Notes: generated by a model from the letters alone, not told the origin. Shown: positions 1 to 64,000, counted from the first letter of the stretch. The stretch: 64,000 nt of DNA from Spirochaetota bacterium (GCA_965205605.1 CBDBHE010000002.1:1-64000); one strand, 5' to 3'. Numbers and translations: made by a program.

Positions 1-2
1 CT

Positions 3-848
3 GACCCATGTACTTTCAAATTCTTTTTCCATGTAACAAACTATTTTTTCAAGAGGTTTTTTAAAAAGTCGAATTGTTTTTTTTTGAGCATATTTTGCAG
101 CTTGAAGGTAAGTGTTTAAATGACTACCGACATATAATCCAGAAGTAATAAGGTCGTCTTTTTTAGCAGGGGTTTTGACAATGAGGATATATACTTGAGG
201 TAAATGAGAAAGGTGTTTTTTTTCTGCTTGATTAAAAAACCCCCTTAAAGGAGAAATAATTTGCCCTAAGTTGTCTTCGAGCCCATAGCAAGCTCCCATA
301 AGTTGAGAAGTATTTAAAGTGTTTTTGCCCCCCAAACCGATAAAATAATTTTTATTATGATTGGCCATTCCTAAGATTTCGTGAGGGACAACACGACCAA
401 TATTAATAATAAAATCATATTTTTTTTCAAAAAGCTTTTGATTGATTTCTAAAGGGATATCCCAATTTGCTTTTTTTTGAGTGTATTTAAAAATTTCTTT
501 TTGATCTATTTTCCCAATTAATCTACAGTCTTTAAGCCAATTATGATTGTGAATATTTTTTTGAGGAATATCGCCAAACATTTTTTTATTTTCATCGGTA
601 GTGTGAATTTGATGCTGTCCTAAGGTAGGAATGATATCTATTTTTCCTCCTTGTTTTTTAATAAGGTGATAAAGGTAGTTGGTAAGAATGCCTGCTCCAG
701 ATTGAAAGCGAGTGATGTCAGGAGGGAGCAAAAGACAATGGTTGATTTTGTTTTTATTTAATTTTTTTTTAGCGGTTATAATAAGTTTTTCCATCATTTC
801 TTTTTGATCACGCAAAGTGATATTTTTACCTTCTTTGTAAAACCACAT
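3..848 (-). CDS. LarA (lactate racemase)/DUF2088-domain protein, 3' end beyond window
   Basis: Not in the ORF track. Manual translation from ATG at 848 gives MWFYKEGKN...LLLPPDITRFQSGAG...IIPTLGQH...IGRVVPHEILGMANHNKNYFIGLGG..., open to the window edge. The PDxTR, GxH and PHE..G motifs match the LarA N-terminal domain. Confidence 0.75.
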   Translation of the reverse strand, partial: MWFYKEGKNITLRDQKEMMEKLIITAKKKLNKNKINHCLLLPPDITRFQSGAGILTNYLYHLIKKQGGKIDIIPTLGQHQIHTTDENKKMFGDIPQKNIHNHNWLKDCRLIGKIDQKEIFKYTQKKANWDIPLEINQKLFEKKYDFIINIGRVVPHEILGMANHNKNYFIGLGGKNTLNTSQLMGACYGLEDNLGQIISPLRGFFNQAEKKHLSHLPQVYILIVKTPAKKDDLITSGLYVGSHLNTYLQAAKYAQKKTIRLFKKPLEKIVCYMEKEFESTWV

Positions 849-1012
849 AAGGCATGATTATATAATTGATCTTTAATTTTAAGGAATTGGAAGAAATTTT
901 CATTTTTAAAATTGAGCTAAATAAAAAATTATTTAAAAGTATTGTTTTTTTTTAGAAAATGAAGAAAAATAGATTTACTGAAATTTAGTTTGAAAATTAA
1001 TTATTTAAAAAA

Positions 1013-1798
1013 ATGAATCTTAAAAAAAGTAAAATTAAAAGTAAAAATGAAATGATTTATTTTGATCAATTTTCTTTTTATTATGGAGAAAATCAGGTGC
1101 TTTTTGATATTAATCTTAAAATTCCTAAAAATAAAGTCATTGCTTTTATAGGGCCATCGGGGTGTGGCAAATCAACTTTACTTAGAAGTGTTAATCGGAT
1201 GAATGATTTGATTGATCATATTAATCATCAAGGAGATATTACAATTGAAGGAGAAAGTGTTTATAATCATAAATTGGATGTAAGCTTTTTAAGAAAAAGA
1301 GTGGGAATGGTTTTTCAAAAATCAAACCCTTTCCCTAAAAGTATTTATGAAAATATTATTTTTAGCCTTAAGATGTCTGGCCTTAATAAGAAAAGCTTTT
1401 TAGATGAAGTAGTTGAAATGAGCTTGAAGAAAGCTTTTTTATGGAAAGAAGTAAAAGATCGTTTGCATAAGAGTGCTTTAAGTCTTTCTGGAGGACAAAT
1501 GCAAAGGCTTTGTATTGCAAGAGCAATTGCTAATTCTCCTGAAGTGCTTTTAATGGATGAGCCTTGTTCTGCTTTAGATCCTATTGCAACAGATAAAATA
1601 GAAGATTTAGTTCAAGAGCTTAGAAAAGAATTTACAATTGTTATTGTTACTCATAATTTACAACAAGCTTCTCGTATATCAGATCAGACGGCTTTTTTTT
1701 ATTTAGGCAAACTGATTGAATATTCAGAAACTGAAAAAATGTTTATTAACCCAGAAAATAAAAAAACAGAAGATTATATTACAGGAAAATTTGGATAA
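1013..1798 (+). CDS. pstB: Phosphate ABC transporter ATP-binding protein
   Basis: [52 protein letters not shown]-terminal [10 protein letters not shown]. Confidence 0.97.
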
Positions 1799-1809
1799 GG
1801 ATTTTTTTT

Positions 1810-2508
1810 ATGACATTTCATTTTGATAGAGATATTAGCCGACTTAAAAAAGAAGCATTTAATTTTTTCAGAAGTGTTGAAAAAACGTTTTCTCTTGCGA
1901 TTGATTGTATTAAAAACAAAGATGTTTCTTTGGCTAAAAAAATCATTAAAGAAGATGAAAAAATTGATGCAATGGAGCTATATCTTGAAGAAGAATGCCT
2001 TAAAATATTAGCTCTTAATCAACCTGTTGCTAAAGATTTGAGGCTTTTAATTACTTTTATAAAGTTAACTAATGATCTTGAACGCATTGCTGATATTGCT
2101 GTTAATATTGCAAAAAGTAATTTATCTTTAATTGATCAGACCAAAAACTTACCTGATAAAATAATATCGATTTCATCTCCTTTTGATATTGATAAGATGG
2201 CTAAAATTACTTTAAAAATGGTAAGGAAGGGATTTAAAGCTTTGAATGAAATGGATCTTAAAATAGCAAAGGAAGTCATTAAACAAGATAAAAGTTTAAA
2301 TAAACTTCATTCTGAAAATTATTTTAAGATTTCAAAGTATACCGCTGATCATATGCCTCAAAGCAAAAGACAAGAGCATATTTTTGCCAATCTTATTTAT
2401 TTAAGCGTTTCTAAGCAATTAGAAAGAATTGGTGATCTGATGACAAATATCGCAGAAGATACTTATTATATTGTTACAGGGACTATCATTCGTCACCGAA
2501 AAATATAA
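1810..2508 (+). CDS. phoU: Phosphate signalling protein PhoU
   Basis: Two PhoU repeats (QPVAKDLR...DLERIAD; LERIGD..TNIAE); 11 nt downstream of pstB. Confidence 0.95.
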   Translation: MTFHFDRDISRLKKEAFNFFRSVEKTFSLAIDCIKNKDVSLAKKIIKEDEKIDAMELYLEEECLKILALNQPVAKDLRLLITFIKLTNDLERIADIAVNIAKSNLSLIDQTKNLPDKIISISSPFDIDKMAKITLKMVRKGFKALNEMDLKIAKEVIKQDKSLNKLHSENYFKISKYTADHMPQSKRQEHIFANLIYLSVSKQLERIGDLMTNIAEDTYYIVTGTIIRHRKI

Positions 2509-2531
2509 GATTTGAGAATTATTAAGAAAAA

Positions 2532-4828
2532 TTAATTAGTAAAGTTTAGCTTATAAACTAAGATTTCATTAAACCCATTTAAAGAAACATAAATCTTTGA
2601 ATCAAAATAAGAAATGTCATAAATTTTTTTTTCTTGAGGAACAATAATTTCCAATTTTTCTTTTTTGAAATTAGTGTCGTAAAAATAGATAAGATTTTTC
2701 TTTCTATTAACAGAAAAAATATAATACTTTTGACTGACTTCAATAGGGCCTGGTATAAAGTTTATTTTTATTTTTTGAATGACTTCTCCATCAAAAGTTG
2801 CTTTGATTAATCTAAGATTTCCCCAGTCACTAATTAGTAAAATTTTCTCATTTAAAATAGAGATGTCATTAGGCTCAGAAAGTTGGAGCTGATCAATTGT
2901 TTTGGTTTCTTCGTCTTTTATAAAGATGATTTGATTTTTTGCTGAATTAGCAATTGCTTGTATTTTATATTTGTTATCAACTCCAATAGGAATAGACATA
3001 TTTGAAAGAATTTTAGGTGTAGTAAAAGATTTGTTTTGTTTATTAATTTGAAATAAAACAGCTTGATTTTTTCTTGAATCACTTATGATTAAGTTTTGAT
3101 TATCATAAGAAACATCTGTTGGTAAGAAAAAATTATCCCCACTTACAGGATAATTAAATTTTTGTATTTCATGACCTTTTAAATCAGTCCATAGCACTTC
3201 TTTGTTTTGCCCATCACAAATAAAAATCCCCACTTCACTTACATCAATACCTAAAGCTTGTTTTGTTTTTATTTTTATAGGAGCTTTTTCTTCAATGGTT
3301 CCTTTGTCTAAAACGACAGTTAGATTACTTTTTTGATCTGATTTTATTTGTAAGGACCAATTTTTTTGTTGAAACCCTTTTTTTTCAGCTGTTAATCTAT
3401 AAGTTTCGGGTTCTAAATTAATCGAGTAGAGATTTTCTTTTTCTTTTTTAAAGTCTTCTTTTTGAAAAGTGATGTTTTTTTTGGTATCAGATAAATTGAT
3501 TAAAATATCTTTGTCTTTGATGTTTAAAATAAGTGAAGCGAGTTTCTTTTCTTCAGGTTTTTTTGTTTGTTTGAAGGTTGTAGTGATAGAGATATTTTTT
3601 TTAGGGCCTTTGATAACGATTTTTTTTTTAATGACTTCTTTTGATTTAATTTCTTTAAAGGAGGTTTTGTAAGTGCCTTTTTTGAGGGCTAGTTTTAAAG
3701 GAGTTTTTCCTTTTAATTCGTCATCAATATAGACTTGTGAGGAGGGATCACTTTTGAAGGAAACATTGTATAACTCAACAGATTTTTTTTTTGTTTGAAG
3801 GTTGTAGTAATAAAAATATTTTTTTTAGAGCCTTTGATAACGATTTTTTTTTTAATGACTTTTTTTGATTTAATTTCTTTAAAGAAGATTTTGTAAGCGC
3901 CTTTTTTGAGGGTTAGTTTTAAAGGAGTTTTTCCTTTTAATTTGCCATCAATATAGACTTGTGAGGAGGGATTACTTTTGAATAAGACATTGTATAATTT
4001 AATAGAAATAAGTGATTTTTCTCCTTTTTTTAAATTGATTTTATATTCATAAATAAGACGGTTGATTTTTTCTTTGTAATGGGTATTTTTAGAGGTAAAA
4101 AATTCTTTTTGAAGATGTCTAAACTTTGAATCACTAAAAGGGGGCCTTTTTGTAACAGAGGTGATATCTTCATAGAGTTGAAAAATTGGTTGAGCAATAA
4201 TGTTTTTTATTTTGAGTTCTTTAGAATTTTCTTTTTTAGGGATTAAAAACTGTTTTTTTGGAGAAACCATTTGAGCTATAAACAAATTTGAATAAGCTCC
4301 AACGCCTGATAGTGAGTAAAAATAAACATTTTTTTTATCAACATTACAAATGACATCACCATAAGAGTGTAAATATTTTCCACTTCCCTCTGTTCCAATA
4401 GAAAATCCTTTAATTAGGTTTCTTTTTTCAATAATATCTTTAGGTGCGTGACTTAAATAAACAGTTCCTTTTAAAACTTTAATGACAAAGCGAGTTTTTT
4501 TTGCAGTACTTTTTATTTGAATAAGACTATCGGGAGCTAAAATAAGGCGATTTAATTTTCCAATACTTAAAACTAAAAGACCATTTTTGTCAGTATTTAA
4601 GAAGCCATCTTTAATTTTTGTATTTATTTTAATAATTTTTAAATCACCTTTACTAAAATAATCAACTTGCCCCCTTGAGTAAATAACACTTACTTCTACA
4701 TTAACCAAGCGATAAATCCAATAAGGAACTCGTTTGGCGGATACATTTAAAACAGATTTTGTTTGAGTACAAGAATTACTCAATATTAAAGTGATTAATA
4801 TAATAATAATTGAAAATAATTTTTTCAT
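2532..4828 (-). pseudogene. Frameshifted lipoprotein gene (~765 aa if repaired): signal/lipobox + FecR-like region + tandem PEGA domains + NHL-type beta-propeller
   Basis: ORFs 3713..4828 and 2532..3233 join if 1 nt is added at the A10 run (T10 at 3783-3792). I translated the frame from 3782 to 3233 by hand and found no stop; it continues into the downstream ORF. Lipobox LSNSC; PEGA SNPSSQVYIDGKLKGKTPL twice; NHL-like PTDVSYD..ISDS and EPNDISI...ISDWGN. Confidence 0.75.
3558..3997. repeat. Tandem duplication of a PEGA-coding unit, period 224 bp (225 expected)
   Basis: agacttgtgaggaggga at 3731 and 3955; acattgtataa at 3763 and 3987. The copies differ by scattered substitutions. Confidence 0.92.
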
Positions 4829-4871
4829 AAAAAAAATGATTATCGTTAATTAAAAAATGATTATGTATCTT

Positions 4872-4901
4872 ATCATTAATTTTTGAATAAAAATTAATGA
4901 T
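4872..4901. promoter_or_regulatory. Perfect 13-bp inverted repeat (operator or weak terminator)
   Basis: ATCATTAATTTTT-gaat-AAAAATTAATGAT between the PCD stop and the lipoprotein start. Confidence 0.45.
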
Positions 4902-4944
4902 CGCCTATCAAATATAAAAGATTAGTGCTTATAAAATTCCTGTT

Positions 4945-5250
4945 TCAAGTAAGTGTTTTCCATTTTTCTAGGGCACTGGCAAGATTAATATCTGATCTTG
5001 TGATTTGATTTTTGCTGTGAGTTGTCATTTTAATAGTAATGCTTTTTGTTTTTGTATCAAAGGCAAATTCTGGATGATGATTTTGATTAACAATTGTATT
5101 TGCTAAGTAAGGAAGAAATCGATTAATTTCTTTAAAGTTATCAAATAGGTATTTTTTTTTCAACCAAACTCCGTCTATGTGCCAATTTTCTAAGTCATTG
5201 ACCAAGTCTTCAATTTCTGTTTTAGTAAGTTTTGTTTTATCTTCTGCCAT
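4945..5250 (-). CDS. Pterin-4a-carbinolamine dehydratase (PCD/PhhB family)
   Basis: W..L.K.Y.F.NF, NHHPEF, MTTHS...ITRSDINLA motifs. Confidence 0.88.
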   Translation of the reverse strand: MAEDKTKLTKTEIEDLVNDLENWHIDGVWLKKKYLFDNFKEINRFLPYLANTIVNQNHHPEFAFDTKTKSITIKMTTHSKNQITRSDINLASALEKWKTLT

Positions 5251-5307
5251 TTTTAAAACACCTTTTTATACGAATATTAATATTAATATTATTTTGAAAA
5301 ATGATGT

Positions 5308-6297
5308 TTATTTTTTTTTTGAAAAAAAATAATTGATAAGGTTAATCGCTTTATCACGATTGTCTTGAAAACAAAAAGTATGCTTACTTTTTTTAGTTTT
5401 TAAAGGGAAATTGTCGATGTTTGAGAGAAATCGATAAATTGATTTTTTTAATTTTTTTCGATTAGCAAAAAAACCCCAGCCTGTTTTTTCTAACATAATA
5501 GCATTTAAAAATTGTTCATGTTGAAGATATTCTGGGAAAACCAAAAGAGGTTTTTTAAGATAAAGACATTCTGAGATGATTTGATGACCTGCTGAAGAGA
5601 TGACTCCTTTACATTGAGAAAAAATTTCTAAGAAATTTTTTTTTGAATTTGGAAAAAAAATAAAGTTTTCACTTTTTACTTCTTTTAAAATATTTTTTAT
5701 TTTTTCTTTAATATTACTTTTTACATAAACTAAGATAAAATTTTTTCTATTTATTTTAAGTTTTTTGATTTCATCCCTGATTAAAGGTCCAATATCGCCA
5801 TTATAAAAGGAAGAAACAATTAAAGCGTTTGCTTTTGGCATCATAAAAAAATTGGCGATAATGGCTAGCCAATAACTATAGTGATAATAATAAGGTATTT
5901 TATATAAAATACCCTGATGGTTTAAAAGAAGAGTTGGAATTTTTAGTTGCTTTGATGCCAATACTAAAAAGGGTTCGTAATCGCTTATGATGCCTTTAAT
6001 TTGATGTTTGATTAAATTTTTTTTGATGCTTTCAAGAATTTTTTTTTTTTTAAACATTGTTTTTAAAAAAAGAATGGACGTTTTAAAAATTTGGACTTTT
6101 TCATCTTTTTTAGAAATACTTAAAAGTGGTAGAGAATAAATTTTGATTTTATTTTTTAATAGGGGTTTTAAAAAATAATGAACTTTTTCAGGACACCAAA
6201 TAATAATTTCATTGTTTTTTTGTAATGCTTTTAATAAAGAATAAATTCGACTTGTGTGACCCAATCCGTCTCCACTAAATGAAATTCCAAGTTTCAT
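5308..6297 (-). CDS. MJ1255/VC2487-family GT-B glycosyltransferase
   Basis: GDGLGHTSR, ISDYEP, GPLIRDEI, ILVY, ISSAGHQIISECLYLKKPLLVFP...HEQFLNA. Confidence 0.88.
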   Translation of the reverse strand: MKLGISFSGDGLGHTSRIYSLLKALQKNNEIIIWCPEKVHYFLKPLLKNKIKIYSLPLLSISKKDEKVQIFKTSILFLKTMFKKKKILESIKKNLIKHQIKGIISDYEPFLVLASKQLKIPTLLLNHQGILYKIPYYYHYSYWLAIIANFFMMPKANALIVSSFYNGDIGPLIRDEIKKLKINRKNFILVYVKSNIKEKIKNILKEVKSENFIFFPNSKKNFLEIFSQCKGVISSAGHQIISECLYLKKPLLVFPEYLQHEQFLNAIMLEKTGWGFFANRKKLKKSIYRFLSNIDNFPLKTKKSKHTFCFQDNRDKAINLINYFFSKKK

Positions 6298-6309
6298 GTG
6301 TAGTGGCTT

Positions 6310-7722
6310 TTATACTAACCTTTCTCCTATTTCATTAATATACTTTATTAATGTTTCAATACTTTTTTTAGAAAGATTAAAATTAACAATAATTAACCTA
6401 AAAGAGATTTTTTTTTCGATCATAGAATAATTAACAAAAGCTTTGCCTTCTTTTATGAGTTGATTTCTAATATTTAAATTATGATCGTTTAGTTGTTTTT
6501 CTGTTTTTAAGGCTTTATTTTTATGACGAAAACAAATATTAATAGAAGAGATTGCTTTAACAAGTTCAAAATTAGAATCTTTTTCAATCAAGTTTTTAGT
6601 GTACTCAGCGATTTCAAAAAGAGAATCAATTTTTTTTTCAAAACCATCGTGACCATAACATTTCCAAGCAAGCCAAAGCTTTAAACTATCGACTCTTCTA
6701 CCACATTGAATGGAAAGATGCCCTAAATCAAACTCTTCTTTAGTATCGTGAAACAAGTATTCACTACTGGTTGTTTCATTAATAGATTTTAGCAACCCTG
6801 CTTTATTAACAAGCAGTACCGAACAAATCAAAGGGATACCCATCATTTTATGAGCATCCCAAGCAAAACTATGTGCCATTTCACAGCCTTTCAAAAGAGA
6901 TTTGTGTTTTTTTGATAAAATAACAGATCCCCCCCAAGCTCCATCAATATGAAACCATACTTTGTATTGATGACAAAGTTTAGCTATTTTTTCTATTGGA
7001 TCAAAAGCTCCTAGAACAGTTGTTCCAGCGGTTGCTCCTATAAAAAAGGGAGTTTTTTTATTTTTTTTAGATTTTAAAATTTCTTTTTCTAATACTTCTG
7101 GTATCATTTCTCCTTTCTTGTTGGTTTTGATTTTAGTCATAGATTGACTACCAAGCCCTAATAGGTTAGCTGCTTTTTCAAAAGAATAGTGTGCTTGATC
7201 AGAAACAAAAAAAATTAAATTTTTTTTAGGGTTGATTCCTCTTTTTTTAATTAGAGTATCAAAGTAATTTCTTGCCATAAAAAGAGCAATAAAATTAGCG
7301 TTACTGCCTCCTGTAACAAAAGTTCCTTCTTTGTTTTTAAACCCAATAAGATCACTCATTGTTTTAATGAGTTCTTTTTCTATAAGTGTTGCCATAGGGG
7401 CAACTTCATAGGTATACATAGAGGTATTATTTAATGCGGTAAGTATTTCTCCTACATAGCCCGGTAGAGAAAATCCTGAAAATAGTTGATTATAAAAATT
7501 TTCACTACCTGTTAACACACTATTTTCTAAGTAGGTTTTACTTAAATGAAGTAGCTGGTTTAAACCTTCTCCTTTATTTGTTATTTTGAGGTTTTCTTTT
7601 TTTTTTAACTCAAAAGGAGTTTGATATTGGGTAACAGGGGAGTTTGGATTTTGAAGTTTTTTAATATAGCTCTTTGAAAGAGAGTGAATTTTTTTTAAAA
7701 TTTTTTTCTCTTTTAAATTCAT
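6310..7722 (-). CDS. Group II PLP-dependent decarboxylase, cysteine-sulfinate decarboxylase (CSAD)-like
   Basis: NQLFSG...NNTSMYTYEVAP, HYSFEKAA, ATAGTTVLGAFDP, HIDGAWGG, PLP lysine in AWDAHKM, QCGRRVDSLKLWLAWK. The F-x19-S-x-Y motif is the CSAD type rather than the GAD type. Confidence 0.88.
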   Translation of the reverse strand: MNLKEKKILKKIHSLSKSYIKKLQNPNSPVTQYQTPFELKKKENLKITNKGEGLNQLLHLSKTYLENSVLTGSENFYNQLFSGFSLPGYVGEILTALNNTSMYTYEVAPMATLIEKELIKTMSDLIGFKNKEGTFVTGGSNANFIALFMARNYFDTLIKKRGINPKKNLIFFVSDQAHYSFEKAANLLGLGSQSMTKIKTNKKGEMIPEVLEKEILKSKKNKKTPFFIGATAGTTVLGAFDPIEKIAKLCHQYKVWFHIDGAWGGSVILSKKHKSLLKGCEMAHSFAWDAHKMMGIPLICSVLLVNKAGLLKSINETTSSEYLFHDTKEEFDLGHLSIQCGRRVDSLKLWLAWKCYGHDGFEKKIDSLFEIAEYTKNLIEKDSNFELVKAISSINICFRHKNKALKTEKQLNDHNLNIRNQLIKEGKAFVNYSMIEKKISFRLIIVNFNLSKKSIETLIKYINEIGERLV

Positions 7723-7743
7723 CTATAAATAAAAAGCAAATAT

Positions 7744-8139
7744 TTATTTGGATTTTTTAAAAAAAATTAAGAACATCTCTATAAAAGCGAGTTCGGAAAT
7801 TCTAAACCGATAAGTGTGAATGGTATAGGAAGGAAGTGCAATGATAAAAGAATATAAAGCAGACCATAAAATTTGTGGAGATTTAGCAATCGTATGAATC
7901 AAAAAAGTCAAAATAAACGTTAAAACGGAAGGTAGTAAAATTGCTAATAATTTTTTTTTTTTAGCAAGTTTACGACAAAGTAAGCTCCCTAAAGTCACCG
8001 AAAAACTTGTATAACAAAACTGAACTAAAGCTGCGAAAAAAGCAGACTGCCAATCTTGAGTAAAATTAATAAAAAAAATAGGAATTGCCATTCCAAAAGC
8101 ACTAATTAAAGCCAGTTCGATATCTGTTTTTTTTATCAT
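7744..8139 (-). CDS. Small integral membrane protein (about 4 TM), unknown function
   Basis: Four hydrophobic segments. The ATG at 8139 overlaps the upstream stop (TAATG), so I prefer it to the TTG at 8145. Confidence 0.75.
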   Translation of the reverse strand: MIKKTDIELALISAFGMAIPIFFINFTQDWQSAFFAALVQFCYTSFSVTLGSLLCRKLAKKKKLLAILLPSVLTFILTFLIHTIAKSPQILWSALYSFIIALPSYTIHTYRFRISELAFIEMFLIFFKKSK

Positions 8140-9143
8140 TACCAAAGCTTTCCTGTAATTTTTTTTGTTAAAAGAAAAAAATTAATATATTTTTTTAAAA
8201 ATGACAGAAAAGAGATATTGATAACTTTTGGATCAGTTTTGTTTTGATTGGCAATAAAAAAAAGTAGTGACCATTGTGTTTTTAATTCTGAAAGACCTTC
8301 TTTTAAATTATAACGTTTATCCCAAATGTGTATAAATTCTGAAGTGGCTCCATTGATTTCAATAATTTTAAAGGAGCCTTTTTTAAAAGCATCAATTGAT
8401 TTTGCTTTCACATCCATTCTTCCAAAATAAAACCCATCAATATGGCAGATGTCTTCTACCGTTTTTTTTAGATCTTCTGTAATCCAATTTTTTCTATCAT
8501 AAAAGTTAACGCCTCTTGATCGGCAAGCACTAATGGTTAATTTTTCAACTTGATCTTTTTTAAGAATGGTGCTTAGTTTTTTTTTATAGATTTTTTTAAT
8601 TCGTTTTTTATCATCAAAATCGCTTTTATTAATTAGTGTTTCAAAAGTATTTTTACCATCACCTTTTAAAATAGGAATTTTTTTTTCAGTTAAAGAAACA
8701 ATTTCTCCTTTTTTTTGGTTTGGAAATCGCACATAAAAGATACCAAATTCAAAAGCAGAATCATCATATTTTTGAATTTGATAATCCCACTGTTGTGAGT
8801 CTAAAAGCTTTATAAGAGATTTTTTAGACTTAATAAGTGAAACATCAATCCCTCGATGGGAAGTATTAGGTTTTACAATAACAGGAAGACGATGATTTTT
8901 AATAAAAAGATTAATTTTTTTTTTTTTGTCTAAATCATTTTTTTTGATCACAAGATAAGGGAGAATTTTATTTTGAAATAAATTAAAAATAGAGTCTTTT
9001 GGAGTAAAAGGAAGCCCTCCTAAAATAAAAGCAGGATTTGCTTTAGTGATAATTGATATCGAGGACCTATACTTGATGCAAAGTTTAATAATATGAGGGA
9101 TTAAAAGAGGGTAAAGAAATATAGGAGAAATATTATTTTGCAT
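8139..9143 (-). CDS. ATP-grasp carboxylate-amine ligase (often annotated D-Ala-D-Ala-ligase-like)
   Basis: PVIVKPNTSHRG, QKY...EFGIFY, GDGKNT, GFYFGRMDVK, IIEINGATSE. Confidence 0.85.
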   Translation of the reverse strand: MQNNISPIFLYPLLIPHIIKLCIKYRSSISIITKANPAFILGGLPFTPKDSIFNLFQNKILPYLVIKKNDLDKKKKINLFIKNHRLPVIVKPNTSHRGIDVSLIKSKKSLIKLLDSQQWDYQIQKYDDSAFEFGIFYVRFPNQKKGEIVSLTEKKIPILKGDGKNTFETLINKSDFDDKKRIKKIYKKKLSTILKKDQVEKLTISACRSRGVNFYDRKNWITEDLKKTVEDICHIDGFYFGRMDVKAKSIDAFKKGSFKIIEINGATSEFIHIWDKRYNLKEGLSELKTQWSLLFFIANQNKTDPKVINISFLSFLKKYINFFLLTKKITGKLW

Positions 9144-9173
9144 TTAAAAAAAAGAAATTTTGAGACTTTTTAA

Positions 9174-9914
9174 TTATTCAAAAATCTTTCCTTTTATTGC
9201 GTTATCAGAATATAAATGAAGGGTAAACCCTTCTTCAATGCATTCAACTTTATGAATCAAATTGGTAAAGGTCATTTTCTTTTCATAAGAGTGTAGGGAA
9301 TCTCCTGTTGACAAATACTTTTGACTTGTTTCTACTAAAGAACCATTTTTTTTTTTTTTATAAAACTTCATCAAGCATTTTCCAGATAAAATTTTATAAT
9401 AAGCAAAATTAGGATGAGCATGAATAGGTGTTTTTGAGTCTTTTTTCCAATGTAAAATGATGCCTTCAAAACCAGAACCACTAAGCGTTTTTTCTAATCC
9501 AAATAAAGTTCTTTGATAAGTTTTAGCTTCTCTAGCTTTCATTTTTGAAGGCAGTTGTTCAAGATTTAAATTTTTGTCAATAATTTTGTTAATTTGTTCG
9601 ATTGATTTTTTAGAACTAAGATTCTTTTTTAATTTTTTGATTAATTTCTTCCAAAGAAATTCAAGCCCTGGATAATAAGATTCATTTGGATTTAAAAAAT
9701 ATTCTGGGAAAAATCGTCTTAGAATTTCTTTTAAGGATAAGTTTTTTTTTTCTATTTTCAAAATTAATTTTCTAGTCCAAAAAATCCTTTTTTTAATAAA
9801 AGAAGCAAAAATTGAGATGAAATTTTCTTTTGTGATTTTTCCTTTTAAAAATTCATTAAGGGTTTTTGAATACTGTTCTTGATATGAGTATAGTTTAATA
9901 GGTGAAGGTGACAT
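9174..9914 (-). CDS. Cysteine dioxygenase-like cupin with N-terminal extension
   Basis: YQR (Y58/R60 equivalent), W....TPIHAH (His86/His88), IHKV (His140), TLHLYS (S-H-Y motif equivalent). Confidence 0.8.
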   Translation of the reverse strand: MSPSPIKLYSYQEQYSKTLNEFLKGKITKENFISIFASFIKKRIFWTRKLILKIEKKNLSLKEILRRFFPEYFLNPNESYYPGLEFLWKKLIKKLKKNLSSKKSIEQINKIIDKNLNLEQLPSKMKAREAKTYQRTLFGLEKTLSGSGFEGIILHWKKDSKTPIHAHPNFAYYKILSGKCLMKFYKKKKNGSLVETSQKYLSTGDSLHSYEKKMTFTNLIHKVECIEEGFTLHLYSDNAIKGKIFE

Positions 9915-10149
9915 TTTTTTTAAAGAACAACCTGAGATTATACTTTAATATAAAACATTAATTAATAAAATAAGCAAGACTATAGGTCGCTTATTTAAAG
10001 ATAGATAAGCTTTTTATTTTTATGGTATTTTTTTAATAAAAAACTATTATTTTATTCTTAATTTTTTGCTTTATTATTAAATTAGACTTTTTAAAACCGA
10101 TGATAGGTACAATTGAAAATTATTTTTAAATTAAATTTTTTTTTAAAAA

Positions 10150-11664
10150 ATGACTCATCCTAATCAAATAGATTTTATAAAAACAACTTTAAATAACTTA
10201 TCAGAAAAAGATGGGGAAAATGAAAAAAATATAGCTATTATTTTAGCAGGGGGCGAGGGGAAAAGAATGCGTTCTAAAACACCAAAAGTCATGTTTCCTC
10301 TTTGGGGTAAGGCGTCGATATTGCGTATTTGTGAAGAAGTAGAAAAAGGACTCAAGAAAAATCATCAAGTTGTTGTTTTAGGTAAACAAGCTCTTCGTGT
10401 TGCAGCTCTTTTTCAAAAACAATCCAATCGATCTTTTGTTTACCAATCTCAACAATTAGGCACAGGACATGCGGTTCAAATTGCTTTAAAATTAATAGGA
10501 GAAAAAAAAGATGTTAATGTTTTTATTTTTCCAGGAGACATTGGTTTAATAGATGCTAAAACGCTCAAGGCTTTTCAAAATGCTTTTATTAATAGTAATG
10601 CGGATATGATGATGTTGACAGGAAAGTATCAAGGTGAGAAAAAATTGAATTATTATGGACGCATTCTTAGAGCTAATAAGAAGAGTCATAAGAGTGTGAG
10701 TGATAAAAAAAGTGACCAAAATCAACCAACTATTGTTGGTATTGTGCAACACAAAGAGATACTGGCGATGAAGGGAGATCGTGATTTGGTTAAAAATTAT
10801 CAAGGGAAAATTTTTTCTTATTCTAAAGAAGAATTACTTAATATTGATGAATATGATGCGATGGTTTTTGCTTTTAAGTTTAAACCTCTTTGGAAGTATC
10901 TTTTTTCTCTTAAATCTGATAATCAACAACAGGAATTTTATTTAACGGATTTAGTTGAAATTTTTAATCAAAATAATTTAAAAGTGAGCTCTTGGCAAAT
11001 GGATAAAAATGATTCTCTTTTAGGGTTTAATGATCGATATACTTTAAAAAAAATGGAAAATCTCGCTAGAAAAAGATGTTATGAACTTTTAAAAAATTTA
11101 ATTCATATTGAAGATGAAGATCGTTTTTTTATAGAAGATTCTGTTGTTGCATCTATTTTAAAATTAGCTGGAGAACAATTGAATCTTGATATCCATATAG
11201 GTCGAGATGTGTATGTTGGTAAAGGAGTACAGGTCAATGAAGGCACTTTTTTAGGCAATAGGGCTTATCTTTGTGGATCGATTAAACTGGGAAAAAATAC
11301 TCATATTGGTGAAGAAGTGAGTATAAAAGCAAGTGAAGATGAAGAAATTAAAATTGGAGATTTAGTTACTATTGAAAAAAGATGTACTGTTGAGGGGCCC
11401 TTAAGTGTGGGTCAAGCTGTTTGCATTAAAAGAAACACAACTATTTTAGGGACAAAAAAGTTACCTACTCAAATTGGTTCTTACAGTATGATTGGAGAAT
11501 CTAGTTTTATTCGCTCAAGTATTTTAGATTCTAAAAGTTTTGTTGAACACTCTATTCTTGAAGAAAAACGCACTAAATGCTTTTTTTCAAAAGATGGTAC
11601 GGTTATAAAAATCAAATATTTCAGACCTTCAACATTAGGGAAAGAATCAGTTATTAATTTATAA
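10150..11664 (+). CDS. glmU: GlmU-like nucleotidyltransferase with C-terminal left-handed beta-helix
   Basis: ILAGGEGKRM.S..PKV, QQLGTGHAV, YGRILR, NQQQEFYLTD, LGFN, hexapeptide repeats. Confidence 0.75.
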   Translation: MTHPNQIDFIKTTLNNLSEKDGENEKNIAIILAGGEGKRMRSKTPKVMFPLWGKASILRICEEVEKGLKKNHQVVVLGKQALRVAALFQKQSNRSFVYQSQQLGTGHAVQIALKLIGEKKDVNVFIFPGDIGLIDAKTLKAFQNAFINSNADMMMLTGKYQGEKKLNYYGRILRANKKSHKSVSDKKSDQNQPTIVGIVQHKEILAMKGDRDLVKNYQGKIFSYSKEELLNIDEYDAMVFAFKFKPLWKYLFSLKSDNQQQEFYLTDLVEIFNQNNLKVSSWQMDKNDSLLGFNDRYTLKKMENLARKRCYELLKNLIHIEDEDRFFIEDSVVASILKLAGEQLNLDIHIGRDVYVGKGVQVNEGTFLGNRAYLCGSIKLGKNTHIGEEVSIKASEDEEIKIGDLVTIEKRCTVEGPLSVGQAVCIKRNTTILGTKKLPTQIGSYSMIGESSFIRSSILDSKSFVEHSILEEKRTKCFFSKDGTVIKIKYFRPSTLGKESVINL

Positions 11665-11726
11665 TTGGATTTTTATTAGTATTTGTTTTATATTCAAAGA
11701 ATATTGTATAATGGTTTATCTATAAA

Positions 11727-11761
11727 GTGAATAAAAAATCTATAGTGAATAAAAAATCTAT
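11727..11761 (+). repeat. 18-bp tandem duplication at the start of the HD-GYP gene
   Basis: gtgaataaaaaatctata followed by gtgaataaaaaatctat, giving two possible GTG starts. Confidence 0.8.
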
Positions 11762-12902
11762 TTTAGAATTTGTCAGTGAGATTCACTCCATTAATGACAT
11801 TCAAATTTTATTAGATATTATTTTAAATCAACTAATAGATTTAACTCATGCAGAAGGTGGGTCTATTTTTTTAAAAGAGGGAGCAACTAAGCTCAGATGC
11901 CACTCTCTTCAAGATCGTTCTCTTTTTCAAAAAGAAAATTCTGAAAAAATAGTTTATAACTATTTTCATACTCATGATATTAATATTGATAATTTGTCTA
12001 TTGTTGGTTATGTAGCCAAAACTAAAAAAAATCTTATGATTAAAGATGTTTATAAGATTAGTAATAAGGCTCCTTATAGATTTAATGCAGAATTTGATAA
12101 AAAGTTTTCTTATCGAACTAAATCGATTTTAGCAGTTCCTCTTTTAAACACTAAAAAAGAAATTTTAGGGGTTTTAGAGTTAATCAATGCTCGAAATAGA
12201 AAGAATCATATTATTAATTTTAACAAAAAAAGCTTGATGTATGTCAATTTTTTCTCTGATTTTATTTCTCATATTTTTGAAAAAGCGATTATTATGGAGG
12301 AATCTGTAAATAAATTATTAAAATTAGCCGAAATGAGGGATCCTCAAGAAACTGGTAGTCATGTGAAAAGAGTGGGTTTTTATGCAATTGAAATTTATCA
12401 ACATTGGGCTAAAAAGAAAGGAAAGGCAGAAAATGAAATTAGAAAATTTAAAGATTTATTAAGAATTGCTTCTATGTGTCACGATATTGGAAAAGTCGCT
12501 ATTTCGGATATCATTTTGAAAAAAAAAGGAAGGTTGACTACAGAAGAGTTTAACGAAGTTAAACAACATACGATAGAAGGGGCTAACTTATTTTCTCAAT
12601 CTATTTATGAAATCGACAAACTTACTTTTGATGTTTGTATTTCTCATCATGAAAAGTGGAATGGGACAGGGTATCCAAAAGGATTAAGAGGAAATGAAAT
12701 TCCTTTAGCAGGTCAAATCGTCAGTATTGCTGATGTTTATGATGCGTTAATTTCTGATCGAGTTTATAAAAAGTCTTGGGGTGATCAAAAAACTCTTGAT
12801 TATATGGAAGCTCAAAGAGGAAAGCATTTTTCTCCTTTAGTGCTTGATTCTTTTTTTGCTATTTACGATATTACAAAAGCGATTCGTAATCGATATCAAT
12901 AA
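11727..12902 (+). CDS. GAF + HD-GYP cyclic-dinucleotide phosphodiesterase
   Basis: GAF (FDKKFSYRTKSILAVPL..GVLELIN); ETGSHVKRV, HDIGK, HHEKWNGTGYP, ADVYDAL. Confidence 0.92.
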   Translation: MNKKSIVNKKSILEFVSEIHSINDIQILLDIILNQLIDLTHAEGGSIFLKEGATKLRCHSLQDRSLFQKENSEKIVYNYFHTHDINIDNLSIVGYVAKTKKNLMIKDVYKISNKAPYRFNAEFDKKFSYRTKSILAVPLLNTKKEILGVLELINARNRKNHIINFNKKSLMYVNFFSDFISHIFEKAIIMEESVNKLLKLAEMRDPQETGSHVKRVGFYAIEIYQHWAKKKGKAENEIRKFKDLLRIASMCHDIGKVAISDIILKKKGRLTTEEFNEVKQHTIEGANLFSQSIYEIDKLTFDVCISHHEKWNGTGYPKGLRGNEIPLAGQIVSIADVYDALISDRVYKKSWGDQKTLDYMEAQRGKHFSPLVLDSFFAIYDITKAIRNRYQ

Positions 12903-12957
12903 AAAAAAGTATTCACAAAGTATTAAAGTTTTATTTTTATAAAAAAGGTATTTCAAT

Positions 12958-14007
12958 TTGACAGGTAGTTCAATCATAAAAAAAGCAGGTATTTTTAGGA
13001 AAAAATTTTTAACTTATAAAAAACCTTTAATTATTATTTCCAAACCGATTGATCCTGATTGTATTGGCAGTGCGCTTAGTCTTTCCTGGTGGTTTTCTGA
13101 AGTTAGTCCTTTAAAAGCAGATGTTGTTAGTTTTTTTTATTTGGGAGATAGTCTTATAAAAATGCCTTGTCGTAATAAGGTTAAATTCATTCCTATTGAA
13201 CAATTTATTTTTAATCATTATGATCTTTTTATTTTAATTGATGGAGGTGACTGGAAACAGTTTTTTAAAGATGACTTTCAAAAATATTTATCAAAGATCG
13301 ATAAGAAGCATTTATTTCATATCGATCATCATCAAGAAGGGGTGATTACCTCTGCTTTAGGTGAAAATTCTTTAAGAATTTTGGATAGTTGTGTTGGGAA
13401 AATAATTTATGATTACTTCATCAAGCCTTCTAATTTAAAACTCACTGATGGTATTGCAACTTGTTTGTATATGTCTCTTATTGGAGACACAGGCAATTTT
13501 AGATACCAAATGTATAAAGAAACTTACTCATTTGCAAAAATTTTATATGAAAATGGAGCAAATCACAATATTGCCACAGAAAGTAGTTTTAATAAACAAA
13601 TCATTGATTATACCCAATGGGCGATTAAAAATACAAAATATTACCCAAAAGCTCAATCTACAATTTTGATTTTAGATAAAGAAAATCAAACTATTTTTTG
13701 GGAAATTTTTGGTAGAGACGAAGAAATTCCTAATAATATTGATTATTATTATAAATCTACTTTTATGAGTGTTGTGGAAGGATTTCCTTATTCTCTTGTT
13801 TTTGAATTGAGTAAGAAAGTAGGTATTAAAGTTAGTTGGAGAACAAAAACGGCTTCTCCTATTGAAATCAAGGAGATTTTAAGCTTGATTGGTTTTGAAG
13901 CAGGTGGACATCGAGATGCTGGTGGAGGCAACATTAAAGAATCTAATATCCAAAAAATAGTGACTGTTTTTTTAAATAAAATGGAAGAAACTCTTCAAAA
14001 TCAGTAG
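12958..14007 (+). CDS. DHH/DHHA1 phosphoesterase (NrnA/pAp phosphatase-like)
   Basis: DPDCIG, IDHH, GDTGNF, VSWR, GGHRDAGG. Confidence 0.88.
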   Translation: MTGSSIIKKAGIFRKKFLTYKKPLIIISKPIDPDCIGSALSLSWWFSEVSPLKADVVSFFYLGDSLIKMPCRNKVKFIPIEQFIFNHYDLFILIDGGDWKQFFKDDFQKYLSKIDKKHLFHIDHHQEGVITSALGENSLRILDSCVGKIIYDYFIKPSNLKLTDGIATCLYMSLIGDTGNFRYQMYKETYSFAKILYENGANHNIATESSFNKQIIDYTQWAIKNTKYYPKAQSTILILDKENQTIFWEIFGRDEEIPNNIDYYYKSTFMSVVEGFPYSLVFELSKKVGIKVSWRTKTASPIEIKEILSLIGFEAGGHRDAGGGNIKESNIQKIVTVFLNKMEETLQNQ

Positions 14008-14044
14008 TGATGTTATTTATTTTTTAGTAGAATTTTAATTCTAA

Positions 14045-15355
14045 ATGCTTAACGAAAAAAATATTTTACAAGCTTTAAAAAGTATTATTGATCCTGATTT
14101 TAATCAGGATATTGTTAGTTTAGGCTTTGTTAAAAATATTAAAATTAAAAAGAAGCTCGTTTCTTTTACCATTGAGCTTACAACTCCAGCGTGCCCTGTT
14201 AAAGAAATATTTAAAGAGCAAGCTGAAAAAAATGTTAAAGCTCTTGAGGGAGTGGAAAAGGTTGATGTCACCATTGGTGTGGCAAAAAATAAAAATCAAA
14301 ATAAGCTTTTAGAAGAATCAGGATTAAGTAAAGTCACTTCGATAGTTGCTGTTTCTTCTTGCAAAGGAGGTGTTGGCAAATCAACTTTAGCGGCTTCTTT
14401 TGCTAAAGAGCTTGTATCAAGAGGGTATAAAGTGGGTCTTTTAGATGCAGATATTTATGGGCCGTCTTTACCAACTCTTTTTTCTCTTTATGAAGTGATT
14501 CTTTCTTTTAATGAAAAACAGCAAATTATTCCTGAGTTTCATGAAGGGCTTAAATTGATGTCTTTTGGGTTTTTATCTAAAGAAGCTCCTGCGGTTATGA
14601 GAGGCCCAATGGTTTCTAATTATATTCAACAATTTTTACATAAAGTAGACTGGGGAGAGTTAGATTATTTATTTATTGATATGCCACCTGGTACAGGGGA
14701 TATTCAGCTTACGATCACACAATCTGTTTCTTTAGCAGGAGCGATTATTGTCACGACTCCTCATGGATTATCAATGGTAGATGTCGGAAAAGGAATTTTA
14801 ATGTTTGAAAAAGTCAATGTTCCAGTTTTAGGGATTATTGAAAATATGTCTTACTTTTTTTGTGAAGATAATCATCAAAAATATTATCTTTTTGGTCAAG
14901 AAGCCGCTTTAAAACTTCATAAGCGTTTTGGGATTGAAATTTTGGGTAAAATTCCGATTTCAACTGATTTTGCAAATTATTTGACTCTTGAAAACAAAGA
15001 GAATTCTTTTAAAGAAATAACGAATCAAATCGTTCGTTCTCTTGGCAAATCCTTGTTAAAAAGATTTAGTTCTCCTAAAATTACTTTTGATGACCAATCC
15101 ATTACGCTTAAGTGGGAAGGTGAAAAAATAATTTCTATTTTTAATGCGGACCTTCGTTATTATTGTAATAGTGCTAGGAATGTTGATGAAAAGACAGGTA
15201 TTCGTCTTATTAAAAGAGAACAGATTAGAAAAGATATTAGGGCAATTGCTGTTGGTTCTCTTGGTAATTATGCTATTTATGTTAATTGGAATGATCAGCA
15301 TCATAGTATCTTTCCTTATAACTATTTAAAAGAACTTTTTAAAAAAATATCTTAG
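14045..15355 (+). CDS. mrp: Mrp/ApbC Fe-S carrier ATPase with N-terminal DUF59 and C-terminal DUF971 (HCF101-like architecture)
   Basis: DPDFNQDIVSLG..ELTTPACP; CKGGVGKST; DADIYGPS; DMPPGTGD; ENMS; C-terminal GNYAIYVNWND.H.SIFPY. Confidence 0.92.
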   Translation: MLNEKNILQALKSIIDPDFNQDIVSLGFVKNIKIKKKLVSFTIELTTPACPVKEIFKEQAEKNVKALEGVEKVDVTIGVAKNKNQNKLLEESGLSKVTSIVAVSSCKGGVGKSTLAASFAKELVSRGYKVGLLDADIYGPSLPTLFSLYEVILSFNEKQQIIPEFHEGLKLMSFGFLSKEAPAVMRGPMVSNYIQQFLHKVDWGELDYLFIDMPPGTGDIQLTITQSVSLAGAIIVTTPHGLSMVDVGKGILMFEKVNVPVLGIIENMSYFFCEDNHQKYYLFGQEAALKLHKRFGIEILGKIPISTDFANYLTLENKENSFKEITNQIVRSLGKSLLKRFSSPKITFDDQSITLKWEGEKIISIFNADLRYYCNSARNVDEKTGIRLIKREQIRKDIRAIAVGSLGNYAIYVNWNDQHHSIFPYNYLKELFKKIS

Positions 15356-15417
15356 AACGCTTTTAATAAATACAATCTTAGGTTAATATTTTGATGTTAA
15401 ATTCAAGTGAGTAAATA

Positions 15418-15804
15418 ATGAGTGAAGAAAGTCCTGAAAAAAAAAAGCAAAGTTCTCTTGTAAAAGAACAACCCAAAGGTGGTCTAAAAGACTCCAAGTC
15501 AAAAGACGAAAAATCAAGGCCAGATACTAGAAAGCGTTATACTAAAAACGATGATCAAAAGCCTAATTTTTATGGTAGAGATAAAATGTTTTACCGAAAG
15601 AAAGAATGCTTTTTTAAAAAAAATAAGATTAATTATATTGATTATAAAGATATGGAGCTTTTAAATAAATTTGTTAGCCGAAATGGAAGGATTTTACCCC
15701 CTAGATTTACTGGGACTTCTAAAAATTGGCAAAGAAAATTAGCTAAAGCGATTAAACGAGCTCGATATATGGCTTTATTACCTTATGTTGATAAACGAAA
15801 ATAG
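15418..15804 (+). CDS. rpsR: 30S ribosomal protein S18, N-terminally extended
   Basis: IDYKD..LL.KF....GRILP.RFTGT...QR.LA.AIKRAR..ALLPY. Confidence 0.95.
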
Positions 15805-15820
15805 ATAAATTTAAAACCAG

Positions 15821-15988
15821 ATGGCAAAGAAAAAAGGAAAAGCAAGAACAATTATTAAAATTAAAAGCACCGAGAGTCCTCATTTTTACTCTACTTCTAA
15901 AAATAAAGGAAATACTTCTAATCGACTTGAAATAAAGAAATATGATCCTGTGCTTAGAAAACACGTTTTATACAAAGAAGCAAAATAA
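15821..15988 (+). CDS. rpmG: 50S ribosomal protein L33 (missed by ORF track)
   Basis: Manual translation: [55 protein letters not shown]. Confidence 0.96.
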
Positions 15989-16011
15989 TAAAAGGAATTA
16001 TAAAAAATAAG

Positions 16012-16257
16012 ATGGCAAAAAGATGTGATTTAACAAAAAAGCGACCTTTAAAAGGAAATAAAGTTTCCCATGCCAATAATAAAACTAAAAGAAAGCAATC
16101 ACCTAATTTGAAATTTAAACGAGTTTATGTTGAACAATTAAAGTGTTTTGTGCGCTTAAAAATTTCCACAAAAGCAATTAAATCCTTAAATAGAGTAGGT
16201 CTTAAAGCTCTTTTAAAAAAGAATAATCTTGTTCTTAAGGATATTATTAATTTTTAA
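16012..16257 (+). CDS. rpmB: 50S ribosomal protein L28
   Basis: MAKRCDLT.K....GNKVSHANNKTKR...PNL. Confidence 0.96.
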   Translation: MAKRCDLTKKRPLKGNKVSHANNKTKRKQSPNLKFKRVYVEQLKCFVRLKISTKAIKSLNRVGLKALLKKNNLVLKDIINF

Positions 16258-16260
16258 TTT

Positions 16261-17316
16261 TTGTTCTTTACGGCTTATCATTTTGCTTTTTTTAGAGTCT
16301 TTATAGGCTTTTTTCTTTTCTTTTTTTTTTTAAGTTTTTATCAAACAATTAATAGTTCGTTTTTTAGTTTTAATAAAATAAATTTATTTCTTAGTCTTAT
16401 CGCTTCTATCTTTTTAGCAGTTGGTTTTTATAGAAGAATTATTTCTGTTTTTCTTATTTGTTCACTTTTTTTTTTATGGTATCAATTTTTTTTATTGTCT
16501 TTATCTTTAATTGAAGGGATTCATTTTTTATTAGTTATTTACTTAATTTTCATTTTAATGCTTTTTCCTCAAGGAGAAGGGCTTTCTTTTCAGAAAAAAA
16601 ACAAAGTAAGTTTCTTTTATCAAAATCGATTTTCTTTTAATTATTTCTTAATTGCTTGGATATTAGTTTTTAGCTTAATGAGTTTGAAGCTTTATTGGTA
16701 TTTAGAAAAATCAATATTAAATATATTGATGCTCAGTTGTTTTGCTTTATTTTTATTGTTTTTATTTTTTTCTTTTCGGTTGATAAGAGTTTATATTTGG
16801 TGGTTTTCTTTGTTATTTGTTATTTTTTTAGAAGTTGTAAGTAATCAAAATGAAATATTGGAGGGTTCTTTTTTTGTTTTAATGTTTTTTTTATATCAGG
16901 GAGAATATCGATTTTTTCCTTTTAAAGAAAAGAAAATTTGGGTTTTTTTTGATGGATTTTGTTTTATTTGTAATCGTTGTGTTGGCTTTATATTGCAAGA
17001 AGACTTTGAAAAACGGATTAAATATGCTCCTTCTCAAGGAGAAACTTTAAAAAAATCATCGATTGATTTTAAAGATGAGAAAAAAGGTATTTTAGTTGTG
17101 ACTTCAAGAAAAATTTTTAGAGGGCCTAAAGGAATTTTATTTCTTTTATTGACAGTAGGGGGAATTTGGCAATATTTTTTTATTTTTTCTTTAGTCCCAG
17201 GAAAGATTCAACATATTATTTATTATTTTATTAGTCGTAATCGGTATGTTTTTTTTAAAAAAAGAAAACAATGTCGAAGACCAACTAAAGAAGAACAGTT
17301 TTTTTTTCTACCCTAA
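16261..17316 (+). CDS. Multi-pass membrane protein with C-terminal DCC1-like thiol-disulfide oxidoreductase domain
   Basis: Hydrophobic N-terminal two-thirds; FDGFCFIC (DxxCxxC); Y..ISRNRY..F....C. Confidence 0.82.
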   Translation: MFFTAYHFAFFRVFIGFFLFFFFLSFYQTINSSFFSFNKINLFLSLIASIFLAVGFYRRIISVFLICSLFFLWYQFFLLSLSLIEGIHFLLVIYLIFILMLFPQGEGLSFQKKNKVSFFYQNRFSFNYFLIAWILVFSLMSLKLYWYLEKSILNILMLSCFALFLLFLFFSFRLIRVYIWWFSLLFVIFLEVVSNQNEILEGSFFVLMFFLYQGEYRFFPFKEKKIWVFFDGFCFICNRCVGFILQEDFEKRIKYAPSQGETLKKSSIDFKDEKKGILVVTSRKIFRGPKGILFLLLTVGGIWQYFFIFSLVPGKIQHIIYYFISRNRYVFFKKRKQCRRPTKEEQFFFLP

Positions 17317-17342
17317 TATTGAAAGAAACAAGTTTTTATTAA

Positions 17343-18194
17343 TCAAATTGTTTGGGTGTCTTTTTGAATTAAAAATCCTGAGCTAATTATTAGTATGGCC
17401 CCTATAAAAATAGGAATAGTTATCACTTCTCCTAGAAAAAAGTAGCCTAAAAGCATTGCTGAAATGGTTTCAAAAAAAGAGATTGCTGAAGCCGTGTGCA
17501 CGGGTAATTTTTTTAGACCATAAAAAAATAGTGAAAATCCAATCACTCCAATTAAAAAACTATATAAAGAAGCTAAGCTAATGTGGTAAAAAGAAGTGAA
17601 TGATTTTAAAAAGAAAAGAGTTAGTATTGAAAATAAAAAAGTTCCTACAAGATTTTGGTAGTAAACAGATTCCATTTTAGAAAGGTTTTTAGAAGCTTTT
17701 TTAAATAAAATAAAAAAAAGAGCGTTGCTAAAAGAACATAAAAGCATTAAGCTGATACCAATTAAATCAGTACTTTTTAAAAGGAGTGTTTCTTTGTCTA
17801 AAATAATCGAACAGACTCCTATAAAAGAAAAAATTAATGCTAGAAAATTTTTTTTTGAAATGGGTTGTTTGTAAATAAATTTAGTGATGAAAATCACTAA
17901 AAAAGGCCAAGTGTATAAAATAATTACGGCCTTTCCTACAGAAGTAAAAATAAAAGCAGGGAAATAAAATAATAACCTTAACGTATTAATAAGAGAACAT
18001 AGATAAATAAATTTATTTCCTTTTTTTAGAGATTGTTTATTGCCGGTAATAAGAAAAGTAATGAGTAAAATAATCGTGGGGATTGTGGTTCTTGTCCAAT
18101 AAAGAATGATTAAAGATATTTGAGTGGTTTTGATAAAAGCCCCAGAGCTTCCCCAGATAATCGTAGCGAGCAAAATAGCTAAAAACGGATTCAT
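17343..18194 (-). CDS. EamA/DMT family transporter
   Basis: About 10 TM; IIWGSSG, ILYTWP, LLGYFFLGE. Confidence 0.9.
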   Translation of the reverse strand: MNPFLAILLATIIWGSSGAFIKTTQISLIILYWTRTTIPTIILLITFLITGNKQSLKKGNKFIYLCSLINTLRLLFYFPAFIFTSVGKAVIILYTWPFLVIFITKFIYKQPISKKNFLALIFSFIGVCSIILDKETLLLKSTDLIGISLMLLCSFSNALFFILFKKASKNLSKMESVYYQNLVGTFLFSILTLFFLKSFTSFYHISLASLYSFLIGVIGFSLFFYGLKKLPVHTASAISFFETISAMLLGYFFLGEVITIPIFIGAILIISSGFLIQKDTQTI

Positions 18195-18335
18195 GAATAT
18201 TTTTTGAAATTTAAAAAAAATTACTTTTTGTAATAAAATGCTTTATTTAAATAAAAGAGGGTTAAATCTTTAATTTTTTTTTTTTTTTGCAAAAGAGAAG
18301 GTATAATTAATTAAATTTAAAAAAAGGAATTATTA

Positions 18336-18788
18336 ATGAAGTCTATTTTAACATTATCTTACGCGTTTATTTTTAGCATAGGTCTTTTATCGACTGTTTT
18401 AGCTAGGGGCTATAACGCTAATAAAAATAAAGTTGTTATTAGAGGGTATGACCCGGTTGCTTATTTTACTTTAAAAAAAGCAAAAAAAGGCAATAGTCAA
18501 TTTTCGTATGCTTACAAAGGAGGGACTTTTTGGTTTGCTTCAAAAAAGCATCTTAATTTATTTAAAGCCGATCCTAAAAAATATGAACCTCAATATGGAG
18601 GGTGGTGTGCTTATGCTATGGGGAAGTATGATAAAAAAGCACAAATTAATCCTAAAACTTTTAAAATTACTAATGGAAAGCTATATTTGTTTTATAATAA
18701 ACTTGTAGGTGGTAACACACTTAAATTTTGGAATAAAGAAGGAGAAGCAAATCTTATAAAAAAAGCAGATGCTAATTGGAAACAATAA
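18336..18788 (+). CDS. Secreted YHS-domain protein (YHS (seleno)protein family, Cys form)
   Basis: Signal peptide; GYDPVAYF, WFAS..HL.LF...P.KY.PQYGGWCAY, GKLYLFYN, KADANW. Confidence 0.9.
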   Translation: MKSILTLSYAFIFSIGLLSTVLARGYNANKNKVVIRGYDPVAYFTLKKAKKGNSQFSYAYKGGTFWFASKKHLNLFKADPKKYEPQYGGWCAYAMGKYDKKAQINPKTFKITNGKLYLFYNKLVGGNTLKFWNKEGEANLIKKADANWKQ

Positions 18789-18813
18789 GCTTTAATAAAA
18801 AAAAGGATTAAAC

Positions 18814-19191
18814 ATGAGTAAATTTAAAACCATTTTATCTTGGGTATGTAGAATAACCATTTCTGTTATTCTTATTCAAACCTTAAGACATAAATTTGTA
18901 GGCTCAGAACTGAGTGTTTATATTTTCGAGAGAATTGGAATTGAACCTTGGGGAAGATATATGGCAGGTGTTTCAGAGCTCATTGTAGGGATTCTTATCC
19001 TTATCCCTAGAACGGTTTGGGTTGGATCGATTGGAGTGCTGTTTATTATGGGAGGAGCCCTTTTTTTTCATATTACAGACTTGGGCATTGTGGTCAAAGA
19101 AGATGGCGGAACACTTTTTGGTATGTGTTTAACTGTCTTTACTTTGTCAACAATCACTATTTATCTTCATATGAATAAAAGTAAAGCTTAG
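18814..19191 (+). CDS. DoxX-like membrane protein
   Basis: QTL..KF.G...SVYIF...G.EPWGR...G..EL; GALFFH..LGI.V..DGG.LF. Confidence 0.85.
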   Translation: MSKFKTILSWVCRITISVILIQTLRHKFVGSELSVYIFERIGIEPWGRYMAGVSELIVGILILIPRTVWVGSIGVLFIMGGALFFHITDLGIVVKEDGGTLFGMCLTVFTLSTITIYLHMNKSKA

Positions 19192-19230
19192 GTTATATAA
19201 ACTTTCTTAATGATGAAATTAATCCTACTT

Positions 19231-20505
19231 TTATAAATAAAAAGCAAGACCGGCGAAGAGGTCATTATCCAAAATAGGATGATTGCCTCTTTCTTCTCTA
19301 TCATAAAATTGACCTTCATATAAAAAAACAGGATCGTAAGTATAAGTATCTGAAATGATAAAGTCAAGATTGTTACTAATTTTATATTCAAATCTTAAGA
19401 ACGCTCTATATTTTTGAGCGTAAATATTTTTATTTTCAGAAAAAATATTGGGGTCATATTGACTTAAGTGAAATGTTGTGTGTAAATTGGTTAAAAAAAT
19501 ATCTTTAATTTTCAAATAAAAAGAACTTGAAAACCCTAAAATAGCATTTTCCCAAAGCCAACTAGGGTGTTTGTAAGAACTATCATTAATCAGACTAAAT
19601 GGAGTAAAAAAACCTTCTTTATAACCAAATTGAGTTACCAGATTTGTATTATTGTTGGGGTATGTTTTCTCTAACGCATCCTTATCACGCACACCATGAA
19701 TGATCGCTAAAGCTTCAAATCCATAAGTAATTTTTTGATAGTTTTGGTGATAATACAATTTATACTGATGTCGATATTCTTTAATAGGGACAGAACCAAT
19801 ATTACCTAATTGTCCGCTGAGCCCTGAATTAATTGATTTGTTTTTTAAGCCCATTAAAAAAGAAATCGTTTTAGCTGAATTTGAATCAAGACCCTCTTCT
19901 CCATTAACAAGTCCTAAAGCAAGTTTTAAAACAGGGCCCTCATAGGCATAAACAATCCCTGTATCATAACGATCTGTTAAAGCACTATCCATTAAAGGCA
20001 CGTCTCGATTCCCTAAAACATATCCATGAGGGATCCATTTTCCATTTGGGTGCCTTCCTACTCGAAAAAGAAGCGGTCTAAATAAAGAATCTATTTTCAA
20101 CTGTTTTATAAGAGGTTTAAAAGCTCCTATCGTAATATTATGATTTTGTTTAAATCCTAAATTTAAAGAGAGTTCGTTAAGTAAAAATGAAGGAGGGTTT
20201 GTTTCATTGAAGAGTCGTGCTTTAAAATTAAGCTCTTCAATAAAATCAGCATCAATTTTGAACAACGTTTCAAACAAAGAAAGTTTTTTTTTATAATTAA
20301 GGTTTAAGTTAAAATAAGCAACAAAGGTGTCTTCATTGCCTGTTATTTCTACGACTTCAGAAGCTCGATAGTAGAAAACAAAACGACTTTTATTAGTAAA
20401 GGCTGTGTTGGTCCCATAAAGATTTTGAAAGCAGAAAAGAAGAATAAAGATTAGGTGTAAAAATTGATTTTTCTTAAATCTGTTTAATGACTTCAATGGT
20501 TTCAT
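19231..20505 (-). CDS. Hypothetical exported protein, possible outer-membrane beta-barrel/porin
   Basis: Signal-like N-terminus; alternating aromatic strands; ITIGAFK, RYDTGI, GLVNGE reminiscent of OprO/P-like porins; ends FAGLAFYL. Confidence 0.5.
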   Translation of the reverse strand: MKPLKSLNRFKKNQFLHLIFILLFCFQNLYGTNTAFTNKSRFVFYYRASEVVEITGNEDTFVAYFNLNLNYKKKLSLFETLFKIDADFIEELNFKARLFNETNPPSFLLNELSLNLGFKQNHNITIGAFKPLIKQLKIDSLFRPLLFRVGRHPNGKWIPHGYVLGNRDVPLMDSALTDRYDTGIVYAYEGPVLKLALGLVNGEEGLDSNSAKTISFLMGLKNKSINSGLSGQLGNIGSVPIKEYRHQYKLYYHQNYQKITYGFEALAIIHGVRDKDALEKTYPNNNTNLVTQFGYKEGFFTPFSLINDSSYKHPSWLWENAILGFSSSFYLKIKDIFLTNLHTTFHLSQYDPNIFSENKNIYAQKYRAFLRFEYKISNNLDFIISDTYTYDPVFLYEGQFYDREERGNHPILDNDLFAGLAFYL

Positions 20506-20518
20506 TAGGAGTAGTTTT

Positions 20519-20821
20519 TTAGTTATTTTTTTTGTTTAAAATAGAATGGATTTTTTGGGCTTTTTTACCTAAGTAAGGCCCTTTTTTTTTTCGATAGTCA
20601 ATTTTAATCGAGCAAGAAATCCGAGAGTTGTTTTCAGCTAATTTTTCAAGACATTTTTTAACAAGATTAAAGCAATCTTCTACTGAGCCTTCAATTGTTG
20701 TTCCCATATCTCTGAGTTCGTAAGGGAGATTGCTTTTTTTTATAATAGAGATTACTAGGGCGACGTCTTCACTTAAACTTTCTTTTTTTCCTATAGGAAA
20801 CATTGAAAAATCGAGCATCAT
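20519..20821 (-). CDS. MTH1187/YkoF-family thiamine-binding protein
   Basis: FSMFPIG...SLS..VA...Y....MGTTIEG...R....IKIDYR. Confidence 0.9.
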   Translation of the reverse strand: MMLDFSMFPIGKKESLSEDVALVISIIKKSNLPYELRDMGTTIEGSVEDCFNLVKKCLEKLAENNSRISCSIKIDYRKKKGPYLGKKAQKIHSILNKKNN

Positions 20822-20978
20822 ATTGATTCTCCTTTTTATTTGATTTTTTTAAACTATTTTCGTCTTACTAATAAAAAAATGAAACTTTTTTTTATTAGTT
20901 TATACTTTAATTTGAGTTTTTTTGATGTCTTAAGTGCTTGATGTTAATATTTTTTAATAGCTTGGTGTTTTTTTTTAT

Positions 20979-21539
20979 TTGAAAATTTTAAAATCTGTTT
21001 TTTTTAATTGCAATGTATTGGAAGTTTGTCGAGAGCTTGTTGGTAAATATTTAGTTGTTAAAACAGAGAAAAAAACAGAATCTCATTTAATTTTTGAAGT
21101 CGAAGCTTATGATGGGAAAGAAGATAGGGCCTGTCATGCCTCTAGAGGTAAAACAAAAAGAAATCAAGCCATGTTTGGACCGGCGGGGACTATTTATGTT
21201 TACTTAACTTATGGTATGCATTGGATGTTAAACATTGTTACAGGGGAAGAAGGATACCCTGCAGCTGTTTTAATTCGAGGAGTGGGGCTTTATGATGGAC
21301 CGGGAAAATTAACTAAAAACCTCAATATTGATAAACGTTTTTATGGAAAAGCATTGAGCCAAACAACAGGGCTTTGGATTGAAGACAGAAAATTAATATT
21401 AAAGAATGAACAAGTTGAAACAACCCCTAGAATAGGAATAGGGATTAATTATGCAGGAGATTACTGGGCTTCGGTACCATATCGATTTTTAATCAAAAAA
21501 TCTTTTTTAAATCAAATGATTACAAAAAAAACTAAATAA
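20979..21539 (+). CDS. 3-methyladenine DNA glycosylase (MPG/AAG family)
   Basis: EVEAYDG.ED.ACH, YVYLTYGMHWMLN, AVLIR, GPGKL, TPRIGI. Confidence 0.93.
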   Translation: MKILKSVFFNCNVLEVCRELVGKYLVVKTEKKTESHLIFEVEAYDGKEDRACHASRGKTKRNQAMFGPAGTIYVYLTYGMHWMLNIVTGEEGYPAAVLIRGVGLYDGPGKLTKNLNIDKRFYGKALSQTTGLWIEDRKLILKNEQVETTPRIGIGINYAGDYWASVPYRFLIKKSFLNQMITKKTK

Positions 21540-23609
21540 ATGATGGAAAATGAATTAGCTAAAGAAAAAAGCCCTTATTTAGTTCAACATAGTCAAGATC
21601 CAATTTATTGGAGGAGATGGTCGGAAAGTCTTTTTAAAGAAGCTAAAAATACTAATAAAATTATTTTTATTAGTATTGGTTATTCGAGTTGTCATTGGTG
21701 TCATGTGATGCAAAAAGAATCTTTTCGCAATCAAACGATTGCTGATTTTTTAAATCAACATTTTATTTCTATTAAAATTGATCGAGAAGAACGCCCTGAC
21801 ATTGATCAAATCTATATGGAAGCAACACAACTAATGGGCCAACAAGGAGGATGGCCACTTAATATTTTTTGTGACTTTGAGGGAAAACCTTTTTTTTCAG
21901 GAACTTATTTTCCTTTAGTTTCTAGATATAGTATTCCTTCTTTTTTAGAAGTTCTTAAATTTATTCATACTTTTTTTAAAGAAAAACCTGATCAGATAGC
22001 TACTTCAACAAGTGAGATTTTAAAACTACTTAAAGAAAAAGAGGATTCATTTATTAATAAAAAATTTAATGAAAAAGAATCTTATGATGATTTTTTTCTT
22101 GAAGCTTGTTTACGGCATTATGATGAAACAAATGGAGGTTTTTCTTTTCATGATGCAAATAAATTTCCTTCTACAATGATACTTTCGTTTCTTTTAAAGA
22201 TTTATCATGTAAGACAAAAGAAGATATGTTTGGAAATGGTTGAAAAAACACTTTTGTGTATGCTAAAAGGAGGTATTTATGATCAAATTGGAGGAGGGAT
22301 TAGTCGTTATAGTACTGATAAAAAATGGTTAATTCCTCATTTTGAAAAGATGCTTTATGATAATGCTCTTTTAATTATAGTTTTGCTAGAGTGTTATCAA
22401 ATCACATATAAATCTATTTACAAGAAAGCCATTAAAGATATTTTTAATTATCTACAAAGAGATATGAGAAGTCCTTTAGGGGGATTTTATTCAGCTGAAG
22501 ATGCAGATAGCGAGGGAGTTGAAGGGGCTTTTTATGTTTGGGATTTAGAAGAATTAAAAACGTTTCTTTCAAAAGAAGAACAAAAAATTATTTTTACTTA
22601 TTATGGTTTTACAAAGGAAGGTAATTTTGGTGAAAAAAATATTTTATTTATTCACTCTAGTGTTGAAGAAATGGCAAATAGTTTTAATTGGTCTTTGAAA
22701 AAAACGAAGACGATTTTAAAAGAAGCACGTTTAAAACTTTTTAAAAACCGACTTAAACGACCTCGTCCTTTTTGTGATAAAAAAATTCTTTTAGGTTGGA
22801 ATGCTCTTTTGATCTCTGCGTATGCTAAAGCGGCGAGAGTTTTAAAACAACCTATTTATCTTAAAGAAGCCAAAAAGATTTTGAATTTCATTTTTAAAAC
22901 AATGATGAAAAAAAAGTTTCTTTATAAAAGATTTTTTGAAGGAAATGTTGAACATGTAGCTACTTTAAAAGATATTGCTAACTTAATCGTTGCTTGTTTG
23001 GATGTTTATGAGGCTTGTCATGAAAAAAAATGGTTAATAAAAGCCGAAACCATTACTCAAAAAGTCTTGGATCAGTTTAGTTCTAAACAAGGTTTTTTTT
23101 ATGAAGCAAGTCGTTTTTCTGATAAACTTTTTTTTCGCTCTTTTGATCCTTATGATATGGCTGAACCTTCTGGAAACAGTCAAATGGCTTTTGTTTTTTT
23201 AAAACTGTATGCTTATTTAGAAAAAGACATCTATAAAAAAAAACTAGATGATCTTTTTAATAGTTTGTCTTTTTATTTAAAAGGAATCCATAGTCCTCTT
23301 TTACTGTCTTTTTTTTATGGAAAACAAATAGGATTTTTGAAAGCTGTTATTGTTGGGCCAAAGGAGAATGATAAAACAAAGAAGCTTTTAAGTGTTGTTC
23401 AACAAGAATACTTTCCTTTTATTCATGTGGTTTTTATTGATGAAGGTTCTTCTTTTAATAAAGACTCTTTTTATGCCAGTGTTGTTAAAACCTTGCCTAT
23501 TTCACAAAAAGATTCTCAAGCGATTGCGATTGTTTGTAATCAAAATGCTTGCTCCAAGCCTGTTAAAACACCAAAAGAGCTTAGAAAATTGCTTTGCAAT
23601 TTTTTGTAA
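21540..23609 (+). CDS. YyaL/Ssp411-family thioredoxin-domain protein
   Basis: N.L..EKSPYL.QH, SIGYSSCHWCHVM..ESF, DREERPDID, PHFEKMLYDNA, DADSEG.EG.FY.W. Confidence 0.95.
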   Translation: MMENELAKEKSPYLVQHSQDPIYWRRWSESLFKEAKNTNKIIFISIGYSSCHWCHVMQKESFRNQTIADFLNQHFISIKIDREERPDIDQIYMEATQLMGQQGGWPLNIFCDFEGKPFFSGTYFPLVSRYSIPSFLEVLKFIHTFFKEKPDQIATSTSEILKLLKEKEDSFINKKFNEKESYDDFFLEACLRHYDETNGGFSFHDANKFPSTMILSFLLKIYHVRQKKICLEMVEKTLLCMLKGGIYDQIGGGISRYSTDKKWLIPHFEKMLYDNALLIIVLLECYQITYKSIYKKAIKDIFNYLQRDMRSPLGGFYSAEDADSEGVEGAFYVWDLEELKTFLSKEEQKIIFTYYGFTKEGNFGEKNILFIHSSVEEMANSFNWSLKKTKTILKEARLKLFKNRLKRPRPFCDKKILLGWNALLISAYAKAARVLKQPIYLKEAKKILNFIFKTMMKKKFLYKRFFEGNVEHVATLKDIANLIVACLDVYEACHEKKWLIKAETITQKVLDQFSSKQGFFYEASRFSDKLFFRSFDPYDMAEPSGNSQMAFVFLKLYAYLEKDIYKKKLDDLFNSLSFYLKGIHSPLLLSFFYGKQIGFLKAVIVGPKENDKTKKLLSVVQQEYFPFIHVVFIDEGSSFNKDSFYASVVKTLPISQKDSQAIAIVCNQNACSKPVKTPKELRKLLCNFL

Positions 23610-23613
23610 CAAA

Positions 23614-24378
23614 CTAACTAAAATCAATATTAATATTTTTATAAAGCTCTTCAATATGTGAATAGATATAGATACCCAATATCTGTTTGTCATGTTCAGA
23701 TATATCGATAAATTTAATGGCAAGCACAGTATCTTTAATATGTAAAATAGATGCCTGGGTATTAATCACCATACCTTTAAATTTAATTTTAACTTTTATT
23801 AAGTAATGTTTTTTTTCTAATATAGGAAGATGTTGTTGTTCTTTGATTTCAAAAAAACATCCTCCTAGAGAAATATTGGTTACATATCCATGAATAGAAA
23901 TAGATGTTTTTTGCTTTACAACATTGATAATTATTTTACAACGATCTTCTTTTCTAGGAATGATTCTTAAATATTTTCTTTTTTCTATATGGGCTCCTTT
24001 ATTAACACATTGTTGAATGACTTGTTTACAAAATTGCTTAGGATTTTCTCCTCTTAAGATTAGCCTCTCAATAGAGGCTTTTTTTAAAGCATAAAGAAGT
24101 TGGTGATCGGGTTTTTCTGTCATATAAGCAAAAAAAAGTGATTTTTTATTTGAAATCTTTGTTTTATAATTTTTATAAAGAGAGAATAATGGCTCTTCTG
24201 CTTGTTTTACGTTGACTAGCAAAAGAAAAGAACCCACATTTTTTGAAAAAATATTAATGAGTTTATTTTGACTTGAAATTATTTTTAATAAGATGCCTTT
24301 TTTGATAAACTCATAGATCATTAATTTTTTCCAAATATAATTGGGTTCATAAACAAAAATTTTGATTAAGTTGGTCAT
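23614..24378 (-). CDS. PilZ-domain protein with degenerate receiver-like N-terminus
   Basis: RKYLR (RxxxR) and NISLGG (D/NxSxxG). Confidence 0.82.
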   Translation of the reverse strand: MTNLIKIFVYEPNYIWKKLMIYEFIKKGILLKIISSQNKLINIFSKNVGSFLLLVNVKQAEEPLFSLYKNYKTKISNKKSLFFAYMTEKPDHQLLYALKKASIERLILRGENPKQFCKQVIQQCVNKGAHIEKRKYLRIIPRKEDRCKIIINVVKQKTSISIHGYVTNISLGGCFFEIKEQQHLPILEKKHYLIKVKIKFKGMVINTQASILHIKDTVLAIKFIDISEHDKQILGIYIYSHIEELYKNINIDFS

Positions 24379-24425
24379 GATTAATCATCATTATAGTAGC
24401 CTTGTGAAAACAAGTTAAAGAAAAG

Positions 24426-24833
24426 TTATTTGGAAAGATTTTGTAGTGCTTGACGAAGGTCTTTAGGAATAGACTTTTTCTTTCGATTTTTATATCCAAT
24501 GACAACATTGATTATTTTGACTTGGGCGACGAGAATATTTTTTTGATTAAGAAAGTCATAATTCATGATAAAAGAAGTTTTTCCTATTTTTTCGTTGGTT
24601 ACTTTGATAGAAAGTTGGTCACCTAAAACAATAGGTTTAATATAATTTGACTCTGCATGCACAACAGGGGTAATGAAACTGCCTGATTTAAATATTTCTC
24701 CAAAGTCAAACCCAATTTGACTAAAGAGGGATTCAAAAGCGTCTTGAGTAATGGAAAAAATAGACCCAAAGAAAATAAGACCAGCTGCATCTGTATGATG
24801 AATGCGTATTATTGTTTTATAAGTAAATGGCAT
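24426..24833 (-). CDS. Hot-dog acyl-CoA thioesterase (4HBT/DHNA-CoA hydrolase-like)
   Basis: TDAAGLIFF, PVVHAESNY..P...GD. Confidence 0.88.
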   Translation of the reverse strand: MPFTYKTIIRIHHTDAAGLIFFGSIFSITQDAFESLFSQIGFDFGEIFKSGSFITPVVHAESNYIKPIVLGDQLSIKVTNEKIGKTSFIMNYDFLNQKNILVAQVKIINVVIGYKNRKKKSIPKDLRQALQNLSK

Positions 24834-24984
24834 AAAAAAAAGAACTTTGTAATCATATCATAGATAAAATTTCATTAAGTTGTGTTTTTTTTAAAAAAGA
24901 AGGTTTTTTTAAAAAATATAAAAAGCTTTTTTTTTTTTTAGAAATAGTTTAACTTTTAAGATAATTTATTTAATTTATTTTACT

Positions 24985-26046
24985 TTGAAAAAATCTTCTA
25001 GAGTTGTTACCCTTATTAATTTGGGCTCACCTTCAAAACCGACTGTGATGTCGATTCGTTTTTATTTGCGAGAGTTTTTAATGGATTCTAAAGTGATTAC
25101 AGTGTCTTGGTTTTTTCGTTTTCTGATTGTTTATTTTTTAATTTTGCCTTTTAGGCCTTATAAAACAAAGAAATTGTATAAAAGTATTTGGACTAAAAAA
25201 GGGTCACCACTGCTTGTTTATGGGAGAGCTTTACAGAAAGCACTTGCTAAAAAAAGTAAATTACCTGTAACTCTTGGAATGCGTTATGGGAAACCATCGA
25301 TTGCCCAGGCGATTGATGAAGCAATGTCACTAATGAATGAGCAAGGAGAGCTTTTGATTGTCCCGATGTACCCTCAATATGCAATGTCGACTACAGAAAG
25401 TGTTCAAGAAAAAACAGCAATTTATTTGAAAAAAAAATACCCAACGATTAGCTATTGTTTTTTACCTCCTTTTTATAATCAAATCGATTATATTAAGCTG
25501 CTTGCAAAAAAGATAAAACCGTATCTCAAAAAATCTTTTGACACTCTTTTGTTTACTTATCATGGCATTCCTGAAAAGCATATTTTGATGAGAGATATCA
25601 CCAAAAAACATTGCCTTCAAAATCGTGATATGTGTTGCTCCTCTAAATCTTCAAAATCACATCTTTACTGCTATCGTGCTCAAGCTAACTTAATAACAGA
25701 ACTAACCAAAAAAGCACTCAATCTTTCAAATGCCAAAGTGTCTATGTCTTTTCAGTCTCGATTAGGAAATGATCCTTGGCTTAAGCCATATTCAGATTTT
25801 GAATATGAGCGCCTTGCCAAAAAAGGAATTAAAAATATCATTGTTGTTAGTCCTTCTTTTGTTTCTGATTGTCTTGAAACATTAGAAGAAATTGCGGTGG
25901 AAGGAAAAGATATTTTTATTCAAGCAGGAGGGACATCTTTTACGTATATCCCGTGTTTAAATGCAGATGCTAAATGGGTAGAGCTTCTTGCTAAATGGGT
26001 CCAAACCCCTTTTTCTAAAATCACAGAGGTAAAATATCCGAGCTAA
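24985..26046 (+). CDS. hemH: Ferrochelatase
   Basis: NLGSP, GSPL, MRYGKPSI, PMYPQYA.ST, YHGIP, FQSRLG..PWL.P, F.SDCLETLEE. Confidence 0.95.
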   Translation: MKKSSRVVTLINLGSPSKPTVMSIRFYLREFLMDSKVITVSWFFRFLIVYFLILPFRPYKTKKLYKSIWTKKGSPLLVYGRALQKALAKKSKLPVTLGMRYGKPSIAQAIDEAMSLMNEQGELLIVPMYPQYAMSTTESVQEKTAIYLKKKYPTISYCFLPPFYNQIDYIKLLAKKIKPYLKKSFDTLLFTYHGIPEKHILMRDITKKHCLQNRDMCCSSKSSKSHLYCYRAQANLITELTKKALNLSNAKVSMSFQSRLGNDPWLKPYSDFEYERLAKKGIKNIIVVSPSFVSDCLETLEEIAVEGKDIFIQAGGTSFTYIPCLNADAKWVELLAKWVQTPFSKITEVKYPS

Positions 26047-26942
26047 ATCTTTACTGACGTATATCGATTTAAAATACGCATCACTTCTGATAAATACGAA
26101 GTCCCAAAAATATTGGCATGGTTTAGTAAATGATAAAAATTATAAAGATCTTTGCGGTCTTCATATCCTTTTTCAAGGGGAAAAGCTTCTTCATAGGCGT
26201 TGTAAAAACAACGATCAAATTCTCCAAAAAGCTGTGTCATAGCCAAGTCTGTTTCTCTATCCCCATAATAAATAGCTGGATCAATTAAATACGGTTTTTC
26301 TAAAACATTATAAATTACATTCCCTGACCAAAGATCTCCATGTAGTAAAGAAGGAAAAGGGTTGTGATTTAAATATTGCTTTAAAGACTTATTTAATTTT
26401 TTTATTTTTTTAATGAAAATTTGATCAATGAGATTTTTGTTTTTTAAAAGTTTTACTTGTGGATGGATTCTTTTTTCAATATAAAACTCAACCCAATCGT
26501 CGTTCCATCCGCCTAATTGAAGAGTGTTACCAATGAAATTATCTTCTGCTAGTCCATATTGTTTGTATTTTTTTTGGTGTAGACTTGCTAGCATTCTTCC
26601 TAAAGATTCTTTGGATTTTTTTTTAGGAATGTTGGTTGTTTCGATCCATTCTAAAATCAAAACAGAGAAAGAAGCACTTGAGAAAAAATTTAATACTTTA
26701 GGGATATTCTTTGGAATTATATTTTTTAATGTTTTTAATCCTGAGGCTTCTGCTTTTAAATTTTCTTTGTGGAAAAGGTCGCTGTTTTTTTTGACGATCA
26801 ATTTTGTTTTTGAATCAATTGATAGTAAATAAACGTCATTAATAGATCCCCTAGATAAAAGTTTTATTTTTGAAAAATTTGTGTAAGTGATTCCTATTTT
26901 TTTTAGATGTTGTAAAAGTAATTGTTTGAAGATTGTTTCCAT
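26043..26942 (-). CDS. Fructosamine/ketosamine-3-kinase family protein
   Basis: EASGL..L, DNFIG...Q, PSLLHGDLWSGN, DPAIYYGDRE.DLAM..LFG.F. Confidence 0.93.
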   Translation of the reverse strand: METIFKQLLLQHLKKIGITYTNFSKIKLLSRGSINDVYLLSIDSKTKLIVKKNSDLFHKENLKAEASGLKTLKNIIPKNIPKVLNFFSSASFSVLILEWIETTNIPKKKSKESLGRMLASLHQKKYKQYGLAEDNFIGNTLQLGGWNDDWVEFYIEKRIHPQVKLLKNKNLIDQIFIKKIKKLNKSLKQYLNHNPFPSLLHGDLWSGNVIYNVLEKPYLIDPAIYYGDRETDLAMTQLFGEFDRCFYNAYEEAFPLEKGYEDRKDLYNFYHLLNHANIFGTSYLSEVMRILNRYTSVKI

Positions 26943-27121
26943 TGTTTTTTAGTAATAAGAGAAAATAAGAGAAAAAAAATAGATTTTTTTTAAGTTGAAA
27001 ATAAAAATCACCTATTTAATTTTATATTTTTTATGAGATAATAATCTACAAATCATTTATTGTTAAGTTGTTTTTAAAATGAAATCATTTTTTATATTTT
27101 TTATTAAAGGTTGTTTTTAGA

Positions 27122-28873
27122 ATGGAAAAAAAGAAGTTTATTTTTTTATTATTGTTTTTAACCTTCTTTTCTTGTCAAAAAGGATATGAGCCATTAAGTA
27201 AGATTCCTAATTTTGATGCTGAAGGTCGAGGAGGAATGATTACAGGGGGCATGTTTTCATTTCCAAAGTCATTTAATGCTTATTTGGATAATTATTCAAT
27301 TATCAGTTCTATTTTCTCTTTAATTTACGAATCCTTCTGTGACTTTGATTCCGATACAGGTGAGTGGCAACCTCTTCTTGCAAAAAAATGGACGGTGTCA
27401 AAAGACAAAAGAGTTTTTACATTTCATTTAAATCCTAAAGCTACTTTTAATGATGGGACTCCTGTAACAACAGAAGATGTTTTGTTTACTTATAAGACTC
27501 TTATGAATACGAATCATTTAACGATTCTCTCTAGGATTAGTTTATCAAAGTTTCATTTCCCAGAAGTGGTTGATAAATGGACGATTCGTTTTCGTTCAAA
27601 AGATATTCACTGGCGTAATTTTATTAATCTTTGTTCATTAAAGATTTTACCTAAGCATTTATATGAAGGTAAAGATTTTAATAAAGATTTTAATACGAGT
27701 TTACCGACTGGTTCGGGACCGTATTCTTTTGATAAAGTTAAACTGGGTTATAGCTTTACACTTAAACGAGAAACAAATTGGTGGGCTAAATCGCTACCTT
27801 TTTATAAAAATAAGTTTAACTTTAATTTGATTCGCTTTAAGACTTATGGAGGGCAGCTTTCTATTTTTGAAGCTCTTAAAAAAGGAGAAATCCAAGTCTT
27901 ACAGATGAATGTTTCTAGACTTTGGGTTAACGAAACACTTTCTAAAAAATTTCAAAAAAACTACATTGTAAAACAAAAAATATACAATCAGCGCCCTCAA
28001 TCTGTGCAAGGGATGCATTTTAATCTTAGAAAAAAAATCTTTTCAGAAAAGAAAGTACGTCTTGCTATGGCCCATCTTTTTAATCGAAAAAAAATGAATG
28101 AGACATTAATGTTTAATCAATATAAGATGCTTCAGTCTTATTACCCGACTTATTTTGGAAATAAGGGAAAGAAGAAAACTGATTTTAGCTTGGAGAAAGC
28201 TTCGAAGCTTCTTAAAGAAGCTAGTTGGACTGATGTTAATGAAGAAGGAATTTTAACGAACACAATAGATGATCAAATCAAAAAATTTGAACTTGATATT
28301 TTTTATTATGATAAAGGATTTGAAAAGTTTTATACGATTTTTAAAGAAGATTGTCGCAAAGTTGGTATTGCAATTAATTTGCACTTTGTTTCTTGGTCTC
28401 GTTTTAGTGAAATGATGGAAAAATATCAATTTGATTTAATCAATCTTAATCGCTCGTCTTCTTACTTTTTTGATCCAGAAGCCGCTTGGCATTCAAAATA
28501 TGTTAATGTCCCAAATGGCAATAATATTAGTGGTTACCAAAACAAGCAAGTGGATAGTTTGATTGAGCAAATGAAAAAAGAGTTTGATTTTAAAAGGCGT
28601 CTTGAGCTTCTCAATGAGATCAATCAACAGTTGATAAATGACACTCCTGTTATTTTAGGATGGGGGCTTGATTATGTGAGACTTGTTTATTGGAATGTTT
28701 TTGAGACTCCAAAAGGTGTTTTATCTAAAATAGGTAGTTCGACGGTATTGGACGTGGTTTCTAATTGGAAGTATAGCCATGAGAAATGGAAGCTTCTTTT
28801 AAAAGCAAAAGAAGAGGGTTTAGAATTAGAAAAGCCAGCTTATGAAATTTTTACAGATCCGATTACTTTTTAG
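27122..28873 (+). CDS. Peptide ABC transporter substrate-binding lipoprotein (family 5, YejA-like)
   Basis: Lipobox FFSC; LAKKW.VS, FNDGTPVT.EDV.FT, GSGPY, FN.R...F....VR.A. Confidence 0.9.
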   Translation: MEKKKFIFLLLFLTFFSCQKGYEPLSKIPNFDAEGRGGMITGGMFSFPKSFNAYLDNYSIISSIFSLIYESFCDFDSDTGEWQPLLAKKWTVSKDKRVFTFHLNPKATFNDGTPVTTEDVLFTYKTLMNTNHLTILSRISLSKFHFPEVVDKWTIRFRSKDIHWRNFINLCSLKILPKHLYEGKDFNKDFNTSLPTGSGPYSFDKVKLGYSFTLKRETNWWAKSLPFYKNKFNFNLIRFKTYGGQLSIFEALKKGEIQVLQMNVSRLWVNETLSKKFQKNYIVKQKIYNQRPQSVQGMHFNLRKKIFSEKKVRLAMAHLFNRKKMNETLMFNQYKMLQSYYPTYFGNKGKKKTDFSLEKASKLLKEASWTDVNEEGILTNTIDDQIKKFELDIFYYDKGFEKFYTIFKEDCRKVGIAINLHFVSWSRFSEMMEKYQFDLINLNRSSSYFFDPEAAWHSKYVNVPNGNNISGYQNKQVDSLIEQMKKEFDFKRRLELLNEINQQLINDTPVILGWGLDYVRLVYWNVFETPKGVLSKIGSSTVLDVVSNWKYSHEKWKLLLKAKEEGLELEKPAYEIFTDPITF

Positions 28874-28958
28874 TTTTTTTTTCTTACTAAACACTTTTAA
28901 AAAAAAAACGACATTATAGTAAAGCTCTTTTTAAGGAGATTTATTTGGTTTTTTTAAA

Positions 28959-29996
28959 GTGAAACAGTATTTTATAAAACGTCTTTTTCTTATTTTACCG
29001 ACTTTATTTGGGATTACTTTTTTTTGTTTTATCATTATGCAGTTGGTCCCTGGTGGGCCGGCGGACCAAATGATTCAAAGAGTAAGGGGATCGACGACTT
29101 CTACGGGGGAAGGAAGCTCTAGTCTTTCAGGAGATCTTGCAATTTCTGAAAAAGAAATTGAATTAATTAAAAAATATTTTGGTTTTGATAAACCAATTAT
29201 TGTTCGATATTTTGTTTGGTTAAAAAAAATCTTTGTTTTAGACTTAGGTCAATCTTATAGCTATCATCAAAGTGTTTTAAGCTTGATTTTAAATCGTTTA
29301 CCTGTTTCATTAACGTTTGGTCTTTTTAGTTTTTTTCTTACTTATTTAATTTGTATTCCTCTTGGGATGCTAAAAGCAGTCTTTAATCATAGTTTTTTTG
29401 ATCACTTTTCGAGTATCGTTGTTTTTATAGGTTATACGATACCAGGCTTTGTTTTAGGAGTCTTTCTTTTGATTTTTTTAGGAGGAGGGAGCTTTTTAAA
29501 TCTTTTTCCACTTGGAGGATTAAGCTCTGATTACTTTGAAGAATTAAATTTGCTTGGGAAACTATTAGATTATTTGCATCATATGTTTTTACCGCTTCTT
29601 TGTTATGTAGTTGGCAACTTTGCTTTTTTAACGCTGCTAATGAAAAACACTTTAATTACAGAAATTAATAAAGATTATTTTAAAGTAGCTCTTGCTAAAG
29701 GGATTCGTTATCAAGATGCGATTTTTTTTCATGCTTTTAAAAATGCGCTTATTCCCATTGTCACAGGAATGGGAGGTGTTTTTCTTATTTTATTTGCGGG
29801 TTCTATTTTAATTGAAAATGTTTTTAATATTAATGGAGTTGGTCGACTGAGTTATGAAGCGATAGTAAATAGAGATTATCCTCTTGTAATGGGGCTTGTC
29901 TTAATTCAGTCTTTTTTGGCTTTGATAGGCAGATTTTTTTCAGACATGGCTTATGTTTTGATAGATCCGAGGATCCATTTTAGTAAGGCAAATTAA
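28959..29996 (+). CDS. Peptide ABC transporter permease (OppB/YejB-like)
   Basis: YFIKRL..I.PTL.GI, PGGP, FGFDKP, DLG.S, AKG...HA.KNA, RDYP, DPRI. Confidence 0.93.
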   Translation: MKQYFIKRLFLILPTLFGITFFCFIIMQLVPGGPADQMIQRVRGSTTSTGEGSSSLSGDLAISEKEIELIKKYFGFDKPIIVRYFVWLKKIFVLDLGQSYSYHQSVLSLILNRLPVSLTFGLFSFFLTYLICIPLGMLKAVFNHSFFDHFSSIVVFIGYTIPGFVLGVFLLIFLGGGSFLNLFPLGGLSSDYFEELNLLGKLLDYLHHMFLPLLCYVVGNFAFLTLLMKNTLITEINKDYFKVALAKGIRYQDAIFFHAFKNALIPIVTGMGGVFLILFAGSILIENVFNINGVGRLSYEAIVNRDYPLVMGLVLIQSFLALIGRFFSDMAYVLIDPRIHFSKAN

Positions 29997-29998
29997 GC

Positions 29999-31030
29999 AT
30001 GTTTAGTCCAGAAATAAAAAAAAAATGGGAACTTTTTTTTAGTCTTAAAAGAGCTAAAATTGCCTTTTATTTATTTATTTCTTTATACTTTATTTCTCTT
30101 TTTTCTAACTTTATTGCCAATGATAAGCCTTTGTTTGTTTATTATAAAAATAACATTTATTTTCCTATTTTTAGTTTTTATCAAGCCAGTACTTTTGAAC
30201 AAGAAAATAGAGTGATTCCTGATTATAAACTTTTAAAAAAAAAAATGAAGCTAGAAAAGCTTAAAGGGATTATTTTATTTCCACCGATTTCTTATGGAGT
30301 GAATGAATCCCTTTTATCAGATAATCGCTCTCATCCTTCTCCTCCGTCGTGGTTTAATTTTTTTGGCACTGATGATCGAGGCAGAGATATTTTCACAAGG
30401 CTTCTTTATGGTTTTCGTATCTCAGTGAGTTTTGCTTTACTCCTTGTTATGATGTCAATGATGATTGGTTTTTTGATAGGGGCTTTACAAGGTTATTTTG
30501 GAGGTTTGTTAGATTTGTCTTTTCAGAGAATAACAGAAATCATTGCGGCACTTCCTTTTTTGTATATGATTATTTTGATTGGATCTTTACTAGGACAAAG
30601 CTTTTTGGGGCTTCTTTTAATTTTTTCTTTTTTTAACTGGATAGGGATTTCTTATTATATAAGGGGAGAATATTTTCGTTTTAGAGGACTCCCATTTGTA
30701 GAATCTTCAAAAGCTATTGGGATGAATTCTTTTAAAATCATGTTTAAAACCATTTTACCAAATGCACTTACTCCTGTGATTACCTTTCTTCCTTTTGAAG
30801 TCATTAGTGGGGTTTTTAGTTTGACAGCTTTAGATTATTTAGGATTTGGTTTGCCGGCTCCAACGCCTAGTTGGGGGGAGCTTTTAAGTCAGGGGATCAA
30901 TCATCTTCATTCTTGGTGGCTTGTTTTATTTCCTTTTTGTTTCCTTTTTCTTTCGATGCTGCTGATGGCTTTTATTGGAGAAGGGATACGAGAAGTCTTT
31001 GACCCCAAACGCCTTAATAAAATTAAGTAA
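29999..31030 (+). CDS. Peptide ABC transporter permease (OppC/YejE-like)
   Basis: IANDKPL, FGTDDRGRD...RL.YG.R.S, LPNA, LD.LGFG.P...PSWGELL, DPK. Confidence 0.93.
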   Translation: MFSPEIKKKWELFFSLKRAKIAFYLFISLYFISLFSNFIANDKPLFVYYKNNIYFPIFSFYQASTFEQENRVIPDYKLLKKKMKLEKLKGIILFPPISYGVNESLLSDNRSHPSPPSWFNFFGTDDRGRDIFTRLLYGFRISVSFALLLVMMSMMIGFLIGALQGYFGGLLDLSFQRITEIIAALPFLYMIILIGSLLGQSFLGLLLIFSFFNWIGISYYIRGEYFRFRGLPFVESSKAIGMNSFKIMFKTILPNALTPVITFLPFEVISGVFSLTALDYLGFGLPAPTPSWGELLSQGINHLHSWWLVLFPFCFLFLSMLLMAFIGEGIREVFDPKRLNKIK

Positions 31031-31039
31031 AACAAGCAG

Positions 31040-32014
31040 ATGCATCTACTTTCAGTAAAAAATTTAAATGTTGATTTTGAAACTTCTTTAGGAACAGGAA
31101 ATGCTGTTAGGAATGTTAGTTTTGACTTAGAAGAAGGAAAAACACTTGCTTTAGTTGGAGAGTCAGGTAGTGGTAAAAGTGTCAGTGCTTTATCGATTTT
31201 AAAACTTCTTCCCATGCCTCCAGCTAAAATAAAAGGAAGGATTCTTTATCAAAAAAAAGATCTTTTATCAATTCCTTATGAAAAGCTTGTCTCTTTTAGA
31301 GGAGAAGAGATTAGTATGATCTTTCAAGATCCAATGAATAGCCTTAATCCTGTTTTAAAAGTGGGAGATCAAATAATAGAAACGTTGGTGCGAAAGAAAG
31401 GATTTTCTAAAAAAATAGCCAAAGAAAAAGCTTTGCTGATGATGCAAAAAGTAGGTATTTCTGACACACATAAACGCTTTCAAGCGTATCCGCATCAGCT
31501 TAGTGGAGGAATGAATCAAAGAATGATGATTTGCCAAGCTTTAATTAATGAACCCAAACTGCTAATCGCCGATGAACCTACTACCGCTTTAGATGTCACC
31601 ATACAAGCTCAAGTTTTAGAAATGATTAATCAACTCAAACAATCCATGAAGATGTCAGTGCTTTTTATTACTCACAACTTGGCTCTCGCTTATGAATATG
31701 CAGATGAAATTTGTGTGATGTATGCAGGGGAAATTGTAGAAAAACAAAGTGTAAAAACTATTTTTAAAAACCCTTGCCATCCTTATACAAAAGGGTTGCT
31801 CCAAGCTATCCCAAAAATCAATCTTCCTAAGCAAAAACTAAAACCCATTGCAGGTCATGTGCCTTCTATTATGAAGATGCCTACAGGATGCAGATTTCAT
31901 CCTCGTTGTGAAAAAGTGATGGAGGTTTGTGCTAAAGAATCTCCTCGGTGTTATCATTTAAAAAAAAGAAGCCATTTTGTTTCTTGTTGGTTGTTTGAAA
32001 AAAAATCATCATGA
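31040..32014 (+). CDS. oppD: Peptide ABC transporter ATP-binding protein (OppD-like)
   Basis: GESGSGKS, IFQDPM, YPHQLSGGM.QR, DEPTTALD, HPYT..LL, GCRFHPRC. Confidence 0.9.
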   Translation: MHLLSVKNLNVDFETSLGTGNAVRNVSFDLEEGKTLALVGESGSGKSVSALSILKLLPMPPAKIKGRILYQKKDLLSIPYEKLVSFRGEEISMIFQDPMNSLNPVLKVGDQIIETLVRKKGFSKKIAKEKALLMMQKVGISDTHKRFQAYPHQLSGGMNQRMMICQALINEPKLLIADEPTTALDVTIQAQVLEMINQLKQSMKMSVLFITHNLALAYEYADEICVMYAGEIVEKQSVKTIFKNPCHPYTKGLLQAIPKINLPKQKLKPIAGHVPSIMKMPTGCRFHPRCEKVMEVCAKESPRCYHLKKRSHFVSCWLFEKKSS

Positions 32015-32970
32015 AGCACAAAAAATCTTATTTTTCTATTGAAAAACTCAAAACTTATTTTCCAATAGAAACCAATTTTTTTGGTAAACCTAAAAAGTAT
32101 TTAAAAGCTCTAGATGGAGTGAGCTTGAAAATCCAACAAGGAGAAACTCTTGCTTTAGTGGGAGAGTCAGGTTCTGGTAAAACTACCTTGGGCAAAACAA
32201 TGTTATCTTTAGTCAAAAAAACGTCAGGCAATGTTAAATGGAAAGAAAAAAATATTGATCTTTTCAATAAAAAAGAAAAACTTTTCTTTAGAAAAGAAAA
32301 TCAAATTATTTTTCAAGACCCTATTAATTCTCTTAATCCTTCTTTTAGTATTTTTGAGATCCTTTGTGAAGGGCTTGATATTCATTTCAAGCTTTCTTTT
32401 CAAGAAAAAAAAAATAAGATTAAACAAGCCTTACGAACCATTGGTTTAGAAGATGCTTTTGATAAATACCCACATCAATTTTCAGGGGGTCAAAGACAGA
32501 GAATTATGATTGCTAAAGCCACTTTATTACAACCTAAATTTATTGTTTGTGATGAACCAGTGGCTTCTTTGGATGTTTCAATTCAAGCTCAAATTTTAAA
32601 ACTTTTAATGGATTTACAAAAAAAATATTCTCTTTCTTATCTATTTATTTCTCATGATTTAGCGGTGGTTTACCATATAGCTAGCCGAGTAGTTGTGATG
32701 TATTTAGGAGAAATTGTCGAGGAAGGCCTGACTCAAGAGATTTTCAAGTCGCCTTCTCATCCTTATACGCATTCTCTTCTTGAAGCGATCCCAAAGTTTT
32801 CAAAGAGAAAAAAAAAGCTTGTTAAAGGAGATATTCCTTCTCCTATTGACAAACCTTTAGGATGTGTTTTTAATACTCGCTGTGATAAAGCCACTGAAAA
32901 ATGTTTTTTAGAAAAACCTTTATTTAAAAAACTTTCTAAGACTCATTTTTCAGCTTGTCATTTTTCTTAA
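32011..32970 (+). CDS. oppF: Peptide ABC transporter ATP-binding protein (OppF-like)
   Basis: KALDGVS, GESGSGKTT, YPHQFSGGQRQR, DEPVASLDVSIQAQ, GC.F..RC. Confidence 0.9.
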   Translation: MKHKKSYFSIEKLKTYFPIETNFFGKPKKYLKALDGVSLKIQQGETLALVGESGSGKTTLGKTMLSLVKKTSGNVKWKEKNIDLFNKKEKLFFRKENQIIFQDPINSLNPSFSIFEILCEGLDIHFKLSFQEKKNKIKQALRTIGLEDAFDKYPHQFSGGQRQRIMIAKATLLQPKFIVCDEPVASLDVSIQAQILKLLMDLQKKYSLSYLFISHDLAVVYHIASRVVVMYLGEIVEEGLTQEIFKSPSHPYTHSLLEAIPKFSKRKKKLVKGDIPSPIDKPLGCVFNTRCDKATEKCFLEKPLFKKLSKTHFSACHFS

Positions 32971-34119
32971 ATCACCTTTACTTTTCTTTTCTTTTTGTAC
33001 TTCAAATCCCAAATATTTTAACACTTGACTTGTTTTAGGTTTTAAAAAACTTGAATGCTTGATCACATAGTGGTGAAATTCAAGTCTTCTTGGATACTGT
33101 TTTCTAAATGTTTCGAAAGCAGACTTGATGTTTTTTGTTTTTAATAAGATTTGTTTGAAATTTTGAGCTTCTTTTTTAATGTTATAAACTTTTGAAATTA
33201 CTTGAAAAAGTGTTTGTGTTAGACTGTTATCTTCTTTTAATGAAATGATTTTTTTCTTTGACAAGCTTGTTGGAATTTTCCATTTAATAGGTTCTTTTTT
33301 CCATTCACAAAATTGATGATAAATGATTTCGGTTGCTTTTATTTTTCCATCAAAGCTATAACCGGCTATATGAGGGGTTGCTAAAAAAATTTTCTTTAAA
33401 ATTTTTGGATTAATATGGGGCTCTTTTCTAAAAACATCTAAAATAACTTGAGAAATCATTTCTTTTTTAATTGCTTTTAAAAGGTCATTTTCTTTAATAA
33501 TCTCTCCTCTACTGGCATTAATTAAAAGAGGTTTTTGAGTTAATTTTTTTAAAAAAGCACCATTGACAAAATTATTTGTTGGGTATTTGGTTTGGTAGGT
33601 GAGAGGGACGTGAAAACTAATAATATCTGCTTTGGTAGCAGAGATTAGACTTTTAGAAAAATTTTTTTTATCTAAAAAAGGATCAATAGCAATCACTTTC
33701 ATCTTTAATTTTTTGCACCAATTGATCAAAAGACTTCCAATATGACCACAGCCAACAATCGCAATCGTTAAGGTTTCAACTTCTTTTGAATATTCAGTAG
33801 CGTAATAAAAAATAGCCGAAAAAACATACTCACAAACAGAACGAGCATTACAACCTGCAGCATGAATAAAAGCAATTTTTTTTTTGTTTAAATAAGAAAG
33901 ATCTACGTGATTAATGCCACTTGTTGGAGAAGCAATAAATTGAATCAAGGTGTTTTTTAAAAGAGAATCATTAATGAAGGTATTAGACTTTGTAATGAGT
34001 CCGTGAGCTTTTTTAAGGTGCTTATTTTTTAATTTTTTTACTTCAAAAAGAGTGACTTTTGCATGGAAGGAAAATGCTTGTGAAGCAAAAGGAATATTCT
34101 CATCAATAAAGAGATTCAA
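32950..34119 (-). CDS. pdxB: 4-phosphoerythronate dehydrogenase
   Basis: IDENIP, GCNA.SV.EYV, GCGHIG, HVPLT, NASRG, LDV...EP, TPHIAGYS.DGK, F...RK.YP.R.E. Confidence 0.88.
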   Translation of the reverse strand: MNLFIDENIPFASQAFSFHAKVTLFEVKKLKNKHLKKAHGLITKSNTFINDSLLKNTLIQFIASPTSGINHVDLSYLNKKKIAFIHAAGCNARSVCEYVFSAIFYYATEYSKEVETLTIAIVGCGHIGSLLINWCKKLKMKVIAIDPFLDKKNFSKSLISATKADIISFHVPLTYQTKYPTNNFVNGAFLKKLTQKPLLINASRGEIIKENDLLKAIKKEMISQVILDVFRKEPHINPKILKKIFLATPHIAGYSFDGKIKATEIIYHQFCEWKKEPIKWKIPTSLSKKKIISLKEDNSLTQTLFQVISKVYNIKKEAQNFKQILLKTKNIKSAFETFRKQYPRRLEFHHYVIKHSSFLKPKTSQVLKYLGFEVQKEKKSKGDLRKMTS

Positions 34120-34148
34120 GGGGCAAAAAAAGCTTGGTTTGTTAAAAA

Positions 34149-35267
34149 TTAATCGTTTTGATGTAAAGACTGATTGAGTTCAACAGACTTTTTGTTGGGA
34201 TAGCAAATAATTTTTCCTGAAGTAGAATCTTGTAAAAAAAGAAGATTCTCTTTACCCGATAGCTCAGCACCTTTAATAATATTGTCGCCTTCTTTAACAA
34301 ACTCTTCTTTTAGATTGATAGGGTTTTTTTCTTGATTATAAAGTGAAACTTTTGTCCCTGATGTAATATACACTCCTGCAGCAATTGTACAACCATCTCC
34401 TAAAGAGATCCCTGTCCCTGCATTGGCTCCTATAAGGCATCTTTGTCCAATGTGAATGATGGTTTTTCCTCCTCCAGAAAGAGTGCCCATAATTGAGGCT
34501 CCTCCACCAATATCAGAGTCTTTTTCTAAAACAACTCCAGCAGATACTCGACCTTCTATCATACAGTTTTCAATTGTTCCTGCATTAAAATTAACATACC
34601 CTGCAGGCATGATAGTCGTCCCTGTCCCTAAGTAAGCACCTAACCTAGCTTGCGAGCCTGAAGCAATACGAACTCCTTTTGGAATCGTATAATTAAGTAA
34701 ATGAGGAATCTTATCAACATAAAAAATTTGTAATGGGTGTTCGGTTGTTAAATACTTTAATTTTTCTTCTTCCACGTCATTAATGAGCATCGGGCCTTTG
34801 TTGGTCCAAGCTAAATTGTTTAAATAACCAAACATGCCTTCTAAAGAAAGTTGATTGGGCTGATAAAGCTTTTTTGAAATACAATGAAGTTTAAAGAAAG
34901 CTTCTTCGGTGCTTAAAATTGCCTTTTTTTCTTCAAAGAGAAAAAAAAAAATTAGATCGATAGTTGTGTATTTTGATGTTTCTAAATTTAAATGAAGGAG
35001 TGTTTTTAAAATTTGATTTTTTTTTGAATTGTTTTCTTTTGATGAATTTTCGATGAAACTTTCAAGGGTCTCTTTTGTCAGAAGTTTTAAGCCATTTTTT
35101 GAGTCATTGATAGAAGAGGTGATCTTTAAAGTTTTTAAGGTATTAATTAAACTATTTTTATCTTTATTTTTAGAAGTTTCAATAATAGGGAAAGTAACAT
35201 CTAAAGTTTTATTTGCTTTTTTTCTTCGAATTCCAATCCCACAAGTCAGTAGTTTTTGATTTTGCAT
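34149..35267 (-). CDS. dapD: Tetrahydrodipicolinate N-succinyltransferase (long Pseudomonas/actinobacterial type)
   Basis: AWTNKGP, VDK.P....Y..P.GVRIA....RLGAYL..GTT.M..G.VNFNAGT, EGRVSAGV, DIGGGASIMGTLSGGG. Confidence 0.93.
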   Translation of the reverse strand: MQNQKLLTCGIGIRRKKANKTLDVTFPIIETSKNKDKNSLINTLKTLKITSSINDSKNGLKLLTKETLESFIENSSKENNSKKNQILKTLLHLNLETSKYTTIDLIFFFLFEEKKAILSTEEAFFKLHCISKKLYQPNQLSLEGMFGYLNNLAWTNKGPMLINDVEEEKLKYLTTEHPLQIFYVDKIPHLLNYTIPKGVRIASGSQARLGAYLGTGTTIMPAGYVNFNAGTIENCMIEGRVSAGVVLEKDSDIGGGASIMGTLSGGGKTIIHIGQRCLIGANAGTGISLGDGCTIAAGVYITSGTKVSLYNQEKNPINLKEEFVKEGDNIIKGAELSGKENLLFLQDSTSGKIICYPNKKSVELNQSLHQND

Positions 35268-35360
35268 TTTGTTTTATAAGTATATTTTCACCATTTTAGC
35301 ATGATTTAAAAAAGAATTTTTTCTCTTTTATGCTTGTAAGAGGCTTTGGCTTAGAAAATA

Positions 35361-35369
35361 TGCTATAAT
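35361..35369 (+). promoter_or_regulatory. Extended -10 promoter element for tRNA-Cys/tRNA-Leu
   Basis: TGcTATAAT 25 nt upstream of tRNA-Cys; no clear -35. Confidence 0.5.
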
Positions 35370-35394
35370 TTTTTTTAAAAATCAATCACTACTT

Positions 35395-35466
35395 GGAGGG
35401 TTAGCCAAGTGGTAAGGCAGAGGTTTGCAAAACCTCTATGCACCGGTTCGAATCCGGTACCCTCCT
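35395..35466 (+). tRNA. tRNA-Cys (GCA)
   Basis: Acceptor GGAGGGT/ACCCTCC, D arm AGCCAAGTGGTAAGGC, anticodon stem GAGGT-TTGCAAA-ACCTC, GGTTCGAATCC, U discriminator; CCA not encoded. Confidence 0.96.
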
Positions 35467-35515
35467 CTTCAATAGTAATCACTTTCCTATAAAAAAATTG
35501 GAATGGTGAAATAAT

Positions 35516-35600
35516 GCCGGAGTGGTGGAATTGGTAGACACAAGGGACTTAAAATCCCTCGGCTGTTACAGCTGTGCCGGTTCAAGTCCGGCCTCCGGTA
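35516..35600 (+). tRNA. tRNA-Leu (TAA)
   Basis: GCCGGAG/CTCCGGT acceptor, AGGGA-CTTAAAA-TCCCT anticodon arm, long variable arm GGCTGTTACAGCT, GGTTCAAGTCC; CCA not encoded. Confidence 0.96.
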
Positions 35601-35642
35601 CTTTTTTATTTTGAATGCCATTGTAATGATTCATTCTTTTTA

Positions 35643-36548
35643 ATGACTATTTCTTTACAAATTGATTGTTATGCAAAGATCAATTTATTTCTTTCTTTAT
35701 TAAAAAAAAGAAGCGATTCTTATCACGAAATACAATCTGTTTTTCAAAGTATTTCTCTTTATGATTCGTTAGTTTTAAAAACATCAAAAACCTTTTCTTT
35801 AAAGCTCAATCAAAAAGCTTCTTCTTTTCCAATTAAAGACAAAGAAAATTTTTTAAATCAGAATTTGATTCAACAGATTTACGATTACTTTTTAAAGACT
35901 TATCACATTAATGCAGTGAGAGTAAATTTAATTAAAAGAATTCCTATTGGAGCAGGCCTTGGGGGAGGAAGTGCTGATGGAGCTGGGATGATTTGGGGGC
36001 TCAATCAATTGTTTGATCTCAAACTTTCTTTAAAAAAACTTATTGGTATTGCTTCTTACTTTGGCAGTGATATTCCTTTTGCTTTAAGAGGAGGGTGTGC
36101 ATTAGTAAAGGGAAGGGGGGAGAAGATTCGTTTTTTACCTTCGGTTGTTTCGTGCTATGTGCTCCTTATTTATCCGGAAATTTTTATTTCAACTAAGGTG
36201 GCTTATAAAGATCATGCTATTTTAAATAAAAACAAAAAAGCTAAATCGTTTATTAAATTTTTTTTTGACACTAAAAGAAAAAACTCTTTACAAAAAGCTG
36301 CTTTGAAAGCTTATAATGGTTTTGAAAGTAAAACATTTTTAAAATGGCAGACAATTTACAAACTTTTTGAAACATTAAAAAAACACGCTTCTTTTGTTCG
36401 TATGAGTGGATCTGGCTCAAGTTTATTTGCTTTGTTTTTAGATAAAAAACAAGCTGAGTCTGCTTTTCTTTTTTTTAAAAAAAAATATTTTTATACGTTT
36501 CTTCTTAAGACAGAAAATCAAGGAATTAGGGTGAAATCTATTGTTTAA
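35643..36548 (+). CDS. ispE: 4-diphosphocytidyl-2-C-methyl-D-erythritol kinase
   Basis: AKINLFL, YHEI.S.FQ, KRIPIGAGLGGGSAD, GSDIPF, GRGE, MSGSGS. Start moved to ATG 35643 because the track's GTG at 35574 lies inside tRNA-Leu. Confidence 0.93.
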   Translation: MTISLQIDCYAKINLFLSLLKKRSDSYHEIQSVFQSISLYDSLVLKTSKTFSLKLNQKASSFPIKDKENFLNQNLIQQIYDYFLKTYHINAVRVNLIKRIPIGAGLGGGSADGAGMIWGLNQLFDLKLSLKKLIGIASYFGSDIPFALRGGCALVKGRGEKIRFLPSVVSCYVLLIYPEIFISTKVAYKDHAILNKNKKAKSFIKFFFDTKRKNSLQKAALKAYNGFESKTFLKWQTIYKLFETLKKHASFVRMSGSGSSLFALFLDKKQAESAFLFFKKKYFYTFLLKTENQGIRVKSIV

Positions 36549-36597
36549 ATCATTGGTGTTTCAACTTCAATTTCTTTGTAATTTGAAGTCATTTGTA

Positions 36598-36606
36598 TGT
36601 TATAAT
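36598..36606 (+). promoter_or_regulatory. Extended -10 element upstream of tRNA-Gln
   Basis: TGtTATAAT, preceded by an ACTTCAA...TTGAAGT inverted repeat (about 36564-36589). Confidence 0.45.
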
Positions 36607-36629
36607 AACTACCAAATTGTTATATTAAT

Positions 36630-36701
36630 TGGGGTGTAGCCAAGTGGTAAGGCAACGGGTTTTGGTCTCGTCATACCTAGGTTCGAATCCTAGCACCCCA
36701 G
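36630..36701 (+). tRNA. tRNA-Gln (TTG)
   Basis: TGGGGTG/CACCCCA acceptor, ACGGG-TTTTGGT-CTCGT anticodon arm, GGTTCGAATCC; CCA not encoded. Confidence 0.95.
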
Positions 36702-36752
36702 ATGATTTAATACTTAAAAAAAGAAACGGTATCAAGTATTTTAAGGAGTTCT

Positions 36753-37406
36753 ATGATGAAACTTGTTTTAGAAGCCAATAAACGAAAAATAAAAATAAAA
36801 AATATCGCTAGAAAATCTTTTAAGAATAACTTTATCCCGGCTATTCTTTATGGCAAAAATCTTAATACTCCAGTTGAAGTTTCTCGTAGTCAATTTGAAA
36901 AAATCTTCCCACATATTCAAACTAATTCTATTTTAAAACTTATTTTGGAAAAAAAAGAAGAAAAGGTGTTTTTACGAGATTATACAATTTCTCTTAAAAA
37001 TAGAAGTATTAATCATATTGATTTTTTTGCTGTAAATGAAAATTCAACCATTTCTATAGGGATTCCTATTGAATTAAAAGGAGTTGCAAAGGGAGTTCTT
37101 AGAGGAGGTGTGGTGCGATGTTTTAATAAAACTATTTTTGTGAAGGCTCAAGTGCTTAATCTCCCTAAAACAATAGAAATTGATATTTCTAATTTAGACG
37201 TGGGTCATTCTTTTCTTGTAGAAGATTTAAAACTAGGTGAAAAACTTATCATTTTAGACACCCCTAAAAGAACCATTGTAACAGTGGTTGCTCTAGCAAA
37301 AGAAGCTAAAGTAGAAGAAGAAGAGAGTGATAATAAAGAAAAAGAGACTGCCTCAGCAGATGCTCCCAAAAAAAATCTAAAACAAAATGAAGAGAAAAAA
37401 AAATAA
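36753..37406 (+). CDS. rplY: 50S ribosomal protein L25/Ctc
   Basis: IPAILYG, HIDF, PI.L.G.A.GV..GG, P..IEIDIS.L.VG; acidic/basic tail. Confidence 0.93.
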   Translation: MMKLVLEANKRKIKIKNIARKSFKNNFIPAILYGKNLNTPVEVSRSQFEKIFPHIQTNSILKLILEKKEEKVFLRDYTISLKNRSINHIDFFAVNENSTISIGIPIELKGVAKGVLRGGVVRCFNKTIFVKAQVLNLPKTIEIDISNLDVGHSFLVEDLKLGEKLIILDTPKRTIVTVVALAKEAKVEEEESDNKEKETASADAPKKNLKQNEEKKK

Positions 37407-37434
37407 CAATTAATTTATTTTTTAATCTATTAAA

Positions 37435-37995
37435 ATGAATGTAAAACTTATTGTTGGTTGTGGTAATCCAGGAATAGAGTACACAGATACAAGACATAAT
37501 CTTGGTTTTAAATGTATCGATTTTATTTCGAATACTTTTAAAATCCCTCTTAATATAGAGAAAAAAAAAGCTATTTTTGGAAAAAAAAATATTACTAAAA
37601 GTCAATCTGTTGTTTTACTTAATCCTCAAACTTTTAGCGTCCATATTGGAGAAGCCGTTCTTTACATTGCTTCTTTTTTAAAAGTTCAAATTAAAGATAT
37701 TTTTGTTATTTTCGATGATATCCACTCTTCTTTTGGTCAAATAGGGCTCTTTGAAACTTCAGAATCTTTTGTTCATAGTGCCATTAAAAGTCTTAACGAA
37801 TCTCTTATTAGTGATGACTTTATAAAATGCGCTGTTGGTATTGGTCCTTTACCAGAAGGTAAACTAGAAGAAGATTTTTACTTAGAGTCTTTTTCAGAAA
37901 GTGAAGAAGCTTTAAAAAAAATTTACCAAAAAGTGTACCAAAAAGCTTTGGATTTTATTAATATTAATCCTTTAGAGAGTTCTAATAAGTTATGA
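37435..37995 (+). CDS. pth: Peptidyl-tRNA hydrolase family protein (divergent active site)
   Basis: LIVG.GNPG..Y..TRHNLGF, PQTF, FDD, GIG; canonical position after rplY. Confidence 0.8.
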   Translation: MNVKLIVGCGNPGIEYTDTRHNLGFKCIDFISNTFKIPLNIEKKKAIFGKKNITKSQSVVLLNPQTFSVHIGEAVLYIASFLKVQIKDIFVIFDDIHSSFGQIGLFETSESFVHSAIKSLNESLISDDFIKCAVGIGPLPEGKLEEDFYLESFSESEEALKKIYQKVYQKALDFININPLESSNKL

Positions 37996-38023
37996 TGTTG
38001 TTTGATCATTTTAAGCTTAAAGA

Positions 38024-39418
38024 ATGAGCTTAGAAGATCTTTTCTTTACTAAAATTAAAAAAAATTTAGAAAAACATTCTTATTTTCTACAAAATAAAAA
38101 ACTTCTTTTACTCGTTTCAGGAGGGGCTGACTCTGTTTTCTTAACTTATTTTATTTGTTCTTATATAAAACCTGAAAACATTCATGTCCTCCATATTAAT
38201 TATGCCCTTAGGGGCAAAGCTTCTTTTAAAGAACAATCTTTTGTTCAAAATCTTTGCGATTTTTTTAAAATTAAAAATCATTCTTTTTTATATCCTTTAG
38301 ATAAAAAAAAAAATATTCAATTTTTTGCAAGAAACTATCGTTATCAAGTAGCTCATCAACTTAAAGAAAAATATCACTTAGATTATATTTTAATTGCTCA
38401 CCATCAAGATGATGTCGTAGAAACTTTTTTTATTAAGCTTCTACAAAAAGCTGGTCTTAAAGGGCTGACTTCATTTGACTTGTCTACAGATTGTTTGCTT
38501 AGGCCTCTTTTGATTATTACTAAAAGTGAAATCCTTCATTATCTTAAAATGAAGAAAATCTCTTATAAAACAGATCATTCCAATAAAAAAAATAAATTTT
38601 TAAGAAACTTTTTAAGAAATAAAATTTTTTCTATTCTGGATAACCATTTAACTCATTGGAGAGAAAGTTTTTTAGCTTCTAAGCAATCTTTAAAAGAATC
38701 TTTATTTCTCATTAATCATTTTCTTTCTTTTTTTTTTACTTATAACAATAAGGAAAAAAATTTGTTTTTTCATAAACAATTTTTTACTTTATCTACTTTA
38801 ATTCAAACCACATTATTAAAGCACGCTTTTGGTGCTTTTTTTAAAAAAAAACATTTTTCAAAAAAAGAAATTGCTGCCATTTTAGAAAAAATAAAAAAAC
38901 CAGGTGAAAAAAAATTGTTTTCTATTAACAATCTTTTTTATGCTTATTCAACAGGAACTCTTTACCCTACAAAAGACGAAATTTTAATTTCAAAAAAAAT
39001 TATTTTAAACAAACAACAAATTTTTAATTCTAAAAAAATTATTTTAAAATCAATAAAAGATTCTTTAAATCTTAAAAAAACCATTACTTTCTCCCTACCT
39101 TATTTTACAAATTTTGTTTTATTAAGAAGCAAAAATAAAGGAGAAAAAATTTGTCTAAATAAAAAATCAAATCGTACTACTTCTTTAAAAAAAATGTTTA
39201 TTAATCAAAAAATACCCAAATGGTTTAGGGATTTTACTTGGGTTATTGAAAGCGAACGTAAGGAAATTATTGGTTTTTTTATTCCTTTGTGGAAAGAAAA
39301 AGACTTATTAGTTAAAATGCAATGGATGAAAGAAGATTCTCTTATTTGGATTGTCGATCAGTTTTCTAAGACTAAAAATACTTATAAATACCTTCTTTAT
39401 ATTGACTCTATAGATTAA
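38024..39418 (+). CDS. tilS: tRNA(Ile)-lysidine synthetase
   Basis: SGGADS, HINY.LRG, AR..RY, AHHQDD.VETF, RPLL, D.SN......RN.LR. Confidence 0.93.
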   Translation: MSLEDLFFTKIKKNLEKHSYFLQNKKLLLLVSGGADSVFLTYFICSYIKPENIHVLHINYALRGKASFKEQSFVQNLCDFFKIKNHSFLYPLDKKKNIQFFARNYRYQVAHQLKEKYHLDYILIAHHQDDVVETFFIKLLQKAGLKGLTSFDLSTDCLLRPLLIITKSEILHYLKMKKISYKTDHSNKKNKFLRNFLRNKIFSILDNHLTHWRESFLASKQSLKESLFLINHFLSFFFTYNNKEKNLFFHKQFFTLSTLIQTTLLKHAFGAFFKKKHFSKKEIAAILEKIKKPGEKKLFSINNLFYAYSTGTLYPTKDEILISKKIILNKQQIFNSKKIILKSIKDSLNLKKTITFSLPYFTNFVLLRSKNKGEKICLNKKSNRTTSLKKMFINQKIPKWFRDFTWVIESERKEIIGFFIPLWKEKDLLVKMQWMKEDSLIWIVDQFSKTKNTYKYLLYIDSID

Positions 39419-39470
39419 ATTTAAGGATATACTTTTATTTCACAGGAGGTTGTAAAGCAACAAACGGTAA

Positions 39471-42400
39471 ATGAATTTTTTGAAATTTAAACTTTTTTTT
39501 ACTCTTTCTTTAGCTTTTAAAATTTTTTTGAAATGGGGATGGGTAATGGGCCTGTTTCATTTTTTTTATGTTACTTTAAATCTTTCTGAGAAGCTTCCTT
39601 TATCAGTAGAAAAAAAAATTCTTTTTTTCTACCCTACCATTTTATTTTATTTTGTGAGTCTTTTTTTAATTAAAGCAATAAAGGCTTTGAGTCATTTTGA
39701 AGTCTTACTTGAAAACACTTTCGATCTTGATTTTCAACTTATCAACTTAAAGAATGCTTCTAGAAAAAAACACCTAAAGCCTCTTTATGATAACGAAGTC
39801 AATCGCCTATTAACTTCTTTTTCTCCTAAAGTTTTTTTTACAAAAAATACCCTAAGAGACTCTAAGGCAACTTTTATAGTTTTAGGACTTGTTTTTTTAT
39901 TTCATTTGTCTTTTCTTGATTCTCACAATCGTTTTGTAAATAATGTAAAAAGCATTCTTTTATTTCCTTCAACAGATATTTTTTTAAGTTACCCCAAAGC
40001 CATTAAAGAAAATGAAACTTTCTCTTTTTCTTTTTCAGGTAATTTTCAAAAAGGAATTCTTTTTCTTAATTCAGGTGAAAAAATAATCAAAAAGTCCCTT
40101 GATAAAAATGAAGTGTTTGCTATTTCTAACGTGACATCTAAAATAAATGGAAAGATTACTTTTCGTAAAGGACGTTTTTATAAAACAGAGGCAGTTAATG
40201 TAAATCTTTTACAAAAGCCTGTCATTAATTCTGTTGTTTTTAAAATTAAAAATCCTTTTGAAGATAAACCAACTTATTATGAAGGGATTTTAAGAGTTGA
40301 TGTCTATCAGCAATCTCAGGGCAAGCTTACTTTAAGCATTCAAAAAAATCAGGTCATTAAACAAGTTTGGCTTAATAAAAGATTGCTTTCTAACCAAGAA
40401 ATCAAAATTAATAAAAATAAGCTTTATTTTTATTTTAAAACTCCAGTTGCCCCTAAGTGGGAGCTTCGTCTTTTAAATCAACATGACCTCATTTCAGATC
40501 CTTTTTCATTAAAGCTAACAACGATTTTCAATAAATCACCAGAAGTTTTTATCTTAAGTCCAACTAACAACCTTATCGTAACCAATTATAAAGTTTCTAT
40601 TAGTTACTTGGCTCGAGATAATATTTTTTTAAAAAAAGTTACCTTATATTTACAAAATCCAGAAACTTACAAAGAGTTTTCGATTAAAAATCAAAAAGTC
40701 ATTTTTTTAAATCAAACTAAAAAACCAATTTATCAAATTGAAAAAAAAGTAATCCTCCCTTTAGATGCTTACTTTAAATCTGAAACAGATATTTTAAATT
40801 ATTATTTAGTCGCAGAAGATTTTTATGGCCTTAAATCTGCTTCTAAAACCAATACTTTAAAACAAAAAAATATCTTGGACACTTTAGTAGAAAACAAGCA
40901 ACATCAAGAAAATATTAAAGCAGAATTGACTCAAACTTTAAACAAACTAAAAGATTTAAGCCAAGATTATCAAGCACTTAAAATATTAAAAGAGCAAGGT
41001 CTTTTAAAAAAAGAATCTATTCATCATTATCAAAAAAAAGCAGAAGAAATTAAAGATGCTCTTAAAACTGTTTCAAAAAAACTTTCTGATTTTTTAGATC
41101 AAGATAACAAAAAAGACACCAAGTTATTTTCAAAAACTATTAGAGATAAAATTGCTTTTATTAAAAAAGAAATCGATCAAATTAATAAAGATTTTTTAGA
41201 ACAATTTTTAAAAAAAATGAAAAAAAACCTATTTGAAAAAAATTTTTCAGCAAAAGACTTTGAAAATTATTCAAATCAACTTAACCCAAAAGAGTTTGAA
41301 AAGCGTCTTGATACGTTGCTCAATGCTATTAAACAATTAAAAAAAAAAAGTCAAGCTGAAGCCCTTTCAAAATTAGCAGAAGATATTTATGATCACTTTG
41401 AGGACCTCCGTTTTTTTGATCTTTCTCCTCCGGGAATTAGAAAAGAAGTTTTAAAAAAAGAGCTTAATAGCATTACTATTAAATTAATAAAACTACAAAA
41501 TGATTTCGAAGCTTTTGATAAAGAATATCAAATTAAAAATGCCGATTCTTTAGAAGTTGTTTTAAAAGTACGTTCTTTTTTTAAATCTGATTTTAAAACA
41601 AAGATTTTAAACCTAAACGCACTAGCTAATAATAAAAAAGCAGGTATTATTAGTGAAAATCTCAATGATCTTAGAAAACGCTTTGCTTTTTTTCTTAGAG
41701 AACAAACAAATTTAGAATATGATAAAGCTTTTAAGCAAATTGAAGAACAGTTTCAAGGTTTTTTAATTAAAATTTCTTGGATAGAGCGCTTATATAAAGA
41801 AGAAATTGTTGATTTAGAAAACATCAATAAACCTTATCGAGATAGTCTTGTGACTGCTTTTATTTCTGACTATAAGACTCTTACTTTGTTTTATAAAAAT
41901 AAAATTTATCAAAATCTCTCTGGGTATGTAGGGGGAATTTTAAAACTGGTTAAAAAATATGATTACTTAATTAATCGTTTGGAAATTTTTCAAGAAAAAA
42001 TAGACCCGTCTAAACAATTGTTTAATGAAAATCATCACCTTACTATTTCAAAAAAATTCACTCAAATAGAAGAAATATCAAAAATTATTACCGCTGATTT
42101 ACTCACACTAAAGCAAATTCTTTCTAAAAAAAAGCAATTAGAAGAAAGAATGCAAAGCTTAAATCAAGCTGCACATCTTCAAAAAAAACAAGGTCAAAAA
42201 ATAAGTCGTTTGAAAAAGAAAGGGCTTGGAAACAGTCAAAACCTTACAGATGCTCAAAAACAATATTTGAAAAGACTCGCTTTAGAACAAGCTTATATTA
42301 AAAGTCTTTTAAAAAAATACCAAAATCTCCCCTTGTCAAAAAAAAACTCTCCCTCTTCTCAAAACAAACAACGCCTTCAAAAAAAATCTTCTTCTTCTTT

Positions 42401-42755
42401 GAAGCAAAGACAGCATGCTATTAGTAAAGCTATTGCTTTAATGAAAACTTTAGAAGAAGAAATTAAAAAAAAAGAAGAAAAAATCGATTTCGATCGACTT
42501 AAAAATTTGAATGAAAAAATCGAATTTAATTTAAAAAAAGGGAACTTAGGTCTTATCTCTAAAAATAAAATTATTAATAAAAAAGAAAGAAAAGCTGAAA
42601 AAGAACAAGCCCTTTACCAAGGACAACAAAAGTTGATTTCAAAAAAAGATTTGTTTTATAAAAAAAAAATATTGACTAAAAAAAAGGCAAAATTAATTCC
42701 TGCTCGTTATCGAGAAAGAATTGATTTTTTTATTAAGAATTTAGATGAAAATTAA
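39471..42755 (+). CDS. Large membrane-anchored protein with Ig-like and coiled-coil regions (DUF4175-like)
   Basis: Three N-terminal TM segments, beta-rich middle (P.V.I.SP, ARDN, AED..G), helical C-half, C-terminal IPARYRERIDFFIK. Confidence 0.6.
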   Translation: MNFLKFKLFFTLSLAFKIFLKWGWVMGLFHFFYVTLNLSEKLPLSVEKKILFFYPTILFYFVSLFLIKAIKALSHFEVLLENTFDLDFQLINLKNASRKKHLKPLYDNEVNRLLTSFSPKVFFTKNTLRDSKATFIVLGLVFLFHLSFLDSHNRFVNNVKSILLFPSTDIFLSYPKAIKENETFSFSFSGNFQKGILFLNSGEKIIKKSLDKNEVFAISNVTSKINGKITFRKGRFYKTEAVNVNLLQKPVINSVVFKIKNPFEDKPTYYEGILRVDVYQQSQGKLTLSIQKNQVIKQVWLNKRLLSNQEIKINKNKLYFYFKTPVAPKWELRLLNQHDLISDPFSLKLTTIFNKSPEVFILSPTNNLIVTNYKVSISYLARDNIFLKKVTLYLQNPETYKEFSIKNQKVIFLNQTKKPIYQIEKKVILPLDAYFKSETDILNYYLVAEDFYGLKSASKTNTLKQKNILDTLVENKQHQENIKAELTQTLNKLKDLSQDYQALKILKEQGLLKKESIHHYQKKAEEIKDALKTVSKKLSDFLDQDNKKDTKLFSKTIRDKIAFIKKEIDQINKDFLEQFLKKMKKNLFEKNFSAKDFENYSNQLNPKEFEKRLDTLLNAIKQLKKKSQAEALSKLAEDIYDHFEDLRFFDLSPPGIRKEVLKKELNSITIKLIKLQNDFEAFDKEYQIKNADSLEVVLKVRSFFKSDFKTKILNLNALANNKKAGIISENLNDLRKRFAFFLREQTNLEYDKAFKQIEEQFQGFLIKISWIERLYKEEIVDLENINKPYRDSLVTAFISDYKTLTLFYKNKIYQNLSGYVGGILKLVKKYDYLINRLEIFQEKIDPSKQLFNENHHLTISKKFTQIEEISKIITADLLTLKQILSKKKQLEERMQSLNQAAHLQKKQGQKISRLKKKGLGNSQNLTDAQKQYLKRLALEQAYIKSLLKKYQNLPLSKKNSPSSQNKQRLQKKSSSSLKQRQHAISKAIALMKTLEEEIKKKEEKIDFDRLKNLNEKIEFNLKKGNLGLISKNKIINKKERKAEKEQALYQGQQKLISKKDLFYKKKILTKKKAKLIPARYRERIDFFIKNLDEN

Positions 42756-42760
42756 TTTTT

Positions 42761-43549
42761 TTATTTGGTATCGTTTTTTAAAGATAAAGCCACAGGACAG
42801 TGATCAGAGCCCATAATTTTATTTAAAAGGGAGCAGGAATTAATTTTATTTAAAAGAGAGGTATTTGTTAAAAAATAATCAATCCTCCAACCGATATTTT
42901 TTTCTCTAGATTTAAATCGATAGCTCCACCAAGTATAGGCGTCTTTTTCATCTGGTTTAAATTTTCTAAACACATCAATCAAATCATTCTTAGCGGTTAA
43001 AAACTCACCAAAGGCATTTCTTTCGTCAATATGAAAACCGGGGTTCATGGTGTTTCCTTTAGGGTTTTTGATATCAATTTCTTTGTGAGCGACATTAAAA
43101 TCACCACAACAAATAACGGGGTTTTTTTTCTTTAGTGTTTTAATAAAATTTAAAAATTCTTTATTAAATTTAAGTTTGTAATCAAGCCTTTTTAATTCTT
43201 GTTGAGAGTTTGGGAAGTAAACACAGCTTAAATAAAAAGAATCATATTCTAAAGTAATGATTCTTCCCTCGTCATCGTATTTCTTATTCCCTAGTCCTTT
43301 TAAAACACTCAGTGGCTTTAGCTTTGTTAAAATACTAACACCCGAGTACCCTTTTTTTAAAGCAACGTGATGGTACTGATAATATGGTTTTAAGACTTGA
43401 TGTTCATTATAACTTTTTGGAAATTGATTTTCTTGTATTTTTGTTTCTTGAAGACAAAGGATATCAGGGGAAATTTGTTGAATAAAATCATAAAATGTTT
43501 TTTTAATAATAGCTCTAAGACCATTGATATTCCAAGAAATAATTTCCAT
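42761..43549 (-). CDS. xth: Exodeoxyribonuclease III/AP endonuclease
   Basis: SWNINGLRA, CLQETK, KGYSGV, EGR, YFPN, GDFNVAH, YTWWSYR, GWRIDY, SDHCP. Confidence 0.96.
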   Translation of the reverse strand: MEIISWNINGLRAIIKKTFYDFIQQISPDILCLQETKIQENQFPKSYNEHQVLKPYYQYHHVALKKGYSGVSILTKLKPLSVLKGLGNKKYDDEGRIITLEYDSFYLSCVYFPNSQQELKRLDYKLKFNKEFLNFIKTLKKKNPVICCGDFNVAHKEIDIKNPKGNTMNPGFHIDERNAFGEFLTAKNDLIDVFRKFKPDEKDAYTWWSYRFKSREKNIGWRIDYFLTNTSLLNKINSCSLLNKIMGSDHCPVALSLKNDTK

Positions 43550-43556
43550 TAATTTA

Positions 43557-44084
43557 TTATAAAGTAACTTTATTTTGAAATAAGCTTTTGATTTTTTTTA
43601 ACTTGGGTTTGATGGTGATGAGACAATAAGGTTGAGAGTTATTTCTTTTGTAGTATTGTTGATGATAATCTTCTGCAGGGTAAAAATCAGTAAAAGGTTT
43701 AATTTCTGTTATGATAGTTTGAGAGTATTTATTAGCAAGTAATTTTTTTTTGAAGTGAAGAGCGATTTCTTTTTGGGTTTGATGATGATAAAAAATAATC
43801 GAACGATATTGATAACCGACATCATTTCCTTGTTTATTAAGACTTGTTGGATCATGAGAGGCAAAAAAAACTTCTAAAATTTCTTCATAAGAAATTATTT
43901 TTGCATTAAATAAAAAATGAACAACTTCAATATGTTTTGTTTTACCACTACAAACGGCTTTATAATTAGCTTCATTGGCTTTTCCTCCTGAATAGCCAGA
44001 AATTAAGTTTTCAATCCCTTTTAATTGATTAAAGATAGCTTCTAAACACCAAAAGCACCCGCCACCTAAAGTTACTTTTTCCAA
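43557..44084 (-). CDS. msrA: Peptide-methionine (S)-sulfoxide reductase
   Basis: GGGCFWC.E, SGYSGG, HDPT..N.QG.D.G.QYRS, AEDYHQ.Y. Confidence 0.96.
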   Translation of the reverse strand: MEKVTLGGGCFWCLEAIFNQLKGIENLISGYSGGKANEANYKAVCSGKTKHIEVVHFLFNAKIISYEEILEVFFASHDPTSLNKQGNDVGYQYRSIIFYHHQTQKEIALHFKKKLLANKYSQTIITEIKPFTDFYPAEDYHQQYYKRNNSQPYCLITIKPKLKKIKSLFQNKVTL

Positions 44085-44376
44085 TGCATTATTATACTAG
44101 CTTAAAAAAAATTAAAAAGATAGTTTTTTTACCTTCTTCTTGAGCTAGGTAGCTTGGTAGAAGAGGTGATGACATGAACACTTGGTTTTTATTAATAAAA
44201 GAAAAAAAAGCTTAAATAAAGCATTGATTTTAATCAATTTTTTTTTATTTAGCATTTATAGCGTTTTATTTTTAAAAATACTTGAAATATTTTTGTATGT
44301 AATTGTAAACTTTTTTTACTTAACTTGATTTTTTAAGAAAAAGGTATAATTTTTCTATAAAAGGTATGATGTTTTT

Positions 44377-45318
44377 ATGATAGAAATTAAACAAATAAGC
44401 AAAAACTATGGTGAAATTAAGGCCGTTGAGGATCTTAATTTTACAATTGAAAAAGGAGAAGTCCTTGGTCTTTTGGGACCTAATGGAGCGGGGAAGAGTA
44501 CAACGATTCGAATGCTTTGTTGTTATTTAAAACCAACGGAAGGTAATATTATTGTTAATGGCAAAAGTATTTTAGAAAATTCTCAGTTAGTTAAAAAAAT
44601 GATTGGTTATTTACCAGAGTCAGCTCCTCTTTATAGTGATATGATTGTTTATGATTATTTAAATTATATTGCAGAAATTCGAGGGATTGAAAAAGATAAA
44701 AAAGAAAAACGTATTAAAGAGCTTGCAGAAACTTGTGTGATAAAAGAAGTGATGTCCAAAAACATTAGTCAGCTTTCTAAAGGATATAAACAACGAGTTG
44801 GTTTAGCTCATGCTCTTATGGGAGATCCTGAGATTTTAGTTTTAGATGAACCCACTTCTGGGCTTGATCCTAATCAAATTATTGAAATTAGAGAATTAAT
44901 TAAAAAAATAGGAAAAAAGAAAACAGTCATTATTTGTTCTCATATTTTAAGTGAAGTCGAAGCGACTTGTAATCGAGTTGTTATTATTAGTAAAGGAAAA
45001 GTTGTGGCTGATGGGACAACAGAAACACTTAAAAAAGGAAATGTAAAAAGCAAGACTGTTTTATTAGAAATTGCTAAAGAAGGAAATTTAGATGAAAAAC
45101 AAATAGAAAAAAAGATGGCTTCTATAAAAAATGTTTCGAAAGTTAAGACGATGGTTTCTAGTGAAAAAGATGTTTTTAAATATGAAATCAGTTATCAATG
45201 TGAAGCAGATATTAGAAAAGATATTTATCAATTTATTAAGAAAAACAATTGGATACTTTTAACTTTTTATAAGCAAGAAAACACGCTTGAAAGTGTTTTT
45301 AGAAATTTAACCAATTGA
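44377..45318 (+). CDS. ABC transporter ATP-binding protein (GldA-like)
   Basis: GPNGAGKST, GYLPE..PLY, LSKGYKQRVGLA, DEPTSGLDPNQI, LE.VF..LT. Confidence 0.9.
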   Translation: MIEIKQISKNYGEIKAVEDLNFTIEKGEVLGLLGPNGAGKSTTIRMLCCYLKPTEGNIIVNGKSILENSQLVKKMIGYLPESAPLYSDMIVYDYLNYIAEIRGIEKDKKEKRIKELAETCVIKEVMSKNISQLSKGYKQRVGLAHALMGDPEILVLDEPTSGLDPNQIIEIRELIKKIGKKKTVIICSHILSEVEATCNRVVIISKGKVVADGTTETLKKGNVKSKTVLLEIAKEGNLDEKQIEKKMASIKNVSKVKTMVSSEKDVFKYEISYQCEADIRKDIYQFIKKNNWILLTFYKQENTLESVFRNLTN

Positions 45319-45351
45319 ACAAAGGATTAAGCAAGGAGTTTTTATTTTTTT

Positions 45352-46074
45352 ATGGAAAAGTGTTTTTCATTTATAAGGTCAATTTGTAAAAGAGAGTTAA
45401 ACTCTTATTTTTATTCTCCCATTGCTTATGTGGTGATTTCTATTTTTTTAGGGATCATGGGGTGGTTTTTTTTCAATGAGTTTTTTTTAAGAGATGAAGC
45501 GAGTTTAAGATCTTTTTTTGGTCTTTTACCTTGGATTTTTACTTTTATTATTCCAGCAGTTACGATGAGGCTTTATTCTGAAGAAGAGAGTACAGGTTCT
45601 TATGAAATGCTAGTGACGCTTCCAATCAAAGAGGTTGATATTGTTTTAGGGAAATTTTTAGGAGCTTTTATTTTTGTTGGTATTATGATTTCACCTTCTA
45701 TTTTTTATGCTATCATTGTTGAAACTATAGGAGATTTAGATTGGGGACCTGTTATAGGTGGTTTTTTAGGGAGTCTTTTACTTGCTTCTACTTATATTTC
45801 AATCGGTATTTTCACCTCTTCGGTTACAAAAAATCAAATTATTGCTTTTATTCTTAGTGTGTTGTTTTGTTTTATTTTGACGAGTATTGATTCTTTTTTT
45901 GTTTTTTTACCGTCTTCGTTTTTAGGTGTTTTTCAATATATTTCTGCTAGTTATCATTTTCAAAGTGTTGCTAAAGGATTAATTGATACCAGAGATTTTT
46001 TCTATTTTCTTTCTTCTTCTTTTTTATTTTTATTAATGACTCATCAAGTAATGTTGGAAAAATATAGAAAGTGA
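45352..46074 (+). CDS. ABC-2 permease (GldF-like)
   Basis: EL.SYF.SP.AY, PA.TMR..SEE...G..E.L.T.P, T.NQI.AF, G.ID.RD. Confidence 0.88.
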   Translation: MEKCFSFIRSICKRELNSYFYSPIAYVVISIFLGIMGWFFFNEFFLRDEASLRSFFGLLPWIFTFIIPAVTMRLYSEEESTGSYEMLVTLPIKEVDIVLGKFLGAFIFVGIMISPSIFYAIIVETIGDLDWGPVIGGFLGSLLLASTYISIGIFTSSVTKNQIIAFILSVLFCFILTSIDSFFVFLPSSFLGVFQYISASYHFQSVAKGLIDTRDFFYFLSSSFLFLLMTHQVMLEKYRK

Positions 46075-46105
46075 AAACTTTTTAAAATCAAGGTAGGATT
46101 TTTTA

Positions 46106-48301
46106 ATGGTAAAAAAAATATTAGCTTTTTTAAAAAAAATATTTGGTTATTATAGCCAGTTTTTTTTATATCTTTTTATTATCTTTCTTTTTATTATTGC
46201 TTCTAATATTATTTTTTTTAGAATCGATTTGACAAAATCTCAAGTTTTTTCACTTTCTAAACCGAGTAAAAAATTAGTTTCTGATTTAGTTGTTCCTCTT
46301 CGTATCAAAGTCTTTTTCTCAAAAAATTTACCCGCTCCTCATAATAATACAGAGCGTAATTTGAAAGATCTTTTAGAAGAATATTCTCTTGCTGGTAATA
46401 AGTATTTTTCATATAAGTTTTATGATTGTTCTCTTGGTAAAGAAGATTCTTCTGAAAAAATCAAAAAAAATATAGAAGTAGCAGGTTCTTATAATATTTA
46501 CCCAGTCCAAAGACAAATCATAGAAAAAGATGAAGTAAAATTTACACGTGTGTATATGGGGATTATTATTGAACATGGAGATATTGTAGAGCAAATTGCT
46601 GATTTAAGTGATACGTATGCTTTAGAATATCGTTTTTCTCAAATTATCCAAAGAATGCATAATAAGATTAATGCGCTTGCTAGTTTAAAAGAAGATATTA
46701 AAATCAAGCTTTTTTTATCTTCTTCTCTTGAAAAAGTAGGCCCACACATTAATATCAAAAATCTCTCTGAAGTCCCAAAGAAAATGCAAGAAGTCATTAA
46801 AGCTTGTCAAAAAAGAAATTATGGGAAAGTAAAATATACTTTTTTGGACTCTTCAAAAGATTTAAATGTTAAAAAAAAGGCAGAGAGTTATAAGCTTCAA
46901 CCATTAAGTTGGGGGGATGATAAACGAATCAATCTTAAAGCAGGTGAAGGGTATGCTTCTTTAGTGATTGAACATGGGGAAAAAGAAGAAGTTATTTCTT
47001 TAATTAAAATAGCCCAGCTCCCTATTTTTGGTGTTAGTTATTCATTGGAGAAAATTGAAGATTTAGAAAATAGAATTAATTCTCTTATTGACAACCTTCT
47101 TAATATTAATGAAAAAGTAGCTTATCTTAAAGATAAAAGAGGTCTTGATATCTCTCTTCCTATAAGAAACTTTCAAAGAAATACACCTCCAGGCCCCGGT
47201 GGTAATTTTAATCAATTAGTTTCAAAAAATTATGACATTAGTGAAATCACGGCCTATGAGCTTACTAAAAACTATAAAGCTCTCATTATTGCAGGAGTCA
47301 AAGAATTTTTTAGAGAAAGAGAGCTTTTTCTCATCGATCAATTTCTTCTTTCTGGTAGATCGCTTATTATTTTTCAAGATGCTTTTGAAGAGGTTGCTAA
47401 CAAGCAATTAGGGGCTTATGGTGCTCCAAGCTACAATCCTATTAATACGGGTTTAGGAAAACTTTTAAATCATTATGGAGTGGTGATTGAAAAAGGTATT
47501 GTTTTAGATCAGATTTGTTATGAGCAGTTAAAAGATCCTCAAAGAGGGGGGGGTAAACAAGCGGTTTATTTTATTCCTAAAGTTTTACATAAGCAGATTA
47601 ATACTCGTTTTATCGCCTTAAAAGGAATTAAGGAAATTTATGCTAATAGAACAAGTCCGCTTTCTTTTAATGAAGAGATTCTTAAAAAAAACAAAATTCA
47701 GAAAACTGTTTTATTCTCTTCAAGTCCTAAAAGTTGGGTTTTGAAAGATAGAATTATTTTAACACCTGGCTATATGGTTCCACCTAAAGAAGAGTATTTA
47801 AAATCTTTCCCTTTAGCTGCTTTACTTGAAGGAGAATTTACGAGTTATTTTTCAGAAATAGGTCCTCCAGAAGAAATTTCTCAAGAAAATCAAGGAACTA
47901 CAAGCTTGCCCTTAATTAAGGAAACTTTTATTAAAAAAGGAAAGAAAGGGAAAATTTTTATTATGGGGACATCAGGTAATATTAGAAATGAAATTTTATC
48001 TCCTCAAGGGGAGTTTGCAAATAGTCCTATTTTAAGAGGAAATGCGATTTTTATTAATAATCTTGTTGACTATATGAACGATCGAAAAAATTGGGCTTTA
48101 ATGCGAGGAAAAGGAGATATGCGAAACCCACTTGTTCCTTATAATGTTAAGTCTAATATTATTGCTCGTTTTTTTACTAATCGAGATTTGATTCGTATTT
48201 TTGGGATTTATTGTTTGCCTATTTTAATGATTTTTGTAGGTTTTCTTTTTTATTCTAAAAGAAGAAAAAAGAAAAAAGTAATAAAAGAGCTTTTTAGTTA
48301 A
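46106..48301 (+). CDS. GldG-family ABC auxiliary protein
   Basis: RIDLT....FSLS..S, LEY, IDQFL..G, N..F..N.VDY; TM at both ends. Confidence 0.85.
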   Translation: MVKKILAFLKKIFGYYSQFFLYLFIIFLFIIASNIIFFRIDLTKSQVFSLSKPSKKLVSDLVVPLRIKVFFSKNLPAPHNNTERNLKDLLEEYSLAGNKYFSYKFYDCSLGKEDSSEKIKKNIEVAGSYNIYPVQRQIIEKDEVKFTRVYMGIIIEHGDIVEQIADLSDTYALEYRFSQIIQRMHNKINALASLKEDIKIKLFLSSSLEKVGPHINIKNLSEVPKKMQEVIKACQKRNYGKVKYTFLDSSKDLNVKKKAESYKLQPLSWGDDKRINLKAGEGYASLVIEHGEKEEVISLIKIAQLPIFGVSYSLEKIEDLENRINSLIDNLLNINEKVAYLKDKRGLDISLPIRNFQRNTPPGPGGNFNQLVSKNYDISEITAYELTKNYKALIIAGVKEFFRERELFLIDQFLLSGRSLIIFQDAFEEVANKQLGAYGAPSYNPINTGLGKLLNHYGVVIEKGIVLDQICYEQLKDPQRGGGKQAVYFIPKVLHKQINTRFIALKGIKEIYANRTSPLSFNEEILKKNKIQKTVLFSSSPKSWVLKDRIILTPGYMVPPKEEYLKSFPLAALLEGEFTSYFSEIGPPEEISQENQGTTSLPLIKETFIKKGKKGKIFIMGTSGNIRNEILSPQGEFANSPILRGNAIFINNLVDYMNDRKNWALMRGKGDMRNPLVPYNVKSNIIARFFTNRDLIRIFGIYCLPILMIFVGFLFYSKRRKKKKVIKELFS

Positions 48302-48310
48302 AAGAAACCA

Positions 48311-49282
48311 ATGATGAATAAAAGTAATAAAATTTTAATTATTATTGCCTCGAGCTTACTTTTAATAATTTTTATCCATCGACTCAAGCCTCTTTTGAAA
48401 AAGCCTAAAGAGATCAAAGCAATTGAACCCCCAATTAATAAAGTGATTATTCATAATCCAAAATTGGAAATAATGCATGTTTTTGTTCAAAAAGATCAAG
48501 TTTGGTTTTTGGGAGAAAAAAAATATGAAGTCGATAGACAAGCTATTAGTAATCTTTTAATTGAAATTAAAAAATCAAGAAACATTGAACTTGTTTCAGA
48601 GTTAGATGATGATTTTAAATATAATCTTGGAAGCAGTAATCGTATTAAGGTAGAAGCTTTTGGTGATAATAAATTGATCAGAACTCTTTTTATTGGTAAA
48701 GAAAGTGCTACTTATCATTATCGATATTTGAAGTATGATAAAAATCCTTTTATTTACCAAACAAAAGATACTTTTAAAGGAAAGTTTCAATTATCAACAA
48801 CAGATTTTAGAAATAGACAAGTCTTTTCTTTTGCTGAAAATCAAGTGACTTCAATAAAACTCGAAGATTTAAATAAAGATTCTCTTGTTATTAGTAAAGA
48901 GATCTCTAATGGAAATAAAGACAAAGAAAGTAAAAAAGATGAAGATTCTTCTTTAGGCTTTGTTTGGCAAGATTCTTTAAAAAGACGGTATAAAAATCAA
49001 GAAATCACAGCTTTTATTAATATTCTTGGTAATCTTAAAGTGGATTCTTTTTTAGAAGAAACTTCTAAATCACTTGAAATAAAAAAGATTAAAAGAAAAA
49101 TTACTATTAATACAGCAAATAAAGTTTATGAGCTTATCATTCTTAAAGATAAAAAACTAAATCAAATTTACACTCCTAGTAAAAAATATGGATTTATTGT
49201 AAGTGCTTCAGATGCGGAAGTATTGAGTCGTAATTTTTCTCTTTCTTCTATTGAAGAGGAAGCGGGTAAAAATAAAAAGTAA
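48311..49282 (+). CDS. DUF4340-like protein
   Basis: N-terminal anchor, L.IGK, FR.R..F; typical fourth gene of GldA/F/G-like modules. Confidence 0.7.
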   Translation: MMNKSNKILIIIASSLLLIIFIHRLKPLLKKPKEIKAIEPPINKVIIHNPKLEIMHVFVQKDQVWFLGEKKYEVDRQAISNLLIEIKKSRNIELVSELDDDFKYNLGSSNRIKVEAFGDNKLIRTLFIGKESATYHYRYLKYDKNPFIYQTKDTFKGKFQLSTTDFRNRQVFSFAENQVTSIKLEDLNKDSLVISKEISNGNKDKESKKDEDSSLGFVWQDSLKRRYKNQEITAFINILGNLKVDSFLEETSKSLEIKKIKRKITINTANKVYELIILKDKKLNQIYTPSKKYGFIVSASDAEVLSRNFSLSSIEEEAGKNKK

Positions 49283-49321
49283 ATTTAAATAAATATATAG
49301 AGATTGGTTTAAAAAGTAATT

Positions 49322-49816
49322 GTGAGCGAAAATTTTTTTATTAGAGAGTATCATGATGAAGATCATGACTTAGTGTATAGTTTGATATTGTCTATTATTG
49401 AGTCGGAGTATCGAGATATTCCACCTGATTCTTATTTATTTGATATTGATCATTTTCATGATGTTTATAATGGCTCTAGGGATGCTTTTTGGGTCGTGGA
49501 GCAAAATTCTAAGAATCGTAAAGAAATTATTGGAACGATTGCCATTAAAGAAGATGATGAAAAAACGGCTCTTTTAAGAAGGTTTTTTGTTTCTCCAAGA
49601 TTTCGAGGTAAAGGAATAGGGAAACAGCTTTTTGAAACTACTTTGGAATTTTGTCAAAATAATCACTATAAAACAATTATTTTTATTGGAAATAATAAAA
49701 TGAATAAAGTAAATAAATTTCTTAAAAAAAGAAACTTCAAAGATATTGAAGTCATTGATTTAAAAAAAGAAAAAAAAGATTTGTTTGGAGTCTATAAACT
49801 TTCTTTTAAATGTTGA
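49322..49816 (+). CDS. GNAT acetyltransferase
   Basis: IIGTIAI, LRRFFV.P.FRGKGIG..L. Confidence 0.9.
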   Translation: MSENFFIREYHDEDHDLVYSLILSIIESEYRDIPPDSYLFDIDHFHDVYNGSRDAFWVVEQNSKNRKEIIGTIAIKEDDEKTALLRRFFVSPRFRGKGIGKQLFETTLEFCQNNHYKTIIFIGNNKMNKVNKFLKKRNFKDIEVIDLKKEKKDLFGVYKLSFKC

Positions 49817-49878
49817 TGTTTTATATCAACCTTGTCCTATTTTTATATTTCTTTAATATTTAAAATAAAAGAAAAAAA

Positions 49879-51420
49879 TTGACTTTTAAGCGTTCTATTA
49901 TTATTCTTGATTTTGGTTCTCAGTATACACAGCTCATTGCTCGTTGTGTACGTCAAATGAATGTTTACTCATTGATATTACCTTACAATGTTTCTGTAAA
50001 AGAAATTTTAAATTATACTCCTTTTGGTATTATCCTTTCAGGAGGCCCTTCTTCAGTTTATGCTAAGAAAAAACCTTTAATAAGTCCTTCCCTTCTTAAT
50101 ATGGGTATTCCCATTTTAGGGATTTGTTATGGGATGCAAATTTTAACTTTGATAATAGGTAGTAAAGTAAAAGCATCTGAAACAAGAGAGTATGGATATC
50201 AAAAAATTGAAATTATTAAAGAAAAATCTTTATTGTATAAAGGTATCAAAAAAAAACATTTAACGACTTGGATGAGCCATGGAGATCAAGTTGAAGGAGA
50301 TTTAAAAGATTTTGAAGTCACAGCAAGATCTGGTGAAATAGTGGCCTCTATCGAAAATTCTAAAAAGAAGATTTATGGGGTTCAATATCATCCTGAAGTA
50401 ACACATACTTCTTTGGGTTTTGAAATTTTATCCAATTTTGTTTTTGAGATTTGTAAGGCTAAAAATAATTGGTTTATCAGTTCTTTAATTCAAAACATGA
50501 CCCAAGAAATTAAAGAACAAGTAGGAAATAATAAAGTTATTTTAGGAGTTAGTGGAGGAGTAGATTCGATGGTGATGTCTGTTTTACTCCACAAGGCAAT
50601 AGGAGATCAGCTCACCTGTGTTTTTGTTAATAATGGGTTTTTACGTATAGGAGAAGCCGAAAAAGTTTGTAAGGTTTTTCAAGAATCTTTTAAAATATCT
50701 TTTAAATATATTGATGCAAGCAAACTTTTTTTGAAAAAAATAAAAGGAATAAAAAATCCAGAAAAAAAAAGAAAAATTATTGGGAAAATATTTTCCCGTG
50801 TTTTTTTTAAAGAGTTTGATAAAAAAACTTTTTTAGCTCAAGGGACTTTATACCCCGATGTGATTGAATCTGTTTCGGCAAAAGGTCCTTCCGAAACTAT
50901 TAAGACACATCATAATCGAGTCAAAGAGATTATTAAGTTAATAAAGCAAAAAAAAATTATTGAACCTTTTGAGACCTTCTTTAAAGATGAAGTTAGAGAA
51001 ATTGGGAAAACATTAAAAATATCAAAAAATATTTTATTAAGACAACCTTTTCCAGGCCCTGGTTTAGCAATTAGAGTGATAAGTAAAATCACAAATGAAA
51101 GGCTAGATATTTTAAGAAAAGCAGACCAGATTTTTTTAGAGGAAATTAAAAAAGCTAATTTATATTCATCCCTTTGGCAAAGTTTTTGTGTATTATTACC
51201 TATTAGATCAGTTGGTGTGATGGGAGATAAACGTTCGTATGAAAATACAATTGTGCTTCGAGGGGTAACGAGTTTAGATGGCATGACAGCGGATATTGCT
51301 GATTTTAAAAAATCATTTTTGACTCAAGTGACTTCTCGAATCATTGGGGAAGTGAAGGGAGTTAATCGAATTGTTTATGATATTACAAGTAAACCCCCTG
51401 GTACTATTGAATGGGAATAA
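49879..51420 (+). CDS. guaA: GMP synthase (glutamine-hydrolysing)
   Basis: LDFGSQY, GICYGMQ, HPEV, SGGVDS, QGTLYPDVIES, PFPGPGLAIR, KPPGTIEWE. Confidence 0.98.
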   Translation: MTFKRSIIILDFGSQYTQLIARCVRQMNVYSLILPYNVSVKEILNYTPFGIILSGGPSSVYAKKKPLISPSLLNMGIPILGICYGMQILTLIIGSKVKASETREYGYQKIEIIKEKSLLYKGIKKKHLTTWMSHGDQVEGDLKDFEVTARSGEIVASIENSKKKIYGVQYHPEVTHTSLGFEILSNFVFEICKAKNNWFISSLIQNMTQEIKEQVGNNKVILGVSGGVDSMVMSVLLHKAIGDQLTCVFVNNGFLRIGEAEKVCKVFQESFKISFKYIDASKLFLKKIKGIKNPEKKRKIIGKIFSRVFFKEFDKKTFLAQGTLYPDVIESVSAKGPSETIKTHHNRVKEIIKLIKQKKIIEPFETFFKDEVREIGKTLKISKNILLRQPFPGPGLAIRVISKITNERLDILRKADQIFLEEIKKANLYSSLWQSFCVLLPIRSVGVMGDKRSYENTIVLRGVTSLDGMTADIADFKKSFLTQVTSRIIGEVKGVNRIVYDITSKPPGTIEWE

Positions 51421-51499
51421 TTTTAGGACTTTAACTTATTATTTCTAGATGTGATAATATAAACAAGTGAATTGTTATTAATTTTTCAAGGAGATTTAA

Positions 51500-52219
51500 A
51501 TGTCAGGACATAGTAAATGGTCTACAATTAAGCATAAAAAAGCATCCGCTGACGCTAAAAGAGGTAAGCTTTTTAGTAAACTTGTAAAAGAAATTACAGT
51601 TGCAGCTAGAATTGGAGGAGATAATTTAAGCTCTAATATTAGGCTTCGTTCTGCTGTTAATAAAGCCAAAGAAGCTAGTATGCCTTCTAAAAATATTGAA
51701 AATGCTATTAAAAAGGGGGCTGGAAATAAAGATGGAGTCAAGTATGAAGAAGTTGTTTATGAAGGTTATGCCCCAGGAGGGGTGGCTATTTTAGTCCAAT
51801 GCCTTACTGATAATAAGAATAGAACTGTTTCAGAAGTACGTTTTACCTTTGGTAAAAATGGAGGTAATCTAGGAGAAAATGGTTCTGTTGCTTGGCAATT
51901 TGAAAAAGTAGGGACCGTTTATATTGAAAGATCTGTTATATCAGAAGAAAAAATTATTGAAGAAGCTTTAGAGGCAGGGTCTGAAGATGTGATTTCTAAT
52001 CAGGAAGGTTATGTCATTAAAGTAAAGCCAGATCAATTTGAAAGTTTGGTAGAAGCTTTAAAAAAAAAGCAGATTTCGATTGTTAATTCAGAAATAGAGA
52101 TGTATCCTAAAAATTTTGTGACGGTTTCTAAAGAAATAGGTGAAAAAATTCTTAAATTGACACAATTACTTGATGATCTTGATGATGTACAAAGTGTTTC
52201 AAGTAATGAAAGCTTTTAA
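51500..52219 (+). CDS. yebC: YebC/PmpR family protein
   Basis: MSGHSKWSTIKHKK, YEGY.PGG, TDNKNRT, DLDDVQ.V. Confidence 0.96.
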   Translation: MSGHSKWSTIKHKKASADAKRGKLFSKLVKEITVAARIGGDNLSSNIRLRSAVNKAKEASMPSKNIENAIKKGAGNKDGVKYEEVVYEGYAPGGVAILVQCLTDNKNRTVSEVRFTFGKNGGNLGENGSVAWQFEKVGTVYIERSVISEEKIIEEALEAGSEDVISNQEGYVIKVKPDQFESLVEALKKKQISIVNSEIEMYPKNFVTVSKEIGEKILKLTQLLDDLDDVQSVSSNESF

Positions 52220-52231
52220 ATAAAAGGTTGT

Positions 52232-52702
52232 ATGATTTTGGGAATTGATCCAGGGTTTGCAATAACAGGTTTTGCTGTTTTAAAAAATAACACTTCTCTT
52301 TTTTTACAAGAATGTGGGATTATTAAAACCTCTGTAAAAGATGATTTTCCAAAAAGACTCTTTGATGTAGAAAATAATTTACAAGAAATTACCAGTCATT
52401 ATTCTTTCTCTGGTGCTGCTGTTGAAAGTCTTTTTTTTTATGACAATAAAAAAACAGCCATTCATGTCGCTCATGCTCGAGGGGTTATTTTAAAAACACT
52501 TTATCAATTAAAAATTCCTACTTATGAATACACTCCCCCACAAGTAAAAAAAGCTCTAACCGGTAATGGTCATGCAACTAAATTAGAAGTACAAGGAATG
52601 GTTGAACGTATTTTAAATTTAAAAGATTTTTCTATTTCACAAGATGATGCTTGTGATGCCATTGCCATTGCCATTTGCCATTCTTATTTGATGAAGCGAT
52701 AA
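52232..52702 (+). CDS. ruvC: Holliday junction resolvase
   Basis: ILGIDPG, VE..FF, ARGV, EYTP.QVK.A.TG.G.A.K, DDACDAIAIA. Confidence 0.96.
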   Translation: MILGIDPGFAITGFAVLKNNTSLFLQECGIIKTSVKDDFPKRLFDVENNLQEITSHYSFSGAAVESLFFYDNKKTAIHVAHARGVILKTLYQLKIPTYEYTPPQVKKALTGNGHATKLEVQGMVERILNLKDFSISQDDACDAIAIAICHSYLMKR

Positions 52703-52707
52703 TTTTT

Positions 52708-53325
52708 ATGTATGATTATTTAGAAGGAAATTTTGTTGAAAAAAGACGGCAATATTTGATTTTGGATGTGGGCGGAATTGGGTATAAGCTTTTTGTTCCT
52801 TTGCATATCAATCAGGATCCATTTGATTTATTTAGTAAAATTAAACTTTATATATATATGCAGCAAACTGAAGAAACCATTAATTTATATGGTTTTCTAG
52901 ATAAAAAAGAAAGGGATTTTTTTGAGAAACTTATTTCGATTTCTGGTATAGGGCCTAAACTTGCTATTAAGATTCTTTCTTCTGTTTCTTATGTAACAAT
53001 GGTTGAAATGATTTTACTTGAAGATAAAGAAGGTTTAAAAAAAATACAGGGTTTAGGGCCCAAAACAGCCATTAAAGTTTTAGTTGACTTAAAAGATAAA
53101 CTTAAAGATTTTCCGATTTATTTAGACGTTTCATCAAAAGCATCTACAGGCAGTACCCGTCAATTGGAGTTTATCATAGAGCTTAAACAGGCTCTTGGTA
53201 CATTGGGTTATAAAGATTTTGAAATAATAAAGGTAATTGATCTTCTTAGTAAAGAAAAAAAACTAACTGACCTTGAAACGAGCATTAAAGCAGCTTTGTT
53301 AATTTTGTCACCTTTAAAAAAATAA
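52708..53325 (+). CDS. ruvA: Holliday junction branch migration protein
   Basis: MYDYLEG, V.GIGY, LYGF....ER..F..LI..SGIGPK.A, AL..LGY. ATG at 52708 preferred over 52675. Confidence 0.95.
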   Translation: MYDYLEGNFVEKRRQYLILDVGGIGYKLFVPLHINQDPFDLFSKIKLYIYMQQTEETINLYGFLDKKERDFFEKLISISGIGPKLAIKILSSVSYVTMVEMILLEDKEGLKKIQGLGPKTAIKVLVDLKDKLKDFPIYLDVSSKASTGSTRQLEFIIELKQALGTLGYKDFEIIKVIDLLSKEKKLTDLETSIKAALLILSPLKK

Positions 53326-53336
53326 AGGAAACTCCT

Positions 53337-54395
53337 GTGTTTGAAAAGAAAACAACCATCACAAGTCCTGATGATTTTCATTTGCATCTTAGAGAAGGGA
53401 AGATGATGAAAGCGGTGTTGCCTTACACAAGTGCTATTTTTTCTAGAGCTTTAATTATGCCTAATTTAACTTCTCCTATTGACACGGTTTCTAAAGCCTT
53501 GACTTATAGAAATCAAATCTTAAAAGCTCTCCCTAAAGGTCATTTTTTTGATCCTTTAATGACTCTGTATATGACAAAAAATTTTTCAGCTAAAGAAATC
53601 ATTAAAGCAAAACAAAATCCTTTTATTTTAGGGGTTAAATATTATCCTGCTGGAGTCACTACAAATGCTTATTTTGGATTTAAAAATCAGGATAAGCTTT
53701 TTTCTATTTTAGAAACTATGGAAAAAGAAGCCTTACCTCTTATGATTCATGGGGAAATTCCAGATGAAAGTGTTGATGTTTTTGATTTAGAAAAATTTTT
53801 CATTGATAAAATGTTAAAGCCTATTGTAAAAAAATTTAAAAAATTAAAAATAACTTTAGAACATATTACTACAAAAGAAGCTTGTGAGTTTATCGAAGAA
53901 CATAAAAACCAACTAGGAGCAACGATTACCATTCATCATTTATTATTAAATAGAAATGATTTGCTTTTAAGAAAAATAAAACCACATTATTATTGTTTGC
54001 CTATTTTAAAACGAGAAGTCCATAGGAGAGCTATTGTAAAAGCAGCAACCTCAGGAAAGAAATGTTTTTTTTTAGGGACTGATAGTGCTCCTCATTCGAT
54101 TGAACAAAAACAATCTTCTTGTGGATGTGCAGGTATTTTTTCAGCTCCTATTGCGATGCAAGTTTGTGCTGACATTTTTGAAAAAGAAAATAAGCTACAA
54201 AATCTTGAAGCTTTTTCAAGCTTAAACGGAGCTTTTTTTTATGGTTTAAAAAAAAATAATACCAAAATTACTCTTATCAAAAAAAGAATAACAAATAACC
54301 GTCTTTGTTATTATGATCAAAAAAAATTCATTAGACCTTTTCTTTATAAAAAAAATATTGAATGGAGTATTTTAGAAAAAAGATTATTAAAATAA
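53337..54395 (+). CDS. pyrC: Dihydroorotase (homodimeric, E. coli type)
   Basis: PDDFHLHLR, MPNL, KYYPAG.TTN, HGE, EHITT, CLPILK, FLGTDSAPH. Confidence 0.95.
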   Translation: MFEKKTTITSPDDFHLHLREGKMMKAVLPYTSAIFSRALIMPNLTSPIDTVSKALTYRNQILKALPKGHFFDPLMTLYMTKNFSAKEIIKAKQNPFILGVKYYPAGVTTNAYFGFKNQDKLFSILETMEKEALPLMIHGEIPDESVDVFDLEKFFIDKMLKPIVKKFKKLKITLEHITTKEACEFIEEHKNQLGATITIHHLLLNRNDLLLRKIKPHYYCLPILKREVHRRAIVKAATSGKKCFFLGTDSAPHSIEQKQSSCGCAGIFSAPIAMQVCADIFEKENKLQNLEAFSSLNGAFFYGLKKNNTKITLIKKRITNNRLCYYDQKKFIRPFLYKKNIEWSILEKRLLK

Positions 54396-54422
54396 TTGAT
54401 AATTAATATCACAATCAATCAA

Positions 54423-55346
54423 ATGAAAAATCAAAATATTTTAATTTGCGGAGGGACAGGTTTTATTGGTCAATATTTAATACGTTCATTTCTTAACGAA
54501 AAAAAAAAGATTGTTGTTTTAACTAGAAATATTAATCGAGCTAAAAAGATTTTCCCTAAAGAAATCACTCTTTATGAGTGGGCTTCTCCTTTGACAGAGT
54601 TGCCGCCAAAAAAAGCTTTTAGCTCTCTTAAAGGAATTATTAATCTTTCTGGAGAAAATGTAAGTCAGCGGAGATGGTCATTAATTCAAAAAAAAAAAAT
54701 TTTAGAATCAAGAGTTTTATTGACTCGAAATCTTGTTAGAGCAATTGAGAAATATCATGATCATCATAATCTGCCTGTTTATATAGGGGCTTCTTCTATT
54801 GGGTATTATGAAAAAAATAAACAAGAGCCGTTAGATGAGAACGCTCTTTTAGGAAATGATTTTCTAGCTTTGGTTTGTGATGCTTGGGAAAAAGAAATTT
54901 TTTCTTTAAAAAAAGCTAAAAGAAAAATTATTTTTAGAATAGGTATTGTGATAGGAAAAGAAGGAGGGGTCATCAAAAAACTTGTTCCAATCTTTCATTT
55001 TTTTTTTGGAGCAATTTTAGGATCGGGCAAACAAATGATGAGTTGGATCCATATAGAAGATTTTTCTCAAATGATTCGAAATGCTTTAGAAAACCCTTCT
55101 TATACAGGAGTTTATAATGCAACTAGTCCACAACCTATTAGTAATAAGGATTTTAGTAAAGCAATTGCTAAAAAATTAAGACGAATTGTTTTTTTAAAAA
55201 TCCCTTCTTTTTTTTTAAAAATTGTTTTAGGAGAAATGGCATCTTTGCTTTTAGATGGACAACATGTTTATCCTAAAAAAATCCTTTTAAAAGGATTTCG
55301 TTTTCGTTATTCTAATTTTTATAGAGGTTTAAAAAAAATTCTATAA
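54423..55346 (+). CDS. TIGR01777/YfcH-family NAD-dependent epimerase-like oxidoreductase
   Basis: GGTGFIG, INLSGE....RW....K..I..SR, FLA.VC..WE, GSGKQ.MSWIH..D. ATG 54423 preferred. Confidence 0.92.
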   Translation: MKNQNILICGGTGFIGQYLIRSFLNEKKKIVVLTRNINRAKKIFPKEITLYEWASPLTELPPKKAFSSLKGIINLSGENVSQRRWSLIQKKKILESRVLLTRNLVRAIEKYHDHHNLPVYIGASSIGYYEKNKQEPLDENALLGNDFLALVCDAWEKEIFSLKKAKRKIIFRIGIVIGKEGGVIKKLVPIFHFFFGAILGSGKQMMSWIHIEDFSQMIRNALENPSYTGVYNATSPQPISNKDFSKAIAKKLRRIVFLKIPSFFLKIVLGEMASLLLDGQHVYPKKILLKGFRFRYSNFYRGLKKIL

Positions 55347-55373
55347 AAATAAAAAACATTGTAAAAATAAAGA

Positions 55374-57737
55374 ATGAATTTTTTCCCACTCTTTTTTTTA
55401 ATTCTTAATTTTTTCCTTTTTTTTTCTTTTACAGTTGATCGAAAAACGATCCATTTAAGTGATCAAGAAGCAACTCCCTTAGAAAAAGATTTTTTTAAAG
55501 ATATAGCAGATGGTTCTTTAGATACTTTTAATTTTATAGAAGGTTATTTTGTTGTTACAGGGGTTGTAAATAAGAAGGAGTTTGATTTATTAAATAAAGC
55601 TTATCGAAAGAAAAAGAAACTTATTTTTTCATATATTTCTTCAAGTAGCTCTAAAAAAAAGGCAGAGAAGCTTTGTGAATTAATGCACCAAAAGAAACTT
55701 CTTAAACAGTACAGTTTTGATGCTGTCTTTGTAAAACCTCTTATTAAACAAGGGCTTTTTAATTGTGTGACTTCTAGTGCTGTTTATAGAGATTTAATGA
55801 TTACAGCAAAAATTAATTCAAAATTTGCTTTTGTTGATAAGCATATTTATAAATATGTTTATCTTAATAATGTTCCCATTCAAGTAGAACCTACCAATCC
55901 TTATGGATTTGATCCTGGAAAACATAATATGATTGTTCGCTCAAATGGCTCTCGAAGCTGGACACCAAAAGTGCGTTATCAAAATCCTAAAATTGTAGGT
56001 GATTTTAAATTTTTAGCTTCTCTGTACCTTGATGCTAGGGTATGGTCTAAAATAGCTGGAAATAATCTTGATAAAAACATTGCTTTTTGTAAAAAAGGGC
56101 TTATACTGGACCTTGAAAATGATTTTTTACAACAAAACTTTATTTATTGGACTTCTAAAAAAGCTAATAAACTTTATGCTCTTAAGCAATTTAATCATTT
56201 AGAATCTTTTGCTATTTCTTCTATTCAGGTTTTATCAGGGAATAAATATCAAAGTTACCAAAAAGAAATGTTACGTTTTATTGCGTATGCTTTGTTAGAT
56301 GAGCTTAGAAAAGAAGATTATCAATCAAGTAGTGATATGATTAATCGTTTAAAGAAAAAATTATCTAGAGAGTATTTTCAAAAAGTATTTCTAATCAGTG
56401 TACAAAAAGCCAATCGAATTTTTTTATCTAAAAATGAAATTGATAAATCTAAAATTCTGATAAAATTTAGTGAGCAGTGGTTATCTAAAAATAAACAATT
56501 TGAAGAACAAAAAAATATTGTTAGTAGAGTTGGTGCTAAATCAAGTAAAAAAATTGAAGAATTAATTAATTATTATCTTAAAGAAAAGAAAAGAAACCAC
56601 TTTAATGAAGGTCTTTTTTCTAAAGATATTTATGATCTTTCTTACCATTTGGGGGTTTTTGGAAGATTGAAAGATTTGAAAAAAAATTATTCTCTTCTTG
56701 AAGAGCACTTTCCAACAAAACTTTTAAATGAGATTTATAAAGTTTTAATAGTAAATCTTATTTATCAAAGTTATGACTTAAAAGAATACGATAAAGGGAT
56801 TGCTCTTTATCATTTTTCCAAAAAACTTTTTCAAGAAAGTCAAATTGATGAAAATTATATAGCACTTATTGATAAGTATGTTAGTGAACTTTTTTTTAAA
56901 GATAGCCTAAATGCTGCTATTCTTTTTCTAGTTTCAGAAGAAAAAAAATCAAAAGAAGTCTTTGCAAAACAAAATTATTTTGCTTCTAAACTAAGTGAAA
57001 TAGCTGAAAAAGAAATTAAAAGAAATAATAATTTTAGTATTTTTCTTTTTTTAAAAAATTTAAAAAATTCTCTTAGTGAAGCTGATTTTAATATTTTTAT
57101 TAAAAAAGCCATTATTAATGGTACTTATGTTTTAATTGAAGAAGGTTATTATGATAAAGCAATGCAATTAGTGGAAGAGACGATAGAGATTGGTTTTGAT
57201 AAAGAGCTTATTAAAAATAATTATTTATCAGCGGTAAATCGAAGAGTTGAATCTATTTTACTTCAAAAAGATGAAAAAAAGGCAATGAGTGTTTTGTCAA
57301 AAGCTTTACAGATTTATTCTAATTCTTCAAAGCTTAGGGAGTTAGTTATTTATCATTTAGGGACTTGCTTAGAATCTCTTTTAATTGAAGGTGATTTTAA
57401 AAAAGTAAATTATTTGATTTCAAAAATAAAGTCACTTTTAGATCAAAAATCATTTGATGATTTTCTAAAAAAACTTTATGTAAGTGCTTCTTACCAATTA
57501 ATTCAAAAAAAAGCATATCACCAGAGCTTGGATATTTGTGTGGAAGGATTGTCAAAAATAAAACATCAAGGTGATGAAATTTTAAACAATTATCGGTATG
57601 CTTTAAATGAATATTTGAGTGAATTAAAAAAAAAAAACCTTCAAAAAGCAAAGTCAGCATTAAAACAAGCGGTGAGAATACTTGGGGAAAATGATAAGGT
57701 GATTGTTTTTTGGAACAGGCGATTAAGAGGTTTTTAA
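55374..57737 (+). CDS. Exported protein with transglutaminase-like N-domain and TPR-like helical repeats
   Basis: Signal peptide; FNCVTSS...HIY...VEPTNPYGF (C-H-E); repeated Y.KA....E..L helical units. Confidence 0.6.
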   Translation: MNFFPLFFLILNFFLFFSFTVDRKTIHLSDQEATPLEKDFFKDIADGSLDTFNFIEGYFVVTGVVNKKEFDLLNKAYRKKKKLIFSYISSSSSKKKAEKLCELMHQKKLLKQYSFDAVFVKPLIKQGLFNCVTSSAVYRDLMITAKINSKFAFVDKHIYKYVYLNNVPIQVEPTNPYGFDPGKHNMIVRSNGSRSWTPKVRYQNPKIVGDFKFLASLYLDARVWSKIAGNNLDKNIAFCKKGLILDLENDFLQQNFIYWTSKKANKLYALKQFNHLESFAISSIQVLSGNKYQSYQKEMLRFIAYALLDELRKEDYQSSSDMINRLKKKLSREYFQKVFLISVQKANRIFLSKNEIDKSKILIKFSEQWLSKNKQFEEQKNIVSRVGAKSSKKIEELINYYLKEKKRNHFNEGLFSKDIYDLSYHLGVFGRLKDLKKNYSLLEEHFPTKLLNEIYKVLIVNLIYQSYDLKEYDKGIALYHFSKKLFQESQIDENYIALIDKYVSELFFKDSLNAAILFLVSEEKKSKEVFAKQNYFASKLSEIAEKEIKRNNNFSIFLFLKNLKNSLSEADFNIFIKKAIINGTYVLIEEGYYDKAMQLVEETIEIGFDKELIKNNYLSAVNRRVESILLQKDEKKAMSVLSKALQIYSNSSKLRELVIYHLGTCLESLLIEGDFKKVNYLISKIKSLLDQKSFDDFLKKLYVSASYQLIQKKAYHQSLDICVEGLSKIKHQGDEILNNYRYALNEYLSELKKKNLQKAKSALKQAVRILGENDKVIVFWNRRLRGF

Positions 57738-57738
57738 A

Positions 57739-58272
57739 TTGACTTTTTTATTAAAGATTTTTTTGATCACGGTTTTTTTGTTTTTCACTTTATTTTCTCA
57801 GCAGAATATTACCGGTTGGGCTGATTTTAAACTGGGAATGAATTATAAAGAAGTTTTAGAAATGATCCAAAAAGAAATCATTCCTTGGATCAAGCTTAAA
57901 GGAGATCAACTCTCTGAAATCGAAGAAGAGAGAGAGGGTTATTCTTTGGAAATTTTACCAACTGATTTTTTAAAAGAAGGGTATTTTCAATTTAATAAGG
58001 AGAAAAAACTTTATTTAATTAAACTTGTTTTTGATAAAAAATATTTCTCTTTTCTTTCACTTATGACCCAACTAACTAATAAATATGGAAATCCTAATAA
58101 AACAACTTATAAAAAAGCTCAGTGGAATAATAATAATTTTTTTTTAGAGCTACAAAGAGATAGAGTTATTCGTTATTTTAATACGTCTATTTTTCAAAAA
58201 GAAACATTGCCTAAAAGTCAAGCAGAAAGTTTAATTAAAGAAAATATTAAAGATATTTTAGAATCTTTATAA
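57739..58272 (+). CDS. Hypothetical exported protein
   Basis: Signal peptide; G...FKLGM, FQF....LY.I...F, L..KYG.P. Confidence 0.6.
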   Translation: MTFLLKIFLITVFLFFTLFSQQNITGWADFKLGMNYKEVLEMIQKEIIPWIKLKGDQLSEIEEEREGYSLEILPTDFLKEGYFQFNKEKKLYLIKLVFDKKYFSFLSLMTQLTNKYGNPNKTTYKKAQWNNNNFFLELQRDRVIRYFNTSIFQKETLPKSQAESLIKENIKDILESL

Positions 58273-58307
58273 GATTGTTATTGTAAGTTTTTGACATCAT
58301 CAATTGT

Positions 58308-61300
58308 TTATTGGTTTTCTTGTAAGATGAGTTCTACTTCGTAAATTTCCAAACTAAGGTGTTTAGAAATTTCTTCCTTACTCCAACCGATGCGGCTTAA
58401 AGATAAAACAGATTCTTTGGTGCTTTCTGTCATATTTTTTTCTTCATCATCTCTATCACCGATTATATTTTTTTGCCTTTCTTTATTCAATAGCTTTAAA
58501 GACATTTTAATTTGTTCGTCCAAAGTGTTTTTAATTTTTTTTGTTTCTTCTTTTTCACTGATTAAAGTTGTTTTCATTCCTAAAAGGTCGTCTTTCATTT
58601 TGTCTATAATTCTTTTTCTTTGCTCTATGTCTTGAAGAGCGATATCTAATTGGTCGTATTTTTCATTAAATTCGATGAGTTTTTTTTGATTTCCTTCTAA
58701 TATCATAGATTTGTTTTCGATTTTATCTAGTTGATTTTTAATATCAGCTTGATTTTCTTTAAGCTTATCACTATCTCTTTTTATATCAAAATGTTGCTCT
58801 TGAATTTCTTGATTTTCTTCGATAATATGTTTGTATTCTTTGATGGTTGAGTCAACTTCTATTTTAGAGTCTTTAATTTTTATAAAATCTTCCTTAATGG
58901 TATTTGAATCTTGACGAATAGAGTTAATTTGATTTAAAAAAACAATAATTTGTTTTTTTGATTTTTCGATTGAGTTAATTTTTGTATCAACTGTTTCTGA
59001 AAAGCTCTTGAGATTTTCTATTTTTTGATTTACCATTAAAATATCTCCTTCTTTAAGTGAGATTTTATTAAAGATTTTCTCAATTTGCTTTTGGGACAAT
59101 GTAGCTAGTTTAAGCTGTTTATCGACATCGCTAAGAGATGAAGATTTTTCTTTCATGCTTTCTATTTTTTCATTGTAATGCTTTATACTTTGATCTAATT
59201 TTTCTTTTAGAATATCTGTTTTTTTAAAGATGTTTGTTTGTTTTGTAAAATTATCAATTTGTTCTGCGATAGCAATAATTTTTTTGTTAATGCCTTCAAA
59301 TTGCTTATTAGATTCTAAAGAAAGCAATTTTTCTTTTTCTTTTAAGTTTTGACTAATTTTTGTAAAATCTTCTTCGATTTTTTGTTTTTTAGAAGTTAAT
59401 GTATTTTCTATTTTTTGAGATACTTCTTCGATATTTTTTTGGAATTCGACTTCTTGATTAGTAAGAGCTTTTTGATAATCTTTATGAAGAGAGTCGAATT
59501 TTTCTGTTAATTTACTTGCTTTATTTTGGTGCTGTTCTTTAAATAAGTCGATTTGTTGATCTAAAGAATCAATAATTTTTTTACTGGTTTTAATAAAGTT
59601 TTTAATTTTTTCTTTTCTTTCTTTTTCTTCTTGTTCGAAATTATTTTTCATTTCTTTTAATTTTTCTTTTTCTTCATTTAGGTTGTCTTTATGTTCAGTA
59701 TTTAAGTTTTCGATATCTTCAATGGCTTTTATTAGTTTTTTTTCATTAATTTCATTAATTTCAATTTCTGCTTGTTGTTGTTGTTCAATTAGATTTTGGA
59801 AGCTTTTTTGGTATTGTTCTAGCTCTTTATTTAGTTTGATTTCAAAATCAATAAATCGTTTGTCTTTTTTAGGAGATAAAGATTTAATTAGTTGATTGGA
59901 GTTTTGGATTTCGTTTTTCACATAATCTTTAAATTCTTTGATTTCGAAAAGCACATCATTTTGAAATTTTTCTTTAATATTAGAGAGTTCTTTTTGAGTA
60001 TTTTTAAGTTTATCTTGAAAATAGAGAGACTGCTTATTCATTTCATCTTGAGTTTTTTTCTTTTCATCTTTAGAGAAAGCATTAAGTTCTTGATGGGTTG
60101 AAGACTTAAGTTCTTTTAAAGTTTTTTCATTGTCTAAAATGAGTTTGTCTAATTTTTCTTTGCTACTGATGTCGTAATCTTCTATTTTGCCCATTAAATC
60201 TTTAAGGATAGATTTTTGTTTAGAAACTTCTTTAATTTCATTTGACATTTGGGTTTGAAATTTTTCTTTAAGGCTATTAAGTTCGTCTTGAGTTTTATTT
60301 GTTTTTTGGAAGACTAGATTAATTTCTTTATCCATTTTTAATTGGAGATCATTTTTAAGAGATTCAAATTGGTCTTTGTTTTTGATTTCTGCTTGCTTAG
60401 AAAGTTCTTTTTGAAAATCTTTAATAATATTTGAGATTTGTTTATTAGCGGTCGTTTTTTGTTGTTCGGCTTCTTTGAGGATAGTATCTATTTTAGAAAA
60501 GAATTTTTTTTTTTTTTTTTCTAAAAAAGCTAATTGGTTGTCGAGTTCTTGATGATTTTGATAATAAATATTAGATTTTTCTTCTTTTTGTTTATTAATA
60601 TCATTTACTTCATTTGACATTTGAGTTTGAAATTTTCCTTTTAAATTGATCAAATCTTTTTGAGTTTGTATTGTTTTTTTCTCGAAGGTTGAAAAAAGTT
60701 TTTCCATTTCTTTTTGAACTTTTTTCTTTTCATCTTTAGAGAAGTCATAGAGTTCTTGATGGGCTGAAGACTTAAGTTCTTTTAAAGTTTTTTCATTGTT
60801 TAAAATGAGTTTGTCTAATTTTTCTTTGCTACTGATGTCGTAACCTTCTATTTTATTCATTAAATTTTTTAGAGTTGAGGCTTGTTTGGTAAAGTTTTTA
60901 ATTTCATTTGACATTTGAGTTTGAAATTTTTCTTTAATATTAGAGAGTTCTTTTTGAGTATTTTTAAGTTTATCTTGAAAATAGAGAGACTGCTTATTCA
61001 TTTCATCTTGAGTTTTTTTCTTTTCATCTTTAGAGAAAGCATTAAGTTCTTGATGGGCTGAAGACTTAAGTTCTTTTAAAGTTTTTTCATTGTCTAAAAT
61101 GAGTTTGTCTAATTTTTCTTTGCTACTGATGTCATAATCTTCTATTTTGCCCATTAAATCTTTAAGGGTAGATTTTTGTTTAAAAACTTCTTTAATTTCA
61201 TTTGACATTTGGGTTTGAAATTTTTCTTTAATATTAGAGAGTTCTTTTTGAGTATTTTTAAGTTTATCTTGAAAATAGAGAGACTGCTTATTCATTTCAT

Positions 61301-63998
61301 CTTGAGTTTTTTTCTTTTCATCTTTAGAGAAAGCATTAAGTTCTTGATGGGCTGAAGACTTAAGTTCTTTTAAAGTTTTTTCATTGCCTAAAATGAGTTT
61401 GTCTAATTTTTCTTTGCTACTGATGTCATAATCTTCTATTTTGCCCATTAAATCTTTAAGGGTAGATTTTTGTTTAAAAACTTCTTTAATTTCATTTGAC
61501 ATTTGGGTTTGAAATTTTTCTTTAATATTAGAGAGTTCTTTTTGAGTATTTTTAAGTTTATCTTGAAAATAGAGAGACTGCTTATTCATTTCATCTTGAG
61601 TTTTTTTCTTTTCATCTTTAGAGAAAGCATTAAGTTCTTGATGGGCTGAAGACTTAAATTCTTTTAAAGTTTTTTCATTGTCTAAAATGAGTTTGTCTAA
61701 TTTTTCTTTGCTACTGATGTCATAATCTTCTATTTTGCCCATTAAATCTTTAAGGGTAGATTTTTGTTTAAAAACTTCTTTAATTTCATTTGACATTTGG
61801 GTTTGAAATTTTTCTTTAAGGCTATTAAGTTCGTCTTGAGTTTTATTTGTTTTTTGGAAGACTAGATTAATTTCTTTATCCATTTTTAATTGGAGATCGT
61901 TTTTAAGAGATTCAAATTGGTCTTTGTTTTTGATTTCTGCTTGCTTAGAAAGTTCTTTTTGAAAATCTTTAATAATATTTGAGATTTGTTTATTAGCGGT
62001 CGTTTTTTGTTGTTCGGCTTCTTTGAGGATAGTATCTATTTTAGAAAAGAATTTTTTTTTATCATTTTCTAAAAAAGCTAATTGGTTGTCGAGTTCTTGA
62101 TGATTTTGATAATAAATATTAGATTTTTCTTCTTTTTGTTTATTAAGTAAATCGATTTCATCTTGTAAAAGAGTAAAAAAGTTTGATTTTTTTTTCTTAA
62201 TTTCTTTTGAGAAATTTTCGTTAATTTCCTCTTTTATTTTTTCAAAATCCAAGACTTTGTTTTCAACTTCTTCTAATTTGATTTCAAGTGATTTTTTAAT
62301 GTTATTCATATCGCTAAATTGTGATTTGATAACTTCAAACTCTTCTTTAGTATTTCCAAAAAAAGTTTGTGTTTCACTTTCAACTTCGTTAATGGTGAGC
62401 TTAATATTTTCTTTTTCTTGCAGTAGATAATCATCAAGGGTTTCTTGAATGTTATCAATAATGTTTTGTTTTTGCTTGTTTAAACTTGAAGCAATTTTTT
62501 CTAATTGTTTATTAGCTAAGTTATCTTCTTTATTAATTTCTAATTGAATGCTCTTTTTAATTTCATTTGAAAATACTTCTTGCTCTCTTTCAAGTTTGGA
62601 ATACCAATTTTTACTTATTTCAGAGAAATCTTTTTTAATTTTTTCTAAATGATTGTTAGCTTCTTTTTTAATTTTTTCTTGATTTTTTTTTGCTTGTTGT
62701 AAAATAGTAGCGAGGTCTTTTTCACTTAATTTAATGGAAGTAATATTTTTTCTAATGTCTTTTTTAACTTTATCTCTAATTTGGATTGATTGGCTCATAA
62801 TGTTTTGATATAAATCTTTTTCAAGTTTTTCTTTAAAGTTTTTAATTTCTTTTTCAATAAGGTTTTCTTCTTTTTTAAAGAAGTCTTTTATATTTTTTTT
62901 GAGTTTACTTCCTTTTTTTAAAACTAAGGAGATGTCATTGGATTCTATTTTTTCTAATTTGTTTTTTAATTTAGAAAGATGAGTTTCAAATAATGAGACT
63001 TTATCATTAATTGTGAATTGATGTTCGTTGATATATTCTGAAAATTTTTCAAATTGAGATTGTTTACTTTTTTTTAATTTTTTTGATTGATTAAATTCGG
63101 CTTTTAAAGTTAATAATTCTTGACTGACAGTTTCTAATTGTTTTTGACTTTCTTTTGTTGAAGAGTTATTTTTAATTTGATCGTACTTAAGGATGAGGTT
63201 TTTAACTTGTTGTGAGAATTGGCTTTGATAAAGCTGGGTATTTTGTTGGATATTTTTTATTTCTTCTTGACTTAGTTCTAGTTGATCTTTTAAATTTTCA
63301 AGCTCTTCTTTATCAATATTATTAATGTTATTAGTAAATAAAGCATGAAGTTTTTTTTGATTTTGATTGATGAATTCAGTTTGTTTATGTTCCATGTCAT
63401 TTTTTAGCTTTTCATTAAGTTGAATAATTTCATCAACTTTTTGAGAGAATTCATTTTCGAAAATATTTTTTTTATCTTTTATTTCTGTTTTAAGGTCTTG
63501 AATTGTGTTTCGCATTTTTTGATTAGTTTCTTCTTTAGTTTTTTCTAATTTTTCTTGGAGATTTAAAATAAGTTTTTCAATTACCTGCTTTAAAGGTTTA
63601 ATTTTTTTAGAAGAAGAGGTTATTTCTTCGTCTATTTTTTTAGAAGTAATTTCTTTTTCTTTTATTTTTTTTAGTTGCTCTTTAATATCACTAAGAGAGT
63701 TTTTTAAATTGTCTTCGTATTGATCAAATTCTTTTGATTTTTTTTGAAGGTTTTTTGAGTTTTCATTAATTTGATTGAGCTTACTATCAAGAGAATAGAG
63801 TTTTTTTTCAATCTCAACTTCTAGTTGGTGAAATTTTTTCAAATCGACAGAAATAACAGAATTAATATCATCTAAATTAAGGACTTTAGCTGAGATTTTG
63901 TCGTTAAATTCTTTTTCTTTTGATTTAATAAATTTTTTTAATTTATTAATACCTATTTTTTTTGAGTAATAACGATTAATAAAAAAAGAGAAAGCAAA
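58308..63998 (-). CDS. Giant membrane-anchored coiled-coil protein of spirochaete type, 5' end beyond window
   Basis: The frame stays open upstream of the track's TTG (63842) to the window edge and encodes FAFSFFINRYYSKK (end of a TM segment). At least 1890 aa of heptads; C-terminal HTH VLSLSRIGWSKEEISKHLSLEIYEVELIL. Confidence 0.85.
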   Translation of the reverse strand, partial: FAFSFFINRYYSKKIGINKLKKFIKSKEKEFNDKISAKVLNLDDINSVISVDLKKFHQLEVEIEKKLYSLDSKLNQINENSKNLQKKSKEFDQYEDNLKNSLSDIKEQLKKIKEKEITSKKIDEEITSSSKKIKPLKQVIEKLILNLQEKLEKTKEETNQKMRNTIQDLKTEIKDKKNIFENEFSQKVDEIIQLNEKLKNDMEHKQTEFINQNQKKLHALFTNNINNIDKEELENLKDQLELSQEEIKNIQQNTQLYQSQFSQQVKNLILKYDQIKNNSSTKESQKQLETVSQELLTLKAEFNQSKKLKKSKQSQFEKFSEYINEHQFTINDKVSLFETHLSKLKNKLEKIESNDISLVLKKGSKLKKNIKDFFKKEENLIEKEIKNFKEKLEKDLYQNIMSQSIQIRDKVKKDIRKNITSIKLSEKDLATILQQAKKNQEKIKKEANNHLEKIKKDFSEISKNWYSKLEREQEVFSNEIKKSIQLEINKEDNLANKQLEKIASSLNKQKQNIIDNIQETLDDYLLQEKENIKLTINEVESETQTFFGNTKEEFEVIKSQFSDMNNIKKSLEIKLEEVENKVLDFEKIKEEINENFSKEIKKKKSNFFTLLQDEIDLLNKQKEEKSNIYYQNHQELDNQLAFLENDKKKFFSKIDTILKEAEQQKTTANKQISNIIKDFQKELSKQAEIKNKDQFESLKNDLQLKMDKEINLVFQKTNKTQDELNSLKEKFQTQMSNEIKEVFKQKSTLKDLMGKIEDYDISSKEKLDKLILDNEKTLKEFKSSAHQELNAFSKDEKKKTQDEMNKQSLYFQDKLKNTQKELSNIKEKFQTQMSNEIKEVFKQKSTLKDLMGKIEDYDISSKEKLDKLILGNEKTLKELKSSAHQELNAFSKDEKKKTQDEMNKQSLYFQDKLKNTQKELSNIKEKFQTQMSNEIKEVFKQKSTLKDLMGKIEDYDISSKEKLDKLILDNEKTLKELKSSAHQELNAFSKDEKKKTQDEMNKQSLYFQDKLKNTQKELSNIKEKFQTQMSNEIKNFTKQASTLKNLMNKIEGYDISSKEKLDKLILNNEKTLKELKSSAHQELYDFSKDEKKKVQKEMEKLFSTFEKKTIQTQKDLINLKGKFQTQMSNEVNDINKQKEEKSNIYYQNHQELDNQLAFLEKKKKKFFSKIDTILKEAEQQKTTANKQISNIIKDFQKELSKQAEIKNKDQFESLKNDLQLKMDKEINLVFQKTNKTQDELNSLKEKFQTQMSNEIKEVSKQKSILKDLMGKIEDYDISSKEKLDKLILDNEKTLKELKSSTHQELNAFSKDEKKKTQDEMNKQSLYFQDKLKNTQKELSNIKEKFQNDVLFEIKEFKDYVKNEIQNSNQLIKSLSPKKDKRFIDFEIKLNKELEQYQKSFQNLIEQQQQAEIEINEINEKKLIKAIEDIENLNTEHKDNLNEEKEKLKEMKNNFEQEEKERKEKIKNFIKTSKKIIDSLDQQIDLFKEQHQNKASKLTEKFDSLHKDYQKALTNQEVEFQKNIEEVSQKIENTLTSKKQKIEEDFTKISQNLKEKEKLLSLESNKQFEGINKKIIAIAEQIDNFTKQTNIFKKTDILKEKLDQSIKHYNEKIESMKEKSSSLSDVDKQLKLATLSQKQIEKIFNKISLKEGDILMVNQKIENLKSFSETVDTKINSIEKSKKQIIVFLNQINSIRQDSNTIKEDFIKIKDSKIEVDSTIKEYKHIIEENQEIQEQHFDIKRDSDKLKENQADIKNQLDKIENKSMILEGNQKKLIEFNEKYDQLDIALQDIEQRKRIIDKMKDDLLGMKTTLISEKEETKKIKNTLDEQIKMSLKLLNKERQKNIIGDRDDEEKNMTESTKESVLSLSRIGWSKEEISKHLSLEIYEVELILQENQ
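59961..62146. repeat. Intragenic tandem array A-B-B-B-B'-A-B (B = 294 bp/98 aa; A about 372 bp)
   Basis: Anchor tttgacattt at 60241, 60613, 60907, 61201, 61495 and 61789 (spacings 372, 294, 294, 294, 294). The A+B block is duplicated at a 1548-bp offset with near-identical DNA. Confidence 0.95.
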
Positions 63999-64000
63999 TA

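Follow-up and report, generated by a model that had tools for sequence, protein, structure and literature searches.

Gene arrangement and genomic neighborhood

Within the window, which is the entire 64,000-nt stretch of DNA that was analyzed and comes from a small spirochaete genome, the ORF listing places six co-oriented genes on the minus strand between positions 4945 and 9914. The cluster and the region preceding it consist of the following features:

9915..10149, no strand assigned: AT-rich divergent intergenic region of 235 nt between gene 1 and a glmU-like gene
9174..9914, minus strand: gene 1, 246 aa, divergent Arg-type cysteine-dioxygenase-family cupin
8139..9143, minus strand: gene 2, 334 aa, predicted ATP-grasp amide ligase
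7744..8139, minus strand: gene 3, 131 aa from the ATG at 8139, small hydrophobic membrane protein
6310..7722, minus strand: gene 4, 470 aa, CSAD-type group II PLP decarboxylase
5308..6297, minus strand: gene 5, 329 aa, GT-B glycosyltransferase of the MJ1255/VC2487 family
4945..5250, minus strand: gene 6, 101 aa, pterin-4a-carbinolamine dehydratase (PCD) homologue

From gene 1 to gene 6, the intergenic gaps are 30, -1, 21, 12, and 57 nt. The negative value comes from the sequence ...TGG TAA TG ATA..., in which the gene 3 ATG at 8139 overlaps the ligase stop codon by one base (TAATG), and judging by this overlap, gene 3 and the ligase gene are translationally coupled. An alternative TTG start at 8145 would give a gene 3 product of 133 aa (8145-7744). 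The six-gene arrangement and the spacings described in an earlier note on this DNA are thus borne out by the ORF coordinates and the junction sequence. The region at 9915..10149 is presumed to be the promoter region of the cluster; a promoter-consensus scan returned 25 promoter-like sites versus 34.5 expected, which is uninformative at a GC content of 25-30%.

The pstB (1013-1798) and phoU (1810-2508) genes lie on the opposite strand, 2.4 kb from the cluster, and are separated from it by two unrelated minus-strand genes. In four single-contig relatives, phoU and the glmU-like gene that flanks the cluster are 251-924 kb apart, and the suggested link between pstB-phoU and the cluster is therefore not borne out. 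The gene 6 product matches PF01329 (3e-17). A PCD gene is present in one of five same-order relatives and is absent at two other loci described below (L003 and L175), and no Biopterin_H pterin-dependent hydroxylase is found in the source genome (G000). Given its absence at these loci and the lack of such a hydroxylase, the membership of the PCD gene in the pathway is doubtful, and its inclusion in the earlier note is not borne out.

The predicted dioxygenase and decarboxylase

The gene 1 protein has no Pfam match even at an E-value of 10, falling below the gathering threshold of PF05995 (CDO_I), and a six-frame search of the source genome returns no PF05995 match. As the protein lacks a Pfam match of its own, its assignment as a dioxygenase needed family-profile work. 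HMMER yielded 106 relatives, and a family profile and residue conservation were derived from 50 of them. When compared to solved structures, this profile matches cysteine dioxygenase (CDO) type 1 at 6.8e-15 and the Bacillus subtilis CDO at 7e-11, whereas it reaches only 3e-3 to 2e-2 with 3-mercaptopropionate dioxygenase (3-MDO). At an E-value of 0.01, PF05995 is matched by 27 of the 50 relatives.

Across these 50 relatives, W156, H165, H167, and H221 are invariant, and Y133, R135, and S236 are nearly so. Each of the three-histidine, arginine, and Ser-His-Tyr features by which CDOs are defined (PMC8050391) can be located in gene 1. The H165/H167 pair aligns with the HxH of the CDO SIHDH motif, and the third iron-site histidine (H221) is found in IHKVE versus LHRVE in CDO, where the HMMER alignment is three columns off. 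The substrate-carboxylate arginine is R135, which aligns (YsRn versus YTRN) with Arg60 of rat CDO and not with the Gln of 3-MDO, while the outer-sphere motif is represented by T231-H233-Y235 (TLHLY versus SLHLY), with Thr replacing Ser. As in bacterial CDOs, an Ala at the Cys93 position means that no Cys-Tyr cross-link is expected. About 100 additional residues extend the protein at its N-terminus. With its defining residues (3-His, Arg, and Ser/Thr-His-Tyr) and its family profile matching solved CDOs, the CDO identity proposed for gene 1 is upheld; it is best called a divergent member of the CDO family and is predicted from its sequence to convert cysteine and O2 to cysteine sulfinate.

Another cysteine-acting cupin is SbzM, some homologues of which cluster with ATP-grasp genes according to the available text of PMC9113183, and gene 1 could likewise be an SbzM-like oxygenase that turns cysteine into a sulfonamide building block prior to ATP-grasp ligation. 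This is highly improbable, as the family profile tops out on true CDOs with the Arg, 3-His, and SHY-type motifs kept, the CSAD-signature decarboxylase in the same operon fits cysteine sulfinate, and no SbzJ-like aldehyde dehydrogenase is present.

That decarboxylase, gene 4, matches PF00282 over its whole length (2.6e-86), with its PLP lysine in DAHK aligned with the NPHK of CSAD. Its best PDB matches are mouse CSAD (8.7e-100, 337.9 bits), GAD65 (6.7e-98, 331.7 bits), and human CSAD (1.2e-97, 330.9 bits); GAD67 and GADL1 score 324 and 316 bits, respectively, and DABA decarboxylases 161-196 bits. The best NCBIfam match is to a DABA decarboxylase model, at 222 bits versus a cut-off of 900. By sequence comparison, gene 4 clearly belongs within the CSAD/GAD/GADL1 clade, with a small margin over GAD. 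Because so few bits separate CSAD from GAD65, the assignment of CSAD specificity rests on a motif. Gene 4 carries F81-X19-S101-M-Y103, in line with the CSAD substrate signature [F/W]-X19-S-X-Y (bioRxiv 10.64898/2026.08.27.747329), and F-X19-S-M-Y is also found in the five best homologues checked. The position of CSAD Phe94 is occupied by Ser in GAD and Tyr in GADL1, and Asp is also decarboxylated by CSAD-family enzymes (bioRxiv 10.1101/2020.09.25.308866). On this signature, and with mouse CSAD as the nearest solved relative by a small margin, the proposed CSAD identity is favored. Gene 4 is predicted to decarboxylate cysteine sulfinate to hypotaurine, and possibly also cysteate to taurine and Asp to beta-alanine.

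A dioxygenase and a [F/W]-X19-S-X-Y decarboxylase are likewise predicted to make hypotaurine in Synechococcus sp. PCC 7335, as summarized by papers that cite Agnello et al. (2013, ACS Chem Biol). When compared to that pathway, the window dioxygenase has diverged beyond the reach of Pfam CDO_I and carries its ~100-residue N-terminal extension, the window decarboxylase has the mammalian-type Phe rather than Trp, and the pair is split by the ATP-grasp ligase and the membrane protein and then followed by the glycosyltransferase (GT).

The ligase, its partners, and their recurrence

The ligase matches the Pfam TTL (1.2e-3) and RimK (4e-3) models under their cut-offs. Its family profile matches PDB entry 8fxh at 3.5e-12, and a Foldseek search with the AF2 model (pLDDT 92) places the cyanophycin synthetase G domain, GshAB, and Ddl on top (7e-11 to 1e-8, probability 1.00). 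Among 20 sequences, K91, E132, R242, D244, E262, and N264 are invariant, and all of these except R242 we take to be the conserved Lys and Mg-binding acidic/Asn positions of ATP-grasp enzymes. The ATP-grasp call made earlier is upheld by this profile and the predicted fold, and we are confident of an ATP-grasp fold on the basis of the model. Given the fold and the invariant residues at ATP/Mg positions that it has in common with cyanophycin synthetase, GshAB, and D-Ala-D-Ala ligase, the ligase would by analogy employ acyl-phosphate chemistry, and the predicted reaction joins the decarboxylase-derived amine to a carboxylate. Unlike these enzymes, with which it shares only 13-20% identity, it has a conserved helical segment (residues 7-56) in place of the usual N-terminal domain.

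In our tree, the window ligase falls in a 26-member subclade (support 1.0) of a larger ligase family. Neighboring genes in the wider family include VTT/DedA, DoxX-like, YHS, and TANGO2 genes, and of 73 well-flanked loci, 22 have OlsB/OlsF-type acyltransferases near the ligase. Among the 51 loci that make up the nearer half of the tree, none has OlsB/F within 6 kb, and OlsB/F (PF13444) is absent from the source genome. The window ligase is a homologue (30-35% identity) of the ligase in the DinB-TANGO2-DedA::ATP-grasp module that occurs beside OlsB/OlsF, for which the V. cholerae VCA0649-VCA0646 operon serves as an example in the available text of bioRxiv 10.1101/2024.12.11.627999. Homologues of two further module partners, YHS and DoxX, form a pair at 18336-19191 in the window, 9 kb from the cluster. 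Unlike the module enzyme, the window ligase is stand-alone with no DedA fusion and, in a unique combination, accompanies a GT and a dioxygenase/decarboxylase pair that would supply the amine, in a genome without OlsF. TANGO2, DinB-like, and VTT homologues are not found in this genome by tblastn at 1e-3, nor within 16 kb of the cluster. With the VTT/DedA, TANGO2, and DinB-like partners missing, we rejected membership in this module and regard the window ligase as a relative only.

The gene 3 product has weak, below-cut-off matches to DUF3792 (2.4e-5) and the TIGR04086 membrane-protein model (1.3e-4), and its translation contains four hydrophobic stretches, in keeping with the small membrane protein that had been noted after the ligase. 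It is possibly an anchor or exporter, and no homologue is found at L003 or L175. The gene 5 product matches PF13528 (8e-36, 124 bits versus a cut-off of 25), Glyco_tran_28_C (4e-8), and the murG model (2.6e-10), and its match to TIGR00661, the NCBIfam model for MJ1255/VC2487 (1.7e-35, 122.8 bits), is under the 195.9-bit cut-off. A characterized member of the MJ1255/VC2487 (PF13528) family was not found in the literature searched. Foldseek matches to the AF2 model (pLDDT 83) include YojK (1.5e-10), MurG (1.6e-10), and plant and macrolide UGTs, and the predicted GT-B fold and the PF13528 match together bear out the GT-B assignment.

As modeled, this fold fails to separate lipid-acceptor from small-molecule GTs. 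The product may be a soluble glycosylated (hypo)taurine amide, such as an osmolyte, antioxidant, or secondary metabolite, rather than a membrane lipid, in which case the ATP-grasp enzyme would use an amino acid or organic acid as the partner of (hypo)taurine and the GT would add a sugar. The gene 5 model fits small-molecule GT1 enzymes (YojK, YjiC, plant UGTs, and macrolide GTs) equally with MurG, the nearest ligase folds act on soluble peptides, the source genome has no aminolipid or DedA partner, and a related cluster in another genome (G403, below) includes a methyltransferase. We nonetheless consider a soluble product unlikely, as translation of the membrane protein gene is coupled to that of the ligase gene, and in the wider family the ligase keeps company with membrane and lipid genes.

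The decarboxylase, ligase, and GT genes recur as a trio, differently ordered and lacking the dioxygenase, in a MAG lineage unrelated to this one. At L003, the identities to the window proteins are 39%, 54%, and 46%, respectively, with the GT adjoining the ligase, and at L175, a decarboxylase, a methyltransferase, and a ligase (50%) are followed by the contig end. Both ligases belong to the same 26-member subclade as the window ligase. This recurrence in another gene order and an unrelated lineage supports, at the level of gene content, a functional link among the ligase, decarboxylase, and GT. Within the trio lineage, G041 has no dioxygenase-like gene and G403 has a CDO_I match of only 22 bits on another contig, and the decarboxylases of both have Tyr rather than Phe at the specificity position, as in GADL1. 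The ligase subclade is therefore not tied to cysteine oxidation. At L084, another locus of the subclade, none of the partner genes is found within 7.5 kb, and the cluster is absent from all eight same-order relatives, which leaves no copy within the lineage to compare.

The trio without an adjacent dioxygenase and with a GADL1-type Tyr raises the alternative that the amine is beta-alanine, with the decarboxylase acting mainly on aspartate in a GADL1/PanP-like manner to feed the ligase and perhaps pantothenate, and with the cupin doing something else. The acceptance of Asp by CSAD-family enzymes and the presence of PanC without PanD in the source genome are consistent with this. However, gene 4 carries the whole CSAD signature, with Phe at the specificity position, and shares an operon with a CDO-family gene, and six of eight same-order relatives have PanC with neither PanD nor a gene 4-type decarboxylase, which argues that the decarboxylase is not needed for beta-alanine supply. 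We therefore view beta-alanine as quite unlikely.

Three of the 10 closest dioxygenase-like relatives match top decarboxylase homologues in source and contig size (10474, 28550, and 23748 nt), and one of the 10 likewise matches the contig of a subclade ligase (58947 nt); a second set of 10 dioxygenase relatives gave no such matches. Close dioxygenase and decarboxylase relatives appear to share contigs, with these matches indicating at best a shared contig and not adjacency. As the three decarboxylase matches come without a ligase, and as bacterial CDO/CSAD pairs without such partners exist (Agnello et al. 2013, as cited by later papers), the cluster might instead combine two unrelated neighboring modules: a CDO/CSAD pair that disposes of cysteine or makes free taurine, alongside a ligase and GT with another job. 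This is improbable given that the ligase and membrane protein genes are interleaved between the dioxygenase and decarboxylase genes, that the ligase accompanies a CSAD-like decarboxylase in G041 and G403, and that one dioxygenase relative does match a subclade ligase in contig size.

A proposed route to a (hypo)taurine conjugate

We propose that genes 1-5 may constitute an operon for (hypo)taurine conjugation, whatever the acceptor, a reading that falls a little short of an even call. Of its parts, hypotaurine synthesis by the cluster is probable, and use of the decarboxylase-made amine by the ligase is somewhat favored. The earlier pathway reading is supported in its CDO and CSAD identities and, through the recurring trio, in the linkage of ligase, decarboxylase, and GT, but not in the membership of PCD or the pstB-phoU link.

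All of the substrates and the order of the steps are ones that we infer. Gene 1 would carry out the O2-dependent oxidation of cysteine to cysteine sulfinate, which gene 4 would decarboxylate to hypotaurine, with later oxidation to taurine possible. Gene 2 would activate a carboxylate as an acyl phosphate, and attack by the amino group of hypotaurine or taurine would yield an amide. Gene 5 would make or decorate the carboxylate-bearing acceptor, most likely the hexuronic-acid head group of a membrane lipid, and gene 3 would retain or transport this lipid. A phosphorus-free glycolipid bearing a sulfinate or sulfonate would result. A Ugd-like (UDP-glucose 6-dehydrogenase-like) gene and a haem-copper oxidase in the source genome make UDP-glucuronate and oxygen plausible. 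We suggest a glycolipid acceptor only tentatively, and on balance its lipid nature is doubtful.

The GT1/GT28-like families are inverting (CAZy), and with gene 5 in this group, an alpha-glucuronoside is not expected from UDP-alpha-GlcA. The kind of product first proposed for the cluster was a taurine amide-linked to a uronosyl diacylglycerol, as described in 1996, a lipid to which no genes are known to have been assigned. In the cerilipin of Gluconobacter cerinus, taurine is transferred in an ATP-dependent manner to the carboxyl of a hydroxylated ornithine lipid (Tahara et al. 1976-78, in the available text of PMC12971839). An amide between taurine and a lipid head-group carboxylate is what an ATP-grasp enzyme would be expected to form, and elsewhere this ligase family is associated with aminolipids; as the source genome lacks OlsB/OlsF, an acceptor of the ornithine-lipid type is improbable in this case. 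The acceptor could also be a surface glycan (a capsule, O-antigen-like, or wall polymer) with taurine-amidated uronic acids, in keeping with the MurG-like C-terminal half of gene 5, the Ugd-like gene, and the taurine on S. aureus type 1 capsule that the available text of PMC12043029 mentions. Since the cluster has a single GT, and neither it nor the 5 kb around it contains a polymerase, a flippase, or any further polysaccharide gene, such a glycan has little probability.

ATP-dependent transfer of taurine to a lipid carboxylate is known biochemically, with its gene given as unknown in the available text of PMC12971839. If our proposed (hypo)taurine-conjugating operon is correct, then for a kind of pathway that has been without identified genes, this cluster would provide the genes for conjugating (hypo)taurine to an envelope carboxylate.

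The six-gene cluster and its surroundings

The six co-oriented genes of the cluster are present in the sequence as the earlier note had first described them, with intergenic gaps of 30, 21, 12 and 57 nt and a TAATG overlap in which the ligase stop codon meets the ATG start of gene 3.

Open reading frames of the cluster
9914-9174, minus strand: gene 1, cupin resembling cysteine dioxygenase (CDO)
9143-8139, minus strand: gene 2, predicted ATP-grasp ligase
8145-7744, minus strand: gene 3, small putative membrane protein
7722-6310, minus strand: gene 4, PLP decarboxylase resembling cysteine sulfinate decarboxylase (CSAD)
6297-5308, minus strand: gene 5, predicted GT-B glycosyltransferase
5250-4945, minus strand: homologue of pterin-4a-carbinolamine dehydratase (PCD)

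The genome (1.69 Mb in 8 contigs, 91% complete) has a GC content of 24-31% in the cluster and its flanks alike, and composition therefore does not indicate a foreign origin. Island boundaries could not be drawn by synteny, since the relatives are too distant (37-39% identity in the glmU-like protein) and gene order is not conserved; GC was of no help here. Promoter-like sites are rarer than in shuffled sequence, and the terminator scan gave no convincing candidate between the cluster genes. The earlier note had considered the nearby pstB-phoU genes suggestive, though perhaps coincidental. These lie on the opposite strand to the cluster, and in four single-contig relatives phoU is separated by 251-924 kb from the glmU-like gene that neighbors the cluster, so the link is not conserved.

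Two further genes flank the cluster. The divergent glmU-like gene (10150-11664, plus strand) encodes a 504-aa protein that combines a nucleotidyltransferase with a hexapeptide acetyltransferase; it scores well under the GlmU equivalog cut-offs (188 bits versus 450), and four of the five same-order relatives encode a counterpart of 37-39% identity. On the other side, a PEGA-domain protein (3713-4828, minus strand) has its C-terminal 89 residues duplicated just downstream at 3818-3561 (73% identical by tblastn), and this second copy represents either a partial duplication in place or a remnant.

A predicted route from cysteine to hypotaurine

Neither Pfam nor NCBIfam assigns the product of gene 1 (246 aa) to a family up to an E-value of 10, and a word-based search returns only one near-identical relative. 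An exhaustive HMMER search recovers 106 relatives, mostly of 160-200 aa, and the family profile built from an alignment of 50 of these matches CDO structures from human, rat and mouse at 6.8e-15 to 7e-13 and that from Bacillus subtilis at 7e-11, versus just 3e-3 to 2e-2 for 3-mercaptopropionate dioxygenases and 0.4 for mercaptosuccinate dioxygenase. In this alignment of 50 relatives, 27 of which match PF05995, W156, H165, H167 and H221 are invariant, while Y133, R135 and S236 are nearly so. The profile alignment pairs YsRn with YTRN of CDO (the substrate Arg), sIHGHP with SIHDH and tLhiYS with SLHLYS. Judged by the CDO features described in PMC8050391 (Arg type, 3-His site, SHY motif and Cys-based cross-link), gene 1 is predicted to be of the Arg type: it keeps the 3-His site, its SHY motif takes the form Thr-His-Tyr, and the cross-link Cys is missing. 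By its sequence, it is a putative divergent member of the CDO family that falls under the Pfam threshold. It shares an additional N-terminal region of approximately 100 residues with its closest relatives.

Gene 4 matches PF00282 at 2.6e-86. Against solved structures, the best match is mouse CSAD (337.9 bits), followed by GAD65 (331.7), human CSAD (330.9), GAD67 and GADL1, after which the score falls steeply, down to the DABA decarboxylases; such scores alone cannot tell CSAD from GAD, whereas the predicted specificity residues do. Gene 4 carries F81-X19-S101-M-Y103, and F-X19-S-X-Y is the signature given for mammalian CSAD in bioRxiv 10.64898/2026.08.27.747329, where the Synechococcus CSAD has W in first position. 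According to bioRxiv 10.1101/2020.09.25.308866, the position of the Phe is occupied by Ser in GAD and by Tyr in GADL1. We took the motif definition from papers citing Agnello 2013. Among 119 gene 4 homologues, 89 have W, Y or F first together with S-x-Y and 16 have F with S-x-A, while all five of the closest homologues checked have F-X19-S-M-Y.

The gene 1 product would thus convert cysteine to cysteine sulfinate, which the gene 4 product would convert to hypotaurine. CDO/CSAD pairs are already known in bacteria, as cited in bioRxiv 10.64898/2026.08.27.747329. A rival for the amine is beta-alanine, as the genome encodes PanC without PanD. Among eight same-order relatives without a gene 4-type decarboxylase, six show this pattern as well, and for this reason we demoted the beta-alanine/pantothenate reading, which the pattern had at first favored, to a rival of hypotaurine. 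Across the order, PanC occurs in 9/9 genomes and PanD in 2/9; most of these spirochaetes must obtain beta-alanine via another route.

The ligase family and its association with the decarboxylase and glycosyltransferase

The ligase encoded by gene 2 gives sub-threshold Pfam matches to RimK and TTL. Its family profile matches CphA2 and cyanophycin synthetase at 3.5e-12 to 3e-8, and its AF2 model (pLDDT 92) resembles the G domain of cyanophycin synthetase, GshAB and Ddl with a probability of 1.00. The family has more than 590 genomic matches, including Flavobacterium, Vibrio, Acidobacteriota and Planctomycetota. Within the phylum of the window, it occurs in 69 of 401 genomes, and in 66 of 75 in one family there. 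All eight ligase loci examined in this phylum (seven from family f13 and one from f57) are of the Vibrio-like type, and none has the decarboxylase or glycosyltransferase.

Counting neighbors within 5 kb at the 73 loci where each flank extends to 5 kb or more, we observe YHS-domain genes at 44, DoxX-like genes at 35, OlsB/OlsF-type N-acyltransferases of aminolipid synthesis (PF13444) at 22 and OlsA-like acyltransferases at 11. VTT/DedA and TANGO2 genes likewise adjoin the ligase genes and are often fused to them. The module of the wider family, as seen in the Vibrio splendidus locus L006 (7294-12999), in L028, L009, L038, L095 and in others, consists of VTT/DedA, the ligase, a 180-aa protein, TANGO2, YHS, a DoxX-like protein and OlsF or OlsB/OlsA; its parts frequently occur as fusion proteins of 540-930 aa.

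In a FastTree phylogeny of 186 domain sequences, the window ligase falls in a 26-member subclade (support 1.0) nested in a largely Bacteroidota-type clade of 86 members (support 0.96). OlsB/F genes lie within 6 kb at 0/51 loci of the 86-member clade versus 35/93 among the remaining sequences, which places the aminolipid link in the farther half of the family. The nearer half keeps its membrane-protein partners, YHS and DoxX-like proteins among them.

Among 160 ligase-anchored loci (80 genomic and 80 metagenomic), homologues of both the decarboxylase (39% identity) and the glycosyltransferase (46%) are found beside the ligase only in L003, which comes from a MAG labelled as Cyanobacteriota and is identical with contig L083. 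The order there is decarboxylase-ligase-glycosyltransferase, with the first two genes overlapping by 4 nt. A relative of this MAG, G403 (1 of 150 relatives searched), has a decarboxylase, a SAM methyltransferase and the ligase on a 4.3-kb contig (L175) that stops approximately 100 nt past the ligase. Both decarboxylases have Y-X19-S-x-Y. The methyltransferase (1115-1696, minus strand; 193 aa; PF08241, 6e-12) separates the CSAD-like decarboxylase gene from the ligase gene, and may point to N-methylation of the amine, or to methylation of the product, in that lineage. A subclade ligase of 46% identity (L084) has none of the cluster partners within 7.5 kb. Of four subclade loci whose flanks are usable, three thus show the decarboxylase-ligase link and two of these three the glycosyltransferase link, the third being cut off; 21 of the 26 subclade ligases come without genomic context.

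No dioxygenase-like gene was found in the L003 MAG, and the sole CDO_I match in G403 (22 bits) is on a different contig. In the Myxococcota, a dioxygenase match at 1e-15 occurs in 1 of 401 genomes, with no decarboxylase beside it, and the eight same-order relatives have no dioxygenase, ligase, glycosyltransferase or close decarboxylase. We also judged co-occurrence by identical source and contigs of exactly equal nucleotide size, which indicates a shared contig at best and not adjacency. By this measure, three of the ten closest dioxygenase relatives pair with decarboxylases: P0047 with P0153 (10,474 nt), P0052 with P0154 (28,550 nt) and P0053 with P0170 (23,748 nt), the partners ranking 2nd, 3rd and 19th among non-self decarboxylase matches. 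P0046, the sole other dioxygenase relative that aligns across the full 246 aa, and P0017, a subclade ligase, are both on contigs of 58,947 nt. The next ten, more distant dioxygenase relatives give no such matches.

The earlier note had joined the ligase and glycosyltransferase to both amine-forming enzymes. Co-conservation holds for ligase, glycosyltransferase and decarboxylase, which are linked, in differing order, in two independent lineages, and not for the dioxygenase; the evidence for conservation consists of these two lineages and the equal-size contig coincidences. A rival reading is that two unrelated modules lie side by side. No homologue of gene 3, a putative membrane protein by weak family matches and a hydrophobic translation, is found in the other loci. 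Membership of PCD in the pathway, as earlier proposed, is unsupported: the genome encodes no pterin-dependent hydroxylase, and PCD is missing from both L003 and L175, with one of five same-order relatives having it.

Candidate acceptor and product

Gene 5 matches PF13528 and, under the model's cut-off, the MJ1255/VC2487 family model, with a MurG-like C-terminal half; we found no published function for PF13528, MJ1255 or VC2487 in the literature. Its structural model, built from an alignment of 7 sequences (pLDDT 83), resembles MurG and GT1 enzymes (YojK, YjiC, plant UGTs and macrolide glycosyltransferases) to an equal degree, at 1.5e-10 to 1.4e-9; the protein is a GT1/GT28-like GT-B enzyme. 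The fold search does not separate lipid-acceptor GT28 from small-molecule GT1 enzymes.

In the favored reading, the ATP-grasp enzyme would form an amide between the amine of hypotaurine and a carboxylate on the glycoconjugate made by the glycosyltransferase, for which a uronosyl membrane lipid is the likeliest candidate. UDP-glucuronate and oxygen are plausible in this organism because its genome encodes a UDP-glucose 6-dehydrogenase-like protein (528 bits against the TuaD model, cut-off 700) and a haem-copper oxidase. Rival readings are a soluble glycosylated conjugate, a taurinylated surface glycan and SbzM-like sulfonamide chemistry. An aminolipid acceptor was rejected, as the 91%-complete genome has no match to PF13444 (the OlsB/OlsF/GlsB type) and OlsF is absent by tblastn; no OlsB/F, TANGO2, DinB-like or VTT homologues were found in it.

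Elsewhere in the window, 16261-19191 encodes a DCC1-like thiol-disulfide oxidoreductase fusion (16261-17316, plus), an EamA transporter (17343-18194, minus), a YHS-domain protein (18336-18788, plus) and a DoxX protein (18814-19191, plus). The latter two share 36% and 38% identity with their YHS and DoxX-like counterparts in L006 and belong to the types that most often neighbor the ligase across its wider family. They therefore appear as a module fragment approximately 9 kb from the ligase gene, with housekeeping genes between.

Taurine-bearing lipids and glycans have been chemically known for decades, and the Hyphomonas taurineamide glycolipid is reportedly known chemically. The review PMC12971839 describes the gene for ATP-dependent taurine transfer to lipid as still unidentified. 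In the literature searched, which leaves aside most subscription journals, we found no description of a comparable cluster. It is an unlikely, though not negligible, prospect that gene 2 is the first known gene for an enzyme that uses ATP to join (hypo)taurine to a carboxylate in the head group of a membrane lipid, the enzyme type behind cerilipin and the Hyphomonas lipid. If true, the amine supply encoded next door means that it would show the general role of the large DedA/TANGO2-associated ATP-grasp family to be the amidation of lipid head-group carboxylates.

The cluster, whose 5 kb encode the amine supply, the ligase and the glycosyltransferase, offers a compact, directly clonable candidate and a foothold on a very widespread, unstudied ATP-grasp family that adjoins bacterial TANGO2 homologues and aminolipid synthases. 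Should the acceptor be something other than a lipid, the cluster would still broaden bacterial taurine biosynthesis to include spirochaetes and establish a new, divergent subfamily of CDO.
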